A stretch of 64,000 bases of DNA. Source: Parcubacteria group bacterium (GTDB lineage Bacteria; Patescibacteriota; Minisyncoccia; UBA6257; JACRHW01). The notes below the pieces were generated by a model. It did not search any database, had not been told where the DNA came from, and saw nothing but the letters and a program-made list of their open reading frames with translations. The stretch lies in contig JACRHW010000023.1 of the NCBI GenBank assembly GCA_016217555.1, positions 64,466 to 128,465 on the forward strand. Direction: 5' to 3'. Both the position numbers and the translations under genes were made by a program. Positions 1 through 64,000 of the stretch are shown one piece after another; position 1 is the first letter of the stretch; each line of letters opens with the position of its first letter.

Positions 1-2169
1 ATCTCCTATTCGACTATATAAAGAACCAAGAAGAAGATACGCATTAAACGACGTTGGGTTGATTGCAACTATTCGTTCTAAAACAATTCTCGCAGAATGA
101 AACAATTCCGGATCATTGCCGTGATAAATACCAGCATCATAATATATGTTTGCAAGATGAATCATTGCCTCTTCATTATAAGAAGAAAGTGCAAATGCTT
201 GTTCCCCATACCGTATCGCCTCACTCCAAGCCCTTTCATCCTGCTTAACAAGAGCAAGGCCAAGATATGCATCGGCATAATCCGACTTCAAAGACAAAGC
301 CTTCTTATAAGATTCCTCTGCAGTATCAAAAATTTTTTTCCTTGCAGTTTCATCGGTCGCTGTTTCAGCCTCAAGTCGATTTACATTTGCAATAAGAAGA
401 AAAAACTTTGGATTGCCTGGTTCGAGAGCAGATGCTTTTTCATAACTTAGTGCCGCAAGCTGATAGGGGCCCTGAACAAAGCGCCCTAGTCGTTCATACA
501 CCGTTCCTAACCACACCCACGCAGACACATTTCCTGGCGTCATTGCTGTAACACGCCCGGCGGACTCAATAGCAAGTGAAGCAAGTTGCTGAAAACGTAT
601 GGAATCTGATTTCTCTTTTTGAGCCTCCTGAAATGCGAAATTTAAGTAAAGCTGTGATGCACCAGTAACGTAGGTACTTTGCCATGGTGCCAAAATAATC
701 GCACGATTAAGCTTTGTAATCCCTGCCTCATAAGAAGTAGCAGCGAGAGCGCGCCCAGCATATATATCCGCAAGAGTCATTCTTGCCCAAAACACGAGAA
801 GGAACACAACCATTGCGGCACCTCCTACTACAAAAAAAGACAAAGAAAGTGAGTGTTGTGGAGCAAAACGAAATGAAACCTGCTTTTGATGAGAAAATGA
901 AGCGTGTTTAAGAAATAGGTACCCCGACCCTAGCAACACAAAAAGTGCAATCGCAAGAACAACTCCCCCATTCGCCACACTAAAGAAAGTATCGAGAATA
1001 AACATACTTAACGCCACAAAAATTCCCACACATACCCCTCCATGAAATTCCTCAGTACCATAAGATAAACCTCTCGTCAAAAAAAGAAAAAATAAAAGAA
1101 ATAAAATGGCAAAGGAAAGAAATCCCATAACTCCCGTAGAGCCCAGCACGTCAAGCCACAAATTAGATGCTTTATTAAACTGAAAATCAAATAACCCAGT
1201 ATTGTTTAAACCCGCTGGGCGGAAAGAGGTAAACGCATAAGAAAACATATCAGGACCGGTACCCAACCACAACCGTTCGTGAAATACGCTTTTCACTATT
1301 TCAAAAGAACTTGAATGGTTGAGACTTATGGTAGTAGGAAGTCCTCTATTGAGAGAGAGGCCGAGTCCTTGGGCTGTAAAAAAGAAAAGTGCAACGACAA
1401 AAGCACTAGAAACTATCCAAAATACTATCTTTCTATTTTCCGGCACCACCCGTCGTGACAATAACAGCACCAACAGTAGGGCGAGCCCAACAACCAAGCT
1501 TCCCCATACAAAGCGAGCATCTATGACAATGAGAATTAACAACGCACATACCGAAAAAAGAACTGCGCAAAAAGAAAAAATGCTATTCTTCCTAGACCCA
1601 CCCACCATTGCAAAAAAAGGGATCATAAGAGAAACAAAAACCCCTAAATCAAGCCCGCCTCCTATTGGATTAAAACCAATACTCCTTGTAAGTTGCCACG
1701 GCAAAAGGAATACACCAAATATCTGAAAAAGACTATATACGGTTACTAAGCCAGCAGAAAAAAAGAAACTCAGCGTATACCATTCTAATTCCTTAAAACT
1801 TTGCACTGAAGCAGTAAAAACAAAATAAAAGATGGCGAGTGCAACAAAACTTAGAAGACCTCCCGACGGATCCCCTGGATACCCCAATACACTTGTCCAT
1901 ACGTCAACGCTCTTATATGTAGAGAAGATAGTAGTAACCAAAAGCACAACAATAAAGAAATCTGTTGTACTGCGTCGAATCGATAAAAATCCCACCATCG
2001 CACCACGCCAAAGCCACACACCGAGACAAGCAATGGTAAGAACATAAAAAAGCATCCACTTATCAAAAAGAAAACCAGAAAAAGTCCAGGGAGTAAAAAA
2101 GATAGGAACTAAAAAAAACGTAAGGGTAAACATCTTACGCAATACCCGATCAAAAAAATGATCTTCCAT
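1..2169 (-). CDS. O-antigen ligase (Wzy_C-like) polytopic membrane protein with C-terminal TPR repeats. Partial: the 3' end runs off the window edge.
   Basis: Minus-strand ORF begins at ATG 2169..2167 (MEDHFFDRVLRKMFTLTFFLVPIFF...) and stays open to position 1, so the ORF track does not list it. The N-terminal ~450 aa are multi-pass hydrophobic. The distal part translates to TPR-like repeats (…AEESYKKALSLKSDYADAYLGLALVKQDERAWSEAIRYGEQAFAL…). Confidence 0.6.
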   Translation of the reverse strand, partial: MEDHFFDRVLRKMFTLTFFLVPIFFTPWTFSGFLFDKWMLFYVLTIACLGVWLWRGAMVGFLSIRRSTTDFFIVVLLVTTIFSTYKSVDVWTSVLGYPGDPSGGLLSFVALAIFYFVFTASVQSFKELEWYTLSFFFSAGLVTVYSLFQIFGVFLLPWQLTRSIGFNPIGGGLDLGVFVSLMIPFFAMVGGSRKNSIFSFCAVLFSVCALLILIVIDARFVWGSLVVGLALLLVLLLSRRVVPENRKIVFWIVSSAFVVALFFFTAQGLGLSLNRGLPTTISLNHSSSFEIVKSVFHERLWLGTGPDMFSYAFTSFRPAGLNNTGLFDFQFNKASNLWLDVLGSTGVMGFLSFAILFLLFFLFLTRGLSYGTEEFHGGVCVGIFVALSMFILDTFFSVANGGVVLAIALFVLLGSGYLFLKHASFSHQKQVSFRFAPQHSLSLSFFVVGGAAMVVFLLVFWARMTLADIYAGRALAATSYEAGITKLNRAIILAPWQSTYVTGASQLYLNFAFQEAQKEKSDSIRFQQLASLAIESAGRVTAMTPGNVSAWVWLGTVYERLGRFVQGPYQLAALSYEKASALEPGNPKFFLLIANVNRLEAETATDETARKKIFDTAEESYKKALSLKSDYADAYLGLALVKQDERAWSEAIRYGEQAFALSSYNEEAMIHLANIYYDAGIYHGNDPELFHSARIVLERIVAINPTSFNAYLLLGSLYSRIGD

Positions 2170-2249
2170 AACTGCTACGCGTGGTGTGTTACTATTGCAC
2201 CACTACCTCCATTCTAAATATGAAAACCAGTATGGTCAATTAAATTACG

Positions 2250-2866
2250 CTATCTCAGCAAACGATCGAGAAGTATCGGCCACGATTTCACATGCACATA
2301 CGTCTCGTCCTCTTTTAAAACACCGAGATGATCGAAAAGGAAAGAATGCGGAACTTCAACGGCACGCAATACATCTACCTCATCATCAGTATAGTGAGTT
2401 ACTCCCAAGTGATGTGCGCGTTCATTTTTCTCTATAGGATCATTTACAAAATAAGCATTATCTTTATTAAAAAACATGGGCCACAAACCATGTACTTTTA
2501 AAAGTTTAATCGCCATCTCTGGATTTTTTCTTCGTGAAATCAAAAAAAAAGGCGTACCAGAACTATTTATCTCGTGAAGCGCATCAACCACTCCCGGCAT
2601 AAGGGAAGAAAGCAACCCCGTCACAGGATCGTCATACAGTTTTTTTTAAGAACATCGAGCTGCTCGCGAGGCATAATAGTCCTTAATACATCTGCTGGGG
2701 TTTCTTCTGGTTTCAAATCAAAACCAAAATCCTTTGCAAGACGCATCTTCATCTCGGTATGATCAATAATCACCCCGTCCATATCAAACCCAAATTGTTT
2801 CATTAAAATGTTATCTGCCATATATAAAAGAATACCAAAGAAACAAAAAACAACAACCCCGTCCAT
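2250..2866 (-). pseudogene. HAD-superfamily hydrolase (DxDG motif) split into two ORFs by a frameshift at an A8/T8 homopolymer (2640..2647).
   Basis: Upstream ORF 2621..2866 contains MKQFGFDMDGVIIDHTEMK (HAD motif I). Downstream ORF 2250..2624 continues in another frame (…FFLISRRKNPEMAIKLLK…HYTDDEVDVL…). Adding one A to the A8 run gives …DVLKKKLYDDPVTGLLSSLMPGVVDAL… and fuses the two into one ~205-aa HAD protein. Confidence 0.6.
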
Positions 2867-3001
2867 TATATCAGGAAATTTGTAGTAGAAATGACACTCA
2901 AGGAACTCCTCAAAAAAACAATATAAAACCCCACAAAGATGTGTGGTGATTTTTTATTTTTCACACCACTTATAGGACACGCAGTCAATACTTTTTAAAT
3001 T

Positions 3002-4435
3002 ATGCAAAAACCTTTACACTCTGCAGTACCTATGACAACACGAACTCGAGCAACTATCTTCTGGCTTTTTGCATTTTTATTTGTAGTCGGTGGCTCCGGC
3101 CTCATTTTTTATGTAAGCGGGTATCGCCTGAATCTTGAAACGGGTAAGGTAGAAAAGGTAGGGGGTGCATTTATCAAAACCAATCTTTCAAGCTACACAG
3201 TAACCCTCGAAGGAAAACATTTTAAAGAAATGTACCCTGTAACAAATCAGCTCTTCATCCCAAGCCTCACGCCAGGAAATTATACATTTTCCATCGATAA
3301 AAGTGGTTATCGTTCTTGGAAAAAGCAATTTACCGTCTTTCCTCGCCTTGTTACCTCCTTTAAATCTACACTTCTTATTCCCAATCCCCTTGCCCCAGAA
3401 CTACTGCTTCAAGCGTCTTCGACGGAAACATTTTCTGCTTCAAAAAACGCCTCTCTCCTTCTCACCCCTAACACACACTTAGGTACGCTCACCCTTTACA
3501 ATCTCAGTACTGGCGACATCGTAAAAACAATAAAAGAAAAGAGTGCAGAAGACATCACATGGCTTTCCGACAACACATCGTTTTTTTATAAAAATTCTAC
3601 CACGGGAAAAATAGTCTTCGTATCTGGGGAGAAAACAATAAACGTAACAACAACTTTTGCTCGCTCTCTCCCTCACACCATTCCAGCATCGAAATCAATT
3701 ATTACTCATCTCTATCCCCACCCCTTTGAAAAGAAATTGATTGTTCAAACAAATAAAAGTGGTGTGTTCATCTTTGACCCCCTCTCCTCAGAGTCACTTC
3801 TCCTTACTGACACCAATCCTGTTGCGGTAGCTCTTGATGGATCAAACCTCTTTTTTCTCGATACCACAGGCCAACTCTTTTCAGAAAATCTCATTACAAA
3901 AAACGTAAATACACTTGTCTTTAAACCACTTCCCCTCATCGCCTCTTCATCACAAGATCGCTGGAATATCCTCATGAGTCCAGACGAGAAAACATTTGCC
4001 CTCTTTAATGAAACCTCTGGTGATCTTTTTGTAGGAAGTAAGGAGTCGGGTCAATTCTCCCTTATCGATACACACGCCTCCTCTCCTCTTTTTGCCTATG
4101 ATTCTCGTAAGCTCACCTACGTAAAAGAAAAAGCGCCAGTGATATATTGGCTTCTTAAAGACGAAGAGCTACGTAAAAAAGAGGGGCAAAAAGACACCCT
4201 TTCTATAGAGCTCCCTATTACAAAACTCGTATGGTATGAAGACAATGCTCACCTCTTTGGATATACCGATAAAAAAGACCTTTACTTCTTTGAAACCGAT
4301 AATCGATCTCCGCTTGAAACCCTCCTTGTAAAGAACAATGTTGCCGATTATTTTTATCATCAAGGTAGCAACTCGCTTTTCTACCTTAATGACGCAAGTC
4401 TTCTCAAACTCGATTTTAACTTTCCAATAAAATAA
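3002..4435 (+). CDS. Membrane-anchored PEGA-domain-like protein with an N-terminal TM helix.
   Basis: 477-aa ORF. N-terminal hydrophobic segment ATIFWLFAFLFVVGGSGLIFYV. Motif LTPGNYTFSIDKSGYRSWKKQFTV resembles the PEGA signature. Confidence 0.45.
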   Translation: MQKPLHSAVPMTTRTRATIFWLFAFLFVVGGSGLIFYVSGYRLNLETGKVEKVGGAFIKTNLSSYTVTLEGKHFKEMYPVTNQLFIPSLTPGNYTFSIDKSGYRSWKKQFTVFPRLVTSFKSTLLIPNPLAPELLLQASSTETFSASKNASLLLTPNTHLGTLTLYNLSTGDIVKTIKEKSAEDITWLSDNTSFFYKNSTTGKIVFVSGEKTINVTTTFARSLPHTIPASKSIITHLYPHPFEKKLIVQTNKSGVFIFDPLSSESLLLTDTNPVAVALDGSNLFFLDTTGQLFSENLITKNVNTLVFKPLPLIASSSQDRWNILMSPDEKTFALFNETSGDLFVGSKESGQFSLIDTHASSPLFAYDSRKLTYVKEKAPVIYWLLKDEELRKKEGQKDTLSIELPITKLVWYEDNAHLFGYTDKKDLYFFETDNRSPLETLLVKNNVADYFYHQGSNSLFYLNDASLLKLDFNFPIK

Positions 4436-4438
4436 AAA

Positions 4439-4458
4439 GCCCAGCATCCTTGCTGGGC
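4439..4458 (-). terminator. Intrinsic terminator hairpin GCCCAGCA-tcct-TGCTGGGC between convergent genes.
   Basis: 8-bp perfect stem with a 4-nt loop. On the minus strand it is followed by a T-rich tract (TTTTTATTTTATT). It lies just downstream of the minus-strand ORF 4478..4744. Confidence 0.6.
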
Positions 4459-4477
4459 CGAGAAGGCGATGCCTTCT

Positions 4478-4744
4478 CTACTCGCTGGCGTACTTCTCCT
4501 GAACGCGTGCAAACGCGTCACGCCAAGACTGCTCCACCTCCTCCTTGTACGGAAACCTAGTGTCCCGAGGCTGCCCCTCGAGATACTGGGCACGCGACGG
4601 AGATCCCGGGCAGTTCCTGGTCGGCAGGAGGTGGCGAGAACCGAAGAACAAAAGACCCATCGGATCCATCTCTCCCGCCTCCACACTCACGATCGTCGCG
4701 TCGTTGGAGGGGTGAACCTCCTCCTTGCACTTATCACACTTCAT
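4478..4744 (-). CDS. Small hypothetical protein (88 aa) in a GC-rich island.
   Basis: Clean ORF MKCDKCKEEVHPSNDATIV… with SD AAGGAAAAACAA-ATG and the intrinsic terminator above immediately downstream. Local GC is ~60% against ~38% in flanking DNA. An overlapping plus-strand ORF (4469..4786) also exists, so the strand call is tentative. Confidence 0.4.
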   Translation of the reverse strand: MKCDKCKEEVHPSNDATIVSVEAGEMDPMGLLFFGSRHLLPTRNCPGSPSRAQYLEGQPRDTRFPYKEEVEQSWRDAFARVQEKYASE

Positions 4745-4839
4745 TTGTTTTTCCTTCTTTCGAAAATTCCTGGACTTTCATCCTAGGTACTGAATACAGT
4801 ATAGCATAATAATAATAATGCTTTGTCAATATCAAAATT

Positions 4840-5526
4840 CTAAGGCATTTTCTCGGCCAAAAGTCGCTCAGCTGACTCTACGTCTTCAGGGTATCCGATA
4901 GGATGCCAAAAATGAGCACGAATTACCTGAATGTGACGTTGCTCCGCCCACACTCCAATCTGCTTAGTAAGATTGATTTCCCCGTTTGGCATTGGCAACG
5001 ACTGAACATTAAAAATAGATTTATCTAAAAGGTGTGCACCTATAAACGCAAGGTTGCTTGGCGGATTTTCGTGTTTTTCAAAAATAGAAATCAATCTCCC
5101 CTTTTCCCCAACAAGGCACACTCCAAATCGTTCAGGGTGAACCGTCTCCTTAACAAGTATGACCGGCACTGTCTGCATACAATTTGCAATATCAATTGGA
5201 TCGTATAAATCATCTGCGTACAGGGCAAGGAATAAATCATCCTTGAGAATATCTTTCGCGAGGGCTAGCGCGTGCATGGTACCCTTCGGGGCCTCTTGCC
5301 ACACATACGTTATAGTACGCCCCTCAAATGAATCACCAAAATATGACTGCACCACCTCGCCCTTGTATCCAATAACTAAAATAACCTCATCGATTTCTTT
5401 GGGAAGAGCTCGTATCGTGTGTTCGAGGATTGGCTTCCCCGCAATACGCACCATTGGTTTTGGAACATGGTCGGTAAGAGGTCTTAAGCGCTTTCCCTCT
5501 CCCGCCGCAAGTATAACCGCCTGCAT
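4840..5526 (-). CDS. Sugar-phosphate nucleotidyltransferase (NTP_transferase family, RmlA/GlmU-N-like).
   Basis: N-terminal MQAVILAAGEGKRLRPLTDHVPKPMVRIAGKPILEH matches the G-x-G-x-R-L nucleotidyltransferase signature. Confidence 0.75.
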   Translation of the reverse strand: MQAVILAAGEGKRLRPLTDHVPKPMVRIAGKPILEHTIRALPKEIDEVILVIGYKGEVVQSYFGDSFEGRTITYVWQEAPKGTMHALALAKDILKDDLFLALYADDLYDPIDIANCMQTVPVILVKETVHPERFGVCLVGEKGRLISIFEKHENPPSNLAFIGAHLLDKSIFNVQSLPMPNGEINLTKQIGVWAEQRHIQVIRAHFWHPIGYPEDVESAERLLAEKMP

Positions 5527-5531
5527 ATATA

Positions 5532-6107
5532 TTATTTTGCTTCACCCTCGACTGTTGAAAATACTATTTTTCCCCCTTCAAACATATGCACATCACCCGT
5601 CTCTTCAGACACCGTATAAACTGTAGTACCCTCTAATTCGTAAGAGCTTGTAATAGCCGCCATGTGGCGCGCGTGAACCTTTTTCTTAAATCCAAGACGT
5701 GCTGAAAAATCCAATTTTGTATGCGTAGGCGCCACGACAAGGGCAAGCCGACTCGGACGAAGACCTTCAAGAATAACACCAGAGTGGAGGATCGTCCCTT
5801 TATGGTCTACCAGAATAGCACCGTCAAAATCAACAGTGACCGCAATTTTTTTTAAACTCTTTTCATCAAAAATACTTTGTTCTGTGGTTGAAAAAAGATC
5901 TTGAGACGAATCCGGAAATACTGCGTACACATCATTCCATTTTTGTTCCCATCCAAAAATTACCAAAAGACCAAACATTTTTTTTCGTCTGCTGGCGAGT
6001 TTCAAGATAAGTTCCAAAAGCCGCATTTTGTCATCATGAGACTTTTTAACAGATTCTTGTTTCAATACACTTTTAATTTTTTTAAGCACTGAAAGTAGTC
6101 TTTTCAT
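5532..6107 (-). CDS. Diadenylate cyclase (DAC/DisA_N) domain protein, a putative c-di-AMP synthase.
   Basis: Motifs appear in the canonical order: DFDGAILVD (DGA), HARHMAA (compare GTRHRAA) and VSEETGDVHMFEGGKI. No TM segments. 6 nt downstream of the nucleotidyltransferase gene. Confidence 0.6.
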   Translation of the reverse strand: MKRLLSVLKKIKSVLKQESVKKSHDDKMRLLELILKLASRRKKMFGLLVIFGWEQKWNDVYAVFPDSSQDLFSTTEQSIFDEKSLKKIAVTVDFDGAILVDHKGTILHSGVILEGLRPSRLALVVAPTHTKLDFSARLGFKKKVHARHMAAITSSYELEGTTVYTVSEETGDVHMFEGGKIVFSTVEGEAK

Positions 6108-6150
6108 AATATGAGATATCTAGTTATACACTCGAAAATGATGTTTTGTT

Positions 6151-7293
6151 TCATAATACACCTTTTTTGATTTTTTCACGTATACCTTCCACAAACGTAT
6201 TATAGTAAAAAAGATTATGTGTAGTAAGAAGGCGCATGGCCGTAATTTCTTTTGCTTTAAAAAGATGAGTGATATAACTTCTCGTATAGGATCCACATAC
6301 TTCACATTTGCAAGTTCTGTCGAGAGGCTTCTTATCACTCAAAAATACTGTCTTCGACATATTAAGTTTTCCTGTATCAGTAAAGGCAATGCCACGTCGT
6401 GCATAATGCGTGGGTACAATACAATCAAACAAATCTACTCCCGACTTGATTACCATCTCCATATCTTCAAGATATCCAATCCCCAAAAGATGGCGCGGTT
6501 TCTCCTCTGGCAAGTGCGGCATTGTCCAATCTAAAATATTCTTCATCGTCTTTTTTGACGATCCCAAATCCCCTCCTATCCCGAACCCATCAAAAGGAAG
6601 CCCACCAATATATGCTGCACTCTCCTCTCGTAAATCTCGAAACCGTGAACCCTGCACGATACCAAATAACGCCTGTTTACTCTTTTTTATTTTCAAACAC
6701 ATTTTTTCCCATTCATGCGTACGCTTCAACGACTCCTTAATATAATCGTAAGCAGCAAGCGGTGAAGTACACTCATCAAAAGTAAAAATAATATCCGCCC
6801 CCAGTGCTTCTTGTATTTTTATAGATTCCTTGGGACCAATAAATAATTCCTTTCCATCGATGGGTGAACGAAAGCGTACCCCATCAGGCAAAATCTTTAC
6901 CGTTTTGGGTTGGGCATTTTGATGAAGAACTTCCGTTTGTGCCCCCGGAAAAAACTTGAGCACCTTCCCAACCTGCGTATCCATACCAAATCCCAAACTA
7001 AACACCTGAAATCCCCCAGAGTCCGTCATCAGCGGTCTCTTCCATCGCATATACTCATGCAATCCTTTCATCTTTTTCACAATCGCCTCCCCTGGTTTTA
7101 GGTGAAGATGAAACGTATTTGCAATAAGAAGCTGACTCTTTGTTTTCTCCACCTCAGCGGAAGTAAGTGTCTTAACCGTCGCCTGTGTCGCCACAGGAAC
7201 AAAAGCAGGCGTCTCCACCTCTCCATGTGACGTCTTCAATACCCCCAACCGTGCTCTACTTTTATTCGACCATTTAATAACTTTGAACTCCAT
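6151..7293 (-). CDS. tgt: Queuine tRNA-ribosyltransferase.
   Basis: MEFKVIKW…GVLKTSHGEVETPAFVPV…LMTDSGGFQVFSL… plus the C-terminal zinc site CKCEVCGSYTRSYITHLF. The start is taken at the internal Met (7293), because the track start at 7320 would fall inside repeat R1. Confidence 0.9.
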   Translation of the reverse strand: MEFKVIKWSNKSRARLGVLKTSHGEVETPAFVPVATQATVKTLTSAEVEKTKSQLLIANTFHLHLKPGEAIVKKMKGLHEYMRWKRPLMTDSGGFQVFSLGFGMDTQVGKVLKFFPGAQTEVLHQNAQPKTVKILPDGVRFRSPIDGKELFIGPKESIKIQEALGADIIFTFDECTSPLAAYDYIKESLKRTHEWEKMCLKIKKSKQALFGIVQGSRFRDLREESAAYIGGLPFDGFGIGGDLGSSKKTMKNILDWTMPHLPEEKPRHLLGIGYLEDMEMVIKSGVDLFDCIVPTHYARRGIAFTDTGKLNMSKTVFLSDKKPLDRTCKCEVCGSYTRSYITHLFKAKEITAMRLLTTHNLFYYNTFVEGIREKIKKGVL

Positions 7294-7294
7294 A

Positions 7295-7403
7295 TATAAG
7301 ATACTAATATACGAATCCATACAAATGATACGAATGGTTACGAATACGTACGATATTCGTATTGATTTGTAGTATTAGTATCATTCGTATATTGGTATGT
7401 TAA
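7295..7403. repeat. R1 element copy 1: ~110-bp imperfect palindrome rich in ACGAAT/ATTCGT hexamers, immediately upstream of the tgt start codon.
   Basis: Near-identical copies at 48268..48380 and 50494..50600. Shared core: ATACTAATATACGAATCCATACAAATGATACGAATGGTTACGAATACGTACGATATTCGTATTGATTTGTAGTATTAGTATCATTCGTATATTGGTATG. Confidence 0.9.
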
Positions 7404-8414
7404 CTATCCGTGTCTTATTTCTACAACATCCCCATCTTGCATAACATATTCTTTTCCCTCTACACGTAACCATCCCCTTTGCTTCGCCTCACTCCATCCA
7501 CCCGCCTCGAGCAATTTATCCCAGGCAATGGTTTCTGCTCTAATAAACTTATGTTCGAAATCAGTATGAATAACTCCAGCCGCTTGTGGCGCCTTCATAC
7601 CTTGAGTGATAGTCCATGCCCGCGTCTCATCCCCACCTGTAGTAAGAAAACTAATAAGCCCCAACACCTCATATGCTTTTTTAATCAGCTCGTGGATATC
7701 ATCAGCAAGAGCCACATTCGCCACGAGATAACCAGCATTAATGCTCCGCACATATTCCTTAAGTTCGTCGGGTACGTCCTCCTCATCTCCATTAAAAAGA
7801 TAAATTTGTGGCTTTGAAGTAAGAAGACTAAGTTCTGTGATAATAGGTTCATCAATAACACCTCCTTCAATGTTTCGCGCAAGAATATTTCTTCGCAATC
7901 CATCTCGCACCAATGTTGCTGTTTCAAAATCCTTCGCCTTCTGCTTATCACCCGTGCGCGCCTCTCCCTCAAGCTTCTGCATTCTTTTTTCAACCGTCTC
8001 GAGGTCTTTTAGGATAAGCTCGGTATTAATAATTTCAATATCACGCAAGGGATCTACTCCTGTCTCCACGTGGATAATATCGTGATCCACAAAACAGCGT
8101 ACCACCTGTACTACCGCACGCACCTCACGAATGTGGGACAAAAATTGGTTTCCAAGCCCCTCGCCCTGGTTCGCCCCCTTCACAAGTCCAGCAATATCAT
8201 AAAACTCAACAACCGCCGGAATAATTTGTTTTGAATTACTAAGTACCGCGAGCTTGGTAAGTCGCTCGTCGGGAACAGGAACCACCCCAACATTGGGGTC
8301 GATCGTCGCAAAAGGATAATTTGCAATCACTACCGACTGCTTTGTAATAACTTTAAACAATGTCGACTTCCCCACGTTTGGTAACCCCACAATACCAATA
8401 GATAATTTACTCAT
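7404..8414 (-). CDS. ychF: Ribosome-binding ATPase YchF/Ola1.
   Basis: [20 protein letters not shown]…[13 protein letters not shown], plus the C-terminal TGS-like domain. Confidence 0.9.
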
Positions 8415-8456
8415 ATAGATGTTTCTCATTAAAGTAGTACTAGTCTACAAGAATCG

Positions 8457-8485
8457 TTGACATAAATCAATAAACATTCTATTAT
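8457..8485 (+). promoter_or_regulatory. Sigma70-like promoter (TTGACA, 17 nt, TATTAT).
   Basis: TTGACA at 8457..8462, a 17-nt spacer, and TATTAT at 8480..8485. It is followed by GGAGGT (8501..8506) and an ATG at 8515. Confidence 0.45.
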
Positions 8486-8514
8486 GTTATCATTCCAAGC
8501 GGAGGTCAATAGCT

Positions 8515-8658
8515 ATGATGCGAAGAGGACGAAAACATTGGCAGGGCATTTGGGGAGTCATCCATGGACTTGTTTCTCAGGTGAAACGGAAAAGAAAGCG
8601 TTGTCCTTGTACACACCACTCTGCCTCGAAGAGAAAAATTGGTAATAAAAAACAATAG
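8515..8658 (+). CDS. Small basic ORF (47 aa) not in the track: MMRRGRKHWQGIWGVIHGLVSQVKRKRKRCPCTHHSASKRKIGNKKQ.
   Basis: It is preceded by a consensus promoter and a strong SD. The short length gives it a high false-positive risk. Confidence 0.3.
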   Translation: MMRRGRKHWQGIWGVIHGLVSQVKRKRKRCPCTHHSASKRKIGNKKQ

Positions 8659-8691
8659 TACACGGGCTCTCATCGAGAGCTTTTTTCTTTT

Positions 8692-9912
8692 TTATCTTAA
8701 AAAGGCTTTTTTGCGAACGGCCCTATGGTACGTAATTGCAAAACGATGCGCCTCATCACGAACCTTAACAAGAACATCCTGATTATATCTACCAACATTT
8801 CCGACAAATTCATTTTTCTTACGGTCTCTACCCTTTGCGATACCTACGATCGGAATATTTATTTCTAAATCTCGTAATACTTTTTCTGCACAATGTACTT
8901 GTGGCAATCCTCCATCAACAAGAATAAGATTTGGCTGCTGCCACGGATGTTGAAATCGCCGTTGCAATATTTCCCGAAGCATTGCGACATCATTTGGACC
9001 CTCCACTGTCCTTATCTTAAATTTTCTATATTCACTTTTATCTGGTTTTCCGTCTATAAATACCACCATTGAACCCACCGCCGATGTTCCCGAGATATTA
9101 GAAATGTCATAGCCTTCGATGCGTGTATCTTGGATCTGGTATTTAGTATCTTGTATAACATCCCTTTTTATCAATGCTGTATCTTTAATATGACGTAACG
9201 CATTTATTTGACGTCTCAGTTTTTCCGCATGCTCAAACTCCTTTTTTTTACTCGCCTCTTTCATTTCTTTTTCTAACGATACGACTACACGTTCTTTCTT
9301 GCCAGCAAAAAAATTGTTGAGATAGTTAATTTGTTTTCTATATTCCGATTTAGTAATTGCACCGATACACGTGCCTGGGCACAATCCTATTTGATAATCA
9401 AAACAAGGTTTCTTCTGTATACTAATTTTTTTTTCTGGCGAATGAGTATTCCACGGAAATATTCTTCTTAAAATTCGCAATGCTTCACGAATATCCGAAG
9501 CAGACACAAAGGGACCAAATCGTTTTCCCATAATCTCAGATTTACCACGCACAAGAAGCACCCGCGGAAAAGGTTCTTTTGTAATTTCAACGTATAAAAA
9601 ACTTCGATCATCTTTTTCTCTTACGTTAAACGGAGGCTTATATTTCTTAATAAGCTCCGCCTCAAGCATTAACGCCTCAAGCACACTTCCTGTTTTTTTA
9701 TATTCAATCGAATGTATTCGAGATACCATAGATTCAATTCGTGCCTCATGCGAGCGATTAAAATAGCTCGATACTCTTCGTTTCAAATTTGCAGCCTTCC
9801 CCACATATAACAAAACCCCATGCTGATTTTTCATGAGATATACTCCGGGTGTAGTGGGAAAATTATTATACTTCATGATCTTCTTTATGTCACAAAACTT
9901 ATCCACACGCAA
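8692..9912 (-). CDS. uvrC: Excinuclease ABC subunit C, a short form.
   Basis: N-terminal GIY-YIG (PGVYLMKNQHGVLLYVGKAANLKRRVSSYF) and a UvrC endonuclease domain. The true start is probably the internal Met near 9876. Confidence 0.8.
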   Translation of the reverse strand: MRVDKFCDIKKIMKYNNFPTTPGVYLMKNQHGVLLYVGKAANLKRRVSSYFNRSHEARIESMVSRIHSIEYKKTGSVLEALMLEAELIKKYKPPFNVREKDDRSFLYVEITKEPFPRVLLVRGKSEIMGKRFGPFVSASDIREALRILRRIFPWNTHSPEKKISIQKKPCFDYQIGLCPGTCIGAITKSEYRKQINYLNNFFAGKKERVVVSLEKEMKEASKKKEFEHAEKLRRQINALRHIKDTALIKRDVIQDTKYQIQDTRIEGYDISNISGTSAVGSMVVFIDGKPDKSEYRKFKIRTVEGPNDVAMLREILQRRFQHPWQQPNLILVDGGLPQVHCAEKVLRDLEINIPIVGIAKGRDRKKNEFVGNVGRYNQDVLVKVRDEAHRFAITYHRAVRKKAFLR

Positions 9913-9989
9913 TATTGCACGTTTTATGCCTTGCCCCTATACTAGTTATTAGAACCTCGATAACCTATAAAGTAAAGGAGGTGATAAAA

Positions 9990-10178
9990 ATGGACCTCAT
10001 CAAGAAGGCTATCGAAACCCTGAGTGACGCTGGTCGTCAGTTCGCGGTGCTCGTGGCACTGTTGACGCTCGCCGTCCTGGCAGTAACTGCTGTTATGGCC
10101 GCCGTAAACGGTAATCCGGCAGGTGCAGTCAGTGGTCTTATGGACAGTTCCTTAGCTCACTGGGCATTCTCGCCTTGA
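9990..10178 (+). CDS. Small single-TM membrane protein (62 aa) in a GC-rich island.
   Basis: Strong SD AAGGAGGTGATAAAA-ATG. Sequence MDLIKKAIETLSDAGRQFAVLVALLTLAVLAVTAVMAAVNGNPAGAVSGLMDSSLAHWAFSP. GC is ~55% against the local background. Confidence 0.5.
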   Translation: MDLIKKAIETLSDAGRQFAVLVALLTLAVLAVTAVMAAVNGNPAGAVSGLMDSSLAHWAFSP

Positions 10179-10463
10179 ACAAGTACCTCGGCTAGTTCTA
10201 GTATAGTCTATTCTCCTCCTAAAAATTCAGCTGCTCTCCTCAGGGCAGCTTTTCATTTTTCACCAAGGTGAAAAATGATCTTGAGCTGAGCTTGCCGAAG
10301 GATAATTTTCTCGCCATTGTCGTTTTTATGCAGATAAAACCTTGGAAACAAATTATCCCACCTCTCTAACCTCTGCCATTATGCCACGTCATAATATAAG
10401 GTTTCTTTTTTGGTTCTTATATATCCACTCCTTTATCAGACGATCGTCACTTACGGGAGTAGG

Positions 10464-11294
10464 TCACGATTTCAATTGATATTCATCTTTGTTTTGTATA
10501 AGGAAACCTTCTTTTACTAAATCTGCTAAAATCTTTTGTATACGAGCAGAATCCTCCTTAATCTTGTGTGCAATTTCTTCCTTTGATTTCTTTCCCTCTT
10601 TAATAAGAAACTTTAAAATTATTCCACGAATTTTTCTATCTGATCCTTCGAATTTGGATTGTTTTTTATACGCCTTACTTTTTCTATTTGGATTTTCTGC
10701 ACGCATTATTTCACCAAGGTGCGTACCATAATCCATAAGCGCCCAATACCATTCGCGCGAACGTTTCTTATCGAGTGCAGTTTCTACGTATCTTAAAATA
10801 TCTTCATCTTTTACACTTTTTCTTTTTCCAAAAAAATGATGAATAAAAACACGCCGTATATTTGTTTCTATAAAAACAGTTGGTGTGTTGAACGCGAAAG
10901 TCACAATAGATCCAGCCGTCGCCTTTCCAATACCAGGAAAATTTACAAGAACTTCTGGTGCCTGAGGTAATACACCCTCGTATTCATGGACAACTCTTTG
11001 AGCAATTTTTTTAAGCGCAATAGCCCGCCTATTATATCCCATCCCCTGCCATGTTTTTAAGACATCAGAAAGGGGTGCTTTCGCCAAACTTTGAAAATCA
11101 GGAAACGCTTTTATAAATAATGGATACTTTTCCAAAACACGTTTTACCTGTGTCTGCTGAAGCATAATTTCAGAAACAAGAATGTGGTATGAATCTGTCG
11201 TCTCCCGCCACGGCATTGCGCGTTTATTTTTTCTATAGTAATCCCAAACTATTTTTTGAAATTCTTTAATTTTTTGTAAATCTTGCATTGTCAC
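10464..11294 (-). CDS. HhH-GPD superfamily DNA glycosylase (MutY/Nth-like) with a C-terminal winged-helix-like extension and no Fe-S cysteines.
   Basis: WDYYRKNKRAMPWRE (MutY-like N-terminus) and the HhH motif NFPGIGKATAGSIVTFAF. Confidence 0.65.
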   Translation of the reverse strand: MTMQDLQKIKEFQKIVWDYYRKNKRAMPWRETTDSYHILVSEIMLQQTQVKRVLEKYPLFIKAFPDFQSLAKAPLSDVLKTWQGMGYNRRAIALKKIAQRVVHEYEGVLPQAPEVLVNFPGIGKATAGSIVTFAFNTPTVFIETNIRRVFIHHFFGKRKSVKDEDILRYVETALDKKRSREWYWALMDYGTHLGEIMRAENPNRKSKAYKKQSKFEGSDRKIRGIILKFLIKEGKKSKEEIAHKIKEDSARIQKILADLVKEGFLIQNKDEYQLKS

Positions 11295-11335
11295 TATTCT
11301 TATAAAAAAGAGGCCTTATTACAAGGTCTCAAAAT

Positions 11336-11596
11336 TTATAGAACAGCAATGTCTTTTATTTTTTGTGCAGGAATCTGAGTTGCAAAATAAGGACTCCACT
11401 GAATCATCCAATATTCCCGCTGATCGAAAAAGGTACAGTTGGTGGTTACAGAGAGAGCTCCTTTGTCAAAATCGACAAACTGAACCATGTCTCTCGGAAA
11501 CACCACAGAACCATCCCCAAAAGCAACTCCCTCATCATGAAGCACAAGCTCCTCATGAAAAGAAATAGTGACACATTCACCCTCCACCATAAACAC
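11336..11596 (-). CDS. Hypothetical acidic protein (86 aa). Second gene of the same operon.
   Basis: SD GAGGAGG upstream of the ATG. Acidic composition. Confidence 0.4.
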   Translation of the reverse strand: MFMVEGECVTISFHEELVLHDEGVAFGDGSVVFPRDMVQFVDFDKGALSVTTNCTFFDQREYWMIQWSPYFATQIPAQKIKDIAVL

Positions 11597-11611
11597 CTCC
11601 TCACAAAAATA

Positions 11612-11938
11612 TTACTTTTTAGGAGAGACCTCATAGCATCGCTTTACAAACGCCTCAGTAAGACAAAAATTTCCATACCGATCACACACGATGAGATGTT
11701 GCTCGATAAACCAATCAAGAAAACAAATATTTGCACCAAGCTGCTTGCAAACATTTTCTATAGTGGCCCGATTCATGCTCGTCCAGTAACCCTGAAGCTG
11801 ACAATTAATGATAAGAGTACTAGCAAAAACTTCTCTGCCAAGCTTATTAAATGCTCCCATGAGAGGCTTTGATGTATCGATGTTGCCCGGTGCAATATGA
11901 TATCCTTCAGGAACAATAGGGCTCGCTTCACTACCCAT
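11612..11938 (-). CDS. Hypothetical protein (108 aa). First gene of a two-gene operon with strong SDs.
   Basis: SD AAGGAGGAATATC-ATG. No recognisable motifs. Confidence 0.45.
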   Translation of the reverse strand: MGSEASPIVPEGYHIAPGNIDTSKPLMGAFNKLGREVFASTLIINCQLQGYWTSMNRATIENVCKQLGANICFLDWFIEQHLIVCDRYGNFCLTEAFVKRCYEVSPKK

Positions 11939-12057
11939 GATATTCCTCCTTAATATATAAATGACCTATCTTCGTTCTACTGCAAAATAATAAACTTGTC
12001 CATACCTCCCGAAAAATAAAACCGCTCATTCAGAACGGTTACTGTTTCTCTGGCGAT

Positions 12058-12255
12058 TTACCAAGAACGAAGGGTGACATCTTTGTTGCAGTTCGGGCAT
12101 ACAATCCATTCCCTACCATCAGGTCCACCACTCATATCCCTCCCATGGTAACTCTTTATTTCATTTGGAACATACTCGAGAGTCGCTCCACAACCCTTAC
12201 AAACACATCGTTTCTTTACCTCTTTTGCCGGTTTGATTTTAACAATCCTTACCAT
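12058..12255 (-). CDS. Small zinc-ribbon protein (CxCxxC…CxxC).
   Basis: MVRIVKIKPAKEVKKRCVCKGCGATLEY…WIVCPNCNKDV. SD AGGAGGTG upstream. Confidence 0.5.
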   Translation of the reverse strand: MVRIVKIKPAKEVKKRCVCKGCGATLEYVPNEIKSYHGRDMSGGPDGREWIVCPNCNKDVTLRSW

Positions 12256-12350
12256 GTCGCACCTCCTGTTTTATGAACTAAACAAAGAATACCTTAAAAG
12301 TTCTATTGTGTCCATACCGATACTAAAATATCAACTGAACAGGAATTTAA

Positions 12351-12476
12351 ATAGAACTTCTCTATTTGGATGCAGTACAAGGAAAACGCGAGGAACGGAG
12401 TAAGCCGTACACAAGAAGTACTGCGTCGAGTACCACAGCGTTTGACGAAGTAATGCGCCGAATAGAGAAGTTCTAT
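12351..12476. repeat. R2 element copy 1: conserved structured core (ATTTGGATG…AGGAAAACGCGAGGAACGGAG…GTTTGACGAAGTAATGCGCCGAAT) enclosed by a copy-specific 13-bp perfect inverted repeat (ATAGAACTTCTCT / AGAGAAGTTCTAT). It abuts the uvrA stop codon.
   Basis: Four copies in the window (12.35k, 37.33k, 47.85k, 61.0k). The flanking IR continues into ATTTGG/CCGAAT pairing (including a G·U), giving a ~19-bp closing stem. Confidence 0.85.
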
Positions 12477-15049
12477 CACATGTGTTTTTTGAGGTATTGG
12501 CCTGTCACACTATATGCATTTTTTACTATGTCCTCTGGAGTGCCTGTGACGAGGATTTTTCCTCCACGCTCTCCGCCCTCGGGACCAAGATCAATCACCC
12601 AGTCAGCTGTCTTAATAACATCGAGATTATGTTCAATCACAACAATAGTATTTCCTCGACTTACAAGACGCTGTAGTACATCGAGTAATTTTTCGATATC
12701 AGAAAAGTGAAGTCCTGTAGTTGGCTCATCAAGTAAATACAACGTCCTTCGTGTATCCCGCTTCCCAAGCTCTGCCGCAAGTTTGATACGTTGCGCCTCG
12801 CCACCAGACAAGGTCGTCGCCGACTGCCCAAGTTCGAGATACCCCAAACCCACCTCGTATAAAATCTTAAACTTATCATATAGCCATGGAATATCTTCAA
12901 AGAAAGCGAGCGCCTCCTCGACTGTCATACGCAGCACCTCGTAGATATTTTTACCCCTGTACTCAACCTCAAGCGTCTCTCTGTCAAAACGCTTCCCCTT
13001 ACAAATATCACAGAGCACATAGACAGTAGGAAGGAAATGCATCTCGATAGCAATCGTCCCATGCCCCTCACAATGCTCACAGCGCCCCCCAGGGACGTTA
13101 AAACTAAAACGCCCTATTCTATATCCGCGCACACGCGCATCCTCCGTAGAAGTAAATAACTCACGCACATGTGTCCATGCCCCCACATACGTCGCAGGAT
13201 TAGACCGCGGCGTTCTTCCAATCGGTGACTGATCAATCGTAATAACCCGATTAACATATTCGAGTCCCAAAATCGCATCACACGCACCTCCTTTATAATC
13301 AGCTCCGTTGAATTTATTGGCTAAATACTTATAGAGCACGTCGTAAACAAGCGAGCTCTTCCCCGACCCAGATACACCCGTAATACAGGTGAGTTTTCGG
13401 AGAGGAATATCTACATCGATGTTTTTAAGGTTGTGTGCTTTTGCTCCTCGAATTTTGATCGACTCATCAATAATTCCACGTTTTGATTTTACCACCCGTC
13501 GGTTCTCAGGAATTGTAATACTCTTTGTACCACGCAGATAATCGAGTGTAAGCGAATTAATCTTTTTATTCTTCAAAATATCCGGTATCTCCCCCTGCGC
13601 CATCACACTGCCCCCATGCACCCCCGCCCCTTTTCCAAAATCAACGAGATAATCAGATGCTCGAATGGTATCCTCGTCGTGCTCAACTACCACAATAGTA
13701 TTTCCAAGATCGCGTAGATTTTGGAGTGTTTTAATAAGCTTTGCATTATCTCTCTGATGAAGACCAATGGTAGGCTCATCAAGCACATAAAGAGTTCCTG
13801 TAAGACGCGAACCGATTTGGGACGCAAGACGTATACGCTGCGCCTCGCCACCGGAGAGCGTCCCCGCCTTACGTTCAAGCGTTAAATATTCCAACCCAAC
13901 ATTTCGTAAAAAGGTTAGCCTGTTTTTAATCTCCTTCAAAGGTACCTCAGCAATGCCGAGCAACGCCTCATTTTCAAGAAGCGACGTTTCGATCTCATCA
14001 AAAAATCGATACGCCCCATCGACAGCAAGACTCGTGATATGTGCAATATTTACCCCACCAACGAGCACGTTGAGACTTTCTTTCTTAAGACGCTTTCCCT
14101 TACAAACATCACAAAGCTTATCCGACCAAAGCTCCTCAGTACCTAATCCATGACACTTCTCACACGCACCATAAGGACTATTGAATGAAAAAAGGCGTGG
14201 TTCAATTTCTGGGAAGGCAAATTCATCCTCTGGGCAAGAGAATTTTGTAGAAAGTGTAATTTCCTTTGCCCCGATAGCAACCGTCACTACATCATTCCCA
14301 TACTTCACACCCGACTCAATCGCCTCAGCCAACCGAAGACGATTTTCTTTATCCTTAAAATCAAACGTCACTGGAATACGATCTATCACCAATTCTATGG
14401 TGTGTGGCTTAAAACGACTCAACACGATCCGCTCACGCAAAGAATACATCTTCCCATCAATACGAACCTCGCTAAACCCTGCATTTAAAAAATCATACAG
14501 TACCTGGTAATATTCTCCCTTACGTCCACGTACGACGGTTGCAAAAATAGTAATAAGATTCTCGTCCCTTGATGCCCCGACAATAATAGCATTCTTATTT
14601 TTCGAAGTGGCACTTTTTTTAAATTCAATAATTGCATCTACAATCTCCTCTTTCGTCATTTTTCTGATTTCCTTTCCACAAAGAGGACAATAAGGTTTTC
14701 CGATACGAGCAAAGAGAACTCGCAGATAGTCATAAATTTCTGTAATAGTTGCTACCGTCGAACGTGGATTTCCTGAGTGACTTTTCTGATCAATCGAGAT
14801 AGCAGGTGAAAGCCCCTCAATCTCATCAACGTCGGGCTTATCCATCTTTCCCAAGAACTGACGTGCATAGGCAGAAAGTGACTCTATATACCTCCTCTGT
14901 CCCTCTGCAAAAATAGTGTCAAACGCCAATGACGATTTACCCGAACCCGATGGGCCAGTAAATACAATCATCTTCCCGCGCGGCAACTCAAGATTAATAT
15001 TCTTAAGATTATGCTCACGCGCACCTCTAATAATTAATTTATCTTTCAT
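12476..15049 (-). CDS. uvrA: Excinuclease ABC subunit A.
   Basis: Two ABC ATPase modules: GPSGSGKSSLAFDTIFAEGQRRY and GVSGSGKSSLV, with zinc-finger cysteines. Confidence 0.9.
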   Translation of the reverse strand: MKDKLIIRGAREHNLKNINLELPRGKMIVFTGPSGSGKSSLAFDTIFAEGQRRYIESLSAYARQFLGKMDKPDVDEIEGLSPAISIDQKSHSGNPRSTVATITEIYDYLRVLFARIGKPYCPLCGKEIRKMTKEEIVDAIIEFKKSATSKNKNAIIVGASRDENLITIFATVVRGRKGEYYQVLYDFLNAGFSEVRIDGKMYSLRERIVLSRFKPHTIELVIDRIPVTFDFKDKENRLRLAEAIESGVKYGNDVVTVAIGAKEITLSTKFSCPEDEFAFPEIEPRLFSFNSPYGACEKCHGLGTEELWSDKLCDVCKGKRLKKESLNVLVGGVNIAHITSLAVDGAYRFFDEIETSLLENEALLGIAEVPLKEIKNRLTFLRNVGLEYLTLERKAGTLSGGEAQRIRLASQIGSRLTGTLYVLDEPTIGLHQRDNAKLIKTLQNLRDLGNTIVVVEHDEDTIRASDYLVDFGKGAGVHGGSVMAQGEIPDILKNKKINSLTLDYLRGTKSITIPENRRVVKSKRGIIDESIKIRGAKAHNLKNIDVDIPLRKLTCITGVSGSGKSSLVYDVLYKYLANKFNGADYKGGACDAILGLEYVNRVITIDQSPIGRTPRSNPATYVGAWTHVRELFTSTEDARVRGYRIGRFSFNVPGGRCEHCEGHGTIAIEMHFLPTVYVLCDICKGKRFDRETLEVEYRGKNIYEVLRMTVEEALAFFEDIPWLYDKFKILYEVGLGYLELGQSATTLSGGEAQRIKLAAELGKRDTRRTLYLLDEPTTGLHFSDIEKLLDVLQRLVSRGNTIVVIEHNLDVIKTADWVIDLGPEGGERGGKILVTGTPEDIVKNAYSVTGQYLKKHM

Positions 15050-15200
15050 GAAATAGAAACTGCCCCATGTTATACGCTATGGGGACACCCTCAGAGATTA
15101 GAACCATAAGCCCCAAAAGTCAACGCGATAGTTGCATAAAATCCATCTTCGTGGTAAATACTAACTAGCTCACTGAAAACAAAAGGGAGAGAAAAAATAG

Positions 15201-15458
15201 ATGCATATCATAGAAGAAGGGAAAAAAGGTGATCATAAGAAGGGCGGGGAGGTTAAATGCCCTACATGTAATTGTGTTTTTGAATATCAGAAGGAAGACA
15301 TTCAATACGATTTAAACACGTGGGGAGTAGCGGACTGTCTTTACATAATTTGTCCCAATGAAAGCTGCTATACCTACCTCTTACTTAAAGATTATCGGTT
15401 TTTTCTCTTTCGCATTCTCGATTACAGACATTTCAAAAAACCAAAATTTTTGCGATAA
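15201..15458 (+). CDS. Small zinc-ribbon-like hypothetical protein.
   Basis: KCPTCNCVFEY…ICPNESC. SD GGGAGAG upstream. Confidence 0.35.
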   Translation: MHIIEEGKKGDHKKGGEVKCPTCNCVFEYQKEDIQYDLNTWGVADCLYIICPNESCYTYLLLKDYRFFLFRILDYRHFKKPKFLR

Positions 15459-15516
15459 GAAGGCGCTTCAGCTTTTAAAGTCTGTGGGGATCGAAATCCA
15501 AGAAAAATAAAATCAC

Positions 15517-15537
15517 AAAAGCCCTAAGGGCTTTTTA
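15517..15537 (+). terminator. Intrinsic terminator AAAGCCC-taa-GGGCTTTTT.
   Basis: 7-bp stem followed by a T-run. Downstream of ORF 15201..15458. Confidence 0.6.
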
Positions 15538-15598
15538 ATTTGACGTAACTTATTATATATGCTAAAGATTATATTAGCACAAAAGGAGGTAGTTGAAA

Positions 15599-16024
15599 AT
15601 GCACGTACATTTCACTTGGAAGGAAAAGATGTTAATTCTCGACGCATTTATTTTCAATCCACTCGTTAATTCCCGTGCTGGGTGGAATCCATATGTAATT
15701 GCAGATTGTATAAATTCTTCAGGTAAGCAGAAGGATTGTTTAATGCAACTCTTGCCAGAAATTGTCGATATTGGGATACCGCGAGAACTCATTCTTGAAC
15801 GTCTTCAACTTCTCTGGATTGGTGGATATTTGATTATTACAAATGAAGCTCTATGGGGTAAGATGATAGGTCCCTCTCGATTAGTCACCTCCCTTTGGAG
15901 TACTAAAGACACCACCCTTCGCTTGGACCTTCTCAATCTCTCGCTCACGGAAAAAGGAAAGGAACATATTAAGGAATATGAGGAAATGATTGAGGAAAAA
16001 AAGAAAGAGATATTTGTCCTCTAA
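15599..16024 (+). CDS. Hypothetical protein (142 aa), possibly winged-helix-like.
   Basis: ATG at 15599 with SD GGAGGT 8 nt upstream. The track uses a TTG two codons earlier. Confidence 0.45.
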   Translation: MHVHFTWKEKMLILDAFIFNPLVNSRAGWNPYVIADCINSSGKQKDCLMQLLPEIVDIGIPRELILERLQLLWIGGYLIITNEALWGKMIGPSRLVTSLWSTKDTTLRLDLLNLSLTEKGKEHIKEYEEMIEEKKKEIFVL

Positions 16025-16034
16025 ACAATATAGA

Positions 16035-16065
16035 CCCGCCACACTAGGCGGGTTTTTTCTTTTTA
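16035..16065 (+). terminator. Intrinsic terminator CCCGCC-acacta-GGCGGG followed by a T-run. It overlaps the uvrB stop.
   Basis: 6-bp GC stem followed by TTTTTTCTTTTT. Confidence 0.55.
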
Positions 16066-18020
16066 TTCTGCTTAATAAGCTCCTTGAGTTCGTCACGTAA
16101 AAGAGCAGCGAGTTCAAATTCGAGTCGCCCCGCAGCCTCACGCATTTCTTTTTCCTTTTCCTTAATAAATTTCTCGAGTTCCTGCTTTGTACTTGGTACG
16201 GGCTTCATCTCAAGTTTCAAAATCTTTTCGGTTGGCATGATATCAGAAATTTCCCTAATAATAGTGCGCGGTGTAATGCCGTGTTTTTTGTTATACGTAA
16301 GTTGTATTTTTCTTCTCCTCTCTGTCTCCTTCACCGCCCTTGTGATAGATCCTGTTATTACATCTGCGTACATGACTACTTCACCTCGCACATTACGAGC
16401 CGCGCGGCCAATGGTCTGCACAAGTGCCGTCTCACTCCTCAAAAACCCCTCCTTATCTGCATCAAGAATGGCAACAAGGGAAACCTCCGGTAAATCTAAC
16501 CCCTCACGCAAAAGGTTCACCCCGACAAGTACATCAAACTCTCCCCTTCGTAGACCAGTAAGAATTTTAATACGGTCCATCGTCTTCACATCGCTGTGCA
16601 GATAAGAAACTTTTATTCCTTCCCCATCGAGATACGTACTTAAGTCCTCCGCCATCTTTTTGGTAAGAGTCGTCACAAGCACGCGCTCTTTTGATTTTAC
16701 TCGTTCTTTAATACGAGGGATGAGATCAGCAACCTGCCCTTTTGCGGGTTGAATGATCACGTGCGGATCTACAAGTCCCGTAGGTCTAATAACCTGTTCA
16801 ACCACTTGAGCACTAGTATCATGCTCATATTGTGCAGGTGTTGCTGAGGTATAGATAACTTGTGGAATACGTTCCTCAAACTCTTTAAAAGTAAGGGGGC
16901 GATTATCCTTAGCGGAGGGCAAACGAAATCCATACTCCACGAGTGTGTTTTTACGTGAGGCATCCCCCGCATGCATACCACCAAGTTGTGGAATCGTTAC
17001 GTGAGATTCATCAATTACCATAAGAAAATCCTTTGGAAAATAATCGAGAAGAGTTTCGGGAGGGTCTCCTGCATTACGACCAGAGAGATGACGAGAATAA
17101 TTTTCAATACCATGGCAATAGCCAACTTCTTGGATCATGGCAATATCAGCCTTTGTACGACGCTCAATACGCTCTGCCTCAAGGTATTTTTTTTCCTTTT
17201 CAAAATAACGAAGCTGTTCTCTAAGTTCTTCCTTAATAGCTTTTACCGCACGTATCCTGTTTGGTGCATCGGTAATAAAGTGTTTTGCTGGGGCAAACAC
17301 CACCTCGCTAATGTGAGGAGTTTTTCCCGGCTCAAAACCTGTAACAGGGTTTACCTCATAGAGCTCCTCCACTACACCATTTTGTAATGTAAATGTATAA
17401 ATAACCTCACGATCGGGTGGCATAATCTCCCAGTTGTCCCCTCGTATACGAAAAGTGGCTCGCTTAAGATCTGCATTCGTCCTTGTAAACTGAAGCTCGA
17501 CAAGTTTTTTTACAAACGTAGATCTTAAAATAGTATCCCCCACCTTAATATGTAAAATGTTTTCCCTGTAAGCCTCTGGTGCCCCCAGTCCATAAATACA
17601 GGATACCGAAGCCACAACAATGACATCTTTGCGCGTAAGAAGCGATACGGTCGCTGCATGGCGAAGCTTGTCGATCTCCTCATTAATCATCGCCTCTTTA
17701 TCGATATAGGTATCGCTTGAAGGCATGTACGCCTCTGGCTGATAGTAGTCGTAGTAGGAGACAAAATAGTGCACCGCGTTATTGGGAAACAGCCCTCGAA
17801 ACTCATTACAAAGTTGAGCCGCAAGTGTCTTGTTGTGTGCGATGACAAGTGTTGGTTTTTGAACCTCCTGAATCACATTTGCAATAGTAAACGTTTTGCC
17901 AGAACCCGTAACACCCAAAAGCGTCTGATGCTTAAACCCCTTCTTGAGACCACTCGCAAGACCCCGAATTGCATTCGGCTGATCCCCCGCAGGCTTATTT
18001 TTAGAAACTAAATTAAACAT
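16044..18020 (-). CDS. uvrB: Excinuclease ABC subunit B.
   Basis: PAGDQPNAIRGL and GVTGSGKTFT helicase motifs. The start is likely MFNLVSKNKPAGDQP at 18020, because the track start (18113) extends into repeat R5. Confidence 0.9.
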   Translation of the reverse strand: MFNLVSKNKPAGDQPNAIRGLASGLKKGFKHQTLLGVTGSGKTFTIANVIQEVQKPTLVIAHNKTLAAQLCNEFRGLFPNNAVHYFVSYYDYYQPEAYMPSSDTYIDKEAMINEEIDKLRHAATVSLLTRKDVIVVASVSCIYGLGAPEAYRENILHIKVGDTILRSTFVKKLVELQFTRTNADLKRATFRIRGDNWEIMPPDREVIYTFTLQNGVVEELYEVNPVTGFEPGKTPHISEVVFAPAKHFITDAPNRIRAVKAIKEELREQLRYFEKEKKYLEAERIERRTKADIAMIQEVGYCHGIENYSRHLSGRNAGDPPETLLDYFPKDFLMVIDESHVTIPQLGGMHAGDASRKNTLVEYGFRLPSAKDNRPLTFKEFEERIPQVIYTSATPAQYEHDTSAQVVEQVIRPTGLVDPHVIIQPAKGQVADLIPRIKERVKSKERVLVTTLTKKMAEDLSTYLDGEGIKVSYLHSDVKTMDRIKILTGLRRGEFDVLVGVNLLREGLDLPEVSLVAILDADKEGFLRSETALVQTIGRAARNVRGEVVMYADVITGSITRAVKETERRRKIQLTYNKKHGITPRTIIREISDIMPTEKILKLEMKPVPSTKQELEKFIKEKEKEMREAAGRLEFELAALLRDELKELIKQNKKKKPA

Positions 18021-18053
18021 ATGTATACGAAACAGCTCAAAAATATAATATTC

Positions 18054-18110
18054 CCTGAGCGAAGTCGAAGGGTTTCCTTTCAAATAAGGTAGGCCTTCGA
18101 TAAGCTCAGG
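18054..18110. repeat. R5 nested-palindrome element CCTGAGC-n-TCGAAGG…CCTTCGA-n-GCTCAGG in the uvrB leader.
   Basis: Second full copy at 34174..34223. Partial copies (GAGCTTGTCGAA) near 27815, 32655, 34040 and 59040. Confidence 0.75.
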
Positions 18111-18206
18111 CACTATTAATTAATAAGAGCATTAAACAACGCTTTGTTACATAAACCATACTAAATACCAGCACATAATAAAAGAAGGGCACAATGGCCC
18201 CGTTTT

Positions 18207-18524
18207 TTACTCGATAAATATAGGTAAGTACTGCAGAAATTCATCACGACCCCTATTTACTTGATACATATAAAGCACCGACGACGCGCACCCGAGAAAA
18301 GTACTACTTCGTTTTTCAACCATTCCCTCCTCTTCAAAACCACAATCTCGACACATTCGCACACATGGAGCTGTAGCCACAGGAAATCCATTATATTGGG
18401 CAAAGTTTCCATGTAAGCAATTACGTCGCAACTTCTCAATCAATCGTCTACGTTCAGCTTCAAATTCTTGCTGTTTCTTATAAAGGAAGCGAATTCTTCC
18501 CTTGCGATGCTCAGCGTCTTCCAT
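18207..18524 (-). CDS. Hypothetical Cys-containing protein (105 aa).
   Basis: SD AAGGAGGTAATAG upstream. Contains …CVRMCRDCGFEEEG…. Confidence 0.4.
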   Translation of the reverse strand: MEDAEHRKGRIRFLYKKQQEFEAERRRLIEKLRRNCLHGNFAQYNGFPVATAPCVRMCRDCGFEEEGMVEKRSSTFLGCASSVLYMYQVNRGRDEFLQYLPIFIE

Positions 18525-18680
18525 GCTCTATTACCTCCTTTTGAATTAATTATTATATAGCATAACTAAATGTGAAAGTCAATAGTACACGATGAATATG
18601 ATACGGTATACTTTTCATTAGATCATTTACAAAAGAGAAGCCCGCCTGCGTTAAAACTACGGCGAGGCAAAGGAGATCTT

Positions 18681-19181
18681 ATGACAGAAAGACTGAAACA
18701 AATAGATTTTTCTAGTCTTAAGGAAGAACATGGACTTACCTCATTTTACTTTATTACCCCACTCTTTGATAATCAGGGTCTTCATATCACTGAACTTATT
18801 TTTGGACTTCGCATCCTACCAAATACTAAACTTTTTGCAGAACAGAAACTCAAAGATGCAATAAAGACACTTCTCCTCCCCGAATATATAAACGCTGAAA
18901 TAACTCTATTCCTAAATGCCGAATCAGAAGTTGACTCTATTATGGATTGGTCTATTCGCCCCTATGCCTATGGCCATGGCGGGAACATTATACTCGACTC
19001 CATACATGAAAAAGAAGGTGTTGTGATAGTAACACTCGTAGGTTCGTGCGGAAATTGCCCAGGGGCACTTGGGACACTCAGGAATGGCGTAGAAGTACTC
19101 CTCAAGCAATATCTTCCATGGGTGGTACGTATCGAAGCAACAAATCTTCCCAGAGAATCTGATCTTGACGCTTATTGGTAA
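18681..19181 (+). CDS. NifU/Nfu C-terminal-domain protein, a putative Fe-S cluster scaffold or carrier.
   Basis: C-terminal GGNIILDSIHEKEGVVIVTLVGSCGNCPGALGTLRNGVEVLLKQYLPWVVRIEA matches the Nfu CxxC motif. Confidence 0.6.
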   Translation: MTERLKQIDFSSLKEEHGLTSFYFITPLFDNQGLHITELIFGLRILPNTKLFAEQKLKDAIKTLLLPEYINAEITLFLNAESEVDSIMDWSIRPYAYGHGGNIILDSIHEKEGVVIVTLVGSCGNCPGALGTLRNGVEVLLKQYLPWVVRIEATNLPRESDLDAYW

Positions 19182-19184
19182 ACA

Positions 19185-19212
19185 AAAAACCGCGTATCGC
19201 CGCGGTTTTTTT
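19185..19212. terminator. Bidirectional intrinsic terminator CCGCG-tatcgc-CGCGG with an A-run on one side and a T-run on the other.
   Basis: Between the convergent genes 18681..19181 (+) and 19220..19726 (-). Confidence 0.6.
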
Positions 19213-19219
19213 ATTTATC

Positions 19220-19726
19220 CTATATTCCCTTGGTTGGGACTGTAGGATATGGTCTATAAAGTTCTTTGTCGAATGGCCGATCAAAACAAACTCTTCCACC
19301 TCCATGCCCCCATGCTTCCGATACATAGCCATCGTGAGAAGAGGGTTTTATCTCCATTGTTGTCACCCAGGGAGCCATAGACCACGAACTATTATTATTC
19401 TTTGAAACATCGCTTTGTAGTGCAAAACTAGCACATAGCGAAAATCTTTCCGAGGCAATGACTGCATACTCATAATCTTGACCTGTCATTGGATCCTTCG
19501 GAATTCGAAAATCACGAATGTCATCATTTAAGGAAACAAGGTTCTTTGGAAGCTCCGACTTGTTTCTCCAATAATTCATAACCTCACCCTGAAGCGATTG
19601 AAGGTCATTTACCCGCCTTTCATCAAATTTTCGCAAACGCTCCTGCATAGGTGAACCAATAAGCCAGAAACCCGTTACAATAACAATGAGAACCACGACG
19701 ATAACAATATGAGAAAGATATTTCAT
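19220..19726 (-). CDS. Hypothetical N-terminally anchored membrane protein.
   Basis: 168-aa ORF. The N-terminal segment HIVIVVVLIVIVTGFWLIGS is hydrophobic. Confidence 0.45.
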   Translation of the reverse strand: MKYLSHIVIVVVLIVIVTGFWLIGSPMQERLRKFDERRVNDLQSLQGEVMNYWRNKSELPKNLVSLNDDIRDFRIPKDPMTGQDYEYAVIASERFSLCASFALQSDVSKNNNSSWSMAPWVTTMEIKPSSHDGYVSEAWGHGGGRVCFDRPFDKELYRPYPTVPTKGI

Positions 19727-19735
19727 ATAAACAAG

Positions 19736-20239
19736 TTATTCAGTATTATGCTTTCTCACATCGTTAAGATAGTAGCTGAATATGGAACCCGCCACAAAGA
19801 AGATAGAAAGCACCTGAAGCCCAAATTGCAAAGTAAGATCCCCACCAAGAAAACTATAAATTGCTGAAACGAGATACCCTATCATTACAAGCGCAGCAAC
19901 AAAGAGCGTAAAATAGATAAGCCACTTACGCACTGAAAGATTTCTCTTCTCGGGTGCTATCTCATAGCTCTTTCTCAAAAAATTATTCACAAACAAAAAA
20001 ACAGGAAAGAACACGATAAGTGCAGAGAGTGACCCGCGAATATGCTCCCTCAAACTAGTATTTCTATAATAATCCCCTTGCTGAAGTGGGTCAGGCACAT
20101 AAAAATTAATCATCGAAAAGACGATCATCAAAAAACTAATTGCGCTCGCATAAAGCGCCACCATCTCCAAAAGATGCAAAAAGAAATCCTTCGGCGATGT
20201 TTTGACTTGTACCGAAACATTTACTGTTTGTGGTTCCAT
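19736..20239 (-). CDS. Hypothetical polytopic membrane protein.
   Basis: 167-aa ORF with four predicted TM segments. Confidence 0.45.
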   Translation of the reverse strand: MEPQTVNVSVQVKTSPKDFFLHLLEMVALYASAISFLMIVFSMINFYVPDPLQQGDYYRNTSLREHIRGSLSALIVFFPVFLFVNNFLRKSYEIAPEKRNLSVRKWLIYFTLFVAALVMIGYLVSAIYSFLGGDLTLQFGLQVLSIFFVAGSIFSYYLNDVRKHNTE

Positions 20240-20335
20240 AATTATTTTTTTAACTTTTTGTTATGGTTACATCATACCACATAGAAACCAATAAAAAAGC
20301 CTGGTATCATATGCGTATAAATACCAGGCAAAACC

Positions 20336-20533
20336 CTACTTCAAAAAACCGATTAGAGAAATGGCCTCATAGCGAATCTCCTTGGATCGATCTTCCACGA
20401 ACGCAAGGGCGCTTGAAAGATTGGCTGAATCGAAAGTTTTTAGCAGGATTGGTTCGCCAACAGAAAGGCAAATTTCTCCAACTTCTATCTTTCCATCCTT
20501 TTGTTCGATGTAAAGTCCAATATCTTGACTCAT
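20336..20533 (-). CDS. Small hypothetical protein (65 aa).
   Basis: Strong SD AAAGAAGGAGGTAGTGTG-ATG. Confidence 0.35.
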   Translation of the reverse strand: MSQDIGLYIEQKDGKIEVGEICLSVGEPILLKTFDSANLSSALAFVEDRSKEIRYEAISLIGFLK

Positions 20534-20621
20534 CACACTACCTCCTTCTTTGTATTTTTTAATATACCACGAAACAACAAAAAATGCAAGTTTTTTAAAA
20601 AAGCTCCGTTGCTACGGAGTT

Positions 20622-21152
20622 TTAATTTACTTTTATGATCCCCTTATGATCGATGAAATAGGTTTCGACTGCTAACTCGGGAAACCGTTCTCTCACAATT
20701 TCTGCCGCCTTCTTGAGTTCGGCAGAATGAAATTCAAACTCATTTTCTTCGTCGCCATTAAAACGTGATAACCCACCATATGCTGCACAGTCGGTATGGG
20801 TAAAAAGAACCACGCGTCGTATGTGATGCACGGGCATGAGAAGCTTGATTTTATCAAGAGCAACCTCACGATCTCCTGCTTTGCTTGGAGAGGCAAAGAC
20901 CTTTGCACCACCCGGAGGGGAAGCGGCATCAATGTCCTCAAACCCAAGATACTTAATAAAATGCTTGAACACGCTCCAAAAACGATTATCGGTACAGCGC
21001 ACAACATAAGCATCCGCCTTGTAGTGTGCTAACGAACTATCTTCTTTGAAAACGTATTCCTTTTGCATAACAGGTTGTGTAACTATTCCCAAAGGGTTGT
21101 CTCGTCCATAATCGAGAAGTTCCTTCAAGGTCTCGTCAAAATCACTCTGCAA
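20622..21152 (-). CDS. Hypothetical protein (176 aa).
   Basis: ORF immediately downstream of atpC. No confident motif match. Confidence 0.45.
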   Translation of the reverse strand: MQSDFDETLKELLDYGRDNPLGIVTQPVMQKEYVFKEDSSLAHYKADAYVVRCTDNRFWSVFKHFIKYLGFEDIDAASPPGGAKVFASPSKAGDREVALDKIKLLMPVHHIRRVVLFTHTDCAAYGGLSRFNGDEENEFEFHSAELKKAAEIVRERFPELAVETYFIDHKGIIKVN

Positions 21153-21381
21153 GGATAACTACCTCCCCTTGCTCATGTACCTCCAAGAACCCAGAGGTAA
21201 TTTTTATTATAGATTCTTTTTCAGATGTGTCAACGAGACGCACTATGGGTCCCACGAGCCTGGAAACCAGAGGAATGTGATGGTTTAAAATGGTAACCTC
21301 GCCTACCGTTGTTGTGGTAGTAAGTTGCTTGATGTCCCCCTCAAACAGAGTGCCTTGTAATGTGTAAATACCTAATTTCAT
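21142..21381 (-). CDS. atpC: F1 ATP synthase epsilon subunit, the N-terminal beta-sandwich domain only.
   Basis: MKLGIYTLQGTLFEGDIKQLTTTTTVGEVTILNHHIPLVSRL… Last gene of the atp operon. Confidence 0.75.
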   Translation of the reverse strand: MKLGIYTLQGTLFEGDIKQLTTTTTVGEVTILNHHIPLVSRLVGPIVRLVDTSEKESIIKITSGFLEVHEQGEVVILAE

Positions 21382-21411
21382 AAACTCAAAAATCAAAACG
21401 CAAAACTGCAA

Positions 21412-21494
21412 CGCAAAACGAAAAACTAACTACATGATTCAAATAGTTTTGACTTTTAAGTTGTAGTTTTGACTTTTGCATTTTAAGTTTTGAA
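21412..21494. repeat. R4 element: CAAAACGCAAAAC-rich imperfect palindrome between atpD and atpC.
   Basis: Second copy at 53879..53985 (between rnhB and dnaE): …AAAACGCAAAACTnCAACGCAAAACGnAAAACTAAC…AGTTTTGA…TTTTGCATTTTAAGTTTT. Confidence 0.8.
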
Positions 21495-23809
<2,315 letters not shown>

Positions 23810-23842
23810 TTTTTAGGTATTAGTTTATTAGCTTTTAGTATG

Positions 23843-25378
23843 TTAGGAACGAGAAACGCTAAAAAAATCTTCCAAAGCTACTTTAAGTTTTTCCTCAATC
23901 TCTTTTGAGATTTCACCAGAAGACTGTATCACACCTAGAACAGTATCATTGTGCATGGTTTCCATATAGTCCAATAAATCATTCCCCTTCTTCACCACTT
24001 CGCTTGGTGGTGTAGTATCAAAATGTCCATGTATTGCTGCATAAAACAAAACTACTTGTTTTTCAAATGAAACGGGGTCCATCTCTGGTTGTTTCAAAAC
24101 TTCAATAAGCACTCTCCCGCGCTCAATACGCTTTCGTGTTGATTCATCAAGCTCTGATGCAAACTGTGTGAACGCAGCAAGCTCTCTAAATTGTGCAAGC
24201 TCTAGGCGAAGCTTTCCTGCAACCTTCTTCATTGCCTTTGTTTGAGCAGCAGAACCCACACGTGAAACTGAAAGACCCGCATTCACGGCAGGACGAATAC
24301 CTTGATAAAACAACTCGGGCTCTAAATAAATCTGACCATCCGTAATAGAAATAACATTGGTAGGAATATAGGCTGATACATCACCAAGTTGAGTTTCAAT
24401 AATAGGAAGCGCCGTTAAAGACCCTCCTCCTTTTTCCCTACTTAACTTTGCAGCACGTTCCAAAAGACGCGAGTGAACATAAAAAATATCTCCCGGATAC
24501 GCCTCACGTCCTGGCGGACGACGCAAAAGAAGTGAAAGCTCACGATATGCCCATGCGTGTTTTGAAAGATCGTCATAAATAATAAGCGCATCTTTCCCTT
24601 TATGCATAAAATACTCTCCAATAGCCGTTGCACTATAAGGAGCGAGGAACCACAACGATGCAGGAGAAGATGCCGGCGCAGACACCACAATGGTATACTC
24701 CATAGCGCCCTGCTCCTTAAGTCTCGCAACAATCTTTGCTACCTTAGATTCTTTTTGTCCAATAGCAACATAAATACAAATCGGTGTAGGATATCGTGTG
24801 TCCTTACCCTGATTGATAATAGTATCGATGGCGATAGAAGTTTTTCCAATCTGGCGATCTCCAATAATAAGTTCACGCTGTCCGCGCCCTACAGGGATCA
24901 TGCTATCAATAGCTTTGATACCAGTATGAAGCGGAGTATTTACTGACTCACGATCTAATACAGAAGGGGCGACACGCTCAACAGGATAATAAAGCTCTTT
25001 TGATTTTGTTCCAAAAATAGGACCATGTTCATCCTGTTGATTCCCTAGTGGATCGACGACACGCCCAATAAGTTCATCACCAACTCTCATAGAAAGAACA
25101 CGCCCTGTAGGTTTCACAACATCCCCCTCTTTTACCTTTGTAGAATCTCCGAGAACGATTGCCCCCACAAGATCCTCCTCGAGATTAAAGGCAATTCCTA
25201 CCACCTCGCCTCCTGACGTTTCGATGAGCAACATCTCCTGTGACCCAACTTCTGAAATACCCGAGATCTTAGCAATACCATCACCCACCTCAAGCACACG
25301 ACCCATCTTTTCGGCTTTAATTTCATGCTTAAATCCTTCAATTTCTTTCTTAAGATTTTCGATGATGGAGTCCTTCAT
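23843..25378 (-). CDS. atpA: F1 ATP synthase alpha subunit.
   Basis: [18 protein letters not shown] Walker A. Confidence 0.95.
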
Positions 25379-25379
25379 G

Positions 25380-25757
25380 TTATTTAAAAAGTTTTACTAA
25401 CTGATTTTTTATACTTGCATCAATAAACGTCTCATCGTCAACACAGATAGTGACCCCTCCCACAAGCGACGCATCAACACACTCCTTTGCGATCACACCA
25501 TGAGACACCATAGCAAGAATTTGTTTTTTTGTTGAAACGCTAAGCGGTGTTACGCTTTCTACTTCTATTTTGTGTGCACCCTGTTGTTTATAATATTCTC
25601 TTTCTACTTCGCGCATAATTCCGTGCAAACGAGGCATATCTCCATTTTTCCGGATGGTCGTTAAAAAATGCCCCATCATTTTTTTCTGATCTTTTTCTCC
25701 TCTCCCCTCCGTTGCAGCAAAAAATGCTTGCGCGTATTGCTTGGCAGTAGATTTCAT
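25380..25757 (-). CDS. atpH: F1 ATP synthase delta (OSCP) subunit, a short form.
   Basis: Assigned by position between atpF and atpA, and by OSCP-like C-terminal sequence. Confidence 0.6.
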
Positions 25758-25761
25758 AATG

Positions 25762-26274
25762 CTATCTCTTAGTTACACCCTTAAGTTCTACGAGAGCTTT
25801 TTCTATAAGTTTTCCATCACGCACCTCTGCGGGAATTTCTTGTAACACCTTAAAAATGCCGTCACGCACAAGCGACTCTGTTTCATTATAGAGTGAATCT
25901 TTCATCTTAAGTTTCTCCTCCTGTATGAGCCGCTTCGCCTCTACAATAGCCGCCTCCGTTTTTCGAGTAGTCTCCTCACGAATTGTTTCTCCCCTTTCAT
26001 GTGCGGTTTTTTCTGCTTCACTTACAATCTGCAGCGCATCTTTTTTTGCATTCGCCAACACATCCTCTCGCAACTCTTGTGTATGCTTAAGCTGCTCCTC
26101 TGCGTCCTTTGAAAACTGTAACCCTTTTTCAATTTCTTGTTTTCTCTTACGAAGGATTTCAAGTACTGGCTTGTACACAAAAGCCCTGAGTACCAAAAGA
26201 AGAATAGAAAAATTTACCACCTGCGCAAGGAGTAGTTTCCAATCGATCCCAAAATGTGTAATAAATTCTTCCAT
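25762..26274 (-). CDS. atpF: Fo ATP synthase b subunit.
   Basis: One N-terminal TM segment followed by a long charged coiled coil. Confidence 0.75.
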   Translation of the reverse strand: MEEFITHFGIDWKLLLAQVVNFSILLLVLRAFVYKPVLEILRKRKQEIEKGLQFSKDAEEQLKHTQELREDVLANAKKDALQIVSEAEKTAHERGETIREETTRKTEAAIVEAKRLIQEEKLKMKDSLYNETESLVRDGIFKVLQEIPAEVRDGKLIEKALVELKGVTKR

Positions 26275-26346
26275 TAGTACTTAGTACTCAGGGCCTAGTG
26301 CTTAGAGAATTATTTTTCGTACTAATTTCTAAGTCCTAAGAACTTT

Positions 26347-26971
<625 letters not shown>

Positions 26972-26997
26972 CTCATAGCTCTTATCGTTAATCCGTT

Positions 26998-27030
26998 CTG
27001 ACAGCTATCAGCTAAAAGCTATAAGCTCGT
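26998..27030. repeat. TAGCTNT heptamer array on the opposite strand.
   Basis: cagctatcagctaaaagctataagct is the reverse complement of agcttat agctttt agctgat agctg. Confidence 0.7.
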
Positions 27031-27755
27031 TAATGATGTGTAGTGGCGAGGCTTATAAACACCGTCGTAAGCATCGCAAACACAAGCGCCTGAATAAATC
27101 CTACAAAGAGCTCCAAACCCAAGAATGGAACAGGCACCACATAGGGTGCCAAAAACGCCATAATAATAAGGAGCACCTCACCAGCAAACACGTTCCCAAA
27201 CAACCTGAATGAGAACGATATCATCTTAGCAATTTCTGAAATAAATTCAAGGATTCCCACAAAGAAATCGATAGGGCTCTTAAAAGTAAAGAACTTCCCA
27301 AAATGCTTCTTCGCTCCAATCGCTCCGATCCCTATAACGTGTACAGAAAACAAGGCAATAAGAGCAAGAGCTAATGTAGTATTAAGGTCACTCGCCCCCG
27401 ACCTCAAAAACGGCACAAACACCTTACCCCCCTCCTTCATCTCAAAAAAACCAAGAGATCCTACTCCAGGAACAATACCTAACCAGTTTGAGGTAAGTAC
27501 AAACAAGAAAATAGTGCCGATAATCGGGAGATATTTCTCCGCCTCATGGCGCGAGCCAAACACTCCACTCATCATACTAAGCAATCCCTCCACTACGACT
27601 TCAATAACATTCTGAAGAAACGAAGGCACAAGACTCTTTCCTTTTAACACAACCATTCCCACCACCAACCAAATCAAAAGAACCACCCACGCAGAAAGCA
27701 ATGTGTTCGTCACAAATCCAAAAATATGTTCCGCAGCAATTTCAATATGAGGCAT
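27030..27755 (-). CDS. atpB: Fo ATP synthase a subunit.
   Basis: …FRLFGNVFAGEVLLIIM… with the conserved Arg-containing helix. Confidence 0.9.
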   Translation of the reverse strand: MPHIEIAAEHIFGFVTNTLLSAWVVLLIWLVVGMVVLKGKSLVPSFLQNVIEVVVEGLLSMMSGVFGSRHEAEKYLPIIGTIFLFVLTSNWLGIVPGVGSLGFFEMKEGGKVFVPFLRSGASDLNTTLALALIALFSVHVIGIGAIGAKKHFGKFFTFKSPIDFFVGILEFISEIAKMISFSFRLFGNVFAGEVLLIIMAFLAPYVVPVPFLGLELFVGFIQALVFAMLTTVFISLATTHH

Positions 27756-27761
27756 GTATTA

Positions 27762-27788
27762 GCTGTTAGCTTATAGCTTTTAGGAATT
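27762..27788. repeat. TAGCTNT heptamer array upstream of atpB.
   Basis: tagctgt tagctta tagcttt. Confidence 0.7.
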
Positions 27789-28015
27789 AGGGACGCGCCA
27801 TCAAATAATCCGACCCTCAATAGCGCCTGAGCTTGTCGAAGGCCCACCTTAATGTCTCTAACTTGTACCATATTTTTAAGTACTTTTTCAAGAGAACATA
27901 GAGTATCAACTCACACCCCAATAATTGGTGGTATGCCGCGACATAGCACCCAAAAAAAGAAAAACCCCGCAGTGCGAGGATTGAGCTTTTTACTTCACAG
28001 TCTCAACGAAAAAGA

Positions 28016-28561
28016 TCAGATAGCTTTTGAACAACAAACAACGCGCCACATTTTATGAATCTTCCCTTCAATATCATAATCCTCGCCCTCATAAAAAACT
28101 TCCCCCACAAAATGTCCTTCACATGGATAATAATAAAATGTTGCACGAGCCTCAGCAGCACAAGATGCGGAAGTAAAATGGCAATGATTGGCACCAGGTG
28201 GATTCTCGTTTATAGACCATTTCCTCCCATCACCGGCAACGTAAATCCATTTATCCTTAGAAACAGAATGATTATCGTCTCTTCCATCAAAAATAATACC
28301 ACCCGTTGAGACCTCTGACGGTTCCTCTGATTGTGCAATCTCTTGAGATTGGTTTGATACAATACCAATCTGGTTCCAACCATATTCACCCACCACCCCC
28401 ACCGTGAGGAAAAAAAGGACAATAGCGGTATATTTAAGTGTCGTCGTATTTCGAGAAAGACGACTCATCCAAAGCATCCACAAAGGAACCTTTCCTATAA
28501 TAATATCTTTTTGGTCTGCCTCGGGAAGAAAATGCATCCATCCCCATCGCTTGTCACTCAT
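28016..28561 (-). CDS. Hypothetical membrane-anchored protein with a Cys-rich C-terminus.
   Basis: 181-aa ORF. TM segment AIVLFFLTVGVVG. Confidence 0.4.
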   Translation of the reverse strand: MSDKRWGWMHFLPEADQKDIIIGKVPLWMLWMSRLSRNTTTLKYTAIVLFFLTVGVVGEYGWNQIGIVSNQSQEIAQSEEPSEVSTGGIIFDGRDDNHSVSKDKWIYVAGDGRKWSINENPPGANHCHFTSASCAAEARATFYYYPCEGHFVGEVFYEGEDYDIEGKIHKMWRVVCCSKAI

Positions 28562-28634
28562 TTACTACACCTCTTTCTTGTGTTTATGTGCTGGATCAAC
28601 TATACCAGTTTTTGTGATTCTGTCAATACCTTCT

Positions 28635-29810
28635 TCAAAAATCGGGATAGGTGTTACTTGGACTCCACAACATATATCCTGCTTTTAAACCATTATCCGT
28701 AAGTGCCTTAATCTGCTTTCGTATCATAGAGCCGTCATATACCGCACCAATGTTAAACACCTGAAGCCATGGACGTATTTTTGCTCTTTCCCCTATGGGT
28801 ACCGTTGATGACGTCATTTTCTTTTCCGCCTCCTTGAGTGAATAATCGATGATCTCATAGGGATGTTCTGCTGGGTTGTTATATCCCGCAAACCCGTCTA
28901 TATAATGCGAGGGATACACCATCGGTGCTATGGCATCAAAATAAGGGAGCGCATCTTCAAACTTTTGACCTATTCCCATATCATCTTTATTTACTAACGT
29001 CTGACCAAACATATCACCAGAAATAGTGATGTCGCTTCCATTAAAATTCGAAGAAAGGAAATGAAAAAAAGAAGTAATTACCTCTTCGCGTGACGTTTTT
29101 TTATCCCAATAGGGGTAGGAAATTCCATTCAAACTTCCATCGGAGGGAAAACGAATATAATCAAAATTAATCTCATCGAACCCAGCCCGTGAGGCGGCCC
29201 TTGCAACATGCACAAGATAGGACCAATATTCTTTTGATGCGGGATCAAGCCAGTAATTATGTTTTTTATCTTGCCACAAAGCCCCTCCACTTATATGATG
29301 GAGAGCTTGTCCGGGATGTTGTTTTGCATACACATTATCGGGAAAGGCGACAACCCGCCCAATAAGATAAAAACCTTGCTCACGTAATTTTGCTATTATA
29401 GCAGGACCTCGTTTTACAAGATATGAAGTCGAAGCAACGTCTGCATCTCCGTAGGTATCATATTCTCCAAGAGGGAAAAAAAGCATCCCCTCCGTCTCTT
29501 TTACATCAATAACAAATGCGTTAATATCATTCTTCTTCGCATACGCAATAAGTTGATCAAGCTTATGTGCTGTTGCTGCGGTATACATAGTCATATACAC
29601 TGCTCGAACGGAATCTAATTTTCTCGGAAGCATCGGCACTGATACAGCAATAGGCTCTGTATTATCAGTACTCGAAGCATCTTGAGCATCAAGCACAATA
29701 TCCCCTGTAAGCGCAGAAAGACTTTTGAACGATGCGTCACGATGCAAAGAAAACAGATAAACAACGCCAAAAACAAAAATCAAACAAAAAAATATTTTAC
29801 GATAATGCAT
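28635..29810 (-). CDS. Secreted putative glycoside-hydrolase-like TIM-barrel protein (GHL/DUF4015-like).
   Basis: Signal-peptide-like MHYRKIFFCLIFVFGVVYLFS. Motifs GFDEINFDYIRFP and YMLWSP. Confidence 0.45.
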   Translation of the reverse strand: MHYRKIFFCLIFVFGVVYLFSLHRDASFKSLSALTGDIVLDAQDASSTDNTEPIAVSVPMLPRKLDSVRAVYMTMYTAATAHKLDQLIAYAKKNDINAFVIDVKETEGMLFFPLGEYDTYGDADVASTSYLVKRGPAIIAKLREQGFYLIGRVVAFPDNVYAKQHPGQALHHISGGALWQDKKHNYWLDPASKEYWSYLVHVARAASRAGFDEINFDYIRFPSDGSLNGISYPYWDKKTSREEVITSFFHFLSSNFNGSDITISGDMFGQTLVNKDDMGIGQKFEDALPYFDAIAPMVYPSHYIDGFAGYNNPAEHPYEIIDYSLKEAEKKMTSSTVPIGERAKIRPWLQVFNIGAVYDGSMIRKQIKALTDNGLKAGYMLWSPSNTYPDF

Positions 29811-29930
29811 GAATGAGATATCTTCATCTCTAGTCTACGCCGAAGACCATCTTCCCACAATCTGTGTATTCATGACCAATAATCACATACGGATCAGAAG
29901 CAATGCCACCGAACTGCTGTGGTATGTATT

Positions 29931-30065
29931 TCGAACCATTCCGCAGGTGCGGAGCTGGGTGTTGTCAATCCTGATCCGCCGGCTGGCGGAGAATTGGATT
30001 GACAACGAAGCGCCTGCGGATGAGTGAGGATACCGCTGGGTATCTGAACATGTGAGGAATACATA
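29931..30065. repeat. R7 element copy 1 (~95 nt upstream of dnaX): GC-rich conserved core CGAACCATTCCGCAGGYGCGGAGCTGGGTGTTGTCAATCC…GGATTGACAACGRAGCGCCTGCGGATRAGTGAG… enclosed by a copy-specific inverted repeat.
   Basis: Second copy at 61897..62025, upstream of miaA. The long internal hairpin is GTTGTCAATCC/GGATTGACAAC. The flanks here (GCCACCGAACTGCTGTGGTATGTATT / AATACATACCACGGTAGTTCGGC) differ from those of copy 2 (ACCACGAAAT / ATTTCGTGGT). Confidence 0.8.
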
Positions 30066-30129
30066 CCACGGTAGTTCGGCATATGACTATAACTTTGATC
30101 TTTGGTGAATCTTAATATAAAGTGGATAT

Positions 30130-31206
30130 ATGTCACATGTATTCTATCGAAAATATCGACCCAAAACATTTCGCGAGGTAAGCGGGCAGGAGTTTATTGT
30201 AAAAGTACTTCAAGAGGCCGTGCACAGAGAAATGATAAGCCATGCCTATCTTCTTGCAGGACCACGTGGTACGGGAAAAACTACGCTTGCGCGTATTCTC
30301 GCAAAGGCATTGAACTGTCTTAAACCCAAACAAGGTAATCCGTGTGGATTGTGTGAAAATTGCACTTCAATAGAAAAAGGATTTTTTGTAGATGTTGTTG
30401 AGATGGATGCCGCCTCACACAGAGGAATCGATGAAATACGACAAATCAAAGAGGCGGTTGAGTTTCAACCCATGCACTCACAATATAAAATATATATTAT
30501 TGATGAAGCACACATGCTTACCAAAGAGGCGTGCAATGCACTCTTAAAAATCCTCGAAGAGCCCCCACGCTACGTCGTATTCATCCTCGCCACCACCGAA
30601 CCAGAAAAAATGATTCCCACGGTCCTCTCTCGTGTGCAACGCTTTGATTTCAAAAAACTTACGTTCAAAGAAGTACGCCAGAAACTTACCCGTATCATAA
30701 AAGAAGAAAGCCTTACTATCCCCGATGATGCCCTTACTCACATTTGCTATCTTGCCGAAGGCTGTCTTCGCGATGCCGAGATGATGCTTGATCAGGTTGC
30801 TCATATCGATCTTACCGAACATAATATCCAAACTATTTTTAACAGGCCTAGTACAGTAAAGATGATGCAGCTCTTGCACGCCATCGCAACACGCAACCCT
30901 TCTACATCCCTCGCTGAACTTACAGAATTTGAAGTGTCGTCCATTCCTCCTGTCCATTTTCTTCGTGATCTTCTCTCTCTTGCAAGAAAAGTAACACTGC
31001 TAAAACTACACAAGGACGCACCGGCCATACTTTCTAAGGAGATGAGTAAAGAGGACATCGCAACACTCACCCTCCTTGCAGAACAATTTGAACTCAACCA
31101 CCTCACAACACTTATTCAAAATCTCATCGAATCTAGAAAAAACATCTACTATTCCCCCATCCCATTTCTTCCCATCGAATTGGCAATCATACAATCTCTT
31201 TCTTAA
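30130..31206 (+). CDS. dnaX: DNA polymerase III subunit gamma/tau, a short form.
   Basis: LLAGPRGTGKTTLARILAKALNC. Zinc module CGLCENC. An ATPase sensor motif. Confidence 0.85.
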   Translation: MSHVFYRKYRPKTFREVSGQEFIVKVLQEAVHREMISHAYLLAGPRGTGKTTLARILAKALNCLKPKQGNPCGLCENCTSIEKGFFVDVVEMDAASHRGIDEIRQIKEAVEFQPMHSQYKIYIIDEAHMLTKEACNALLKILEEPPRYVVFILATTEPEKMIPTVLSRVQRFDFKKLTFKEVRQKLTRIIKEESLTIPDDALTHICYLAEGCLRDAEMMLDQVAHIDLTEHNIQTIFNRPSTVKMMQLLHAIATRNPSTSLAELTEFEVSSIPPVHFLRDLLSLARKVTLLKLHKDAPAILSKEMSKEDIATLTLLAEQFELNHLTTLIQNLIESRKNIYYSPIPFLPIELAIIQSLS

Positions 31207-31343
31207 CCCAAAAAATTATCCAGCTAGCGATCACAAAAGCTTAAAACGCCCCTACCCCTAATGGGGTGGGACGGAGTTTACTTTTTTGTGATGGTATACT
31301 CTAATACCTAAAGTACATTGAAAAAATAAGGAGACTGAGAAAA

Positions 31344-32135
31344 ATGGAAATACGACCAAACAAGCCCATCACACCAGCACAAAACGAAAATTCAACCCCA
31401 AAATCACCAAAAAACAACGCATCAGAAGAAAAACGTGTTGAAACGACGACAACAGAAGAATCACATTTGCGCGAGGTATTCGGTGAAAGATTTTTTGGAT
31501 CTGACGATTGGAAACATTCCTTTGGTATATCACTTTCTCGTGAACAACTAGCAAATATCCCACGTTTCCCGTGGAGCAACGCCCACCTTAACCAACCATG
31601 CCCGTTTACGCCAGGTGCACGCGTCCGCGATACCCACATGGCATTTCTTGGGATTGACCACCATACTGTCTTATTTTTTAAATTTTCGGTAACCATAAAT
31701 CTCCTTTCCGGATTGCGTGGATTTCACTACCAACCAAGAATTTCTATTTCTAGCTCATTCCAACATCAAAATCCAAATTTCACCTCCCAAGAAAATTTGC
31801 AATATCGATGGTATCTTGCTCCACTTCAGCCTCCACATTACTCATATACAATACCTAACGATGCAATTGCACAACTTCCAAGACGGTATTCACTTTCTTC
31901 AACGCTCGTGGAAACCACAAAACTCTTTCTTTATTATGCAAAGAATGGTATCTATCCGCGCACAAATACACTTTCATTCACATCAGACGAGTTTTCTCAT
32001 AATTCACGCGTCCTCGTTGGTGTACAAGATAATGCAATCCGTCTCAGTACTACTCACTATCGTCCCAATAACTTTTCTATCACAACAGCCTGTACCCTTA
32101 ATCCACCACGAAAGGAGGTAAACACATGGGCATAA
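31344..32135 (+). CDS. Hypothetical protein (263 aa).
   Basis: SD AAGGAGACTGAG upstream. No recognised domain. Confidence 0.45.
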   Translation: MEIRPNKPITPAQNENSTPKSPKNNASEEKRVETTTTEESHLREVFGERFFGSDDWKHSFGISLSREQLANIPRFPWSNAHLNQPCPFTPGARVRDTHMAFLGIDHHTVLFFKFSVTINLLSGLRGFHYQPRISISSSFQHQNPNFTSQENLQYRWYLAPLQPPHYSYTIPNDAIAQLPRRYSLSSTLVETTKLFLYYAKNGIYPRTNTLSFTSDEFSHNSRVLVGVQDNAIRLSTTHYRPNNFSITTACTLNPPRKEVNTWA

Positions 32136-32530
32136 ACATTTATTTTCTCGTAGGATATATCGTCTGTGGAATTCTTGCTTACGGAATTCAAAAAAACAAC
32201 TGGCGCCAATTTTTTGTAACACTTGAATTCGTAGGATATGATATTACTGCGGAACTTATGTGTATTACGTGCGGGCTTCTTGGGTATTATGGATTTATCA
32301 TAATCCTTGGAACGGTTCTTATGGATAGGTTTATGTTCGACATTAAACTCAAACCTGGTCTCTGCTATAAAATGCCGAAAGAACTTCTCAACTCTACAAG
32401 AAAAACAGTACCTGAAGAAAAGTGGAAACAATTAGAGGATAAGATAACTGAACTAGAACAAGAAGTACAAAAAGAAATACAACGATTAAAAGAATTTCCA
32501 CCTTCTCAACGACCCATCGGTCGAGGATAA
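32126..32530 (+). CDS. Hypothetical membrane and coiled-coil protein (134 aa), translationally coupled to the previous gene.
   Basis: SD AAAGGAGGTAAACAC-ATG. Two TM segments. Confidence 0.45.
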   Translation: MGINIYFLVGYIVCGILAYGIQKNNWRQFFVTLEFVGYDITAELMCITCGLLGYYGFIIILGTVLMDRFMFDIKLKPGLCYKMPKELLNSTRKTVPEEKWKQLEDKITELEQEVQKEIQRLKEFPPSQRPIGRG

Positions 32531-32802
32531 CCCTCACCACAACCGCCTCTCTCAGCGGTCTTTTATTTTTCTAAACATCCTTTATCATGATTACAGGCAG
32601 TGCAAAATCGAAGATTAAAATGAGCCCTCAAGGGGGAGTCAGGTGTTATCGCTATTTATGGTGAGCTTGTCGAATCCATGATAGGGGGACTGTAGGGGTC
32701 TCCCTCTTGTAGGCGAACTTTTAATCTTCGGTCTTGCATACCAAATCCACACGTTGACTCAATAAAACAAAAAAACTAAACTATAAGTACTTAACAATTT
32801 AA

Positions 32803-32864
32803 TTATCAAGAGTGTGGCGAGAGTTCTAGCTCTGTGACCCACCAGCAACTTGTCTCAAAGATAA
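32803..32864 (+). promoter_or_regulatory. Candidate SAM-binding riboswitch-like leader upstream of metK.
   Basis: TTATCAAGAG…GGCGAGAG…CTCTGTGACCCACCAGCAAC…CTCAAAGATAA. An S-box-like 5' P1 strand (UUAUCAAGAG) pairs with a 3' GAUAA. An internal GAGAG/CUCU hairpin and a GCAAC motif are present. It is shorter than a canonical SAM-I aptamer. Confidence 0.3.
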
Positions 32865-32952
32865 AGTGCTTCTAGCCCTAATGGGAAAGATAATCGTCGC
32901 ACATCATCTCTCCCGCAAGGAGGGTGTTTTTATTATTACTAACCATTACAAC

Positions 32953-34002
32953 ATGTTTATACCAACAACCTATACTGTAGAAAGTGTTACCTCAGGTCAT
33001 CCTGACAAAGTGTGCGATCAGATTTCAGATGCGTCACTCGACGCATGCCTCAAAGAAGATCCAAAAAGTCGTGTCGCCGTAGAAGCCTTTGGCGGTCATG
33101 GCCATCTTGTGATAGGAGGTGAGGTTACCTCAAAAGCAACAGTCAATTATGCAGAGCTTGCCAGAAATTTATATAGAGACATTGGCTATGATGATGCGCT
33201 TGATATAGCTGTCTATGTAGCACAACAATCCCCTGACATCTCGCAAGGTGTCGATACGGGTGGTGCAGGAGACCAGGGCATCATGTATGGCTATGCAACA
33301 GATGAGACGCCCGAGCATCTTCCTGCTGGGATTGTTCTCGTGCATAAACTTACTAAAGGGCTTGAGGATCTACGCAAAAATAAAATAGTCTCATGGCTTA
33401 AACCCGATGGAAAGGCACAGGTAACAATGCAAGACAATCGCCTCACTACCATCCTTGTAAGCACAGAGCACGATGAATCAGTTACCCAAGATGAGATTAG
33501 AAAAACAATTTCGGAGAAACTTATTACACCGCTTGGTGTTGATCCGAACTCAATAGAACTTTTTGTAAATCCTACGGGGAAATTTGTGATGGGTGGTTTC
33601 GAAGCAGATACCGGACTTACTGGACGAAAAATAATGGTAGACACCTACGGTGGTCTTATCCAACATGGGGGTGGGTGCTTCTCAGGAAAAGATCCAACAA
33701 AAGTAGATCGCTCAGCAGCCTATATGTGCCGATTCGTTGCAAAAAACATTGTCGCAAACAAGCTTGCAAAAACGTGTTTTGTCTCTGTTGCCTATGCCAT
33801 TGGCCACGCAGAACCCCTTATGATTTACGCTGCCGATGAAACAGGAAAAGACCTGAGCGTAATCGCAAAAGAAAAATTTGATTTTCGCCCACAGGCAATC
33901 ATCGAACGCCTCAACCTTCGCCGCCCTATTTATCTCCAAACCGCTACCTATGGCCACTTTGGAAAACAAGGCCTCCCCTGGGAAGAAATAATTACGATAT
34001 AG
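32953..34002 (+). CDS. metK: S-adenosylmethionine synthetase.
   Basis: MFIPTTYTVESVTSGHPDKVCDQISDA…GGGAFSGKDPTKVDRSAAY. The start is set at ATG 32953. The track's GTG at 32866 would extend the ORF into the leader. Confidence 0.9.
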   Translation: MFIPTTYTVESVTSGHPDKVCDQISDASLDACLKEDPKSRVAVEAFGGHGHLVIGGEVTSKATVNYAELARNLYRDIGYDDALDIAVYVAQQSPDISQGVDTGGAGDQGIMYGYATDETPEHLPAGIVLVHKLTKGLEDLRKNKIVSWLKPDGKAQVTMQDNRLTTILVSTEHDESVTQDEIRKTISEKLITPLGVDPNSIELFVNPTGKFVMGGFEADTGLTGRKIMVDTYGGLIQHGGGCFSGKDPTKVDRSAAYMCRFVAKNIVANKLAKTCFVSVAYAIGHAEPLMIYAADETGKDLSVIAKEKFDFRPQAIIERLNLRRPIYLQTATYGHFGKQGLPWEEIITI

Positions 34003-34020
34003 TTTCCACCCCTTCTTCCG

Positions 34021-34117
34021 TCATTCCCGCGATTTATAGTGAGCTTAGTCGAACCAAGGCGGGAATCCAGTCGTTCTGTCATCCTGAGACATCAGGCGAA
34101 GGATCTCTCGAAATGAC
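34021..34117. repeat. R6 element: hairpin TCATTCCCGC…GCGGGAATC (A-block) followed by GTCATCCTGAGACATCAGGCGAAGGATCTCTC (B-block).
   Basis: The same two blocks recur at 59025..59075 and 59358..59398, separated there by a ~280-bp insert that is flanked by a duplicated GCGGGAATC. Confidence 0.75.
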
Positions 34118-34173
34118 AAAAGACGAAAGTATCAGCTCACAAGACTGAGTAAGCGAGTATTCACCATATAGTC

Positions 34174-34223
34174 CCTGAGCTTGTCGAAGGGTTTCCTTAT
34201 GGTAGGCCTTCGATACACTCAGG
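34174..34223. repeat. R5 nested-palindrome element, copy 2.
   Basis: CCTGAGCttgTCGAAGGgtttccttatggtagGCCTTCGAtacacTCAGG. Confidence 0.75.
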
Positions 34224-34326
34224 CATTATCTATTTTTTTACTCAAAGTTGTGAGCTGATACAGACGAAAACCTTGCATAAAAAAGTGGTTTGTGGTATTA
34301 TATGCACAGCACATCGTGAACCCACG

Positions 34327-34506
34327 ATGTTGAAAGCGGTGAAGGAGGTGGCACACTACAAGGAACAGGTTTCGAATCAGGAGATTGGCGGGGCGGGCGT
34401 GAAGAAATTTGCGAAGCGTGAGATGAATCGCGCCATGCGTCGTAAGGCACGTCGCGATCCTGAAAATGCTCCTCGCAAGAAGAGCTATTATGGATATATC
34501 ACGTAG
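34327..34506 (+). CDS. Small basic protein (59 aa) in a GC-rich island.
   Basis: MLKAVKEVAHYKEQVSNQEIGGAGVKKFAKREMNRAMRRKARRDPENAPRKKSYYGYIT. About 50% GC. Followed by an intrinsic terminator. Confidence 0.4.
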   Translation: MLKAVKEVAHYKEQVSNQEIGGAGVKKFAKREMNRAMRRKARRDPENAPRKKSYYGYIT

Positions 34507-34518
34507 TAAAACAAAAAA

Positions 34519-34546
34519 CCTAGCACGCGCTAGGATTTTTTCTTTT
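34519..34546. terminator. Bidirectional intrinsic terminator CCTAGC-acgc-GCTAGG followed by a T-run.
   Basis: Between 34327..34506 (+) and the HIT gene (-). Confidence 0.6.
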
Positions 34547-34982
34547 CCGCCGCCTTCTTTTTTGCTTCATCTATATCCCGTATCACCCTATCAATTTCTT
34601 CTTGTGACAATACTGTCCGTTCTAATCCACGCTGATCAATATCGCCAAGACGAATATTGGGAATAATATGATAGTGAAGATGCCCCACGCTCTTCCCCGC
34701 ATCCATCCCCTCTCGTACAAGAATGGAACAATACCCATATCCACATTCATACAACAACTCTACTGCTTCTCGAAGGAGTGAAGAAATTCCAATATTTTCT
34801 TTTTCATTTAATTCCAAAAATGATTCTGTGTGTCGCTTTGGAATAACAAGAAGATGGTGATCACGATAAGGAGCAGTCGCGTAGGTAAGAAAAGCCTCAT
34901 CGTTTTCAGAAAGAAACTTATTATATCCATTACAAAATGGACACTCCTTCAACCCCTCAAGAAAATCTTTATAAAAAATCAT
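34530..34982 (-). CDS. HIT-family (histidine triad) hydrolase with an N-terminal Cys motif.
   Basis: GHLHYHIIP histidine triad. CPFCNGYNKF zinc-ribbon-like N-terminus. Confidence 0.8.
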   Translation of the reverse strand: MIFYKDFLEGLKECPFCNGYNKFLSENDEAFLTYATAPYRDHHLLVIPKRHTESFLELNEKENIGISSLLREAVELLYECGYGYCSILVREGMDAGKSVGHLHYHIIPNIRLGDIDQRGLERTVLSQEEIDRVIRDIDEAKKKAAEKKKS

Positions 34983-35008
34983 ATTTTTTCTATTTTAAAA
35001 TACATATT

Positions 35009-36148
35009 CTATAAAGAATCGATAGACTCTGATACCCATTCTATCCCAACCCCTTCTTCCCCTCGACTTTCGCGCTTTTTGATTTCAACTTTTATTGCAT
35101 CAATAAGGGCTCTGACGTGTGGGGACATACCCTTCTCAACACCATTTGTATATTGTCTAAAATGATACCCCAGAGTTGCTTCAAGTTGTTTTCTTGTAAT
35201 GTTCTCCTTGGTTATATTTGTACGGAACTGTTCTAACCACTGCGAATCGATTTTTTCTCTTAAACTTAGGAGGGTTTCTGCAAATTGCAATTCAGGAAAT
35301 TCTTTTAGTTCTTCCTCTTCTATCAGCGGTAATTCGCTTATACCATCATGATCTCCAGAATGTTCGGAGCTCTTTTTTCCAGCAAGGAGCAATAATCCCA
35401 TTGGTCCAAAACTTAATGATATTTTTTGTAAAACCGCCGCCTTCTTCTCATCATCATCCTTTTCATACGCTTGCATAATCTCATTGAAATCAAAAGAATC
35501 TGTCGTATCTCCGAGCATACTAAGAAAAGCTATCTGTGCCCCATATTGTCCTCCGACATTAGTACACGCTTCGTCAATAAAACGATAGAGACGATCGTTT
35601 TCTGCACCAAATCTGCATTGCGTATGTCGGTATTCATGTTCAAATTTATGAACACTGTCACTACGTTCCACATTTTGATTAAGTAGATTTTTTGCATCAT
35701 CCTGTGAAAGATATATAGTAGGTATGGCATCTTTCCCACGCGAAACAAACATCGATGGGGAAGTTGTTGTTTTCTCCCACCAATCTTGCCTTTCAGCAGG
35801 ACTCATCTCTTCTCCAAAATCAAAAAACTCATTTTCCTCTCGTTGGGGCTTTGGGGGCTTCAAAATTTTAATATCAAAATGTTTTTCCCCTTTTTCAATA
35901 CCTATTCCCAACCTCGTGCGCTGTCCGGTAAGCGAAGATTCTTGGGTGAATGGCAGAGTTTTTTCCTTCAATTGTCTGGTTTGTTCTTCATCCATGAATA
36001 CTTCCAACATTTCTCTTTTTTTAAGATCCACCTCTGATTCGTTTAATTCTTCTCTGGTAAGTGCCATCATGTACTTTTCTACAAAGTTAAATTGTCTTTG
36101 TGTAATTCCACTTTCTTTTTGTAATAATTGTGCTCCCACTTCATACAT
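35009..36148 (-). CDS. Hypothetical acidic protein (~380 aa).
   Basis: No recognised domain. The start is probably MYEVGAQ at 36148, overlapping the upstream stop. Confidence 0.45.
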   Translation of the reverse strand: MYEVGAQLLQKESGITQRQFNFVEKYMMALTREELNESEVDLKKREMLEVFMDEEQTRQLKEKTLPFTQESSLTGQRTRLGIGIEKGEKHFDIKILKPPKPQREENEFFDFGEEMSPAERQDWWEKTTTSPSMFVSRGKDAIPTIYLSQDDAKNLLNQNVERSDSVHKFEHEYRHTQCRFGAENDRLYRFIDEACTNVGGQYGAQIAFLSMLGDTTDSFDFNEIMQAYEKDDDEKKAAVLQKISLSFGPMGLLLLAGKKSSEHSGDHDGISELPLIEEEELKEFPELQFAETLLSLREKIDSQWLEQFRTNITKENITRKQLEATLGYHFRQYTNGVEKGMSPHVRALIDAIKVEIKKRESRGEEGVGIEWVSESIDSL

Positions 36149-37026
36149 TACACTTGTCGTTTGTGGGTATTCTTGATTATCGGGAAATTTAAAAGTTTCC
36201 TCTGTTTTTTCTCGTGAATACAAAATAGGTTTTGATTCTTTATTTCCTTCCCTGAATTTCCTATTTCTGTTCGTTCCTTTTCCGATGGTAATTCTATCTT
36301 TTCAGCATACTCTGGAAATCTTTCAGCTAACATTTTATCTGCTCGACTTGGAACAGAAGATTTACCCATGCCTCTATGGTCAAAAAAGAACTCGTTCGCT
36401 TTCTCGGTCATTTGAGTAGTCCTACCGTCCCATGTTTCACCAAATCTTTCAGCGCGATATCTGTTTTCCTCAATTTCTTTTTTACTAAGCGGTCTCTCCA
36501 TCGGTCCATTTTTTATTTCCCACTCTTTTTCAAGTTCTTTTATAATTTCCATTCGACGCTCTTTTTTTAATTCTTCCGAAATTTTTTCTTTCACCTCAGT
36601 CACGAGAACAGCCTCTGGTTTCAAAGAAGGTGATTCTGTACTTAAAGTTTCATGTTGAATATCTGATTGGGGCCGGAAATCTTTTGTTACTATTGTATCA
36701 ATATTAGTTTTTGCTTCGTTTGCAAGCTGATTTGCCTCCGTCTGAACCTCCCGCAACTGCAGGTCTAATCTAAACTCTCGTCTTGTTGTATCAAGTGTTT
36801 CTGGTAGGACATGCAAATTTTTGACAAATGATTCTATTCTTTTTTCACCTTCTGGTAAAATCTCTGCCACTCGTTGCCCTATACGTGATTCGACCGAAGC
36901 AATGTGTTGCCCTAATTGCTCGTTACTTATTTCAATACCTTCAATCTTGAGAGATTTTGGCGTAATTTCTCCTTTTGCTTCCTCTATTTTTGTTTGTGGC
37001 GATGTAAATCCTTCAGGGGATTTCAT
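36148..37026 (-). CDS. Hypothetical acidic coiled-coil protein (292 aa).
   Basis: Charged, low complexity. Confidence 0.45.
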   Translation of the reverse strand: MKSPEGFTSPQTKIEEAKGEITPKSLKIEGIEISNEQLGQHIASVESRIGQRVAEILPEGEKRIESFVKNLHVLPETLDTTRREFRLDLQLREVQTEANQLANEAKTNIDTIVTKDFRPQSDIQHETLSTESPSLKPEAVLVTEVKEKISEELKKERRMEIIKELEKEWEIKNGPMERPLSKKEIEENRYRAERFGETWDGRTTQMTEKANEFFFDHRGMGKSSVPSRADKMLAERFPEYAEKIELPSEKERTEIGNSGKEIKNQNLFCIHEKKQRKLLNFPIIKNTHKRQV

Positions 37027-37028
37027 AA

Positions 37029-37193
37029 TTATTTAAGTGAGTCGCGTAATTCTTTTATTCGCTTTTCTTTTAACGTCTCGAGAAAATCGGCAATGATTTT
37101 ATCTCGTTTCTTTTTTAACACAACTAGCTGCGCCATATATTTTGCGAGAACATCATCTATTTCTTTTTTCTTTTGTGCGTTGTTATTTACCAT
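37029..37193 (-). CDS. Small coiled-coil ORF (54 aa) not in the track, translationally coupled to the next gene.
   Basis: MVNNNAQKKKEIDDVLAKYMAQLVVLKKKRDKIIADFLETLKEKRIKELRDSLK. Its stop overlaps the start of 36148..37026. Confidence 0.3.
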   Translation of the reverse strand: MVNNNAQKKKEIDDVLAKYMAQLVVLKKKRDKIIADFLETLKEKRIKELRDSLK

Positions 37194-37251
37194 GGCTTGT
37201 TGTGATACCTTAACTATTCAATAATAGCAGATTTTTTCAAAAAGGATCCAC

Positions 37252-37324
37252 TTATCCCGCTAAAACTAAAAACGCCCCCACAAAAGCAAAGTTTTCAAAC
37301 ATATTCCTACTATCGCGGGAATAA
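37252..37324. repeat. R3-like hairpin module, diverged: TTATCCCGC…GCGGGAATAA arms with a 55-nt loop.
   Basis: Arm TATCCCGCTAAAACTAA resembles R3 ATCCCGTTAGAAGTAA. It lies 7 nt left of R2 copy 2. Confidence 0.5.
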
Positions 37325-37331
37325 CAACCTT

Positions 37332-37452
37332 GGGACCTACGTATTTGGATGCATTACGAGGAAAACGCGAGGAACGGAGTAAGCTGTACAGAATGAGTAC
37401 TGCGTCGAGTACCACAGTATTTGACGAAGTAGTGCGCCAAATGGGTAAGTCC
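37332..37452. repeat. R2 element copy 2. The core is ~95% identical to copy 1 and the flanking IR is different and imperfect (GGGACCTACGT / GGGTAAGTCC). It ends 2 nt before the typA stop.
   Basis: Same conserved blocks as R2 copy 1. The internal helix GCATTAC/GTAGTGC (including a U·G pair) corresponds to GCAGTAC/GTAATGC in copy 1. Confidence 0.85.
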
Positions 37453-37454
37453 TA

Positions 37455-39245
37455 TTATTTTCTTCGTGCTCGTGCTCGATCCAGATCAGTAAGAAATTCC
37501 TTGCGAAGACGTACGCTTTTAGGGGTGACTTCTAGGAGTTCATCGTCTTCCATAACCTCAAGACCACGCTCGATGGTAAGTTGCCACGCAGGTGCAAGCT
37601 GAATGTTATCATCAGTTCCTGAGGCACGCATATTAGTAAGCTGTTTGCCCTTAGTAGGGTTTACCGACATTGCGTCACCCTTTGCAGTGTTTCCTATTAC
37701 CATACCTTCATACACTTCAACATTAGGTTCAATATAAAGCTGTCCGCGTGTCTGAAGATTATCAAGAGAATAACCCAATGCTTTCCCGGTAACCATAGAC
37801 ACCATAGAACCAGCACTTCTTTTCACCAAGTCACCACAATAAGGTTTAAATCCTTCTACACGGCTCGCCATAATCCCCTGACCCTTTGTGTCCATAACAA
37901 ACTGATTGCGGTATCCAAGAAGCCCACGTGTGGGACCCTCAAATATCATACGCACTGTATTTTCATGTGGATCCATACTAACAATACGCGCCTTTCGATT
38001 TGAAAGTCGTTCAATAATAATGCCCTGGAATTCTGATGGAACATCGATAGTGATCTCTTCAAAGGGCTCCTGTTTCGCTCCATCAACTTCTTTAATAATA
38101 ATGTGTGGCTGGGATACCTGAAGCTCAAACCCCTCTCTTCGCATGATCTCAAGAAGAATGGCAATGTGGAGCTCACCTCGTCCAAAAACACGAAATTTAT
38201 CTGCATCAACAAAATCAACATGTAAACCCACGTTCACCTCGAGTTCTTTTTCAAGGCGTTCTCGAATTTGTCGTGAAGTAACAAACTTTCCTTCGCGTCC
38301 TGCAAAAGGAGAATTGTTAACCATAAAGTTAAGTGAAATAGTTGGCTCATCTACGTGTATAGAAGGGAGCGCTTCTTGAGTAGGAGAGGCGCAAATAGTT
38401 TCACCAATAAAAATGTCAGGGATTCCGGCGATCATCGCAATATCTCCTGCCACAGCCTCAGATACATCTTCGCGAGAGAGCCCACGGAAGGTAAAGATCT
38501 TTGAAATTTTTCCAGAACGGGTGGCACCCTCCATGTTTTTTATGTATACATTATCACCCACCTTAATTACCCCTTCATAAACACGGGCAATAGCAAGACG
38601 CCCGAGATAGTTGTCATAGGCAAGGTTAAAGGGTTGTGCACGCAAAGGCGCATCAATATTTCTTGGCGCAGGAGGAATTTCTTCGATAATAGTATCGAGA
38701 AGTGGAGAAAGATCAACAAACGTATCAGTAAGCTCACGTTTAGCTACCCCATCTCGGCCAACCGCATAGACCGTAACAAAATCAAGTTGTTCGTCATTTG
38801 CGCCAAGATCAATAAAAAGCTCGAGCACTTCATTTTCAGTACGCTTGATGTCAGCCGCTGGCTTATCAATCTTATTCACCACGACAATAGGCTTTAAACC
38901 TATCTCGAGCGCTTTCTTGAGTACAAAACGTGTCTGTGGCATAGGCCCCTCCTGAGCATCGACAATAAGAAGCACTGCATCAATTGAACGCAATACGCGT
39001 TCCACCTCAGAACCAAAATCAGCGTGACCAGGAGTGTCTACGATATTAATCTTTGTACCCTTATAAAATATTGAAGTGTTTTTTGAATAAATAGTAATGC
39101 CACGCTCCTTCTCGAGTGTGTTTACATCCATACTCATCCCCTCCTCGAACATTCCGCACTGACGCATAATAGCATCGGTGAGAGTTGTTTTACCGTGGTC
39201 AACGTGAGCAATGATAGCAATATTTCTAATTTCTGTTGGCTCCAT
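37455..39245 (-). CDS. typA: Translational GTPase TypA/BipA.
   Basis: IRNIAIIAHVDHGKTTLTD plus EF-G-like domains. Start set at MEPTEIRN (39245). Confidence 0.9.
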   Translation of the reverse strand: MEPTEIRNIAIIAHVDHGKTTLTDAIMRQCGMFEEGMSMDVNTLEKERGITIYSKNTSIFYKGTKINIVDTPGHADFGSEVERVLRSIDAVLLIVDAQEGPMPQTRFVLKKALEIGLKPIVVVNKIDKPAADIKRTENEVLELFIDLGANDEQLDFVTVYAVGRDGVAKRELTDTFVDLSPLLDTIIEEIPPAPRNIDAPLRAQPFNLAYDNYLGRLAIARVYEGVIKVGDNVYIKNMEGATRSGKISKIFTFRGLSREDVSEAVAGDIAMIAGIPDIFIGETICASPTQEALPSIHVDEPTISLNFMVNNSPFAGREGKFVTSRQIRERLEKELEVNVGLHVDFVDADKFRVFGRGELHIAILLEIMRREGFELQVSQPHIIIKEVDGAKQEPFEEITIDVPSEFQGIIIERLSNRKARIVSMDPHENTVRMIFEGPTRGLLGYRNQFVMDTKGQGIMASRVEGFKPYCGDLVKRSAGSMVSMVTGKALGYSLDNLQTRGQLYIEPNVEVYEGMVIGNTAKGDAMSVNPTKGKQLTNMRASGTDDNIQLAPAWQLTIERGLEVMEDDELLEVTPKSVRLRKEFLTDLDRARARRK

Positions 39246-39367
39246 AATTTGTAATGTAATAATTTCAGCCGAGGGCTGATCCGCCCCTGGCGGAAAAAAA
39301 TCCCGCGTTCCCACACGAGATTACAGATGCTCTTTATACTATATTTTTAAAATTATGTCAAAAAAAC

Positions 39368-40525
39368 TTATACTCTCAAATTTTGTTTATTATCCTGAAG
39401 TAAGCGTGAGAGAGGAATATTTTTTCCAATGAGACGTTCGATATTACGAAGTGCATTACGTTGATCGGGAGTTACAAACGATATTGCAAGCCCACCAGAC
39501 CCAGCACGCGCAGTACGCCCAATGCGATGCACATAGTCTTCTGAATGCATCGGCATGTCGTAATTTACCACAAGCGCAATACCCACCACATCAATACCAC
39601 GTGAAGCAATATCGGTTGCAACAAGTACGCGATACTTTCCTGTTTTAAATCCACCAAGCGCATCTTTTCTCTGGCCTAGTGATCGATTGCCATGAATCTC
39701 TGCTGCACTATATCCCATATTACGAATGTTCAATGTAAGACGTGCTGCACCATGTTTTGTTTTCGTAAATACAAGTACCGTACCAGAATGTTGATCAAGA
39801 ATCCTTTTTAAAAGATTGTTCTTTTCGTCTTTGTGAATGATAAACATCTCCTGAGCTACGCGTGTAGGCGTAGACCCTTGCGGGGCAACCTCAATACGAA
39901 TAGGAAGTTTCATATATCCCGTTGCAATCTTCATAATAGTATGAGGCATCGTCGCTGAAAAAAGCATCGTTTGGCGTTCAGTAGGGAGTGCCTGTAATAT
40001 TTTCTGAATCTGCGGGGCAAAACCCATATCAAGCATCATATCTGCCTCATCAAGTACTAAAATACGTACCCCATCAAGTCGTAAAGTCTTGTGCTCGAGA
40101 TGGTCGATAAGCCTTCCTGGTGTTGCCACGACCACATGAGGATCTCGCCCTAAGTCTCGCACCTGTGGACCCATTGCAGCACCTCCAATAAGTACGGCGG
40201 TTCTCATACCAAGACCTCTCCCCACCCTTTGCAGTGTCTCATCCACCTGGAGAGCAAGTTCGCGCGTAGGAAGAATAATAAGACCACGCCCTTTTATTTG
40301 AGCGAGTCTTTGAATGACAGGGATACCAAAAGCAAGCGTCTTCCCAGTACCCGTTTGTGCAATTCCCACCACATCCTTCCCCTCAATTGCAACAGGGATT
40401 ACTTGTTGTTGAATAGGAGTTGGTGTTACATAGCGCAATCGTGTAAGAACATCCAAGAGTGCAGGTGCAATACCGAGCGAAGAAAAGTCCGCCTTCTGAT
40501 ACGTTTCTGAGTTACTATTTTTCAT
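39368..40525 (-). CDS. DEAD-box ATP-dependent RNA helicase.
   Basis: AQTGTGKT, DEAD, SAT and HRIGRTARAG motifs. Confidence 0.9.
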   Translation of the reverse strand: MKNSNSETYQKADFSSLGIAPALLDVLTRLRYVTPTPIQQQVIPVAIEGKDVVGIAQTGTGKTLAFGIPVIQRLAQIKGRGLIILPTRELALQVDETLQRVGRGLGMRTAVLIGGAAMGPQVRDLGRDPHVVVATPGRLIDHLEHKTLRLDGVRILVLDEADMMLDMGFAPQIQKILQALPTERQTMLFSATMPHTIMKIATGYMKLPIRIEVAPQGSTPTRVAQEMFIIHKDEKNNLLKRILDQHSGTVLVFTKTKHGAARLTLNIRNMGYSAAEIHGNRSLGQRKDALGGFKTGKYRVLVATDIASRGIDVVGIALVVNYDMPMHSEDYVHRIGRTARAGSGGLAISFVTPDQRNALRNIERLIGKNIPLSRLLQDNKQNLRV

Positions 40526-40615
40526 AGGTTTTGATTATACCATACTTCATAAAAAAAGAAAAGCCCATCTCCAGGTTGGGCAAATACTAACAAACAATTA
40601 TCAGATCTATTGATT

Positions 40616-41338
40616 TTATATACTAGCCAACCTGATCGCCAGGTAGAGTACTCCAACACCGAGAACAGTCATAAATGTTGTTGCTTTAGTGGGATGATTA
40701 TGGTGACTTTCTGGAAGCAAATCTGTTGCCCCAATATACAAAAAGAAGCCACAAAATAGTGCAAGCACTAATCCAAGTACCGACTCAGGAAGAGAAAAGA
40801 AGCGCGTAGAAATGATACCAAGAACAGGAGCAATAGCATCAAGGAGGAGCCACTTAAAAGCGATGCCTCTGGTACCATTATTTTTAAGAATAAGATTTAC
40901 TGTATTAATACCATCCGAAAAATCATGCACAAGCACGGCAACTGCTATAATAGTACCCACAGCAATGGACACCTGAAATCCAAGACCAATTGCAGCCCCA
41001 TCTAAAAAGCTGTGAATCGAAAGACTCCCTGCACCCAATTTCCCCTTTGCGTGAGTATGGGTCTGATGATCCTCTTCGTTATCAGTATGCAGACTCACCA
41101 TTCTATCGAGAAGCATGTAGAGAACAAAGCCGAAAGCAACAATGGAGGTAATAAAACTTGTATCATGATACCTACTCCCCAAAGCAATGGCCTCAGGTAA
41201 AAGATCAAAGAAGGCAACACCCAAAACGGCCCCGGCACTAAAACCAAGAATCAGATGAAGCTTATCTTTAAACTTTAAAGCAAAAAGCCCGCCCAGGAGC
41301 GTAGAAAGAAACGTTGCGCTACTAATTAAAATAATCAT
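40616..41338 (-). CDS. ZIP-family divalent metal transporter (ZupT-like).
   Basis: Eight TM segments. His-rich loop HTDNEEDHQTHTHAKG. HDFSDG motif in a TM helix. Confidence 0.6.
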   Translation of the reverse strand: MIILISSATFLSTLLGGLFALKFKDKLHLILGFSAGAVLGVAFFDLLPEAIALGSRYHDTSFITSIVAFGFVLYMLLDRMVSLHTDNEEDHQTHTHAKGKLGAGSLSIHSFLDGAAIGLGFQVSIAVGTIIAVAVLVHDFSDGINTVNLILKNNGTRGIAFKWLLLDAIAPVLGIISTRFFSLPESVLGLVLALFCGFFLYIGATDLLPESHHNHPTKATTFMTVLGVGVLYLAIRLASI

Positions 41339-41644
41339 AAGCTTATTTTACACCACATTAAACCACCCCGAAAGGCTACCCGTCTACCCCTCCAAAAAAG
41401 GGAAAGGGGGCCACTTGGTGGACCCCTCTTTTGTTCAACTCCAGATTCGGATTCGCCCAAGATGCCTGCTAAGACACCTTTTTTCCCGGTCCAACGGTAA
41501 GGGGGATGTGGGAGAGATAAAAGTGTTGGACCACCCTAACCCTACCCCACCGAATCAAGACATCCGTGCTTTTTATAAAGTTGAACTTATATACCATACA
41601 CGATGTCACATATTTTGTCAAACATATATACCTCGAACGCAAAC

Positions 41645-41667
41645 AAACCCGCCTTTTGAGCGGGTTT
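41645..41667. terminator. Intrinsic terminator AAACCCGC-cttttga-GCGGGTTT downstream of the 41692..42375 gene.
   Basis: 8-bp stem followed, on the minus strand, by GTTTGCGTT. Confidence 0.55.
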
Positions 41668-41691
41668 GAAATCTAGATAGGAGCAATAAAA

Positions 41692-42375
41692 CTATTTCAT
41701 CTCTACGATTCTGCGAAAACGATCAATGATGTGTTCAGCATATGCCTTGCCCCCCAAACCAAATGCCAATCCTCCGGCGATAGCAAGCATTGCAACAACA
41801 CCTGTTACTACAATCGAAACAATCGTCTCTGCAACTTGCAACTGAAGGAGGGATGCAAACAAGCCAAAAATAAAGATTGCCCACCATGCAATGGCACCTA
41901 CAAGTTCTGAACCAGCAAGCTCAGCGCCTTTTGCTGATGCGCCAACAAACATTTTTACGAGATTCGCAACCCACACTGTCGCAAGCATAATTACTGTTGC
42001 TGCAAACACGCTAGGAAGGTATGCCATCACTTGAGCCAAAAATTGTGAAAATTGTGGTAATCCAAGAATATCAGACACCGCAATTAAAAACCCAATCATA
42101 ACAAACCAATAAACAAGTCTTCCCAAGAAATGCCCCGAATGCAAACGCATTCCTCCACGCGATACCACCTCTTCAAACCCAGCTTTTTTAAGCAAGGAGT
42201 CAACTTGTGCGAGAGTAATAATTTTTTCTACCAATGTTCCAAGGCCAGCTGCTACAATCCACCCAACAAGAAGGGTGAGAAGAGCACCAACAAGTGCAGG
42301 GATAAACGCTGCAGTACTCCTCCCAAGTTGGGTAAGAGACTGAAATAATATATCAAGCCATGCTTGAACTGTCAT
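41692..42375 (-). CDS. Hypothetical polytopic membrane protein, possibly MscS-like TM region.
   Basis: 227-aa ORF with 5-6 hydrophobic helices. No soluble domain. Confidence 0.4.
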   Translation of the reverse strand: MTVQAWLDILFQSLTQLGRSTAAFIPALVGALLTLLVGWIVAAGLGTLVEKIITLAQVDSLLKKAGFEEVVSRGGMRLHSGHFLGRLVYWFVMIGFLIAVSDILGLPQFSQFLAQVMAYLPSVFAATVIMLATVWVANLVKMFVGASAKGAELAGSELVGAIAWWAIFIFGLFASLLQLQVAETIVSIVVTGVVAMLAIAGGLAFGLGGKAYAEHIIDRFRRIVEMK

Positions 42376-42626
42376 ATGTTATTGTAAATACAAATTAAAT
42401 AATAATAGTTGTCTTTGTGTTTCCCCTACTGATTCTTCGACAATGAATATCAATAGCACAAAGACGTAGACCAAAAAGAATAGTACGACCTTTGGATCCC
42501 CTTTTACAGGGTTTCATAGTTCAAGTAAAGTATACCAGATATTATATGTCCAGCAAAGAGGAATTGTGGATAAGATTAAAGTCTCTGGATTCTCATTATT
42601 TTTTATGCTACAAATAAGTTCATCAG

Positions 42627-42699
42627 GGGCTCGTAGTAAAGTGGCATTACGCCGCATTCGCATTGCGGAAGCAGGAGTCCGATTCTCCTCGAGTCCACC
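42627..42699 (+). tRNA. tRNA-Ala (anticodon CGC).
   Basis: Cloverleaf: acceptor GGGCTCG/CGAGTCC including G3·U70. D-arm GTAA/TTAC. Anticodon arm CCGCA-TTCGCAT-TGCGG with U33 and A37. T-arm AGGAG-TCCGATT-CTCCT. Discriminator A followed by CC. Confidence 0.8.
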
Positions 42700-42797
42700 C
42701 CGTTAGAAGTAGACCAAAACGACTTTTTTAGATTTCTCTATTTTTTGACACCATATGTCTTATGCGTGCTAAATATTTTTATCTACTTCTAACGGGG
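42698..42797. repeat. R3 hairpin module: 16-bp perfect IR CCCCGTTAGAAGTAGA / TCTACTTCTAACGGGG around a 66-nt AT-rich loop, fused to the tRNA-Ala 3' end and followed by TCCACC.
   Basis: Family arms (ATCCCGTTAGAAG…) also occur at 42869..42965, 47678..47782 and 60844..60919. Confidence 0.85.
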
Positions 42798-42835
42798 TCC
42801 ACCACATATATCAATATTTCTAACGGGGCAAGTTG

Positions 42836-42872
42836 CTGAGACGCGAGTTCGATTCTCGCTGGGTCCACCCCG
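42836..42872 (+). pseudogene. tRNA 3'-half fragment: part of an anticodon stem, T-arm GCGAG-TTCGATT-CTCGC, acceptor 3' strand TGGGTCC, then ACC. No 5' half.
   Basis: A canonical T-loop and a 3' acceptor are present, but there is no complementary 5' acceptor strand upstream. It is preceded by an orphan R3 half-arm CTAACGGGG at 42827..42835. Confidence 0.5.
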
Positions 42873-42965
42873 TTAGAGGTAGATAACAACGCTTTGGTGG
42901 TGTATTAAAATTTTCAATACTAAAACAACGCAAGATTTTAAATCTATGTTGGTCTACCTCTAACG
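42869..42965. repeat. R3 hairpin module: IR CCCCGTTAGAGGTAGA / TCTACCTCTAACGGGG, followed by TCCACC.
   Basis: Second tandem unit after the tRNA fragment. Confidence 0.85.
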
Positions 42966-42991
42966 GGGTCCACCAATTAAAAAGGCCAGTT

Positions 42992-43273
42992 CTACAACTG
43001 ACCCAAAATTTCTTTTTTACCTTTTTCCGTTAGGCGAAAGGAGGAAACTACTTGCTGAGTATCATCTTCGTTACAATCATTATAGAGAAGTCCTTCTTGC
43101 AATGCCCACGCAACAGATGCAGCAAGAAATTTTTGACCTCGAGGATTACTGTCAAGAGTGACGAAATCCGCTCGATTATTTCTGAAAGCGCGAATAAACA
43201 CACCTCTATACTCCTCGACAGAATTCTGACCAATGTATTGATACCCATAATCCACGATTGCCGGTTCGTCCAT
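42992..43273 (-). CDS. Hypothetical protein (93 aa).
   Basis: ORF only. No recognised domain. Confidence 0.35.
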   Translation of the reverse strand: MDEPAIVDYGYQYIGQNSVEEYRGVFIRAFRNNRADFVTLDSNPRGQKFLAASVAWALQEGLLYNDCNEDDTQQVVSSFRLTEKGKKEILGQL

Positions 43274-43348
43274 AATCCCTCCTATATTTCAAAACTCATA
43301 CTGCACGTACTATATCACTCCATAATTCTGAAATCAAGGGTACCCAAA

Positions 43349-44341
43349 CTAATCAGAAAGTGTATACCCCATACTCCTCATCATCTCTTCAAATGAGGGC
43401 TTATCTCCATGTTTCTCTCGATCCTCGAGAACGTCTAAACGCTTTCGTGCAGCTTGAATTGCTTCGTCGAATTTAAATAATTTCTTTACCTCTTCTTTTA
43501 CTGTCTCTGGAAATGATAAAATCTGCAACTCAAAAATTTCTTTTCTTCCTTCCACAAAACCAATCTGAAATGTATACCAATCTTTGATACGTTTGCAAAT
43601 AAATTCTTTTTGTTCATTTGACACATCTTCTTGCTTATCAAGAATCTCCGCAATATCAATATTATCTTCACGGAACACACGATCTCCATCCTTCAAAAAC
43701 TCCTCACCGCCATCTATTACGGCACCTAAATCTGCTAGCGCCACCGCCTGTGTAATCAAGGACGCGTCTTCTTTGAGGTAGGGTTGAATAATCGTCCCAT
43801 GAATGAAATAAGGAATGGTTGCCTCAATCGCCTCTCTTGCGACGCGCTGATCCTCTTCGGTGAAAATTACCTTCCCCTCTTTTTTGTTACTCTCCTTCAT
43901 CCTCCGTATAAGAATCCCCGCGCTATTTTTTTCAATACGTATAGTGCGTCGCGCCCTCATTTTTTTCTGAAATTCACCTTCCCCGATCTTTTCAGAAGAA
44001 ATTTTTGGATCATCTTGTCGTTGATCAATATCGTGATAGGAGGCAATGAGACGCGCTACGATAATATCCCTATTAGTAACACCAATGGATGGATCGGCGT
44101 TCTGTATTGTTCTTAAAATGAGCTCTGCCTTCTCTTCAACCCCTTTCGTATGTTCTACGTTATGATACTCCCTGCGCTCTAAGGCATCACCCTCCTCTCT
44201 ACGGTATCGTCCCTCGATATCTTCGTGTGCGCGCGCAATAAGCTCCTCCGACAAAGAACGTATCAAAGAAAGATCTCTCTCCTTCGACTCTATACCTCGT
44301 CGTACATATCCCTCCTTATTTAAAAAACCCTTCTCCTTCAT
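43349..44341 (-). CDS. HD-domain-like phosphohydrolase.
   Basis: YHNVEHT … LIASYHDID (H…HD) spacing. Confidence 0.4.
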   Translation of the reverse strand: MKEKGFLNKEGYVRRGIESKERDLSLIRSLSEELIARAHEDIEGRYRREEGDALERREYHNVEHTKGVEEKAELILRTIQNADPSIGVTNRDIIVARLIASYHDIDQRQDDPKISSEKIGEGEFQKKMRARRTIRIEKNSAGILIRRMKESNKKEGKVIFTEEDQRVAREAIEATIPYFIHGTIIQPYLKEDASLITQAVALADLGAVIDGGEEFLKDGDRVFREDNIDIAEILDKQEDVSNEQKEFICKRIKDWYTFQIGFVEGRKEIFELQILSFPETVKEEVKKLFKFDEAIQAARKRLDVLEDREKHGDKPSFEEMMRSMGYTLSD

Positions 44342-44418
44342 ATAAAAAATTATTATTATATCCTATTGATGTCATTGTAACACATCATCTCAAAAAATAA
44401 GTTGTTACAACATATAAT

Positions 44419-44691
44419 ATGTTTCATAACGACACATGGTATACTGAATATATGAATCTTTTTCTTCAAATAGTTGGGTGGTTGGGAACAACACTTATTG
44501 TGCTTGGATACTTTTTCGTGTCCTCGAACAAAATGAAAGGAACAAGCGCAACATATCAACTCTTAAACCTTTGTGGTGCAATCTTTCTTGGTATCGACAT
44601 GGCAAGACATCAAACATGGTCTGGTGTAACTCTACAAATCATTTGGGGGGCAATAGCCCTCCTCTCCCTCTTCCGCCATCGAGAAAAATAA
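44419..44691 (+). CDS. Small membrane protein (90 aa).
   Basis: Three hydrophobic helices. Confidence 0.4.
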   Translation: MFHNDTWYTEYMNLFLQIVGWLGTTLIVLGYFFVSSNKMKGTSATYQLLNLCGAIFLGIDMARHQTWSGVTLQIIWGAIALLSLFRHREK

Positions 44692-44777
44692 TCCTCCTCC
44701 CATAATCTAAAATTAGGGATGTTTTGTGATACGAAAAACGAAAAACCCCTCGCTGCCGAGAGGTCTTTTTTTCTTTT

Positions 44778-45209
44778 TTATTTTTCCTTCTTTTTTTTCT
44801 GCCACCACCACGGACGGCCGGCAATCATGATCCAGATTCCCCAGACCATGATTGCCATCACCGCGAGAGAGGTAAGCAACTCTCTCCCTATAGGACTCAA
44901 TGATCCAAGAATCACTGCAAGCCCCAGTAAAAAAGGGGTTCGCATACAAGTACGACCCAGACCGACCCAAACCCCGCGTGCGATGTCAGGTAAGAAGCGC
45001 CCCAGCACTGCAAGAAGCGCGGCCACCACAAACAATGCCATGGGATCCTCACGCACTCCAACCACATTGGCATCAACCAAGGGAATCAAAGCCGCGAGAA
45101 CACAACACAGCACGGAAAAAACTCTCCACGGCCGTGTCACAAATCTTGCTACGAATCCCACGATCATAGGCACAACAAAAATCCAACGCCAATCCATCTG
45201 CTCTATCAT
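44778..45209 (-). CDS. GC-rich small membrane protein (143 aa, 4 TM) with a C-terminal WWWQKKKKEK tail.
   Basis: Local GC is ~55-60%. The C-terminus is followed by a long A/T homopolymer region. Confidence 0.4.
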   Translation of the reverse strand: MIEQMDWRWIFVVPMIVGFVARFVTRPWRVFSVLCCVLAALIPLVDANVVGVREDPMALFVVAALLAVLGRFLPDIARGVWVGLGRTCMRTPFLLGLAVILGSLSPIGRELLTSLAVMAIMVWGIWIMIAGRPWWWQKKKKEK

Positions 45210-45313
45210 TTTTCAAACTCCTCACCATCAGGCAAAAATCGTTCATTTCTGAACGATTTCATTATACCATACTTTTTATAAAAACGCAAATCAAGCCAGC
45301 GTAAGCAAAGAAG

Positions 45314-46657
45314 TTACATTGGAAGATAAACAGGAGCTCCCTTGTTTATGCATTTATAGTTATGACCGCGAGGGAGACCTGGTCCTGGATTTGCGCCCGT
45401 TCCAAGATCACGACATTCCTGATTTACTCCACACACCGCACCATTTCCACAAATTGCTGCCACCGGAAGTGTCGGAGAAACACATGAATATTGTCCAGGA
45501 TTAAAACATCGCGCACCGGCGGGGCAATCTACGGGTTGCACATCTCTGTTTGTTCTGCATACGAGTCCCTCCCCACACGTACTTCCATCGAAACATGTCT
45601 TCGATAATCCATTTCCAATTCGAATACAAGATTGACTTGTTGGATCAGAACATGCATCTGCTCCTGACGACGCTACATCTGGGACACAAATAGGATTTGG
45701 ATTTGACGGCTTGCAAAAAACACCCGGAGGGCATTCCTGAGATGGTTGCTTCTCGATATGATATCCTTGTGAACACGCCGATTGAGTCTCCCTACATGCT
45801 CCATCATACGCCTTAGCAATCTCAGCCTTTTTGGATGTCGCACAGGGATTCGTAACATGTGTAACTCCATCAACACCACAATACGTTACATCCACGCAAT
45901 TCGATCCTCCCCCTCCTGTGGACGAGAAATCTGTTTTTTTCAAAGAACAAAACGCAGTAATCTGTCTATCGCTTTTGGTAGTAATAACCGCCGCCTTCGT
46001 AATCAAACCACGAATAACACGGACAGTATTTAACCAACCTGAAACCGAATTATTCTTGAGTGCCGAGATACGAAAACTATAGGCGTCTCCCAGAGGCGTT
46101 AACGTAACAAGCCCCAAACGCTCTGTCTCAGACAAAATTTTGCTCGTACATAGATAAGGAGACCCAAATTTTTCAATAAGTTTTTTCTTCAAACCATCGG
46201 GTGTCGAATTTATCGCAGAAGTAGTTCCTGTTGTAACACCAACAGAACTACTACCAGCGATCTTGTTACATTGATAAGCTGGCTGTGTCGATGAAGCACA
46301 CCGAGTATTGGGCGGACATATACGAACCACGGTCACACAAGTAGTTCCAACTCCACACACCGATCCATTTTCACAGATTTGATCATTTGATGTTGCAGGG
46401 GGAACACATGTATAGTTAGAACTTTGTTGTTGTCCAGCAAAAACAGGTCTCCCTAGTTTTAACGCTATGCACGAGTATCCATTTGAACACACCGATCCAT
46501 CACCACAGATAGCTCCTTTTTGAATACAAGATTGGCTCGCTGGATTAAGACACGGGTCACTCACTGCACGTACGCTAGTTCCCTGAAGAAAAAAGATACC
46601 TACTGCTCCAAACACCAAAAGAAGAAAAATAAAAATTCGTTTGTAATGATAATTCAT
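45314..46657 (-). CDS. Secreted cysteine-rich repeat protein (447 aa).
   Basis: Signal peptide MNYHYKRIFIFLLLVFGAVGIFFLQGTSVRA. Repeated Cys modules (DPCLNPASQSCIQKGAICGDGSVC; DACSDPTSQSCIRIGNG…TCFDGSTCGEGLVC; AAICGNGAVCGVNQEC). Confidence 0.55.
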   Translation of the reverse strand: MNYHYKRIFIFLLLVFGAVGIFFLQGTSVRAVSDPCLNPASQSCIQKGAICGDGSVCSNGYSCIALKLGRPVFAGQQQSSNYTCVPPATSNDQICENGSVCGVGTTCVTVVRICPPNTRCASSTQPAYQCNKIAGSSSVGVTTGTTSAINSTPDGLKKKLIEKFGSPYLCTSKILSETERLGLVTLTPLGDAYSFRISALKNNSVSGWLNTVRVIRGLITKAAVITTKSDRQITAFCSLKKTDFSSTGGGGSNCVDVTYCGVDGVTHVTNPCATSKKAEIAKAYDGACRETQSACSQGYHIEKQPSQECPPGVFCKPSNPNPICVPDVASSGADACSDPTSQSCIRIGNGLSKTCFDGSTCGEGLVCRTNRDVQPVDCPAGARCFNPGQYSCVSPTLPVAAICGNGAVCGVNQECRDLGTGANPGPGLPRGHNYKCINKGAPVYLPM

Positions 46658-46791
46658 AACAGATTTTTTATTACTAATTCACTTATATAGTATACATCAT
46701 AACAACACCAATTGTGTGTGCATAAAACAACCCTTCCGTTTTAAAAAGTTCTGTGATATAAAAATGTAGCTCATTACAACCCAAAGGAGGA

Positions 46792-47277
46792 GTGATAATG
46801 GACATCCCCACCATTGTTTTGGTTTTGCTTCTTGGATGGATTATTGGTACCACTATCGCAAGACAGTTTATGCCAAAACTTACGCAATGTGAAAGTGAAC
46901 TTATTTGGCGCTGCGACCCAAGTGTGGGCACCTACGAACCAGATCTTGAAAAAGATTTCGATACACGATTCGAATCATGTTTGTTTCGTATCAAAATGTC
47001 CCTTCCTCCATTCGAATTTGAATCCCACAAAAATGCAGTCCTTACGATACTCAACCAACAAAAATACCGTCTCAAGTGGATCTTAAATGAACTTGAGAAT
47101 ACGATAAAAGTACAATGCATTTTTATGACACTCGTACTGGCAACTGATAGGGCAAAAAACCTTCTCCTCATGGTTAGTCTGGCTGGTATATCTCTTGAAA
47201 AAACCGCTATCGATCTTTCTCACAAAAACATCTTCTACAAAATAGACGTGGGTGGCAATATCGAGATAATGCCATAA
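46792..47277 (+). CDS. Hypothetical protein (161 aa) with an N-terminal TM segment.
   Basis: SD AAAGGAGGAGTGATA-ATG. Confidence 0.45.
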   Translation: MIMDIPTIVLVLLLGWIIGTTIARQFMPKLTQCESELIWRCDPSVGTYEPDLEKDFDTRFESCLFRIKMSLPPFEFESHKNAVLTILNQQKYRLKWILNELENTIKVQCIFMTLVLATDRAKNLLLMVSLAGISLEKTAIDLSHKNIFYKIDVGGNIEIMP

Positions 47278-47284
47278 CAAAAAG

Positions 47285-47306
47285 AGGCTCACATGAGCCC
47301 CTTTTT
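47285..47306 (+). terminator. Intrinsic terminator GGCTCA-ca-TGAGCC followed by CCTTTTTT.
   Basis: Immediately after the stop of 46792..47277. Confidence 0.65.
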
Positions 47307-47326
47307 TGTAATCGAAAGAGATCAAT

Positions 47327-47650
47327 CTATATGTTCAAATCTCCCATTGCTTGATCAACCCTGCTGTGACGCATGCCACCCTCTGGCTCCTCGATCTTTA
47401 GGTTCACGCGTGCGTGATTCTTAAGACCAACGATGCGAAGAAGGGTGCGGATCGCTTTTGAAGTAGAACCTTCACGGCCAATAACCTGACCCATATCCTC
47501 TGCGTGTACCTTCAAAGAAAGAAGGACACCCATTTCGTCTACTTTGCGATCAACACGTACATCATCTGGATGATCAACGATTGACTTAATCAGATATTCA
47601 AGAAAACCCTGATCAGACATTTCGTTCATATCGTGTGAGTAATTATGCAT
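47327..47650 (-). CDS. KH-domain RNA-binding protein (YlqC-like; between rpsP and rimM in many genomes).
   Basis: VIGREGSTSKAIRTLLR KH GxxG motif. Confidence 0.7.
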   Translation of the reverse strand: MHNYSHDMNEMSDQGFLEYLIKSIVDHPDDVRVDRKVDEMGVLLSLKVHAEDMGQVIGREGSTSKAIRTLLRIVGLKNHARVNLKIEEPEGGMRHSRVDQAMGDLNI

Positions 47651-47677
47651 TATTCTCGACCTTTTAAATTCTTATCT

Positions 47678-47782
47678 ATCCCGTTAGAAGTAATCTAAAT
47701 TTTTCAATTCTCCACCATACTTAGAAGCTAAAACAAACAGCAATGCATCATAATGACATATTGTGGTTACTTCTAACGGGAT
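47678..47782. repeat. R3 hairpin module: 16-bp perfect IR ATCCCGTTAGAAGTAA / TTACTTCTAACGGGAT with a 73-nt loop.
   Basis: 68 nt to the left of R2 copy 3. Confidence 0.85.
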
Positions 47783-47850
47783 CCATCGGAAATCAATAAA
47801 AGTAATATACTTATAAACTATCACAAAAAACTAGCTTTGTCAATCAATCC

Positions 47851-47975
47851 TAGAACCTACATATTTGGATGAAGTGCGAGGCGCACATGAGAAACGGACT
47901 GAACTGTATTTCACTGATACAGCGAAGGAGTATCGCAGTGTGCAACGAAGCAGTTCGCCGAATATGTAGGTTCTA
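47851..47975. repeat. R2 element copy 3, diverged core, with a 15-bp perfect flanking IR TAGAACCTACATATT / AATATGTAGGTTCTA. It ends 1 nt before the rpsP stop.
   Basis: The ATTTGGATG … GAGAAACGGA … ACGAAG … TTCGCCGAAT blocks are conserved. The central region differs. Confidence 0.8.
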
Positions 47976-47976
47976 A

Positions 47977-48264
47977 CTATTTCTTCTTGCCTTCTTTCTT
48001 TTTCGCATGCACCGCCACCTTCTCCCCCTTCATAAGCCCGGCACGAACAAATAAGTTGTGCACTGTCTCGGATGGCTGTGCACCATTCTTAAGCCAATAG
48101 GCTACGCGGTCTTCTACAAGCGAGTGTTTCCCTGTATGAGGGTTTAACCACCCTAAATCTTCATTAACCTTACCCCCTCTTGGCTTTGAACGCTGCGGTA
48201 AAACAACCACTCTATAGGTAGACTGGTGCTTCTTACCAATGCGATTTAATCGAATACGTAACAT
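47977..48264 (-). CDS. rpsP: 30S ribosomal protein S16.
   Basis: MLRIRLNRIGKKHQSTYRVVV. Confidence 0.9.
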   Translation of the reverse strand: MLRIRLNRIGKKHQSTYRVVVLPQRSKPRGGKVNEDLGWLNPHTGKHSLVEDRVAYWLKNGAQPSETVHNLFVRAGLMKGEKVAVHAKKKEGKKK

Positions 48265-48267
48265 AGG

Positions 48268-48380
48268 TTATATAAGATACTAATATATGAATCCATACAA
48301 ATGATACGAATGGTTACGAATACGTACAATATTCGTATTGATTTGTAGTATTAGTATCATTCGTATATTGGTATGGTTAA
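48268..48380. repeat. R1 element copy 2, immediately upstream of the rpsP start and downstream of the smc stop.
   Basis: Near-identical to 7295..7403. Confidence 0.9.
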
Positions 48381-48384
48381 TCTT

Positions 48385-50493
48385 TTAAGTCAACTTTAAT
48401 GATAAAATTTTCGATATTCCATCGTCTGCCATGGTGACTCCGTACAAAACGTCTGCTGCCTCCATAGTAGCGCGGTTGTGTGTAATGATAACAAATTGTG
48501 TCTTTTTGGCAAGGTCTCCCATAATCTCCTTAAACTTCACAGCATTCTGCTCATCAAGTGCCGCATCTACCTCATCAAGCACCAGGAAGGGTGGTTCACT
48601 CACTGCGACAAGTGCGCACATGAAAGCAAGAGCCACAAGAGTCCTCTCACCTCCCGAAAGCATGTCTAAACTCGTAATTTTTTTACGGGGAAGATCAATT
48701 TTGATATCTACACCCGTTATGACATTGGCAACACCCTCTTCACCTTTCGATTCTTTTGTTATGACAAGTCGCGCCTTACCCCCATCAGATAATTTTCCAA
48801 AGGCGTAGGTAAACTCCTTGTTCAACTTCTCTGTAGCTATATCGAAATCTGTTTTTATTTTATGGCTCAACTCCTCAATTAATGAACGGAGATCATCTGT
48901 TGCTTTAATCAAATCCCCCGATTGTTCGGTAAGAAACACATGTCGATCTTCTGTAGATTTGAGTTCAGCAAGTAAGGCATCATCCATCTCACCAATTGAT
49001 GAGAGTTCCCGTTTGAGGCGCGTGATCTTTTCTTCAAGGCCAAGAGCGCTCTGTGCCCCAACCATCTGTACCTCGTTACGCCGAGCAAGAAAATCGTTAA
49101 ATGACATGCCCGCCTCCTGTACTTTTTCCTTAATCTGATCAACCTGAAACCCTAATCTTTCGCGTTCCAAACGCAATCCATCCTCACGAGAACGCATCGT
49201 AAAGACCTCGCGACGTAAAACATCCACTGCGCCAATAGCATTTGAAAACGAGCGCGTACGTTCATCGTATGCAACCTCTTCATGTTCTTCCTGTTTCAGA
49301 AGCCCATCAATTTCCCCATTCAATGCTTCTATGCATTTTTCTAACTCCTTTTTTTTAATTTCATATTCTTCAAGATAGATGCCTTCCTTTGATTCCTTTT
49401 TAAAAAGAGATTTTATACGATCAACAAGCGCGCGCAAGGATTCACGAAGACGAACAATATCATTTTCGTGAAGCAACGTCTCACAGGTAGATTCAATCTC
49501 CTCTATAGTACTTCGCAATAGAGCATATCCAGGCTCACCTTCTTTTGTCTGCTCGCGAAGTTTCTTAGTAAGTTCATGTTCAAGAGCATAGAGTTTCTGT
49601 GTATAGTCTTGTCGTTCACGCTCCTTATCACGCCTTCCTTGTTTCGCCTTAAACAATGTCGTACGGTCTGTATCTACCGCTACATGTTTCAATTTCTCCT
49701 CCTCTAATGCGAGTGTGGTATTTTTTTGTGAAACGAGGGTCGCCATTGTCTGAAATGCATTCTCGCAAGTATCAAGCTCTTGAGTAATTTTGTTATAACG
49801 ATCGGAATAATGAGTGCGCACAGCACTTGCGAGCTCTATAGCAATACCCTCCCTGCGCGTATAACGCTCCGCACTACGTTTCAATGAACGAAGGTGAGGC
49901 GTAATCTCTTCAAGCAGTGTTTTTGTTTGTACTAAATTCTGTTCGGCAGAAGCCAACTTCGTAATGGTCTCGTTTTGCTTCAATTGATACTCTTTAAGCC
50001 CCACCGCCTCTTCAATAAGCTCTCTTCTCTTTTCTGGTGTTACCCGAATAAAATGATCCACCTCTCCCTGATTAACAATAGTAACTCCCTTAGTACCGAT
50101 CTTTGCGCGTGCACACATTTCGATAATATCCTTAAGACGTACCTCTTCTCGATTAAGAAAAAAACGAGAAGTACCATCGCGCTCAACACGACGACCAAGT
50201 GAAAACTCAGAAAACTCAACAGGAAACACACCGCTTGTATTATCAAAATGAAGCCATGCCTCCGCAAAGGACATAGCTGTCTTTTTGTGACTCCCAGAAA
50301 AAATAAGACTCCCCTGGTTCTCTGATCGGAGATTTTGTGCACCACGCTCCCCCAAAATCCAACGGAACGCATCAACAACATTCGACTTCCCTGATCCATT
50401 GGGGCCGACAACCGCAGTCACGCGCGCAGGAAACTCAAGCGTTGTCTTATTCGCAAATGATTTAAAACCAATAAGTTCAATGGACTTCAACAT
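48385..50493 (-). CDS. smc: SMC-like chromosome segregation ATPase, a short 702-aa form.
   Basis: N-terminal Walker A GPNGSGKSN. Long coiled coil. C-terminal signature LSGGERTLVALAFMCAL and Walker B LVLDEVDAALD. Confidence 0.7.
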   Translation of the reverse strand: MLKSIELIGFKSFANKTTLEFPARVTAVVGPNGSGKSNVVDAFRWILGERGAQNLRSENQGSLIFSGSHKKTAMSFAEAWLHFDNTSGVFPVEFSEFSLGRRVERDGTSRFFLNREEVRLKDIIEMCARAKIGTKGVTIVNQGEVDHFIRVTPEKRRELIEEAVGLKEYQLKQNETITKLASAEQNLVQTKTLLEEITPHLRSLKRSAERYTRREGIAIELASAVRTHYSDRYNKITQELDTCENAFQTMATLVSQKNTTLALEEEKLKHVAVDTDRTTLFKAKQGRRDKERERQDYTQKLYALEHELTKKLREQTKEGEPGYALLRSTIEEIESTCETLLHENDIVRLRESLRALVDRIKSLFKKESKEGIYLEEYEIKKKELEKCIEALNGEIDGLLKQEEHEEVAYDERTRSFSNAIGAVDVLRREVFTMRSREDGLRLERERLGFQVDQIKEKVQEAGMSFNDFLARRNEVQMVGAQSALGLEEKITRLKRELSSIGEMDDALLAELKSTEDRHVFLTEQSGDLIKATDDLRSLIEELSHKIKTDFDIATEKLNKEFTYAFGKLSDGGKARLVITKESKGEEGVANVITGVDIKIDLPRKKITSLDMLSGGERTLVALAFMCALVAVSEPPFLVLDEVDAALDEQNAVKFKEIMGDLAKKTQFVIITHNRATMEAADVLYGVTMADDGISKILSLKLT

Positions 50494-50600
50494 ATAAAAA
50501 TACTAATATACGAATCCATACAAACGATACGAATGGTTACGAATACGTACAATATTCGTATTGATTTGTAGTATTAGTATCATTCGTATATTGGTATGGT
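50494..50600. repeat. R1 element copy 3, immediately upstream of the smc start codon and abutting the rnc stop.
   Basis: Near-identical to copies 1 and 2. Confidence 0.9.
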
Positions 50601-51370
50601 TAATTAGTCCAGTTCTTCACGACTAACCCTTGCCTCGCCGCATTTGTCTCCGCCTCTTGTTTTGATGCCCCTTCACCTGTTGCAATAAGCTCTTCTTTGA
50701 GATACACACCCACAAGAAAACGTTTATCATGATCTGGCCCCCACTCGTTTACCACCTGATATACCGGGGTAATGGAAACACGTGCCTGCGCCTGTTCCTG
50801 AAAAACACTTTTTGGATCTCTATATTTTTGTGTGGTGAGAATAGATTCAAGTGCTGAAATAATATGACGTTCTATAAACACCTCAGCAACCTCGTACTGT
50901 TGATCCAGATAAATACCCCCGATAAGCGCTTCGAGCGCGTCGGCAAGAATATTCTTTTTTGATTTTCCTGCATTTGCCATCTCTCCGCGCGAAAGTAATA
51001 TAAAACGATCGAGCTCCAACCCCTGAGCCACCTCTGCAAGCGCATCGGTATTCACAAGTGCTGCCCGTAGACTCGTAAGCTCTCCCTCTGGTCTTTCGGG
51101 AAACTTTGAAAAAAGGAACTTGGTCACCACAAGTTCCAATACCGCATCTCCAAGAAACTCAAGACGTTCGTTGTGCGGCAGGCGCCACGAAGAGTGTTCG
51201 TTAAGATAGGAACGATGAGTGAGGGCCTCGGTAAGAAGGTCCTTGTTTTTAAACACGATATTCAATTTTTTCTCAAACCCAGTGTGATCAACCATTGCCT
51301 CTGGTATCTTGTATTTAGTAGCTAGTATCTTGTATCGATGCACCCTTGGCGGACACATACCAGATACCAA
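50600..51370 (-). CDS. rnc: Ribonuclease III.
   Basis: ERLEFLGDAVLELVV catalytic motif and a C-terminal dsRBD. Confidence 0.9.
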   Translation of the reverse strand: MVSGMCPPRVHRYKILATKYKIPEAMVDHTGFEKKLNIVFKNKDLLTEALTHRSYLNEHSSWRLPHNERLEFLGDAVLELVVTKFLFSKFPERPEGELTSLRAALVNTDALAEVAQGLELDRFILLSRGEMANAGKSKKNILADALEALIGGIYLDQQYEVAEVFIERHIISALESILTTQKYRDPKSVFQEQAQARVSITPVYQVVNEWGPDHDKRFLVGVYLKEELIATGEGASKQEAETNAARQGLVVKNWTN

Positions 51371-51400
51371 ATACTAGATACAAAAAAATAAAAAATATTC

Positions 51401-51883
51401 CTAATCCTCTTTTTGTGGTAATTCCCCTACCTCTTCGTCGAGCTTAGCGCCCTCGCCTCCCTCGAGCTCTGTCATTTGTCGAAACACAGTGCCAAGTACT
51501 CCATTTACGAACTTCCCGCTCGCACCTCCTCCGAACGTTTTACCTAATTCAATTGCCTCATTGATCGCTACATTAGAAGGCACCTCGGCTCTATCAGCAT
51601 AAAACAATTCATAAAGACCAATGCGTAACACGTTTCGATCTATTACTCCAATCTGATCAAAAGGCCACTCGGGAGCCGTTTTTGTAATTACCCCGTCGAT
51701 ATCATCGATGTGTGAAATAACCCCGTTTACAATTTTATAAACGAACTCAGGCTCATCAATACCAGGAGCAAATTCCTCCATGTTGCGCTCCACGATTTCT
51801 AGAAGGTTAGTCTTCCTACCATAAAAATCCCATTCATAAAGGGACTGTAATACTACTGTTCTCGCAAGGTGCCGTGTTGCCAT
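51401..51883 (-). CDS. nusB: Transcription antitermination factor NusB.
   Basis: ARTVVLQSLYEWDF… NusB fold signature. Start at MATRH. Confidence 0.7.
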   Translation of the reverse strand: MATRHLARTVVLQSLYEWDFYGRKTNLLEIVERNMEEFAPGIDEPEFVYKIVNGVISHIDDIDGVITKTAPEWPFDQIGVIDRNVLRIGLYELFYADRAEVPSNVAINEAIELGKTFGGGASGKFVNGVLGTVFRQMTELEGGEGAKLDEEVGELPQKED

Positions 51884-51938
51884 GCCAATGTTGTTATACG
51901 AGTGGAGGGAGTATGCACAACATTGTGCACCCCGCCCC

Positions 51939-52157
51939 CTAAGCAATAATTCGTTGTTTTAGTGCTCGCCATGCACTTCCATAATATTTAAGTTTTCGTT
52001 CTCTATCGCGTGCCTGCTTACTAGAAAGATAAGCCTCATAGTAAATTAATTTGCATACCCCAGCACTCCTGTGTTCCTGAATTCTTCGAATCAAATTATC
52101 CGTATAGCCAATATACCACTCTCCACCATTACGTTCCAATACATAGACAGAGTGCAT
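51939..52157 (-). CDS. GIY-YIG nuclease-superfamily small protein.
   Basis: HSVYVLERNGGEWYIGYTDNLIRRIQEH…YYE. Confidence 0.6.
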   Translation of the reverse strand: MHSVYVLERNGGEWYIGYTDNLIRRIQEHRSAGVCKLIYYEAYLSSKQARDRERKLKYYGSAWRALKQRIIA

Positions 52158-52211
52158 AGGGGGTGGGGTAGAGGTTCGGCAATTCCTCACCATGCTCGGA
52201 AGCCGATTCCT

Positions 52212-52415
52212 CTATTTCTTTTTTTCTACTAATTTCGCTATCCTAGGCTTCACCTCTTTCCCCTTATAATACCCACAGTTTGCACAATAGTGATGAGGTT
52301 TAACTGCAGTTCCACACTCCTTACAGACAATTAAATTCTGCGCAACAAGTGCGAGATGAGAACGTCTACGACCTACCTTTGATTTCGAATGATGTTTCGT
52401 TGGTACTCCTGCCAT
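52212..52415 (-). CDS. rpmF: 50S ribosomal protein L32.
   Basis: …RRRSHLAL…CKECGTAVKPHHYCANCGYYKGKE. Confidence 0.8.
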   Translation of the reverse strand: MAGVPTKHHSKSKVGRRRSHLALVAQNLIVCKECGTAVKPHHYCANCGYYKGKEVKPRIAKLVEKKK

Positions 52416-52498
52416 ATGTTTGGGAATTAGTTATACGTAGATACTACCTTACTTTCTCACGAACGTCAAACAAAAAATCCCCTGTGTTGGGGACTCTG

Positions 52499-52990
52499 CT
52501 ATTTTCTACTACTCAAAAGTCTTATCGGGAGACGAAGCCATGCGGCAGTTTCCCATATAACATTGCTGGATCCTGCTGAGACGCCGACCATCCTAATACT
52601 AATAGGGTGCTTGAGCCTCCTCGCAAAGAGACACCAGAGAAAAAAGCAACGTGGAAGATGAAGATACGAAGAGACAATAACCACCTCATTAATCTCCTTT
52701 TTATCCTCAAGCCATCTTACTGCATCTTTAATTTCACCCAACGTATTATATTCAGTCATACCCGATACCTGCACTGCAGATTCAGGAATACCAAGATTCA
52801 CCATACCTCGTTTCATAATGTGAGCGGCAGTAGTGCCTTTGTGTTGCTGATGTTCGCCAGCAGTCAAAATGACAACAGACTGTTCTAAGTCTTCCTTATA
52901 AACACGGATAGCCGCCTCACAACGAAAAGCAGTAACAGGCCCCACATTGTATCCCCAAAAATCTCCGCCCAAAACATGAATTGCACGCAA
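52499..52990 (-). CDS. DUF218/YdcF-like protein.
   Basis: 163-aa ORF. The resemblance to the DUF218 family is weak. Confidence 0.35.
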   Translation of the reverse strand: MRAIHVLGGDFWGYNVGPVTAFRCEAAIRVYKEDLEQSVVILTAGEHQQHKGTTAAHIMKRGMVNLGIPESAVQVSGMTEYNTLGEIKDAVRWLEDKKEINEVVIVSSYLHLPRCFFLWCLFARRLKHPISIRMVGVSAGSSNVIWETAAWLRLPIRLLSSRK

Positions 52991-53015
52991 CTCAGATCAC
53001 CTCCTTCCTAAAAAC

Positions 53016-53201
53016 TCAATTAATAGCACCGCAATCCTGACAATAATAATACCCATCCCAATTACCAGTAATAACATTGGGATGTTTGCACTCATCCATA
53101 AGATTATTTAGTTCGATCGCGAGGCTATTAAGCTTTTCCGCGAGGTCGCTTTGAGCAGCTCTAATTTCTTGCGCCCTCTTTTGGATCTCCTCCTGTGTCA
53201 T
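53016..53201 (-). CDS. Small hypothetical protein (61 aa) with a C-terminal CxxC.
   Basis: Short ORF with a coiled-coil N-terminus. Confidence 0.3.
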   Translation of the reverse strand: MTQEEIQKRAQEIRAAQSDLAEKLNSLAIELNNLMDECKHPNVITGNWDGYYYCQDCGAIN

Positions 53202-53239
53202 TTTCGTCTCTCCTTTCTTGGTTTCAAAGAACCATCTAT

Positions 53240-53878
53240 CTATACCATATTTTTAAGAAACGTCAAACGATGAGAAGGTGTTCTTCCGATACCCTGAATT
53301 GCCTTAATGTGCATCTTTGTTCCATACCCCTTATTTTGCTCCCAGCCGTAGTGAGGATACTTTTTTGCGAAACGTACCATGAGAGCGTCGCGAATACATT
53401 TTGCAATTACTGAAGCGAGTGCGATTGCGAACACACGGCTGTCTCCCTTTATAAATGTCGCTTGTTTTTCTTTCTCTAGTTTTGGTACAAAGAGTCCACC
53501 ATCGCAGGTTACAAAAAAAGAATCAAATCCTTGTATGGTATATTTTTTAATCAGCGCATCACACCCACGTATCCCCGCCCAATAGATATTATATTTATCA
53601 ATTTCTTTTGGTGACGCTTTGTAAACGATGTAAGGAATATCGAGTTCAACTACCTGTTTAAAAATCGCCTCTCTTTTTTTCTGTGATAGTTGTTTTGAGT
53701 CGTTTACTCCTTTAATTTTTCTAAGTGCCTTTTCGTCCCCCTTTCGCAAAATCGTCGCCACCAAAACCATCGGCCCTGCCAAGCTTCCACGTCCCACCTC
53801 ATCGATACCTATTACAGCATCATAGCTCTTACGCCACAAGCTTTTTTCGAGTTTTAAATCCATGCTATGATAAATCAA
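53240..53878 (-). CDS. rnhB: Ribonuclease HII.
   Basis: GIDEVGRGSLAGPMVLVATIL. Confidence 0.85.
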   Translation of the reverse strand: MIYHSMDLKLEKSLWRKSYDAVIGIDEVGRGSLAGPMVLVATILRKGDEKALRKIKGVNDSKQLSQKKREAIFKQVVELDIPYIVYKASPKEIDKYNIYWAGIRGCDALIKKYTIQGFDSFFVTCDGGLFVPKLEKEKQATFIKGDSRVFAIALASVIAKCIRDALMVRFAKKYPHYGWEQNKGYGTKMHIKAIQGIGRTPSHRLTFLKNMV

Positions 53879-53985
53879 AAGTCAAAACGCAAAACTTCAA
53901 CGCAAAACGTAAAACTAACGCCATTTGTTAAAAAGTTTTGATTTTTGGTTTGTAATTTTGATTTTTGCATTTTAAGTTTTAATTT
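53879..53985. repeat. R4 element copy 2 in the divergent rnhB/dnaE intergenic region.
   Basis: Shares the CAAAACGCAAAAC…TTTTGCATTTTAAGTTTT palindrome with 21412..21494. Confidence 0.8.
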
Positions 53986-53986
53986 T

Positions 53987-56900
53987 ATGCGTTTTACCCA
54001 CCTTCATGTTCATAGCCATTATAGCCTTCTCGACGGACTTGCAAAGATAGATGGACTCATAAAAAAGGCAAAAGAATTTGGCATGGAAAGTATTGCACTC
54101 ACCGATCATGGCAACATGTATGGGGCAATTGAATTTTATAAAAAAGCAAAAGCGGCAGATATCAAACCCATCATCGGCGTTGAAGCATACATCGCAAACG
54201 GAAGTATGCACAGTAAGCAACCAGGGGTTGACGATAAACGCTATCATCTTACGCTCCTGGCAGAAAACGCTACAGGCTATAAAAATCTGGTTCGACTTGT
54301 AACAAAGGCAAACCTTGAGGGATTTTATTACAAACCACGCCTCGATAAGGCAACGCTCAAAGAATTTCACGAAGGTATCATTGCCTTATCGGGTTGTTTG
54401 GGTGGGGAAATTTCACGCGCCATTACAGGAAAACGCCTTGATGATGCAGAACGACTTATCTACGAATACCAAGACGTATTTGGAAAAGATAATTTTTATT
54501 TAGAGCTTGGTGTTCTCGTCGATCTCCCCGAACAAAAAATAGTAAATGATGCCCTATGCCTCCTCTCGAAAAAGACAGGAGCAAAAATTGTCGCAACGGG
54601 AGACATTCACTACATTCACAAAGATGATCGCGAGGCACAAGATATCCTCGTCTCCGTACAAACAGGAAGCCAGGTACAGGACGATAATCGCTTTACCATG
54701 AAAGACATGGATCTCTCCGTACGATCTCCCGAACAAATGACAGAGTTGTTCAAGGACCATCCCGAAGCAATCTCAAACACACAAGAAATTAGTGATCGCG
54801 TAAATATTGAGCTTGATCTTGGTAAGTGGACCTTCCCTGATTTTAAAATTCCAGAACAGGCTACCTATAATAATGAGCTCGAACGCCTCACCTATGAAGG
54901 TATTGAAAAACGAAAACTGGAACGCACTGAAGAGGTAGAAAAACGTATCGCCTACGAACTTGATGTTATCCAAACAAGGGGTTATTCACCCTACTTTCTT
55001 GTTGTTGCTGATCTTCTTCACTACGCACATGATCATGGGATACTCACCACGATTAGAGGTTCAGTCGCCGGATCACTCGTCACCTATCTTACAGGAATCA
55101 CTAACATCAATCCTCTAGAATATAAACTCCCCTTTGAGCGCTTCTTGAACAAAGAACGTCCGCAACCACCCGATATCGACATGGATTATGCTGACAACAG
55201 ACGCGATGAGGTAATCCACTATGCAAAGGAAAAATATGGAGAACACAATGTGGCGCAGATCGGTACCTTTGGAACCATGATGGCACGTGCCGCAGTACGC
55301 GATGTTGCGCGTGCGCTTGGATACCCCTATGCACTAGGTGATAAAATTGCAAAATTTATTCCCCTTGGATCTCAGGGCTTTCCTATGACTATTGAACAAG
55401 CTCTCACCCTCTCCCCCGAACTTCAAGAACTTCACGATAAGGACGAGGATGCAAAACGCGTTATCACCCAAGCAAAAAAACTTGAAGGGTGTGTACGTCA
55501 TATTTCTGTCCACGCGGCAGGAGTCGTTATCTCACCCAAACCTCTTTGGGAGTACACTCCACTCCAGCTCGATCCTAAGGGGGGGAAAATTATTACCCAA
55601 TATGACATGCACGCCGTCGAAGATGCTGGTCTTTTAAAATTTGATTTTCTTGGAATTCGAAACTTGGCAATTTTGGGAGATGCTATCCGTCTTGTGCAAC
55701 TCTATCGTGGAATTACAGTTGATATCCAAAACATTCCTCTTGATGATAAAAAAACATTTGAACTTCTCGCACATGGAGAAACAATGGGGCTCTTCCAACT
55801 TAATGGTTCTGGTATGACAAAATATCTCAAAGACCTCCGCCCCTCGACCATCCATGACATTAACGCAATGGTAGCCCTCTACCGCCCTGGCCCTATCGAA
55901 TCCATCCCGATGTATATAGAACGAAAACACAACCCACGCCTCGTCTCTTACCTCGATCCCCGCATGGAGGAAATTCTCGACCAATCTTACGGTGTTATCA
56001 CCTATCAGGATGACGTCATGCTTATCGCTATCAAACTTGCAGGCTATTCATGGCTCGAAGCAGATAAGCTAAGAAAAGCTATGGGTAAAAAAATCCCCAA
56101 AGAGATGGCGGCCCAAAAAGATAAGCTTATTAAGGGGTTGACCTCGCATGGCATGCCAGAGGAGAAGGCGCTTACCATTTGGCAACTCATCGAACCCTTT
56201 GCCGCGTATGGGTTTAACAAGGCCCACGCCGCAAGTTATGGATTTGTTGCCTATCAAACCGCCTATATGAAGGCAAACTATCCTGGAGAATATATGACCG
56301 CCGTGCTTACTGCTGAATCAGGAGACACCGAAGAAATTGCAAAAATTATTGCAGAGTGTATACGCATGAAAATCCCCGTCCTTCCTCCCGATATAAACGA
56401 AAGCATTGGCAACTTCGCTGTGATCAAAAACAAAGAGGGGGGAAATGACACTATTCGCTTTGGTCTCTCAGCGGTCAAAAACGTAGGAGCAAATATTATT
56501 GAAGCAATCGTTGAAGAGAGATCTGCACATGGCCCCTTTAAAAATGTCGAAGATGTCTTGCGACGTATCCACCACAAAGACCTCAATAAAAAATCACTTG
56601 AATCCCTTATCAAAGTAGGAGCATTCGATAATTTTGAAAAACGAAGTGTACTTCTTGAATCTCTCGATAACCTGCTCGCCTACGCCTCAGAAATGAAGAA
56701 AGAAAATAATAGCCCCCAAGCATCCCTCTTTTCATCCGACTATGTACCAAGGCTACGATTCAAAGATGCCCCGCCACTCCCTAAGGCACAAGAACTCGCC
56801 TATGAGAAAGAACTTCTTGGTCTCTATATCTCAGGACATCCCCTCGATATACACAAAGAACGTCTTGAAAAATCAAATTTCAAAACACTCCAAAGTGTTG

Positions 56901-57163
56901 AAGATGAAATAGAAGGTACCTCAGTAAAAAATGCCGGCATCGTCTCCACCATCAAAAAAATTCTAACGAAAAAAGGAGAAACGATGCTCTTTGTGGAAAT
57001 GGAAGACTATACCATGAAAAGAGAACTTATCGTCTTTCCTAAATTACTTGCAAAAACAAAGAACGTATGGCAAAAAGACAACATACTTATGTTTCTCGCA
57101 AAAGTTGACCGGAGAAATGGCGAATTAAAACTTCTCTGTGAAGACGCAAAACTAATGCTGTAG
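53987..57163 (+). CDS. dnaE: DNA polymerase III alpha subunit.
   Basis: PHP domain MRFTHLHVHSHYSLLDG, the polymerase core and an OB domain. Start set at ATG 53987. Confidence 0.9.
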   Translation: MRFTHLHVHSHYSLLDGLAKIDGLIKKAKEFGMESIALTDHGNMYGAIEFYKKAKAADIKPIIGVEAYIANGSMHSKQPGVDDKRYHLTLLAENATGYKNLVRLVTKANLEGFYYKPRLDKATLKEFHEGIIALSGCLGGEISRAITGKRLDDAERLIYEYQDVFGKDNFYLELGVLVDLPEQKIVNDALCLLSKKTGAKIVATGDIHYIHKDDREAQDILVSVQTGSQVQDDNRFTMKDMDLSVRSPEQMTELFKDHPEAISNTQEISDRVNIELDLGKWTFPDFKIPEQATYNNELERLTYEGIEKRKLERTEEVEKRIAYELDVIQTRGYSPYFLVVADLLHYAHDHGILTTIRGSVAGSLVTYLTGITNINPLEYKLPFERFLNKERPQPPDIDMDYADNRRDEVIHYAKEKYGEHNVAQIGTFGTMMARAAVRDVARALGYPYALGDKIAKFIPLGSQGFPMTIEQALTLSPELQELHDKDEDAKRVITQAKKLEGCVRHISVHAAGVVISPKPLWEYTPLQLDPKGGKIITQYDMHAVEDAGLLKFDFLGIRNLAILGDAIRLVQLYRGITVDIQNIPLDDKKTFELLAHGETMGLFQLNGSGMTKYLKDLRPSTIHDINAMVALYRPGPIESIPMYIERKHNPRLVSYLDPRMEEILDQSYGVITYQDDVMLIAIKLAGYSWLEADKLRKAMGKKIPKEMAAQKDKLIKGLTSHGMPEEKALTIWQLIEPFAAYGFNKAHAASYGFVAYQTAYMKANYPGEYMTAVLTAESGDTEEIAKIIAECIRMKIPVLPPDINESIGNFAVIKNKEGGNDTIRFGLSAVKNVGANIIEAIVEERSAHGPFKNVEDVLRRIHHKDLNKKSLESLIKVGAFDNFEKRSVLLESLDNLLAYASEMKKENNSPQASLFSSDYVPRLRFKDAPPLPKAQELAYEKELLGLYISGHPLDIHKERLEKSNFKTLQSVEDEIEGTSVKNAGIVSTIKKILTKKGETMLFVEMEDYTMKRELIVFPKLLAKTKNVWQKDNILMFLAKVDRRNGELKLLCEDAKLML

Positions 57164-57262
57164 CTTGTATTGTGTATCTCGTATCTTGTATTACCCTCGC
57201 GACGCCTTGTTCCGTAATACAAAATACAGGATACTAAATACCAGATACAAAAAACTTATACT

Positions 57263-59020
57263 ATGAAAACTAATACAGGAAAAGAAAAAAATATCGATAA
57301 CATACGACATTCGTTGGCTCATCTTCTTGCGGCCGCAGTACTCAAGAAATTTCCTGATGCAAAACTTGGTATTGGCCCAACCATAGAAAATGGCTTTTAT
57401 TACGACTTTCTTCTTCCTCAAGGGCTTACCCAGGAAGATCTCAAAGAATTTGAAAAAGAAATACGTAGAATGGCTCGTATGAATCTTGCTTTCAAAGGAG
57501 AAAAAGTAGAATCCGATGAGGCAAAAAAACGATTTAAAAAACAAACCTTCAAACTCGACCTTATTAAAGAATTTTCAAAAGAAGGAAAGCAACTCACTAT
57601 CTACCACACAGGAGATGCCTTTTCTGACCTCTGTCGCGGAGGCCATGTGAAAAATACTCGTGAGATTGATCCCGAAAGTTTTACTCTCACTAAAATCGCA
57701 GGCGCCTACTGGAGGGGTGATGCAAAAAGCCAACAACTCCAACGTGTTTATGGTCTTGCCTTCGAAACAAAAGCAGAACTCGATGCACACCTCCACATGC
57801 TTAGTGAGGCAGAACGTCGCGACCACAAAAAACTTGGACCCCAGCTTGATCTCTTTACCTTTTCAGATCTTGTAGGAAGCGGCCTCCCCCTCTTTACTCC
57901 ACGCGGTACTGTGATACGAGAAGAACTCGAAAACTTTGTACAATCACTCCAAGTCCCCATGGGCTACGATCGCGTACGCATCCCCCACATTACCAAAAAA
58001 GATCTTTATGAAACATCAGGGCATTGGCAGAAATTTAAAGACGAACTCTTTAAAGTGTCTTCGCGTGAGGGCCATGAGTTTGCCCTAAAACCAATGAACT
58101 GCCCACACCACACACAAATCTACGCCTCACGACAAAGAACATATAGAGAACTCCCTATCCGCTATTCAGAGGTCACGGCCGTCTATCGCGATGAACAATC
58201 AGGTGAACTCGGAGGCCTCTCACGTGTTCGCATGATTACACAAGACGATGCACATATCTTTTGCCGTATAAATCACATCGAAGAAGAGGCACTAAAAGTA
58301 TGGGACATTATTGATACCTTCTATAAACCATTTGGTATGCCACTTACCGTCCGCTTCTCACGTCATGATCCTAAGAAATTCGAAAAATACTTAGGGACCC
58401 CATCTATTTGGAAAAAGGCAGAGACACAGCTTAAAGCAGTTATTAAAAAACGAAATGTTGAATATATCGATGGCTTGGGTGAAGCCGCAATGTATGGCCC
58501 CAAAATAGACTTCATTGCAAAAGATTCTCTTGGTCGTGATTGGCAGCTTGCAACTATTCAATTAGATTTTAATCTTCCTGAACGATTCAATCTTTCTTGT
58601 ATAAATGAAAAAGGTAAAGACGAACGTATCGTAATGGTGCACCGTGCAGTCCTTGGCTCCGTGGAACGCTTCATGGCAGTTCTTATCGAACACTATGCCG
58701 GCGCCTTTCCCGTATGGCTCGCACCAGTACAAGTCGCCCTTCTCCCCATAAGCGAAAAACATGCAGAATATGTAAAAGATATTGCTACGAAACTAAGACA
58801 ACATGGCGTTCGTGTCTCTCTTGCGGATAGTAACGACACGCTTGGAAAACGCATCCGCGAAACTGAACAACAAAAAATCCCCTACCTGCTCGTGGTGGGA
58901 GATAAAGAAATCGAATCAAAATCCGTCGCAGTAAGAAAACACGGCAAGGGTGACGAAGGAGCACTCTCCCTCGACATCTTCACCACCCGCCTCCTCGAAG
59001 AAATCAAAGAAAAAAAATAA
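57263..59020 (+). CDS. thrS: Threonyl-tRNA synthetase, catalytic plus anticodon-binding domains and no N-terminal TGS/editing region.
   Basis: Class II motifs (…FRDEQSGELGGLSRVRMITQDDAHIF…; HRAVLGSVERF). Confidence 0.85.
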   Translation: MKTNTGKEKNIDNIRHSLAHLLAAAVLKKFPDAKLGIGPTIENGFYYDFLLPQGLTQEDLKEFEKEIRRMARMNLAFKGEKVESDEAKKRFKKQTFKLDLIKEFSKEGKQLTIYHTGDAFSDLCRGGHVKNTREIDPESFTLTKIAGAYWRGDAKSQQLQRVYGLAFETKAELDAHLHMLSEAERRDHKKLGPQLDLFTFSDLVGSGLPLFTPRGTVIREELENFVQSLQVPMGYDRVRIPHITKKDLYETSGHWQKFKDELFKVSSREGHEFALKPMNCPHHTQIYASRQRTYRELPIRYSEVTAVYRDEQSGELGGLSRVRMITQDDAHIFCRINHIEEEALKVWDIIDTFYKPFGMPLTVRFSRHDPKKFEKYLGTPSIWKKAETQLKAVIKKRNVEYIDGLGEAAMYGPKIDFIAKDSLGRDWQLATIQLDFNLPERFNLSCINEKGKDERIVMVHRAVLGSVERFMAVLIEHYAGAFPVWLAPVQVALLPISEKHAEYVKDIATKLRQHGVRVSLADSNDTLGKRIRETEQQKIPYLLVVGDKEIESKSVAVRKHGKGDEGALSLDIFTTRLLEEIKEKK

Positions 59021-59024
59021 TATT

Positions 59025-59440
59025 TGTCATTCCCGCGATTTATGGTGAGCTTAGTCGAACTAAGGCGGGAATCTAGAATCGATATCTCCTATGAACTAAA
59101 AAACTCCGCGTGCACGGGGTTTCTTAGTAAGGCCCAAGTTCTCTATCAACAGTTACCCATTGAACAGTTTTTCCTTGCGGTCAAACCTTCGATTCTTGAA
59201 CCTTATTATTAACTTAATCCAACCTAAAAACCGAAGCAAGTGGAAAAACTGTGCATAGGTGCCAATTTTGTTTGCGCGATACGCAATTCAAAATTGAGCA
59301 TCCTGAGGCAACAGCCGAAGGATCCCACAGAACCAAGATAAGCGGGAATCCAGCTATCTCGTCATCCTGAAGCATCAGCTGAAGGATTTCTCTCCTACGA
59401 CTAATTCCGAAATCAAGAAATTCCCGCGACGTGCTCGGAA
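59025..59440. repeat. Composite R6 region: A-block (59025..59075), a ~280-bp insert, a duplicated GCGGGAATC, then B-block (59358..59398).
   Basis: Compare 34021..34117, where the A-block and B-block are adjacent. The layout looks like a nested insertion with duplication of the 9-bp GCGGGAATC. Confidence 0.6.
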
Positions 59441-59457
59441 TAACCTATAAAAATTAT

Positions 59458-59481
59458 AAAAGCCCTCATCTGGGGCTTTTA
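59458..59481. terminator. Intrinsic terminator AAAGCCC-tcatctg-GGGCTTTT.
   Basis: 7-bp stem followed by a T-run. Confidence 0.55.
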
Positions 59482-59510
59482 ATTATTGAAAATTTTTAAA
59501 GGATTATCCT

Positions 59511-59732
59511 TTAAAAAAATGTTAAACCTAAAAGTGGATTCATTGAAAATTTACGTTCACGAACGCAACGCACCACCTCTATGATTTCAACAATCTCTAC
59601 GTATTTTCCATCAACCTCGAAAAACATACCTTCAAGCCCTTCAAGTGTTCTCCTTCGTTCAACCTGAATAAGCATGAGGAGTCCTGCGTTTCGACCATCC
59701 TTCTCTCTCGCAACAACAAGAAAACGCTTCAT
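59511..59732 (-). CDS. Hypothetical small protein (73 aa).
   Basis: Begins MKRF…, like its upstream neighbour. Possibly a tandem paralogue. Confidence 0.35.
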   Translation of the reverse strand: MKRFLVVAREKDGRNAGLLMLIQVERRRTLEGLEGMFFEVDGKYVEIVEIIEVVRCVRERKFSMNPLLGLTFF

Positions 59733-60007
59733 TCCTTACTCACTCCCTCCTCTTCCGATTCAAATTCACCAAGAAGTTGAAATGAGACAATTTGTACATA
59801 TACATACGTTCTCATGCCATCAGCCAATTCATCAGCGATGCCCCGTTCTACATCACGAAGATCTTTCTCTGTACTAATAAGATTGGCGACAGTAACGATT
59901 TTATTTGCAATCACAGAAAATGCACCGGATCCAGAATGTAACTCAACGCCCCTAGCATTTCCCCCCCCCCTAACCGCATATGCAACAAAATATCTATACC
60001 TCTTCAT
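59729..60007 (-). CDS. Hypothetical small protein (92 aa).
   Basis: MKRYRYFVAYAVRGGGNARGVELHSGSGAFSVIANKIVTV… shows a weak YbjQ/DUF74-like pattern. Confidence 0.35.
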   Translation of the reverse strand: MKRYRYFVAYAVRGGGNARGVELHSGSGAFSVIANKIVTVANLISTEKDLRDVERGIADELADGMRTYVYVQIVSFQLLGEFESEEEGVSKE

Positions 60008-60010
60008 TTC

Positions 60011-60463
60011 TTATCCTCCCTTCTTTTTGGAGTACTCGAGCGAGGATCCATTACGCATTCGCTTTTCCCAACGAGCAGAAACCAAAAGAAGTGACGTGGT
60101 ATATCCTTCTGAGGTAAACAAAAGTGTTAGATAGGTATCAGTAAAATCATTATCCTTATTACCATGATGTATCATCCGCGCCTCAAACGTTCCAGAAGTA
60201 GAATCTCCCGACGGCTCCAATGATTCTGGAATCTCCTTCAAATCCTGTGGACTAAGACGCTTCACAATCCCGCGCACGTCATTCACCACCATACCAATCT
60301 TAACAGCACTATAAACACCATACAGCGTATCCCTATTACCCTCATCCGCATAAACAGCTACCTTAGGACAAAAAGTTGAGAAAAATACAAAAACTAATAC
60401 ACAGAAGATAAGCCCAATAACACCACCGATTTGGATATTGGTTTCGATCGAAAATTGTTTCAT
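60011..60463 (-). CDS. Hypothetical membrane-anchored protein (150 aa).
   Basis: N-terminal TM segment. Its start overlaps the stop of the upstream gene. Confidence 0.4.
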   Translation of the reverse strand: MKQFSIETNIQIGGVIGLIFCVLVFVFFSTFCPKVAVYADEGNRDTLYGVYSAVKIGMVVNDVRGIVKRLSPQDLKEIPESLEPSGDSTSGTFEARMIHHGNKDNDFTDTYLTLLFTSEGYTTSLLLVSARWEKRMRNGSSLEYSKKKGG

Positions 60464-60772
60464 TTACCCTTCCTCCATCTTCCCTGATTCTAAAAGATGA
60501 TATTGAGCTTTTTGATAAATCATTTCTACCCATTCCTCATCACCAAGCTTCATAATTGCACTCAAGAAAAAAGTACCACTATACATAGTACACGTAAATT
60601 CGTTAACACCTTCTCCTAACGAAACAAAAACGGCTCGCTCGTCTCTACTAAGTGCTCGATTTATCTCTACAAGAACTGATATCTTCTCACTGTCCGGATC
60701 ACTACTACCCACGAACTTCACCACAATTGTGTTATCAATTTTTGGATGTATCTCCCAAAACTCTTTTTTCAT
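60464..60772 (-). CDS. Hypothetical protein (102 aa).
   Basis: ORF only. Confidence 0.4.
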   Translation of the reverse strand: MKKEFWEIHPKIDNTIVVKFVGSSDPDSEKISVLVEINRALSRDERAVFVSLGEGVNEFTCTMYSGTFFLSAIMKLGDEEWVEMIYQKAQYHLLESGKMEEG

Positions 60773-60843
60773 ATCACTTTTCCTCCCTTATTCTATTTTC
60801 GATGTACTAAGAAAAATACTACATGTTTTATGACAAAACGTCA

Positions 60844-60919
60844 ATCCCGTTAGAAGCAGTAACTATTGAGGTTTAACCTCAATAGTTACACTGCGTGCCC
60901 TCGCGGCTTCTAACGGGAT
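60844..60919. repeat. R3 hairpin module: IR ATCCCGTTAGAAGC / GCTTCTAACGGGAT with a 48-nt loop that has its own inner hairpin.
   Basis: 85 nt to the left of R2 copy 4. Confidence 0.85.
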
Positions 60920-61004
60920 CAACTTATCAGAAATCTGACGATCGTCAGAAATTTGATTTATTTAAAATATTCTGTTAAGGTAACCTAATTACTAATAACA
61001 AGCA

Positions 61005-61263
61005 TTGGGACGTACGCATTTGGATGTAGTTCAAGGAAAACCCGAGGAACGGAGAGAAGTCCGACTTCCCCAAAGTTGACGTCTGTTCGTTCGTAAGGAA
61101 GTCGGACTTCTAAAGATTGATTCGTCACGTTTTCACGTTCAATATAAAGAAGTTCAACTTCCGACAAACCACCGAACCTCAATATCTGGGAAGTTGAACT
61201 TCTCATATTGCGTTCTGTACCGGAGCGTTTGACGAAGGAATGGGCCGAATGCGTACGTCCCAA
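61005..61263. repeat. R2 element copy 4 with a ~170-nt internal expansion (two internal hairpins) and a 16-bp perfect flanking IR TTGGGACGTACGCATT / AATGCGTACGTCCCAA. It ends 12 nt before the ATG of the PaaX-like gene.
   Basis: Conserved blocks ATTTGGATG…AGGAAAACCCGAGGAACGGAG … GTTTGACGAAGGAATGGGCCGAAT. Confidence 0.8.
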
Positions 61264-61275
61264 ACATAGCAAATT

Positions 61276-61866
61276 ATGAAACACGGAGAACTTACAGCCA
61301 ACATTTTAAAATGGATTGGCGAAGGCATTATTCTGCAAGTAGATCTCTTAGATGCCATACTCTCTTCTGGGTACGGATCATCGTTCTCAAAAATGCAGCG
61401 AAAAGTTGAGAAACTTCAAAGTGAGCGAGAACGTAAAAACGAGGAAAGAAGACAGCGCCACTCCTTTCAAAGCCTTCTTCATCACCTGAAAGAGGAGGGT
61501 TTTATCCGAATGAATGATAAGAAAAATAAAAAGAGTGGATTTTTCGTAACAGAAAAAGGAGGACGATATCTAAAAAAACTAGAAAAGAAAGTAGACCAAC
61601 AAATAGAAAAACGTGCATATATAAAAACTGAAGATGCTCAACTCAATATCATCCTCTTTGATATTCCAGAACCTGAAAGAAAAAAACGGGAATGGTTGCG
61701 TCAGGAACTTAATTATCTAGGCTTCACCATGCTTCAAAGAAGTGTCTGGGCGGGAAAGATAAAAATTCCAAAGGAAATGCTTGAAGACTTAGCACACTAC
61801 AAACTTCTCCCCTACATAGAAATTATAGCAGTTACAAAAACAGGTACTCTCAAAAAGGTTATTTAA
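61276..61866 (+). CDS. PaaX-family-like winged-helix regulator, truncated relative to PaaX.
   Basis: …FVTEKGGRYLKKLEKK…LNIILFDIPEPERKKREWLRQELNYLGFTMLQRSVWAG resembles the PaaX N-terminal and middle region (SDKG…LLLSE…LIWQGFG). Confidence 0.4.
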   Translation: MKHGELTANILKWIGEGIILQVDLLDAILSSGYGSSFSKMQRKVEKLQSERERKNEERRQRHSFQSLLHHLKEEGFIRMNDKKNKKSGFFVTEKGGRYLKKLEKKVDQQIEKRAYIKTEDAQLNIILFDIPEPERKKREWLRQELNYLGFTMLQRSVWAGKIKIPKEMLEDLAHYKLLPYIEIIAVTKTGTLKKVI

Positions 61867-61896
61867 TTCTTGATCGACGGACCACGAAATCTATGT

Positions 61897-62025
61897 TCCG
61901 AACCATTCCGCAGGCGCGGAGCTGGGTGTTGTCAATCCTGAATCACAATGAATTGGATTGACAACGGAGCGCCTGCGGATAAGTGAGCCATCCGCTGGAG
62001 TGGCGAACGAGTGAGAAATATATAT
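61897..62025. repeat. R7 element copy 2, upstream of miaA, flanked by the IR ACCACGAAAT / ATTTCGTGGT.
   Basis: Core matches 29931..30065. The central loop differs. Confidence 0.8.
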
Positions 62026-62042
62026 TTCGTGGTTCAAGATAT

Positions 62043-62891
62043 ATGAAACAAAAGATTGTTGTTATTCTTGGGCCCACCGCTTCTGGAAAATCAGACTACG
62101 CCGTCCAAATTGCCAAACAAATAGATGGTGAGATTATTTCTGCTGATTCGCGCCAGGTGTATCGTGGTATGAATATTGGAAGTGGTAAGATTACTGAAAA
62201 AGAAATGGGTAGAATTCCCCACCACCTTCTTGATATAGCATCTCCTAAAAGACAATTTACTGTGGTGAAATACCAAAAGCTTGCAACCAAAGCAATAAAA
62301 GATATTGTAAGGCGTGGAAAAGTTCCTATTCTCTGTGGTGGTACAGGCCTCTATATTGATGCAGTGCTCGAAGGTTGGGAGTTCCCAAAAACACCTATTA
62401 ATAAAACTCTGCGTAAAAATCTGGAGAAAAAAACAACCGAAGAATTATTTGATGAGCTTAAAAAACATGATCCAGAATTTTCGAAAACAATAGATCGTAA
62501 TAACAGAAGAAGGCTTATTCGTGCACTCGAAATCATTACTACAACGAACGAACCCATAACACCACTTAAAAAACATCCGCTTTCCTACACCATTGAATAT
62601 ATCGGCCTCTTCCCTGGATGGGAGGTATTGCAAGAAAAAATTAAAAAACGACTTGAGGAACGCCTAGACCAAGAAATGATTGAAGAAGTACAACATCTCC
62701 ACGAAAAAGAAAAACTTTCATGGAAATGCCTTGAATCATTTGGGTTGGAATATAAACACATCGCTCTCTACCTTCAAGAAAAATGCACTTATGAAGAAAT
62801 GAAACAATCCCTCGAAAAGGCCATTAATCACTACGCGAAACGCCAAATGACATGGTTTAGGCGAAATTCACAAATTACTTGGCATCCATAA
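62043..62891 (+). CDS. miaA: tRNA dimethylallyltransferase.
   Basis: MKQKIVVILGPTASGKSD…SADSRQVYRGMNIGSGK. Confidence 0.85.
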   Translation: MKQKIVVILGPTASGKSDYAVQIAKQIDGEIISADSRQVYRGMNIGSGKITEKEMGRIPHHLLDIASPKRQFTVVKYQKLATKAIKDIVRRGKVPILCGGTGLYIDAVLEGWEFPKTPINKTLRKNLEKKTTEELFDELKKHDPEFSKTIDRNNRRRLIRALEIITTTNEPITPLKKHPLSYTIEYIGLFPGWEVLQEKIKKRLEERLDQEMIEEVQHLHEKEKLSWKCLESFGLEYKHIALYLQEKCTYEEMKQSLEKAINHYAKRQMTWFRRNSQITWHP

Positions 62892-62948
62892 TTTCTTCAC
62901 CAAACTTTTATCTAGGTATTTCTTCTTTCTCATTTTTAAATATAATAA

Positions 62949-63353
62949 TTAATTTAAAGACTGCAGATCTAACTCTTTCTTACCAATTTCACGCCCCAAC
63001 TCCTCTTCTTTTTTACGCAATTCTTGAATCCTCCCTGCGAGAGTCGTTGCTTTGTTGAATTTCATTGTCTCGTCTATGGTCTCCTTACGATCTAAATTAT
63101 ACTCACGCGGCACAGAGGATTGGACATCTGCTAATTCTTTTTGTTTTTTTGAAAGTTCCCCTTGTATATTTACAAGCTGTCTCTTGAAACCATTTAGTTC
63201 CTCCTCAATCTGCAACCGTAGATTTCTTCTTTGTTCCACTCTCATTTTTTTATGTGCATCTACATCTAGTGGGTTGGGTAATTCACCATTTTTCTTCGCC
63301 TTAAACAAACGTTCCTTAACCCCCCCCCTCATATTCTTTTGAAAATGATTCAA
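62949..63353 (-). CDS. Hypothetical coiled-coil protein (134 aa).
   Basis: Charged and helical. Confidence 0.4.
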   Translation of the reverse strand: MNHFQKNMRGGVKERLFKAKKNGELPNPLDVDAHKKMRVEQRRNLRLQIEEELNGFKRQLVNIQGELSKKQKELADVQSSVPREYNLDRKETIDETMKFNKATTLAGRIQELRKKEEELGREIGKKELDLQSLN

Positions 63354-63406
63354 ATGGCATATATACTATATCTCTTTATTGCGACCTTTTTATAAATTCT
63401 AATGGT

Positions 63407-63889
63407 TTATTTTGATTTTAACGGAGCCCTTAAGGCAATGAAAAAACCTATCGGTTTTCTTTTTCTAAGTATATCAGAACTCCCGTCACTGTACACGGCC
63501 TGGCCACCTTCTACAACAACCCCGACATGGTATGGGATGAACCCCTTATGACCATTAACTGCCTTCTGTAATATTTCGTTTGTTTCAAAGACCTCGGGAT
63601 CCCCTTTTGCTTTGCTATAACGATATTCTTCTTTTATTGTTTCTCCCTCTGGTACTGGTATTTCATACACAATATCCCCGGGCATCATACTCTCTTCACT
63701 TTCAACGATTATCCACCCCATCTCAAGCAATCTCCCAATCGCTTGTGTGGTGATGTTGGGAATTCTTTTAACACGATATACTCCAGCCTTGTCCATAACT
63801 TCATTCACAAAAGGCTGACAAGATCCAGTTTCGTTTTTGGGATCGACACCATAAAAACTCTTGAATTCATCCTTCCTCCTTCCCACCAT
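63407..63889 (-). CDS. Hypothetical protein with a possible Cys/His papain-like (NlpC/P60- or CHAP-like) motif pair.
   Basis: …GSCQPFVNEV… and …PYHVGVVVEG… are spaced as in papain-fold hydrolases. The match is weak. Confidence 0.3.
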   Translation of the reverse strand: MVGRRKDEFKSFYGVDPKNETGSCQPFVNEVMDKAGVYRVKRIPNITTQAIGRLLEMGWIIVESEESMMPGDIVYEIPVPEGETIKEEYRYSKAKGDPEVFETNEILQKAVNGHKGFIPYHVGVVVEGGQAVYSDGSSDILRKRKPIGFFIALRAPLKSK

Positions 63890-64000
63890 CTCTTGTGCAA
63901 TTTCTACAGCTTTTTTTACATTTTCAGATTCAACACGATAGTCTTGAACCCTAACCCGATCTATTGCACCGAAAATTTTTTGTACCCCTCGTCTTAATTT

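Follow-up and report, generated by a model that had tools for sequence, protein, structure and literature searches.

Why does a short palindromic repeat, nearly constant in its centre and different at its ends in every copy, occur four times in one stretch of DNA from a Patescibacteria genome, three times at the very end of a gene? Members of the CPR/Patescibacteria possess tiny genomes that are usually considered repeat-poor. The window, meaning the whole stretch of 64,000 nucleotides analysed here, contained four copies (c1–c4), every one on the + strand and at the places where the earlier note had put them, and the shared blocks were present in the reported order. The pattern TTGGATG-N6-RAGG-N7-GAGNAACGGA matched only these four places, with 0.03 matches expected by chance. 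The repeats represent a mobile element of approximately 125 bases that is not catalogued in Rfam and is scattered through CPR genomes. With a probability of roughly 0.7, they are members of a large non-autonomous mobile family, found nearly entirely in Patescibacteria, which spreads within and between genomes.

Copies c1–c3 were intact, with cores of 97–99 nt and arms of 13–14 nt each. The 5' arm of the outer helix of c1, ATAGAACTTCTCTA (12351–12364), was perfectly complementary to the 3' arm, TAGAGAAGTTCTAT (12463–12476), the final base of which lies inside the uvrA stop codon (12476–12478, minus strand). Between the arms, the conserved core of 98 nt (12365–12462; helices P1–P4) received 90.2 bits with the covariance model R1 (E = 1.9e-25); this core forms row 1 of alignment A2. 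In c2, the 5' arm TGGGACCTACGTA (37331–37343), which pairs imperfectly, was followed by the core (37344–37441; 85.7 bits) and the 3' arm TGGGTAAGTCCTA (37442–37454), with the typA stop codon (37455–37457, minus strand) immediately next to it. The c3 core (47864–47962; 93.4 bits) belonged to a divergent subtype with near-identical counterparts at the loci L003 and L021, and was enclosed by TAGAACCTACATA (47851–47863) and TATGTAGGTTCTA (47963–47975), the rpsP stop codon (47977–47979, minus strand) lying 1 nt further on. The outer ends of the three 3' arms were thus located at -1, 0 and +1 nt from the stops of uvrA, typA and rpsP, which agrees with the reported closeness to stop codons. In c4, the core was interrupted by two nested hairpins. 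Its 5' arm TTGGGACGTACGC (61005–61017) was followed by the 5' part of the core (61018–61054), consisting of P1, P2, the 5' strand of P3 and GAGGAACGGA, then by an expansion of approximately 150 nt in place of P4 (61055–61203), and by the 3' part of the core (61204–61250), consisting of GUACCGGAG, the 3' strand of P3, GACGAAG and the 3' strands of P2 and P1. The extra length arises because two hairpins (61055–61111 and 61148–61203) with related, perfect 15-bp stems substitute for the apical hairpin. The c4 3' arm GCGTACGTCCCAA (61251–61263) ended 12 nt upstream of the ATG of the ORF at 61276–61866, as had been described. The closing inverted repeats of c1 (14 bp) and of c3 and c4 (13 bp each) formed perfect Watson–Crick helices; that of c2 was imperfect, also as described.

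Next to c1, c2 and c3 lie uvrA, typA and rpsP, and a Pfam scan of ten window ORFs, which included those adjoining c2 and c4, revealed DnaE, ThrRS, UvrB, UvrC, an ATP synthase subunit and a PaaX/Cas2-like protein. The associated enzyme that the earlier note proposed to look for was sought within the window, which encodes housekeeping proteins alone and where no transposase, reverse transcriptase, HUH enzyme or recombinase could be detected among these ten ORFs, and neither tnpA nor tnpB was present. An exact-protein look-up for the window RpsP and for P0001 returned no record. Searching the whole window and 18 loci against Rfam 15 at the gathering threshold detected a tRNA and a SAM riboswitch elsewhere and nothing on the element, while c1 and one Saccharibacteria copy searched at E ≤ 10 received chance-level matches of 12–16 bits alone. 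The description of a structured repeat of no known class therefore stands, since an Rfam match, named beforehand as a result that would refute it, was not obtained. ARAGORN predicted a single tRNA-Ala, unrelated to the element. Promoter and terminator signals at c1 and c3 did not exceed chance, and the closing helix gave no terminator-like call. A riboswitch or other cis-regulatory leader was rejected, because the copies occur in four orientation classes, beside or within unrelated genes, and do not consistently precede a coherent set of genes in sense orientation. The GC skew of the + strand was -0.155, which places the window copies on the leading-strand template, and the copies found inside genes elsewhere are sense; a replication-strand rule was not consistent with these positions and was dropped.

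The fold was derived from an alignment of 132 distinct cores and comprised 31 pairs, 21 of which had changed on both sides in a compensatory manner. Paired cells amounted to 95.4%, compared with 28–41% in the control with partners slid, and the covariation score of 0.546 (vs 0.05–0.08) was reached by none of 500 shuffles. The core of approximately 97 nt forms a rod-like structure in which P1 (TTTGG/CCAAA) is followed by P2, with its conserved purine-purine mismatch, by P3, which is hypervariable, by an internal loop that is conserved (GAG[N]AACGGA / GAGUA[N']C, with N and N' covarying) and by the P4 hairpin; the Saccharibacteria copies carry an additional side hairpin of 41–48 nt. The GAGUA/AAC part might be a motif of the sarcin-ricin/loop-E kind. 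Resemblances to the hammerhead, to loop B of the hairpin ribozyme and to group II domain V were considered, and none was kept. When both strands of the copies were folded, as had been suggested, the + strand gave z values of -5.4 to -9.4 and was always more stable than the minus strand. A U.G pair was conserved in 129 of the 132 cores, and G.T exceeded A.C in the arms (81 vs 19); the G.U pairs are compatible with the + strand only.

Scanning with the exact pattern recovered 58 loci from genomes, nearly all labelled Patescibacteria, and at least 120 stretches from metagenomes, and about 20 additional copies were present within loci already recovered. The density in carrier genomes was about one copy per 15–30 kb. 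The genes next to the copies were unrelated to each other, and the orientations relative to the neighbours covered all classes (43 opposite/opposite, 23 same/same, 20 and 20 mixed). The majority of copies were intergenic or antisense; tandem or multiple copies within a single gene could also be observed. Counting copies after stop codons, which the earlier note had advised genome-wide, was done across the family and revealed that the base of the hairpin abuts the stop in 23/39 adjacent-type copies. The surviving sites are of two kinds, either intergenic with the hairpin base abutting a stop (c1–c3) or within genes, in sense orientation and in one frame. The element had no match in IMG/VR, INPHARED or PLSDB, which were searched for phage or plasmid carriage, and a literature search found no description of it in CPR.

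The outer helix that closes the element is 13 bp long, with a sharp peak of arm length at 13 nt, and its sequence is specific to each insertion. Copies with cores at least 90% identical had arms only about 55–67% identical, in line with the earlier argument against slow compensatory drift. The flanks had further been called 0% identical between copies; in fact only the inner ~7 nt are copy-specific, and the outer 6 nt are shared as TAGAAC/GTTCTA by c1 and c3 and as TTGGGAC by c2 and c4. Parcubacteria-type arms in general have the outer 6 nt in common (TAGGAC/GTCCTA; 48–67% identity), which fits inherited terminal repeats and a target motif equally well, while the arm termini of the Saccharibacteria type showed 31–40% identity, near random, with none shared. 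No flanking direct repeat of at least 4 nt was found for 90 of 100 copies, and no fixed upstream insertion motif was found. The excess of 4–5-nt repeats was weak; direct repeats of 5 nt occurred in four copies vs 0.9 expected, all four of the TAGGAC type, and the truB junctions contained a possible direct duplication of ~12 nt. By eye, RarA and truB seemed to carry a longer direct repeat of the 3' arm ahead of the 5' arm; this was missing in c1, c3, c4, L072 and L097 and was discarded.

Orthologous empty sites could be recovered for c2 (typA; L179), c4 (L003), truB (L183) and xth (L185), and presence and absence were patchy among close orthologues, which shows the element to be mobile. The TypA encoded at L179 was 86% identical, with TAGACTAGG at the place matching the c2 3' arm. 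The entire c4 element was missing from the syntenic L003:540–615, and neither arm was visible in this diverged empty site. Nucleotide-level junctions of c2 and c4 could not be resolved by MAFFT against the empty sites because the intergenic DNA was too diverged. At the xth junction, the empty allele reads AAG|CCA GTC ATC TAT and the filled allele AAG[129 nt]CCA GTC ATC TAC, with no direct target-site duplication. Here GTAGGTGCTGG inside the insert pairs with the host sequence CCA GTC ATC TAC, a synonymous host change in the xth gene of L187 is mirrored in the 5' arm, and across xth orthologues the 5' arm covaries with the downstream exon sequence that it pairs with. The 3' arm is therefore host coding sequence, present in the empty allele too, and the 5' arm lies within the insert, so the closing helix is made or matched at each insertion; of the two origins that the earlier note had offered for the flanks, this junction favours an element that generates its own. 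Only xth shows that the 3' arm derives from the host; such an origin is likely in RarA and NYN and plausible in c2.

Copies were located within at least 12 different genes, among them FolD, TruB, Xth, RarA, UDG, Pth, TatD, Dus, NYN and FemAB. These copies were invariably sense, in the frame TTG-GAT and stop-free; the 3' half of the insert used two reading frames among orthologues, and the host frame was regained downstream. Degenerate copies in truB (L184) and in the UDG gene (L113) had lost the fold and kept the ORF. Since the copies are sense, single-frame and stop-free and the ORF outlives the fold, the in-gene copies are evidently translated, as in Rickettsia palindromic elements (RPEs). 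The insert would then form a hydrophilic loop of 37–60 amino acids encoded by the purine-rich strand (Kyte–Doolittle hydropathy about -1.0 in the sense frame; the antisense frame is hydrophobic, about +0.3). The repeat had previously been called not protein coding, which is correct insofar as no conserved peptide exists and does not hold for the many family members in frame within real genes. A protein-coding module was rejected because just 46% of cores had an open TTG-GAT frame and two frames are used in the 3' half. In Xth and TruB, the insert directly precedes a conserved catalytic strand (KPVIYCGD and KVGHTGTLDP, respectively). Compared to the host gene, the xth insert had higher identity at third codon positions and lower amino-acid identity, which may point to in-situ constraint, unexpected for an insert that is translated and purely selfish.

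We infer that the element moves via a folded, single-stranded + strand intermediate (RNA or ssDNA), whose fold would be recognised by an enzyme acting in trans. The template for the 5' arm would be the ~13 nt of target downstream of the insertion point, possibly used in target-primed synthesis and then snap-back copying. Templating of the 5' arm by the target would give the product L-T'-core-T-R, and thus no direct target duplication. Tentatively, and with a probability well below that of the main reading, the family may represent mobile elements of a new class, dependent on their fold and devoid of a protein of their own, in which the ~97-nt fold would serve as the recognition module, the closing helix would arise by inverted copying of the target or by homing with a 13-nt guide, and coding sequences would be colonised in frame across the whole CPR.

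A conventional MITE is the strongest rival, although an unlikely one: both arms would be terminal inverted repeats that the element carries, a DDE-type transposase with its gene elsewhere would recognise the double-stranded DNA, the fold would be incidental, and the arms would differ through divergence of subfamilies. The common TAGGAC...GTCCTA termini of the Parcubacteria type, the excess of 5-nt terminal direct repeats in that type and the invisibility of both arms at the c4 empty site would fit such an element. It does not explain the general lack of target-site duplication, the Saccharibacteria-type arms without common termini, arms that differ where cores hardly do, or a 3' arm made of host sequence in xth, and deep strand-specific covariation of the internal helices is unexpected for recognition of double-stranded DNA. 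That covariation equals that of bona fide RNA families and would suit a structured RNA kept by the host, such as a 3'-end stabiliser or terminator, an RBS-sequestering leader or a small RNA gene, rather than a selfish element. The position of the hairpin base at stop codons, the 3' arm that overlaps the RBS or the start of the downstream gene at several Saccharibacteria loci, and the conserved third positions in xth point the same way. However, copies in every orientation beside unrelated genes, patchy presence among close relatives, copies within coding sequences and in tandem or in multiples in one gene, promoter and terminator signals not above chance, and the tolerance of decayed copies make this reading somewhat less probable still than the MITE.

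Very improbable is excision or skipping of the repeat as an intervening sequence, for instance a miniature self-splicing intron or a translational bypass element, in which the helix between 5' arm and downstream exon sets the 3' boundary. Its appeal lies in the covariation of that helix in xth orthologues, in the inserts placed just before KPVIYCGD and KVGHTGTLDP, and in a nucleotide constraint that exceeds the peptide constraint. Selection on frame and stops would be absent from an intron spliced out of the transcript, yet all genuine in-gene copies are in frame and stop-free, the host frame is regained in orthologues with frame shifts inside the insert, fold-less copies keep the ORF, no gene-splitting or frame-breaking insert was found, no split genes occurred among the same-strand neighbours of copies, and most copies are intergenic or antisense. 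The earlier note had offered, as the first of two alternatives, insertion of the core into the loops of existing hairpins, for example terminators, and copy-specific arms, copies directly after stop codons and the other hairpins at such sites in the relatives L180 and L017 would suit it. This reading can hardly be maintained: the empty sites L179, L183, L185 and L003 contain no palindrome and so refute it, 13-bp palindromes are impossible at the in-gene sites, and the wobble pairs of the arms suit the strand of the element, not that of the upstream gene.

Returning to a mobile family recognised by its fold, the nearest likeness is to RPEs, whose families are described as encoding a conserved peptide and for which no mobilising enzyme is known. 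RPEs are palindromic repeats of ~100–150 bp that lie in frame in unrelated genes and are translated as extra peptide segments (PMC10969869). Both are palindromic, gene-less and multi-copy in reduced genomes, and both occupy intergenic sites as well as frames of unrelated housekeeping genes; the two occur in different phyla and are probably unrelated in sequence. Unlike in RPEs, the peptide of the Patescibacteria element is not conserved, its 3' half being read in two frames while the 31-pair fold covaries, and a copy-specific 13-bp closing helix exists, formed with host sequence in xth. MITEs typically carry terminal inverted repeats common to all copies, plus direct target-site duplications of fixed length. 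The element resembles Correia/NEMIS, ERIC, RUP, BOX, SPRITE, Coxiella QMITE and REP/BIME repeats, being short, non-coding, non-autonomous, palindromic, multi-copy and dispersed. Such hairpin repeats are often co-transcribed at gene ends, some form ORF fusions, and some can terminate transcription or stabilise mRNA (in part from PMC10969869). In contrast to MITEs, the element lacks a general target-site duplication, its arms are reset at each insertion, and in several candidate phyla strand-specific covariation preserves its internal structure.

Guide-bearing mobile RNAs include group II introns with EBS-IBS pairing, group I introns with an internal guide sequence, and the IS200/IS605 omega- or re-RNA with a guide from the flanking host. 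The likeness consists of a structured element beside, or paired with, the host at the insertion boundary, and of patchy, homing-like occupancy of the same site. The element differs in having no catalytic core of intron scale, no associated RT, TnpA or TnpB ORF, a pairing of 13 bp with the downstream flank, and inserts that are evidently translated, not spliced. IS200/IS605-derived modules neighbour tnpA/tnpB, have subterminal rather than terminal hairpins and enter downstream of a fixed tetra- or pentanucleotide; a PATE or omega-RNA module of this origin was rejected, as the window contains no tnpA/tnpB, no fixed upstream motif exists and the element is enclosed in full by its hairpin. In retrons, the msr-msd is a structured RNA between copy-specific inverted repeats a1/a2, an arrangement similar to that of the element; however, the element has no adjacent reverse transcriptase and exists in dozens of dispersed copies, some in genes, and the retron families in Rfam did not match it.

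An abundant element crosses candidate-phylum boundaries in the CPR, giving housekeeping enzymes additional loops of 40–60 amino acids and gene ends hairpins of 18–20 bp. The family accounts for many lineage-specific 'insertions' in CPR proteins, and its covariance model can be used for annotation, where gene callers are misled into spurious ORFs across the element. A strand-specific covarying fold, a helix reset at each insertion and, in at least one case, a helix formed with host sequence are uncommon traits among bacterial repeats and together suggest a transposition route undescribed for MITE- or RPE-like elements, and these findings could bear on how RPEs move.

Direct reading of c1 (12351..12476), c2 (37332..37452), c3 (47851..47975) and c4 (61005..61263) revealed the same ordered blocks on the + strand of all four copies, as described in the earlier note. 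A degenerate search pattern built from invariant positions (TTGGATG-N6-RAGG-N7-GAGNAACGGA) matched only these four intervals in the 64-kb window, with a chance expectation of 0.03 at ≤3 mismatches. The closing inverted repeats were perfect in c1 (14 bp), c3 (13 bp) and c4 (13 bp), while that of c2 contained several mismatches over 13 positions. This is as had been claimed; however, the arms are not wholly different between copies, since c1 and c3 share the outer ends TAGAAC/GTTCTA, and c2 and c4 share TTGGGAC. The reported proximity to genes could also be confirmed: relative to the stops of uvrA, typA and rpsP, which are all on the − strand, the 3' arms end at −1, 0 and +1 nt, and c4 ends 12 nt before a + strand ATG. 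The product of the gene that follows c4 (61276-61866, +) combines a winged-helix domain with a PaaX_M/Cas2-like one.

Folds of the + strand gave z values of −5.4 to −9.4, and for c1–c3 they exceeded the − strand folds in stability by 10–15 kcal/mol, owing to G.U at several pairs of the + strand. The greater length of c4 is due to about 150 nt standing in place of the apical hairpin. Two nested hairpins of c4 (61055-61111 and 61148-61203) have related perfect 15-bp stems, AGAAGTCCGACTTCC and AGAAGTTCAACTTCC, with loops of 26–27 nt; these stems had no other occurrence within the window, and the hairpins could either belong to a further family of mini-palindromes or be an expansion of the structure. 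Three other family members (L019, L036 and L037) have hairpin expansions in different places. Nearly all long ORFs of the window lie on the − strand and all four copies on the + strand, the GC skew of which was strongly negative throughout (−0.10 to −0.20 in each 8-kb bin). Three mechanical ORFs of 90–114 aa begin in or cross an element (12366-12710, +; 37330-37602, +; 60985-61284, −) as some frames of the element contain no stop codon; annotating these ORFs, which run antisense to real genes, would be an error. A SAM-I riboswitch (Rfam RF00162, 49.9 bits) was located at 32800-32896 (+), just ahead of the ORF 32866..34002 and overlapping its start.

Alignment of 132 distinct cores (96–99 nt, nearly gapless) and analysis with RNAalifold predicted an unbranched rod of 31 pairs. 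The rod consists of P1 (UUUGG/CCAAA with a bulged A), P2 (including a conserved purine-purine mismatch), an internal loop (AAGG / GACGMAG), P3 (6–7 bp), a conserved internal loop (GAG[N]AACGGA / GAGUA[N']C) and the terminal hairpin P4. The GAGUA/AAC loop may resemble the loop-E (bulged-G) motif. Two-sided changes were found at 21 of the 31 pairs, and the N-N' pair alone occurs as G-C (53), C-G (38), A-U (28) and U-A (5). Standard pairs made up 95.4% of 4090 cells, compared to 28–41% when the 3' partners were slid by 1–3 columns; the covariation score was 0.546 against 0.05–0.08 for controls, and none of 500 shuffles reached the observed values. A U.G pair is conserved in 129 of the 132 cores and G.U is common at several other pairs, while A.C, which would be expected if the opposite strand were functional, is rare; the + strand of the window is therefore the structured strand. 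In Saccharibacteria copies, an extra hairpin of 41–48 nt between the core 3' end and the 3' arm produces a three-way junction.

The view of the earlier note that the element fits no class it could name was supported by the lack of an Rfam 15 match to the element, both at gathering thresholds (window plus 18 related loci) and at E≤10 (c1 and one Saccharibacteria copy). The exact pattern was present in 58 stretches of GTDB contigs (one genome per species); nearly all of these stretches were labelled Saccharibacteria, Parcubacteria, Magasanik-, Uhr-, Morani-, Peri-, Yanofsky- or Roizmanbacteria, or 'Patescibacteria group'. Two exceptions by label (L009 and L049) were chance matches in which the rest of the core is absent. 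Two loci labelled as Gammaproteobacteria MAGs (L011 and L058) carry true copies, and their labels may reflect mis-binning. At least 120 further stretches were matched in JGI/ENA metagenomes; no match was found in 2.9 million viral contigs, or by BLAST against phage and plasmid collections. The family covariance model recovered some 20 additional copies of greater divergence within ~0.8 Mb of sequence around seed copies. Carrier genomes contain about one copy per 15–30 kb, in agreement with four in the 64-kb window. The window itself is from a Parcubacteria-group MAG, and its TypA has 100% identity to an NCBI protein carrying this group name. The element forms a large family restricted to CPR bacteria. 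Some copies are paired, in tandem or up to ~250 nt apart (L011:896-1114, L104:7075-7516 and L108:2414-2858), and the copy at L058:3621-3740 ends a few nt 5' of a tRNA-Leu-like sequence read by eye.

Comparison of orthologous sites revealed patchy occupancy. At L003, a locus syntenic with the c4 site (same flanking genes, proteins 60–87% identical), the spacer is only ~75 nt and unrelated, compared to the 259-nt c4 in the window. In L179 (TypA 86% identical), the typA stop codon runs straight into a spacer without the element, which is also absent behind typA in L180 (TypA 81% identical) and L181 (79%). An insert directly before K-VGHTGTLDP was present in 7 of 19 Saccharibacteria TruB orthologues and absent from close relatives; the filled P0122 and empty P0123 proteins are otherwise collinear. 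The xth insert was present in orthologues 71–77% identical to the L046 protein and absent from the closest ones (82–87%). Gain, precise loss or homing is therefore required, and these patterns at the c2, c4, truB and xth sites exclude a fixed RNA gene. In relatives, other hairpin-closed elements with different cores were seen just after uvrA (L017:6890-7076, 18-bp inverted repeat around ~150 nt) and within about 13 nt after the typA stop (L180:4337-4416, 20-bp inverted repeat around ~40 nt).

A crude gene call around all copies placed many inside long same-strand ORFs. Pfam and PDB comparisons of real proteins confirmed the element within or between domains of FolD, RarA/MgsA, family-4 UDG, NYN-domain proteins of two genomes, peptidyl-tRNA hydrolase, TatD, Dus (two copies in one gene, L104), a FemAB-family protein, TruB and exonuclease III. 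All confirmed copies are sense, use the frame TTG GAT G.. (LD[AE]VQG..E.R.E.Y) and contain no stop codon. 'Antisense in-gene' cases were rejected as short spurious ORFs or one high-GC chance match, and several 'N-terminal' cases, such as a pilin gene (L120) and DinB (L130), are probably 5' leaders. Owing to differences in P4 loop length, the core 3' half is read in two frames in different copies, even among truB orthologues, with a return to the host frame further downstream. Old orthologous copies that have lost diagnostic nucleotides and P3 complementarity (truB in L184, the UDG gene in L113; 65–66 bits compared to ~90–105 for intact copies) stay open. Where an element has same-strand ORFs on both sides, these were complete and different genes, and no case of a gene split by the element was seen. 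Together, open frames, frame restoration, open decayed copies and the lack of split genes show that in-gene copies are, judged from sequence, translated through rather than removed, and an intron reading was rejected for this reason. The earlier statement that the element is not protein coding thus holds in that the encoded peptide is not what is conserved, but not for in-gene copies, which are read in frame.

Stop codons could be rejected as the cause of the sense-only bias, as antisense frames are open in 71–74% of cores compared to 46% for the frame actually used. The bias is attributed to composition: the sense strand is 63% purine and gives hydrophilic peptides (mean hydropathy about −1.0, 65% polar residues), while antisense frames give hydrophobic ones (about +0.3, 41–44% hydrophobic residues). 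A second, unrelated rod-like palindrome of ~165 nt was found in frame in the same xth gene (L046:6494-6653, aa 51-103; also in P0243 and P0308), with a closing helix of ~24 bp, z = −8.6 and no match to the family model; in-frame inserts of this palindromic kind thus represent at least two families in Saccharibacteria. The alignment of Saccharibacteria TruB orthologues contained other lineage-specific inserts, such as ISNQSKIQMTDDRKQ after the N-terminal helix and a 15–25-aa insert in the C-terminal half.

A clear outer helix was present in 100 of 130 distinct copies with enough flank, its length sharply peaked at 13 nt (12–14) in both architectures. For cores ≥90% identical at different loci, the inner 7 nt of the arms were ~55% and the outer 6 nt 40–67% identical, hardly above the level for unrelated cores. 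Arm sequence is almost uncoupled from core sequence, and the arms are therefore re-set at each insertion instead of drifting with the element, in line with the earlier doubt about slow drift. Parcubacteria-type arms, window copies included, keep a common outer end (TAGGAC or TAGAAC ... GTCCTA or GTTCTA), and this end may have been inherited as a terminus or may reflect a motif of the target. Given the spacer lengths, the base of the hairpin borders on a stop codon much more frequently than would be expected: of 39 adjacent-type copies, 23 have an antisense stop between −4 and +6 nt from the end of the arm, often as 'stop-TAG', and many sense copies have the 5' arm at the upstream gene's stop. 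No general target-site duplication was found (90 of 100 copies had none), and 5-nt direct repeats occurred at four TAGGAC-type copies against 0.9 expected.

The origin of the arms could be read most directly at xth. In L185 (protein 87% identical), the site is empty and reads CAA AAG AAA AAG / CCA GTC ATC TAT TGT, with the insertion point at the slash, and the filled allele (L046) reads CAA GAA GGC AAG [129 nt] CCA GTC ATC TAC TGT, the 129 nt being ATT AAT ... GTA GGT GCT GGT TTG GAT ... TTC GCC AAA. The insert is therefore exactly 43 codons, without duplication. The '3' arm' CCAGTCATCTAC consists of host P-V-I-Y codons, and the insert-internal 5' arm GTAGGTGCTGG is complementary to it, with 10 Watson-Crick pairs, one G.U pair and one bulge. 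Another filled orthologue (L187) has CCC GTG ATC TAC as host codons and GTAGGTCACGG as 5' arm, so that the synonymous change GTC to GTG is mirrored on the opposite strand; P1 changed there from TTTGG/CCAAA to CTTAG/CTAAG, synonymously on both sides. P3 was completely different yet still complementary in three orthologous copies. Third-codon positions of the insert were 0.59–0.68 conserved, compared to 0.44–0.50 in the host gene, while its amino acids were less conserved; possible causes are in-situ nucleotide-level constraint, conversion from other genomic copies, or repeated homing. At protein level only, the same geometry was seen in RarA (arm spanning K-H-T-V-L-F of the Walker B strand) and NYN (RRAV before KGNID). 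At truB, the junction can be read in more than one way and may include a direct duplication of ~12 nt.

Two origins of the inverted flanks had been proposed in the earlier note. Insertion into pre-existing palindromes was refuted, for example by the empty c4 site, whose spacer (L003) contains no palindrome; no host-derived arm was visible there either. The other proposal, that the element generates its own flanks, gained support from the pairing of the xth 5' arm with the host 3' arm. At c2, TAA-tttaTAGACTAGG-GGTTG of L179 corresponds to TAA-TAGGACTTACCC-[core]-...CCCAA-GGTTG of the window, so a 3'-arm-like sequence may pre-exist at this site, and a host-derived 3' arm is plausible. Under self-generation, the closing helix would be produced at insertion from the ~13 nt after the insertion point; alternatively, the element might integrate beside a sequence complementary to its 5' segment. 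For copying at insertion, we can only infer a route to L-T'-core-T-R without a direct repeat, in which a nicked target would prime synthesis on the folded element, the new strand would snap back on its own hairpin, and about 13 nt of target would be copied. Arm mismatches are strand-specific (G.T vs A.C, 81 vs 19), also among copies antisense to the neighbouring gene (35 vs 5). The excess in antisense copies implies either selection on a + strand single-stranded form other than the neighbour's mRNA, or G.T mispairs made during arm copying.

No RT, TnpA or TnpB was found adjacent to the element, and a full-text literature search found no description of it. Some features are common to MITE-type hairpin repeats, but of the two traits that define these, a general target-site duplication was not found, and shared terminal sequence is seen only at the outer ends of Parcubacteria-type arms. 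In-frame translated palindromic inserts are a behaviour described for Rickettsia palindromic elements (PMC10969869), and the present element works alike, being translated in frame inside genes. It is classed as a palindromic interspersed repeat of the known sort that can be translated in frame, and the possibility that it inserts in a novel way is not negligible.

Follow-up and report, generated by a model that had tools for sequence, protein, structure and literature searches.

R3 elements at a tRNA-Ala(CGC) locus of a Parcubacteria group bacterium and the apparent replacement of the resident tRNA gene

The tRNA-Ala(CGC) locus in a 64-kb stretch of DNA from a Parcubacteria group bacterium (hereafter the window, meaning the whole stretch that was analysed) probably contains three members of a single family of small inverted-repeat elements, termed R3, stacked on the tRNA gene, and one of these copies, M0, apparently brought a replacement tRNA while splitting the resident gene. 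R3 is a MITE-like mobile family that duplicates a 4-bp T-N-N-A target on insertion. The other two copies at the locus, M1 and M2, each entered a tRNA-Ala(CGC) 3' end immediately after the discriminator A and ahead of the encoded CCA; their target there was TCCA, hence the repeated TCCACC of the locus, which is the duplicated target TCCA plus CC.

Layout of the locus and insertions at tRNA 3' ends

The features of the locus and the two further R3 copies of the window are listed in Table 1. Everything described in the first-pass annotation (a tRNA 3' end, two modules, a half-arm, a tRNA fragment and TCCACC) is present in the sequence; only the half-arm had been placed about 7 nt off, since CTAACGGGG lies at 42820-42828 and not at 42827-35. 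The 16-mer arm has eight matches at three or fewer mismatches against a chance expectation of 0.29, and CTAACGGGG has five against 0.18. Window positions 42683-43000 recur base for base in a separate Logan assembly of SRR12113407 (L001), possibly from the same sample.

Table 1. Features of the tRNA-Ala(CGC) locus and further R3 elements in the window (M0 assignments are putative)
Feature	Position	Strand	Evidence or remarks
Intact tRNA-Ala(CGC), divergent 'type B' copy	42627..42699	+	ARAGORN; Rfam 59.6 bits
Left TCCA copy of the M1 4-bp target duplication	42694..42697	.	Direct reading and family-wide duplication statistics
R3 element M1, 100 bp	42698..42797	.	16-bp perfect terminal inverted repeats CCCCGTTAGAAGTAGA / TCTACTTCTAACGGGG
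Right TCCA (42798-42801), displaced type B CCA (42802-42804) and 11 nt of putative M0 interior CATATATCAAT	42798..42815
Putative M0 right terminal inverted repeat ATTTCTAACGGGG	42816..42828	.	Reverse complement CCCCGTTAGAAAT found in L141
Junction tetranucleotide CAAG	42829..42832	.	At the anticodon and A37 positions (native CGCA) of the split gene
3' half (canonical nt 38-73) of the putative native 'type A' tRNA-Ala(CGC), pseudogene fragment	42833..42867	+
R3 element M2, 101 bp	42868..42968	.	Arms CCCCGTTAGAGGTAGA / TCTACCTCTAACGGGG
Terminator-like hairpin of a convergent 93-aa gene	42983..43004	-
R3 element M3, 103 bp	47679..47781	.	TCCCGTTAGAAGTAA...TTACTTCTAACGGGA; flanking 4-mers TCTA and TCCA
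R3 element M4, 74 bp, short class	60845..60918	.	Perfect target duplication TCAA/TCAA

The intact type B tRNA has G3:U70 and a T loop reading UCCGAUU, and its encoded CCA has become CCC through the insertion of M1. The left TCCA of M1 consists of the last acceptor bases and the discriminator of this tRNA, and on direct reading ...CGAGTCCACCA is restored when M1 and one TCCA are taken out. The tRNA 3' fragment consists of the T arm GCGAG TTCGATT CTCGC and the acceptor strand TGGGTCC followed by A; M2 lies behind it, flanked by the TCCA duplication (42864-42867 and 42969-42972), and the CCA that it displaced from the native tRNA is at 42973-42975. TCCACC is thereby found at 42694-99, 42798-803, 42864-69 and 42969-74. 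The uninterrupted sites would read GAGTCCACCACATATATC for M1 and CTGGGTCCACCAATTAAAAAGG for M2, and all 11 orthologous tRNA-Ala loci (L120-L130) are without R3 and end in ...GGTCCACCA, with the CCA encoded. A homologue of M1 is present at the same place in the close relative L141, from which M2 is missing. The earlier suggestion of repeated insertion at tRNA 3' ends is thus borne out by two insertions exactly there. The type B tRNA should still be usable, because the R3 end begins with CC: a 3' end of the form ...A-CCC would need 3' trimming and CCA repair alone.

With Rfam, at gathering and at permissive thresholds, tRNA alone was found in addition to weak chance matches. One tmRNA-like match (42795-42870) was discarded, since it is due to pairing of GGGTCCA with TGGGTCC and its fold is no better than that of shuffled sequence (z = +0.5). 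An exact-protein look-up returned no record for the MS-like channel protein encoded next to the locus, and p330 plus p93 were rejected as a split form of the 493-aa gene of L141 (27% identity, p93 uncovered).

The R3 family

The R3 termini are 13-bp inverted repeats with the consensus Y-CCCGTTAGARG-N among 125 copies (left end YCCCGTTAGARG-N, opposite end CYTCTAACGGGR), and the terminal inverted repeats of the copies in the window measure 16-23 bp. The elements are 74-104 bp long with a bimodal distribution (74-82 and 94-104 bp) and have no protein-coding capacity. A perfect 4-bp direct repeat flanks 69 of the 125 copies, where shuffling the left/right pairings would give 6.1; the target consensus is T-N-N-A, with T as first and A as fourth base in about 80% of the copies each. 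TCCA is one of the three commonest targets, and the majority of copies lie away from tRNAs. R3 was counted at more than 117 genome loci, mostly of Patescibacteria/CPR and there in many classes, though other phyla are represented too; viral contigs yielded one match. The window holds four full copies and one arm in 64 kb, and up to three or four copies per 8-kb locus occur elsewhere.

Filled and empty states can be compared directly for M3, which is present in the window and in L138/L141; the same rpsP-KH spacer is empty in L132, L134, L137, L139 and L140, where it reads TTTCCGA-TAAGA-TAAGAA, and both flanks are conserved between filled and empty sites. The M1 hairpin folds with z = -7.6, and the fold of M4 is a three-way junction (z = -9.5). 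The interiors of the four copies in the window are unrelated, and those of M1 and M2 could not be aligned; this is unusual for a MITE family, and sub-families with conserved interiors exist in other genomes. A mini R3 lies in frame within valS of L086.

R3 thus combines several hallmarks of MITEs, namely terminal inverted repeats, a target duplication of fixed length, small ORF-less elements in multiple copies, and filled and empty sites. A full-length element with the same ends and a transposase was not seen in the approximately 1.8 Mb covered, which does not prove its absence: neither the 1.78 Mb of fetched loci nor the window contained an autonomous element or a transposase with R3 ends, and pairs of R3 arms 0.7-3.5 kb apart enclosed no transposase, the genes inside being housekeeping genes (valS, uvrC, infC). 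An all-against-all BLAST of 972 ORFs from R3 loci gave no protein family recurring near R3 modules, and a Pfam scan of 20 ORFs of the window gave no transposase domain. R3 would presumably be moved by a transposase of the DDE type supplied in trans.

The resident tRNA gene, element M0 and nested tRNA genes elsewhere

Judging by comparison with related genomes, the tRNA 3' half is what remains at this locus of the native tRNA-Ala(CGC), which an insertion split in the anticodon loop, and the orphan half-arm in front of it appears to be the right repeat of the third R3 copy, M0. Together with the following CC (37 nt), the fragment differs at two positions from the gene of L120 and at three from those of L125 and L128, so that the gene of the closest relative matches it at 35 of 37 nt, and at ten from the adjacent intact tRNA. 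Of the 73 nt of the intact type B tRNA, 17-23 are changed relative to the orthologues in L120, L125 and L128 and 12 relative to the one in L122; the type B gene is also found in L141, with two differences. The spacer upstream of the tRNA is orthologous to that of the relatives up to the tRNA start, the gene order (p90, p330, tRNA-Ala, MS-like channel gene) is kept, and the hairpin at the far end of the locus (Table 1) shows where the original flank downstream of the native tRNA lies.

The locus in L141 runs promoter, GGGCCCATGGTTCAGTGGTAGAACACCGCATT, TTCA, CCCCGTTAGAAATTAA, the same intact tRNA, M1 and TCCA. L141 therefore keeps the native 5' half and the left arm of M0, and the window keeps the mirror-image remainder. 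All 13 nt of CCCCGTTAGAAAT recur in L141 as the orphan left arm in front of the same tRNA, and both M0 arms have a GAAAT variant that M1 to M4 are without. The fragment in the window pairs perfectly, G3:U70 included, with the native 5' half kept in L141; the 5' half sought in the first-pass annotation is thus missing from the window and has a matching survivor in the relative. Since the two loci are complementary, M0 apparently delivered an entire tRNA-Ala(CGC) gene to the anticodon loop of the resident one. A further contig, L172, has both outer halves, both degenerate arms and an inner tRNA on one piece of DNA, with the left junction CATTTTCACCCCG as in L141, though its arms are decayed and its two outer halves do not pair together.

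The full M0, reconstructed from two genomes (window and L141), would be an R3 copy of about 116 bp with the order CCCCGTTAGAAAT-TAA-(complete tRNA-Ala(CGC))-CCA-CATATATCAAT-ATTTCTAACGGGG, and the following history is proposed from three genomes. M0 would have inserted in the anticodon loop of the native gene, cutting it in two and at the same time providing a functional gene for the same isoacceptor. M1 may then have inserted behind the incoming tRNA before the lineages of the window and L141 parted, and M2 behind the native 3' half. The lineage of the window would later have lost the native 5' half and the left M0 arm, about 53 nt, a loss that would have put the incoming tRNA directly behind the native promoter, and that of L141 would have lost the right M0 arm and the native 3' half. 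The left M0 junction is TTCA and the right one CAAG (native CGCA), with no clean 4-bp duplication; the junction GGGR-C(A/G)AG-TTGC is common to the window, L162 and L212, junction types vary among lineages, and a single duplication rule for the anticodon-loop junctions could not be derived.

An inner tRNA flanked by repeats and seated inside a broken tRNA of the same kind was found in about 20 further CPR contigs (L173, L180, L206, L246, L261, L256, L192, L154, L162, L212, L183, L252, L150, L147, L227, L243, L240 and L027 among them), the cases other than alanine being tRNA-Pro (L115, L261), tRNA-Arg (L220) and tRNA-Val (L172). Cargo and target are the same isoacceptor in every case, and the arm sequence of L180, TCCCTCACCCTT, is also present elsewhere as inverted pairs that carry no cargo. 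We tentatively propose, as a possibility that falls short of being probable, that CPR bacteria host mobile tRNA-gene cassettes, each a complete tRNA gene between short hairpin-forming inverted repeats of a YCCC...GGGR superfamily with R3 among its members. Such a cassette would enter the anticodon loop of a resident gene of the same isoacceptor, inactivate that gene and take its place. The rule of the same isoacceptor is not predicted by a random T-N-N-A transposon unless an assumption is added, either loop targeting with survivorship or spread by homologous recombination; insertions in the anticodon loop may survive only if the element carries the same tRNA.

The strongest of the competing explanations, which we nevertheless regard as unlikely, accepts the nested structure as real and has the cassette spread by transformation and homologous recombination via the outer tRNA halves, or be inherited vertically with its repeats selected as an RNA processing stem. 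It accounts for the left junction CATT-TTCA-CCCC, which is common to L141, L172 and L212 despite differing arms and lies at non-orthologous loci (a tRNA array in L172, a site by the MS-like channel gene in the window), for the invariable identity of isoacceptor between cargo and target, and for nested junctions that lack a clean duplication; moreover, the arms usually abut the ends of the inner tRNA and would lengthen the acceptor helix in a transcript, and a gene for RNase III is present. Against it, the M0 arms are those of a dispersed family whose insertion with target duplications is demonstrated, and the arm of L180 occurs in the cargo-less pairs mentioned above. The alignment of orthologous loci, proposed in the first-pass annotation, further showed the gene to be uninterrupted in the closest relatives, L120 and L128, which makes the event recent in the lineage of the window, and the perfect inverted repeats of 10-21 bp, specific to each lineage, fit independent insertions better than drift from one ancestor.

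Far less probable is the att-like origin also considered in the first-pass annotation, by which the tRNA fragment and TCCACC would be attL/attR scars of a mostly deleted integrative element (prophage or island) that targeted the tRNA. The direct repeat of the tRNA 3' part (D1) does start in the anticodon loop, a classical crossover site of integrases, and the slot downstream of the tRNA is variable among relatives, with phage-like genes in L125 and a large serine recombinase near it in L122/L123; att-like duplicated anticodon-arm pieces are seen in L168. However, the repeats in the window are 133 bp apart with no integrase, cargo or ORF, the anticodon loop core is not duplicated, and the intact tRNA is divergent along its whole length rather than a chimera of a native 5' half and an element-borne 3' half. 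In L141, just an R3 arm separates the native 5' half, immediately upstream, from the tRNA. The repeats at the tRNA ends are explained by the 4-bp duplications of a dispersed MITE-like family with a T-N-N-A target, most copies of which are not beside tRNAs, and integrase targeting is therefore not upheld.

The last two alternatives are both highly improbable. In one, a segment of about 170 bp comprising the tRNA 3' half and an R3 module would have been duplicated in tandem, after which the copies diverged. This would give the direct repeats spaced 170-171 bp (76% identity over 59 nt and 87% over 31 nt), but the model was rejected: under this model the interiors of M1 and M2 were once identical, and they are unalignable, the fragment is nearer to the genes of relatives (2-3 differences) than to the neighbouring tRNA (10), and a 5' half in L141 is not predicted; the duplication at tRNA ends that had been envisaged is consequently dropped. 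No better placed is a functional split, permuted or intron-containing tRNA joined at the RNA level with the R3 arms as pairing helix, for which the break at or near canonical 37/38 (the classical site of tRNA introns, and exactly there in L256 and L192) and arms that would lengthen the outer anticodon stem can be cited, and against which stand the lack of a 5' half within the 64-kb window, an outer anticodon that is mutated or lost (its positions read TTCA and CAAG), outer genes elsewhere with additional insertions and unpaired stems, an intact gene of the same anticodon inside, and a pseudo-tRNA fold at 42795-42870 that is no stabler than shuffled sequence. ARAGORN in intron mode was negative for the window, for the nested loci tested (L141, L172 and L256 included) and for a composite of L141 and the window, so that the intact intron-containing tRNA which might have explained the fragment was not found, and to our knowledge no splicing endonuclease of the bulge-helix-bulge type is known in bacteria. 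What survives of the earlier idea of a split tRNA is the physical break in the anticodon loop, with the 5' half kept by L141; the fragment does not belong to a split tRNA that functions.

Significance and comparison with known systems

Literature searches on the R3 arm sequence, on patescibacterial MITEs and on MITEs with a tRNA as cargo returned nothing relevant; genomes that are regarded as streamlined carry a very widespread small mobile family that was not found in the searchable literature. Replacement of the resident gene by an R3-borne copy, the reading preferred here, would have wider consequences. CPR tRNA genes seem to be replaced by incoming element-borne copies that split the resident gene, which would be a DNA-level route to fragmented tRNA genes and would bear on the origin of split and intron-bearing tRNA genes and on the horizontal spread of tRNA alleles. 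If the proposed cassettes are real, they would leave tRNA genes nested within one another and keep tRNA alleles turning over steadily across lineages, and would form a previously undescribed class. In practice, R3 hairpins break assemblies, as seen in Logan contigs that end at the tRNA-Ala locus, and tRNA relics and R3 copies at tRNA ends are likely to confuse the annotation of tRNAs and att sites in metagenome-assembled CPR genomes.

Three further identities were considered for R3 and set aside. Integron attC sites have the order R'' (RYYYAAC) ... R' (GTTRRRY) in one hairpin, and the box order of R3 is the opposite (GTTAGAA ... TTCTAAC), with only 50-80 nt enclosed and no cassette ORFs. REP/REPIN sequences with a RAYT do not fit, as the R3 arms are not self-complementary, target duplications are present, and no RAYT-like family recurs among the ORFs of R3 loci. 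A reading as DNA uptake sequence was dropped in view of the target duplications.

The bacterial MITEs (Correia/NEMIS of Neisseria, RUP of Streptococcus pneumoniae, ERIC/IRU, and Nezha of cyanobacteria) share with R3 a size of 70-160 bp, terminal inverted repeats and a short target duplication; like R3, they are non-coding, intergenic and multi-copy, form a stable hairpin if transcribed, and are polymorphic for presence or absence between strains. R3 differs in that the analysis yielded no parent insertion sequence sharing its ends, in the unrelated interiors of copies in the same genome, in a family range of many CPR classes and other phyla, and in one copy that apparently carries a complete tRNA gene. 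Transposons of the piggyBac superfamily and the IS1380 family have CCC...GGG ends and duplicate 4 bp of target; in piggyBac the terminal repeat is CCCTAGAAAGATA and the target TTAA. The R3 repeat YCCCGTTAGAAGTA with the target T-N-N-A resembles these, in the ends and the duplication length only; the R3 target is degenerate rather than TTAA, its outermost base pair is variable (Y:R), and no transposase was found. The Rickettsia palindromic elements (RPE) are likewise small and palindromic with no known transposase, reside in a reduced genome, and insert in RNA genes and in frame in protein genes; their sequences are unrelated to R3, which has clear 4-bp target duplications.

In tRNA-targeting integrative elements, as at this locus, the anticodon loop is struck, the incoming DNA restores function and the native 3' fragment is displaced downstream. 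Those elements span several kilobases and carry the 3' part alone, whereas M0 would measure about 116 bp, end in inverted repeats and contain an entire tRNA. The M0 locus lacks an integrase and a duplicated core, and the native 5' half is displaced as well. The archaeal split and intron-bearing tRNAs (the Nanoarchaeum halves; introns at 37/38) share the break at or near 37/38 and the pairable flanking inverted repeats, but here, in a bacterium, the outer gene is dead and a copy of the same tRNA is encoded by the DNA that interrupts it. For the archaeal split tRNAs, mobile elements have been proposed as the cause of tRNA gene fragmentation. Finally, Pack-MITEs, plant transduplication and composite transposons offer, like the putative M0, a non-autonomous element with terminal repeats and a host gene as cargo; M0 would be distinguished from these by a bacterial tRNA cargo that sits inside the resident copy of that very gene.

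Layout of the tRNA-Ala locus

The window (G+C content about 41%) is bacterial and resembles a Patescibacteria/CPR genome. Among its genes are those for TypA, a DEAD-box helicase, a ZIP transporter, SMC, ribosomal protein S16, ATP synthase and MetK, and the proteins most closely related to its own come from entries annotated as Patescibacteria group bacteria. The only tRNA gene predicted across the 64 kb is that for tRNA-Ala(CGC), and metK is preceded by a SAM riboswitch (Rfam, 49.9 bits). The features named in the first-pass annotation, i.e. the tRNA-Ala 3' end, two tandem modules of the inverted-repeat family R3, an orphan half-arm and a tRNA 3' fragment, all punctuated by TCCACC, were all found on direct reading of the sequence; the half-arm, though present, had been placed about 7 nt too high. 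The arm motif is enriched in the window (8 matches versus 0.29 expected; 5 versus 0.18 for a second form). Positions 42683-43000 are matched exactly by the Logan assembly of run SRR12113407, which breaks at the tRNA.

Features of the tRNA-Ala locus (in + strand order) and small repeats of the window
Feature	Position	Remark
tRNA-Ala(CGC)	42627-42699	intact; type B
Module M1	42698-42797	R3
TCCA + CCA + CATATATCAAT	42798-42815	
Lone right arm ATTTCTAACGGGG	42816-42828	
CAAG	42829-42832	
tRNA 3' half	42833-42867	
Module M2	42868-42968	R3
TCCA + CCA	42969-42975	
Module M3	47679-47781	R3
Module M4	60845-60918	R3
Second repeat family	12351-12476, 37330-37455, 47850-47975, 61005-~61250	~125 nt; ends TTAGAACCTACATAT.../...ATATGTAGGTTCTA
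107-nt repeat	7293-7399, 48269-48375, 50492-50598	inverted-repeat ends; 93-98% identity
Two-copy family	21383-21496, 53872-53985	
Two-copy family	29929-30065, 61896-62024	
Two-copy family	34020-34109, 59026-59392	
SAM riboswitch	32800-32896	
metK	32866-34002	

Origin of the tRNA fragment and of the intact gene

The alignment with orthologous loci proposed in the first-pass annotation was carried out with 11 loci (L120-L130), recovered via homologues of the adjacent MS-channel-like gene; all 11 have just one tRNA-Ala(CGC) at the equivalent place and no R3. The spacer upstream is orthologous up to the tRNA start, and on the opposite side the p90 and p330 genes remain syntenic. The fragment is the 3' half of a tRNA-Ala(CGC); together with the following CC (37 nt) it has 2 differences from the gene of L120 and 3 from those of L125 and L128, versus 10 from the adjoining intact tRNA, which itself has 17-23 differences from these three genes. 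The genes of L125 and L128 differ at 4 positions only, though their MS-like genes are just 69% identical. On these distances, the fragment is what is left of the native gene (type A), and the intact gene (type B) is probably its divergent replacement. The type B T loop, UCCGAUU (42678-42684), has C at the position of the nearly universal U55, conserved in at least three lineages (window, L141, L122).

In L141 (GCA_016211955.1, contig JACRHX010000029.1), the closest relative having M3, the strand equivalent to the + strand of the window carries, in order, the native promoter, GGGCCCATGGTTCAGTGGTAGAACACCGCATT (a type A 5' half) and TTCA, followed by CCCCGTTAGAAATTAA (an orphan left R3 arm), a type B tRNA with 2 differences from that of the window, a homologue of M1, TCCA and unrelated downstream DNA. 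In the window the mirror image is seen, with the type B tRNA followed by M1, 14 nt, the right arm, CAAG and the type A 3' half. Over 13 nt each orphan arm is the perfect reverse complement of the other; both carry a GAAAT variant absent from M1-M4, and the two type A halves pair as a complete acceptor stem including G3:U70. The simplest reading is that of one R3 copy of about 116 bp (M0), which would have carried a whole tRNA-Ala(CGC) as its interior and inserted where the native gene has its anticodon and A37, within the anticodon loop. The window lineage would later have lost the 5' half and left arm, through what the alignment suggests was a deletion of about 53 nt leaving ATCAG ahead of the tRNA, and the L141 lineage the right arm and 3' half. 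The entire arrangement is seen together on the L172 contig, which holds the 5' half, CATT-TTCA-CCCCGGTAAAT..., an inner tRNA, ...AAATCGGGA-CA and the 3' half; its arms are decayed.

An att scar left by an integrase would also place a boundary in the anticodon loop and would fit the slot downstream of the tRNA, which is variable among relatives; it does not, however, agree with a distance of 133 bp, the lack of an integrase, an intact tRNA that is divergent throughout or the type A 5' half in L141. The idea of a split or permuted tRNA raised in the first-pass annotation did not hold, since the window has no 5' half, the anticodon positions are altered and ARAGORN in intron mode was negative; the outer genes elsewhere are decayed, which also speaks against a functional split or intron-containing tRNA. 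The unrelated interiors of M1 and M2, together with the sequence distances above, contradict a tandem duplication.

Phage-like genes (HTH_17, DUF5659, a faint sigma-70 region 4 match) lie downstream of the tRNA in L125 (1-2900), and a 623-aa serine recombinase is encoded near the locus in L122 (9482-10684) and L123 (5205-6407). The tRNA-Ala(CGC) locus of L168 (2367-2700) contains a duplicated promoter with 5' fragment and, downstream, a copy from the anticodon arm to the 3' end, both broken at CATTCGCA/ACCT (slash, junction); this resembles an att duplication of the integrase type more than it does an R3 event.

R3 as a mobile element

The R3 pattern CCGTTAGARG-N50-80-CYTCTAACGG, searched in one genome per species, gave at least 117 stretches; the matches listed are mostly from many CPR classes, and some sit on contigs labelled Planctomycetota, Deltaproteobacteria, Nitrospinota and others. 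Viral contigs, searched separately, yielded one match. Among 125 modules, the inverted repeat reaches 2 bases past the searched core, with a Y:R outermost pair (CC..GG in 63, TC..GA in 47). Directly outside lies a 4-bp direct repeat, perfect in 69 of the 125 (6.1 expected with randomly paired left and right flanks), with T first and A fourth each in about 80% of copies, and most commonly TCAA, TTCA or TCCA. There are two length classes (74-82 and 94-104 bp); interiors vary from copy to copy, such that M1, M2 and M3 are not alignable, and sub-families with conserved interiors exist in other genomes. M1-M4 all fold as very stable hairpins (z -4 to -9.8). These are the hallmarks of a non-autonomous DNA transposon (MITE), and the filled and empty M3 site demonstrates mobility directly: the rpsP-KH spacer reads ...TTTCCGA-TGGA[TCCCG...CGGGA]TAGA-TAAGAA... 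in the window and L138/L141, versus ...TTTCCGA-TAAGA-TAAGAA... in L132, L134 and L137, with a 99% identical KH protein.

In the search for a parent element, arm pairs 0.7-3.5 kb apart were found to enclose housekeeping genes, no protein family recurring near R3 modules was found, and none of the 20 window ORFs has a transposase domain. The CCC...GGG-type ends and 4-bp duplication are reminiscent of piggyBac and IS1380, a resemblance only. Searches of the accessible literature turned up no account of R3 itself, of MITEs from Patescibacteria or of MITEs with tRNA cargo.

The CCA end is gene-encoded at this locus, because the tRNA genes of all relatives terminate in ...GGTCCACCA. TCCA, i.e. the last acceptor bases plus discriminator, was duplicated separately by M1 and by M2: with one TCCA and the module taken out, the sequence reads CGAGTCCA-CCA-CATATATC for M1 and CTGGGTCCA-CCA-ATTAAAAAGG for M2. 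To the left of each module, the CC following TCCA opens the R3 repeat; to the right, it is the displaced CC of CCA. The type B tRNA now reads ...A-CCC because R3 starts with CC; after 3' trimming, CCA repair presumably suffices. Att-like targeting of tRNA 3' ends, as first suspected, is not borne out: TCCA is a common R3 target, yet most copies do not adjoin tRNAs (the few others that do include those at tRNA-Val in L022 and tRNA-Leu in L045), which therefore indicates a sequence preference and not tRNA att-site recognition.

The valS coding sequence of L086 (~4226-4262) contains, in frame, a mini R3 hairpin of 32 nt (CCCCGTTAGAGGTTGAAGGCTCTCTAATGGGG); in-frame insertion into coding sequence has been reported for Rickettsia palindromic elements. 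In L240 (~495-625), an R3 copy that interrupts a tRNA-Ala gene in its 5' acceptor strand has a clean 4-bp duplication, GGG-CCTG[CCCCGTTAGAAAC...GTTTCTAACGGGG]CCTG-TAGTAAAG.

Small repeats are abundant in the window, though the genome is described as streamlined. Both M3 and M4 have a copy of the second family at a distance of 70-90 nt; the copy of that family at 47850 is also an insertion, because the orthologous rpsP-KH spacers in L132, L134 and L137 lack it. Two copies of the 107-nt repeat bracket the SMC gene, and three short intergenic families have two copies each (79-96% identity).

Nested tRNA genes in other genomes

A metagenome scan with a tRNA-Ala 5' motif gave 120 loci (L142-L261), which were surveyed for nesting together with the R3 loci. 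About 20 further contigs hold a broken tRNA-Ala(CGC) with an intact one nested in its anticodon loop, the inner tRNA bordered by inverted repeats of 10-21 bp, mostly with YCCC start and GGGR end (L173, L180, L206, L246, L261, L256, L192, L154, L162, L212, L183, L252, L150, L147, L243, L027; in L227 the insertion is at another position, and L240 is more complex). The inner and outer types are not fixed, the inner gene being type A-like in L162 and L261. Nesting was also found for tRNA-Pro(GGG) (L115, L261), tRNA-Arg(TCG) (L220) and tRNA-Val(CAC) (L172), and for 38 of 339 tRNA genes (about 11%) in the fetched loci, part of a similar tRNA lies no more than 450 nt away. L085 and L125 contain inverted pairs of the L180 arm sequence that enclose no cargo, which identifies the arms as MITE ends and not as tRNA-specific. 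Outer relics often hold extra insertions in the form of small hairpins, mostly in the T loop, where they separate TTC from GATT in L172, L173, L180, L256, L162, L183 and L261, with two copies of one such element within a single relic in L162.

The junctions between cassette and anticodon loop have no clean 4-bp duplications. The pair CATT(TT)CA/YCCC ... GGGR/C(A/G)AG/TTGC recurs with three arm sequences (window and L141, L162, L212), CATTCG/TCCC is found in L173, L180, L206, L246 and L261, and insertion is exactly at 37/38 in L256 and L192; some cargo-less R3 copies likewise have CTTG to their left and CAAG to their right. The 16 nt GCAAGTTGCTGAGACG (42828-42843), comprising relic and junction, have an inverted near-copy with 1 mismatch (GCAAGTTGC[T/A]GAGACG) at 41824-41839 within the coding sequence of the MS-channel-like gene, which is native and conserved in relatives; the match may have arisen by chance or as a patch of templated repair. 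The cargo never differs from its target in isoacceptor, which may be due either to a preference for tRNA loops with survival of self-complementing insertions alone, or to homologous recombination through the tRNA halves, which would spread the nested allele.

Replacement of tRNA genes from within by repeat-flanked copies appears to be common in CPR bacteria and is directly testable. R3 behaves like bacterial MITEs but, unlike for these, no parent element was found at the loci searched. The nested gene is reminiscent of the action of tRNA-targeting islands, but differs in its vehicle, a 116-bp inverted-repeat element that would carry the whole tRNA.
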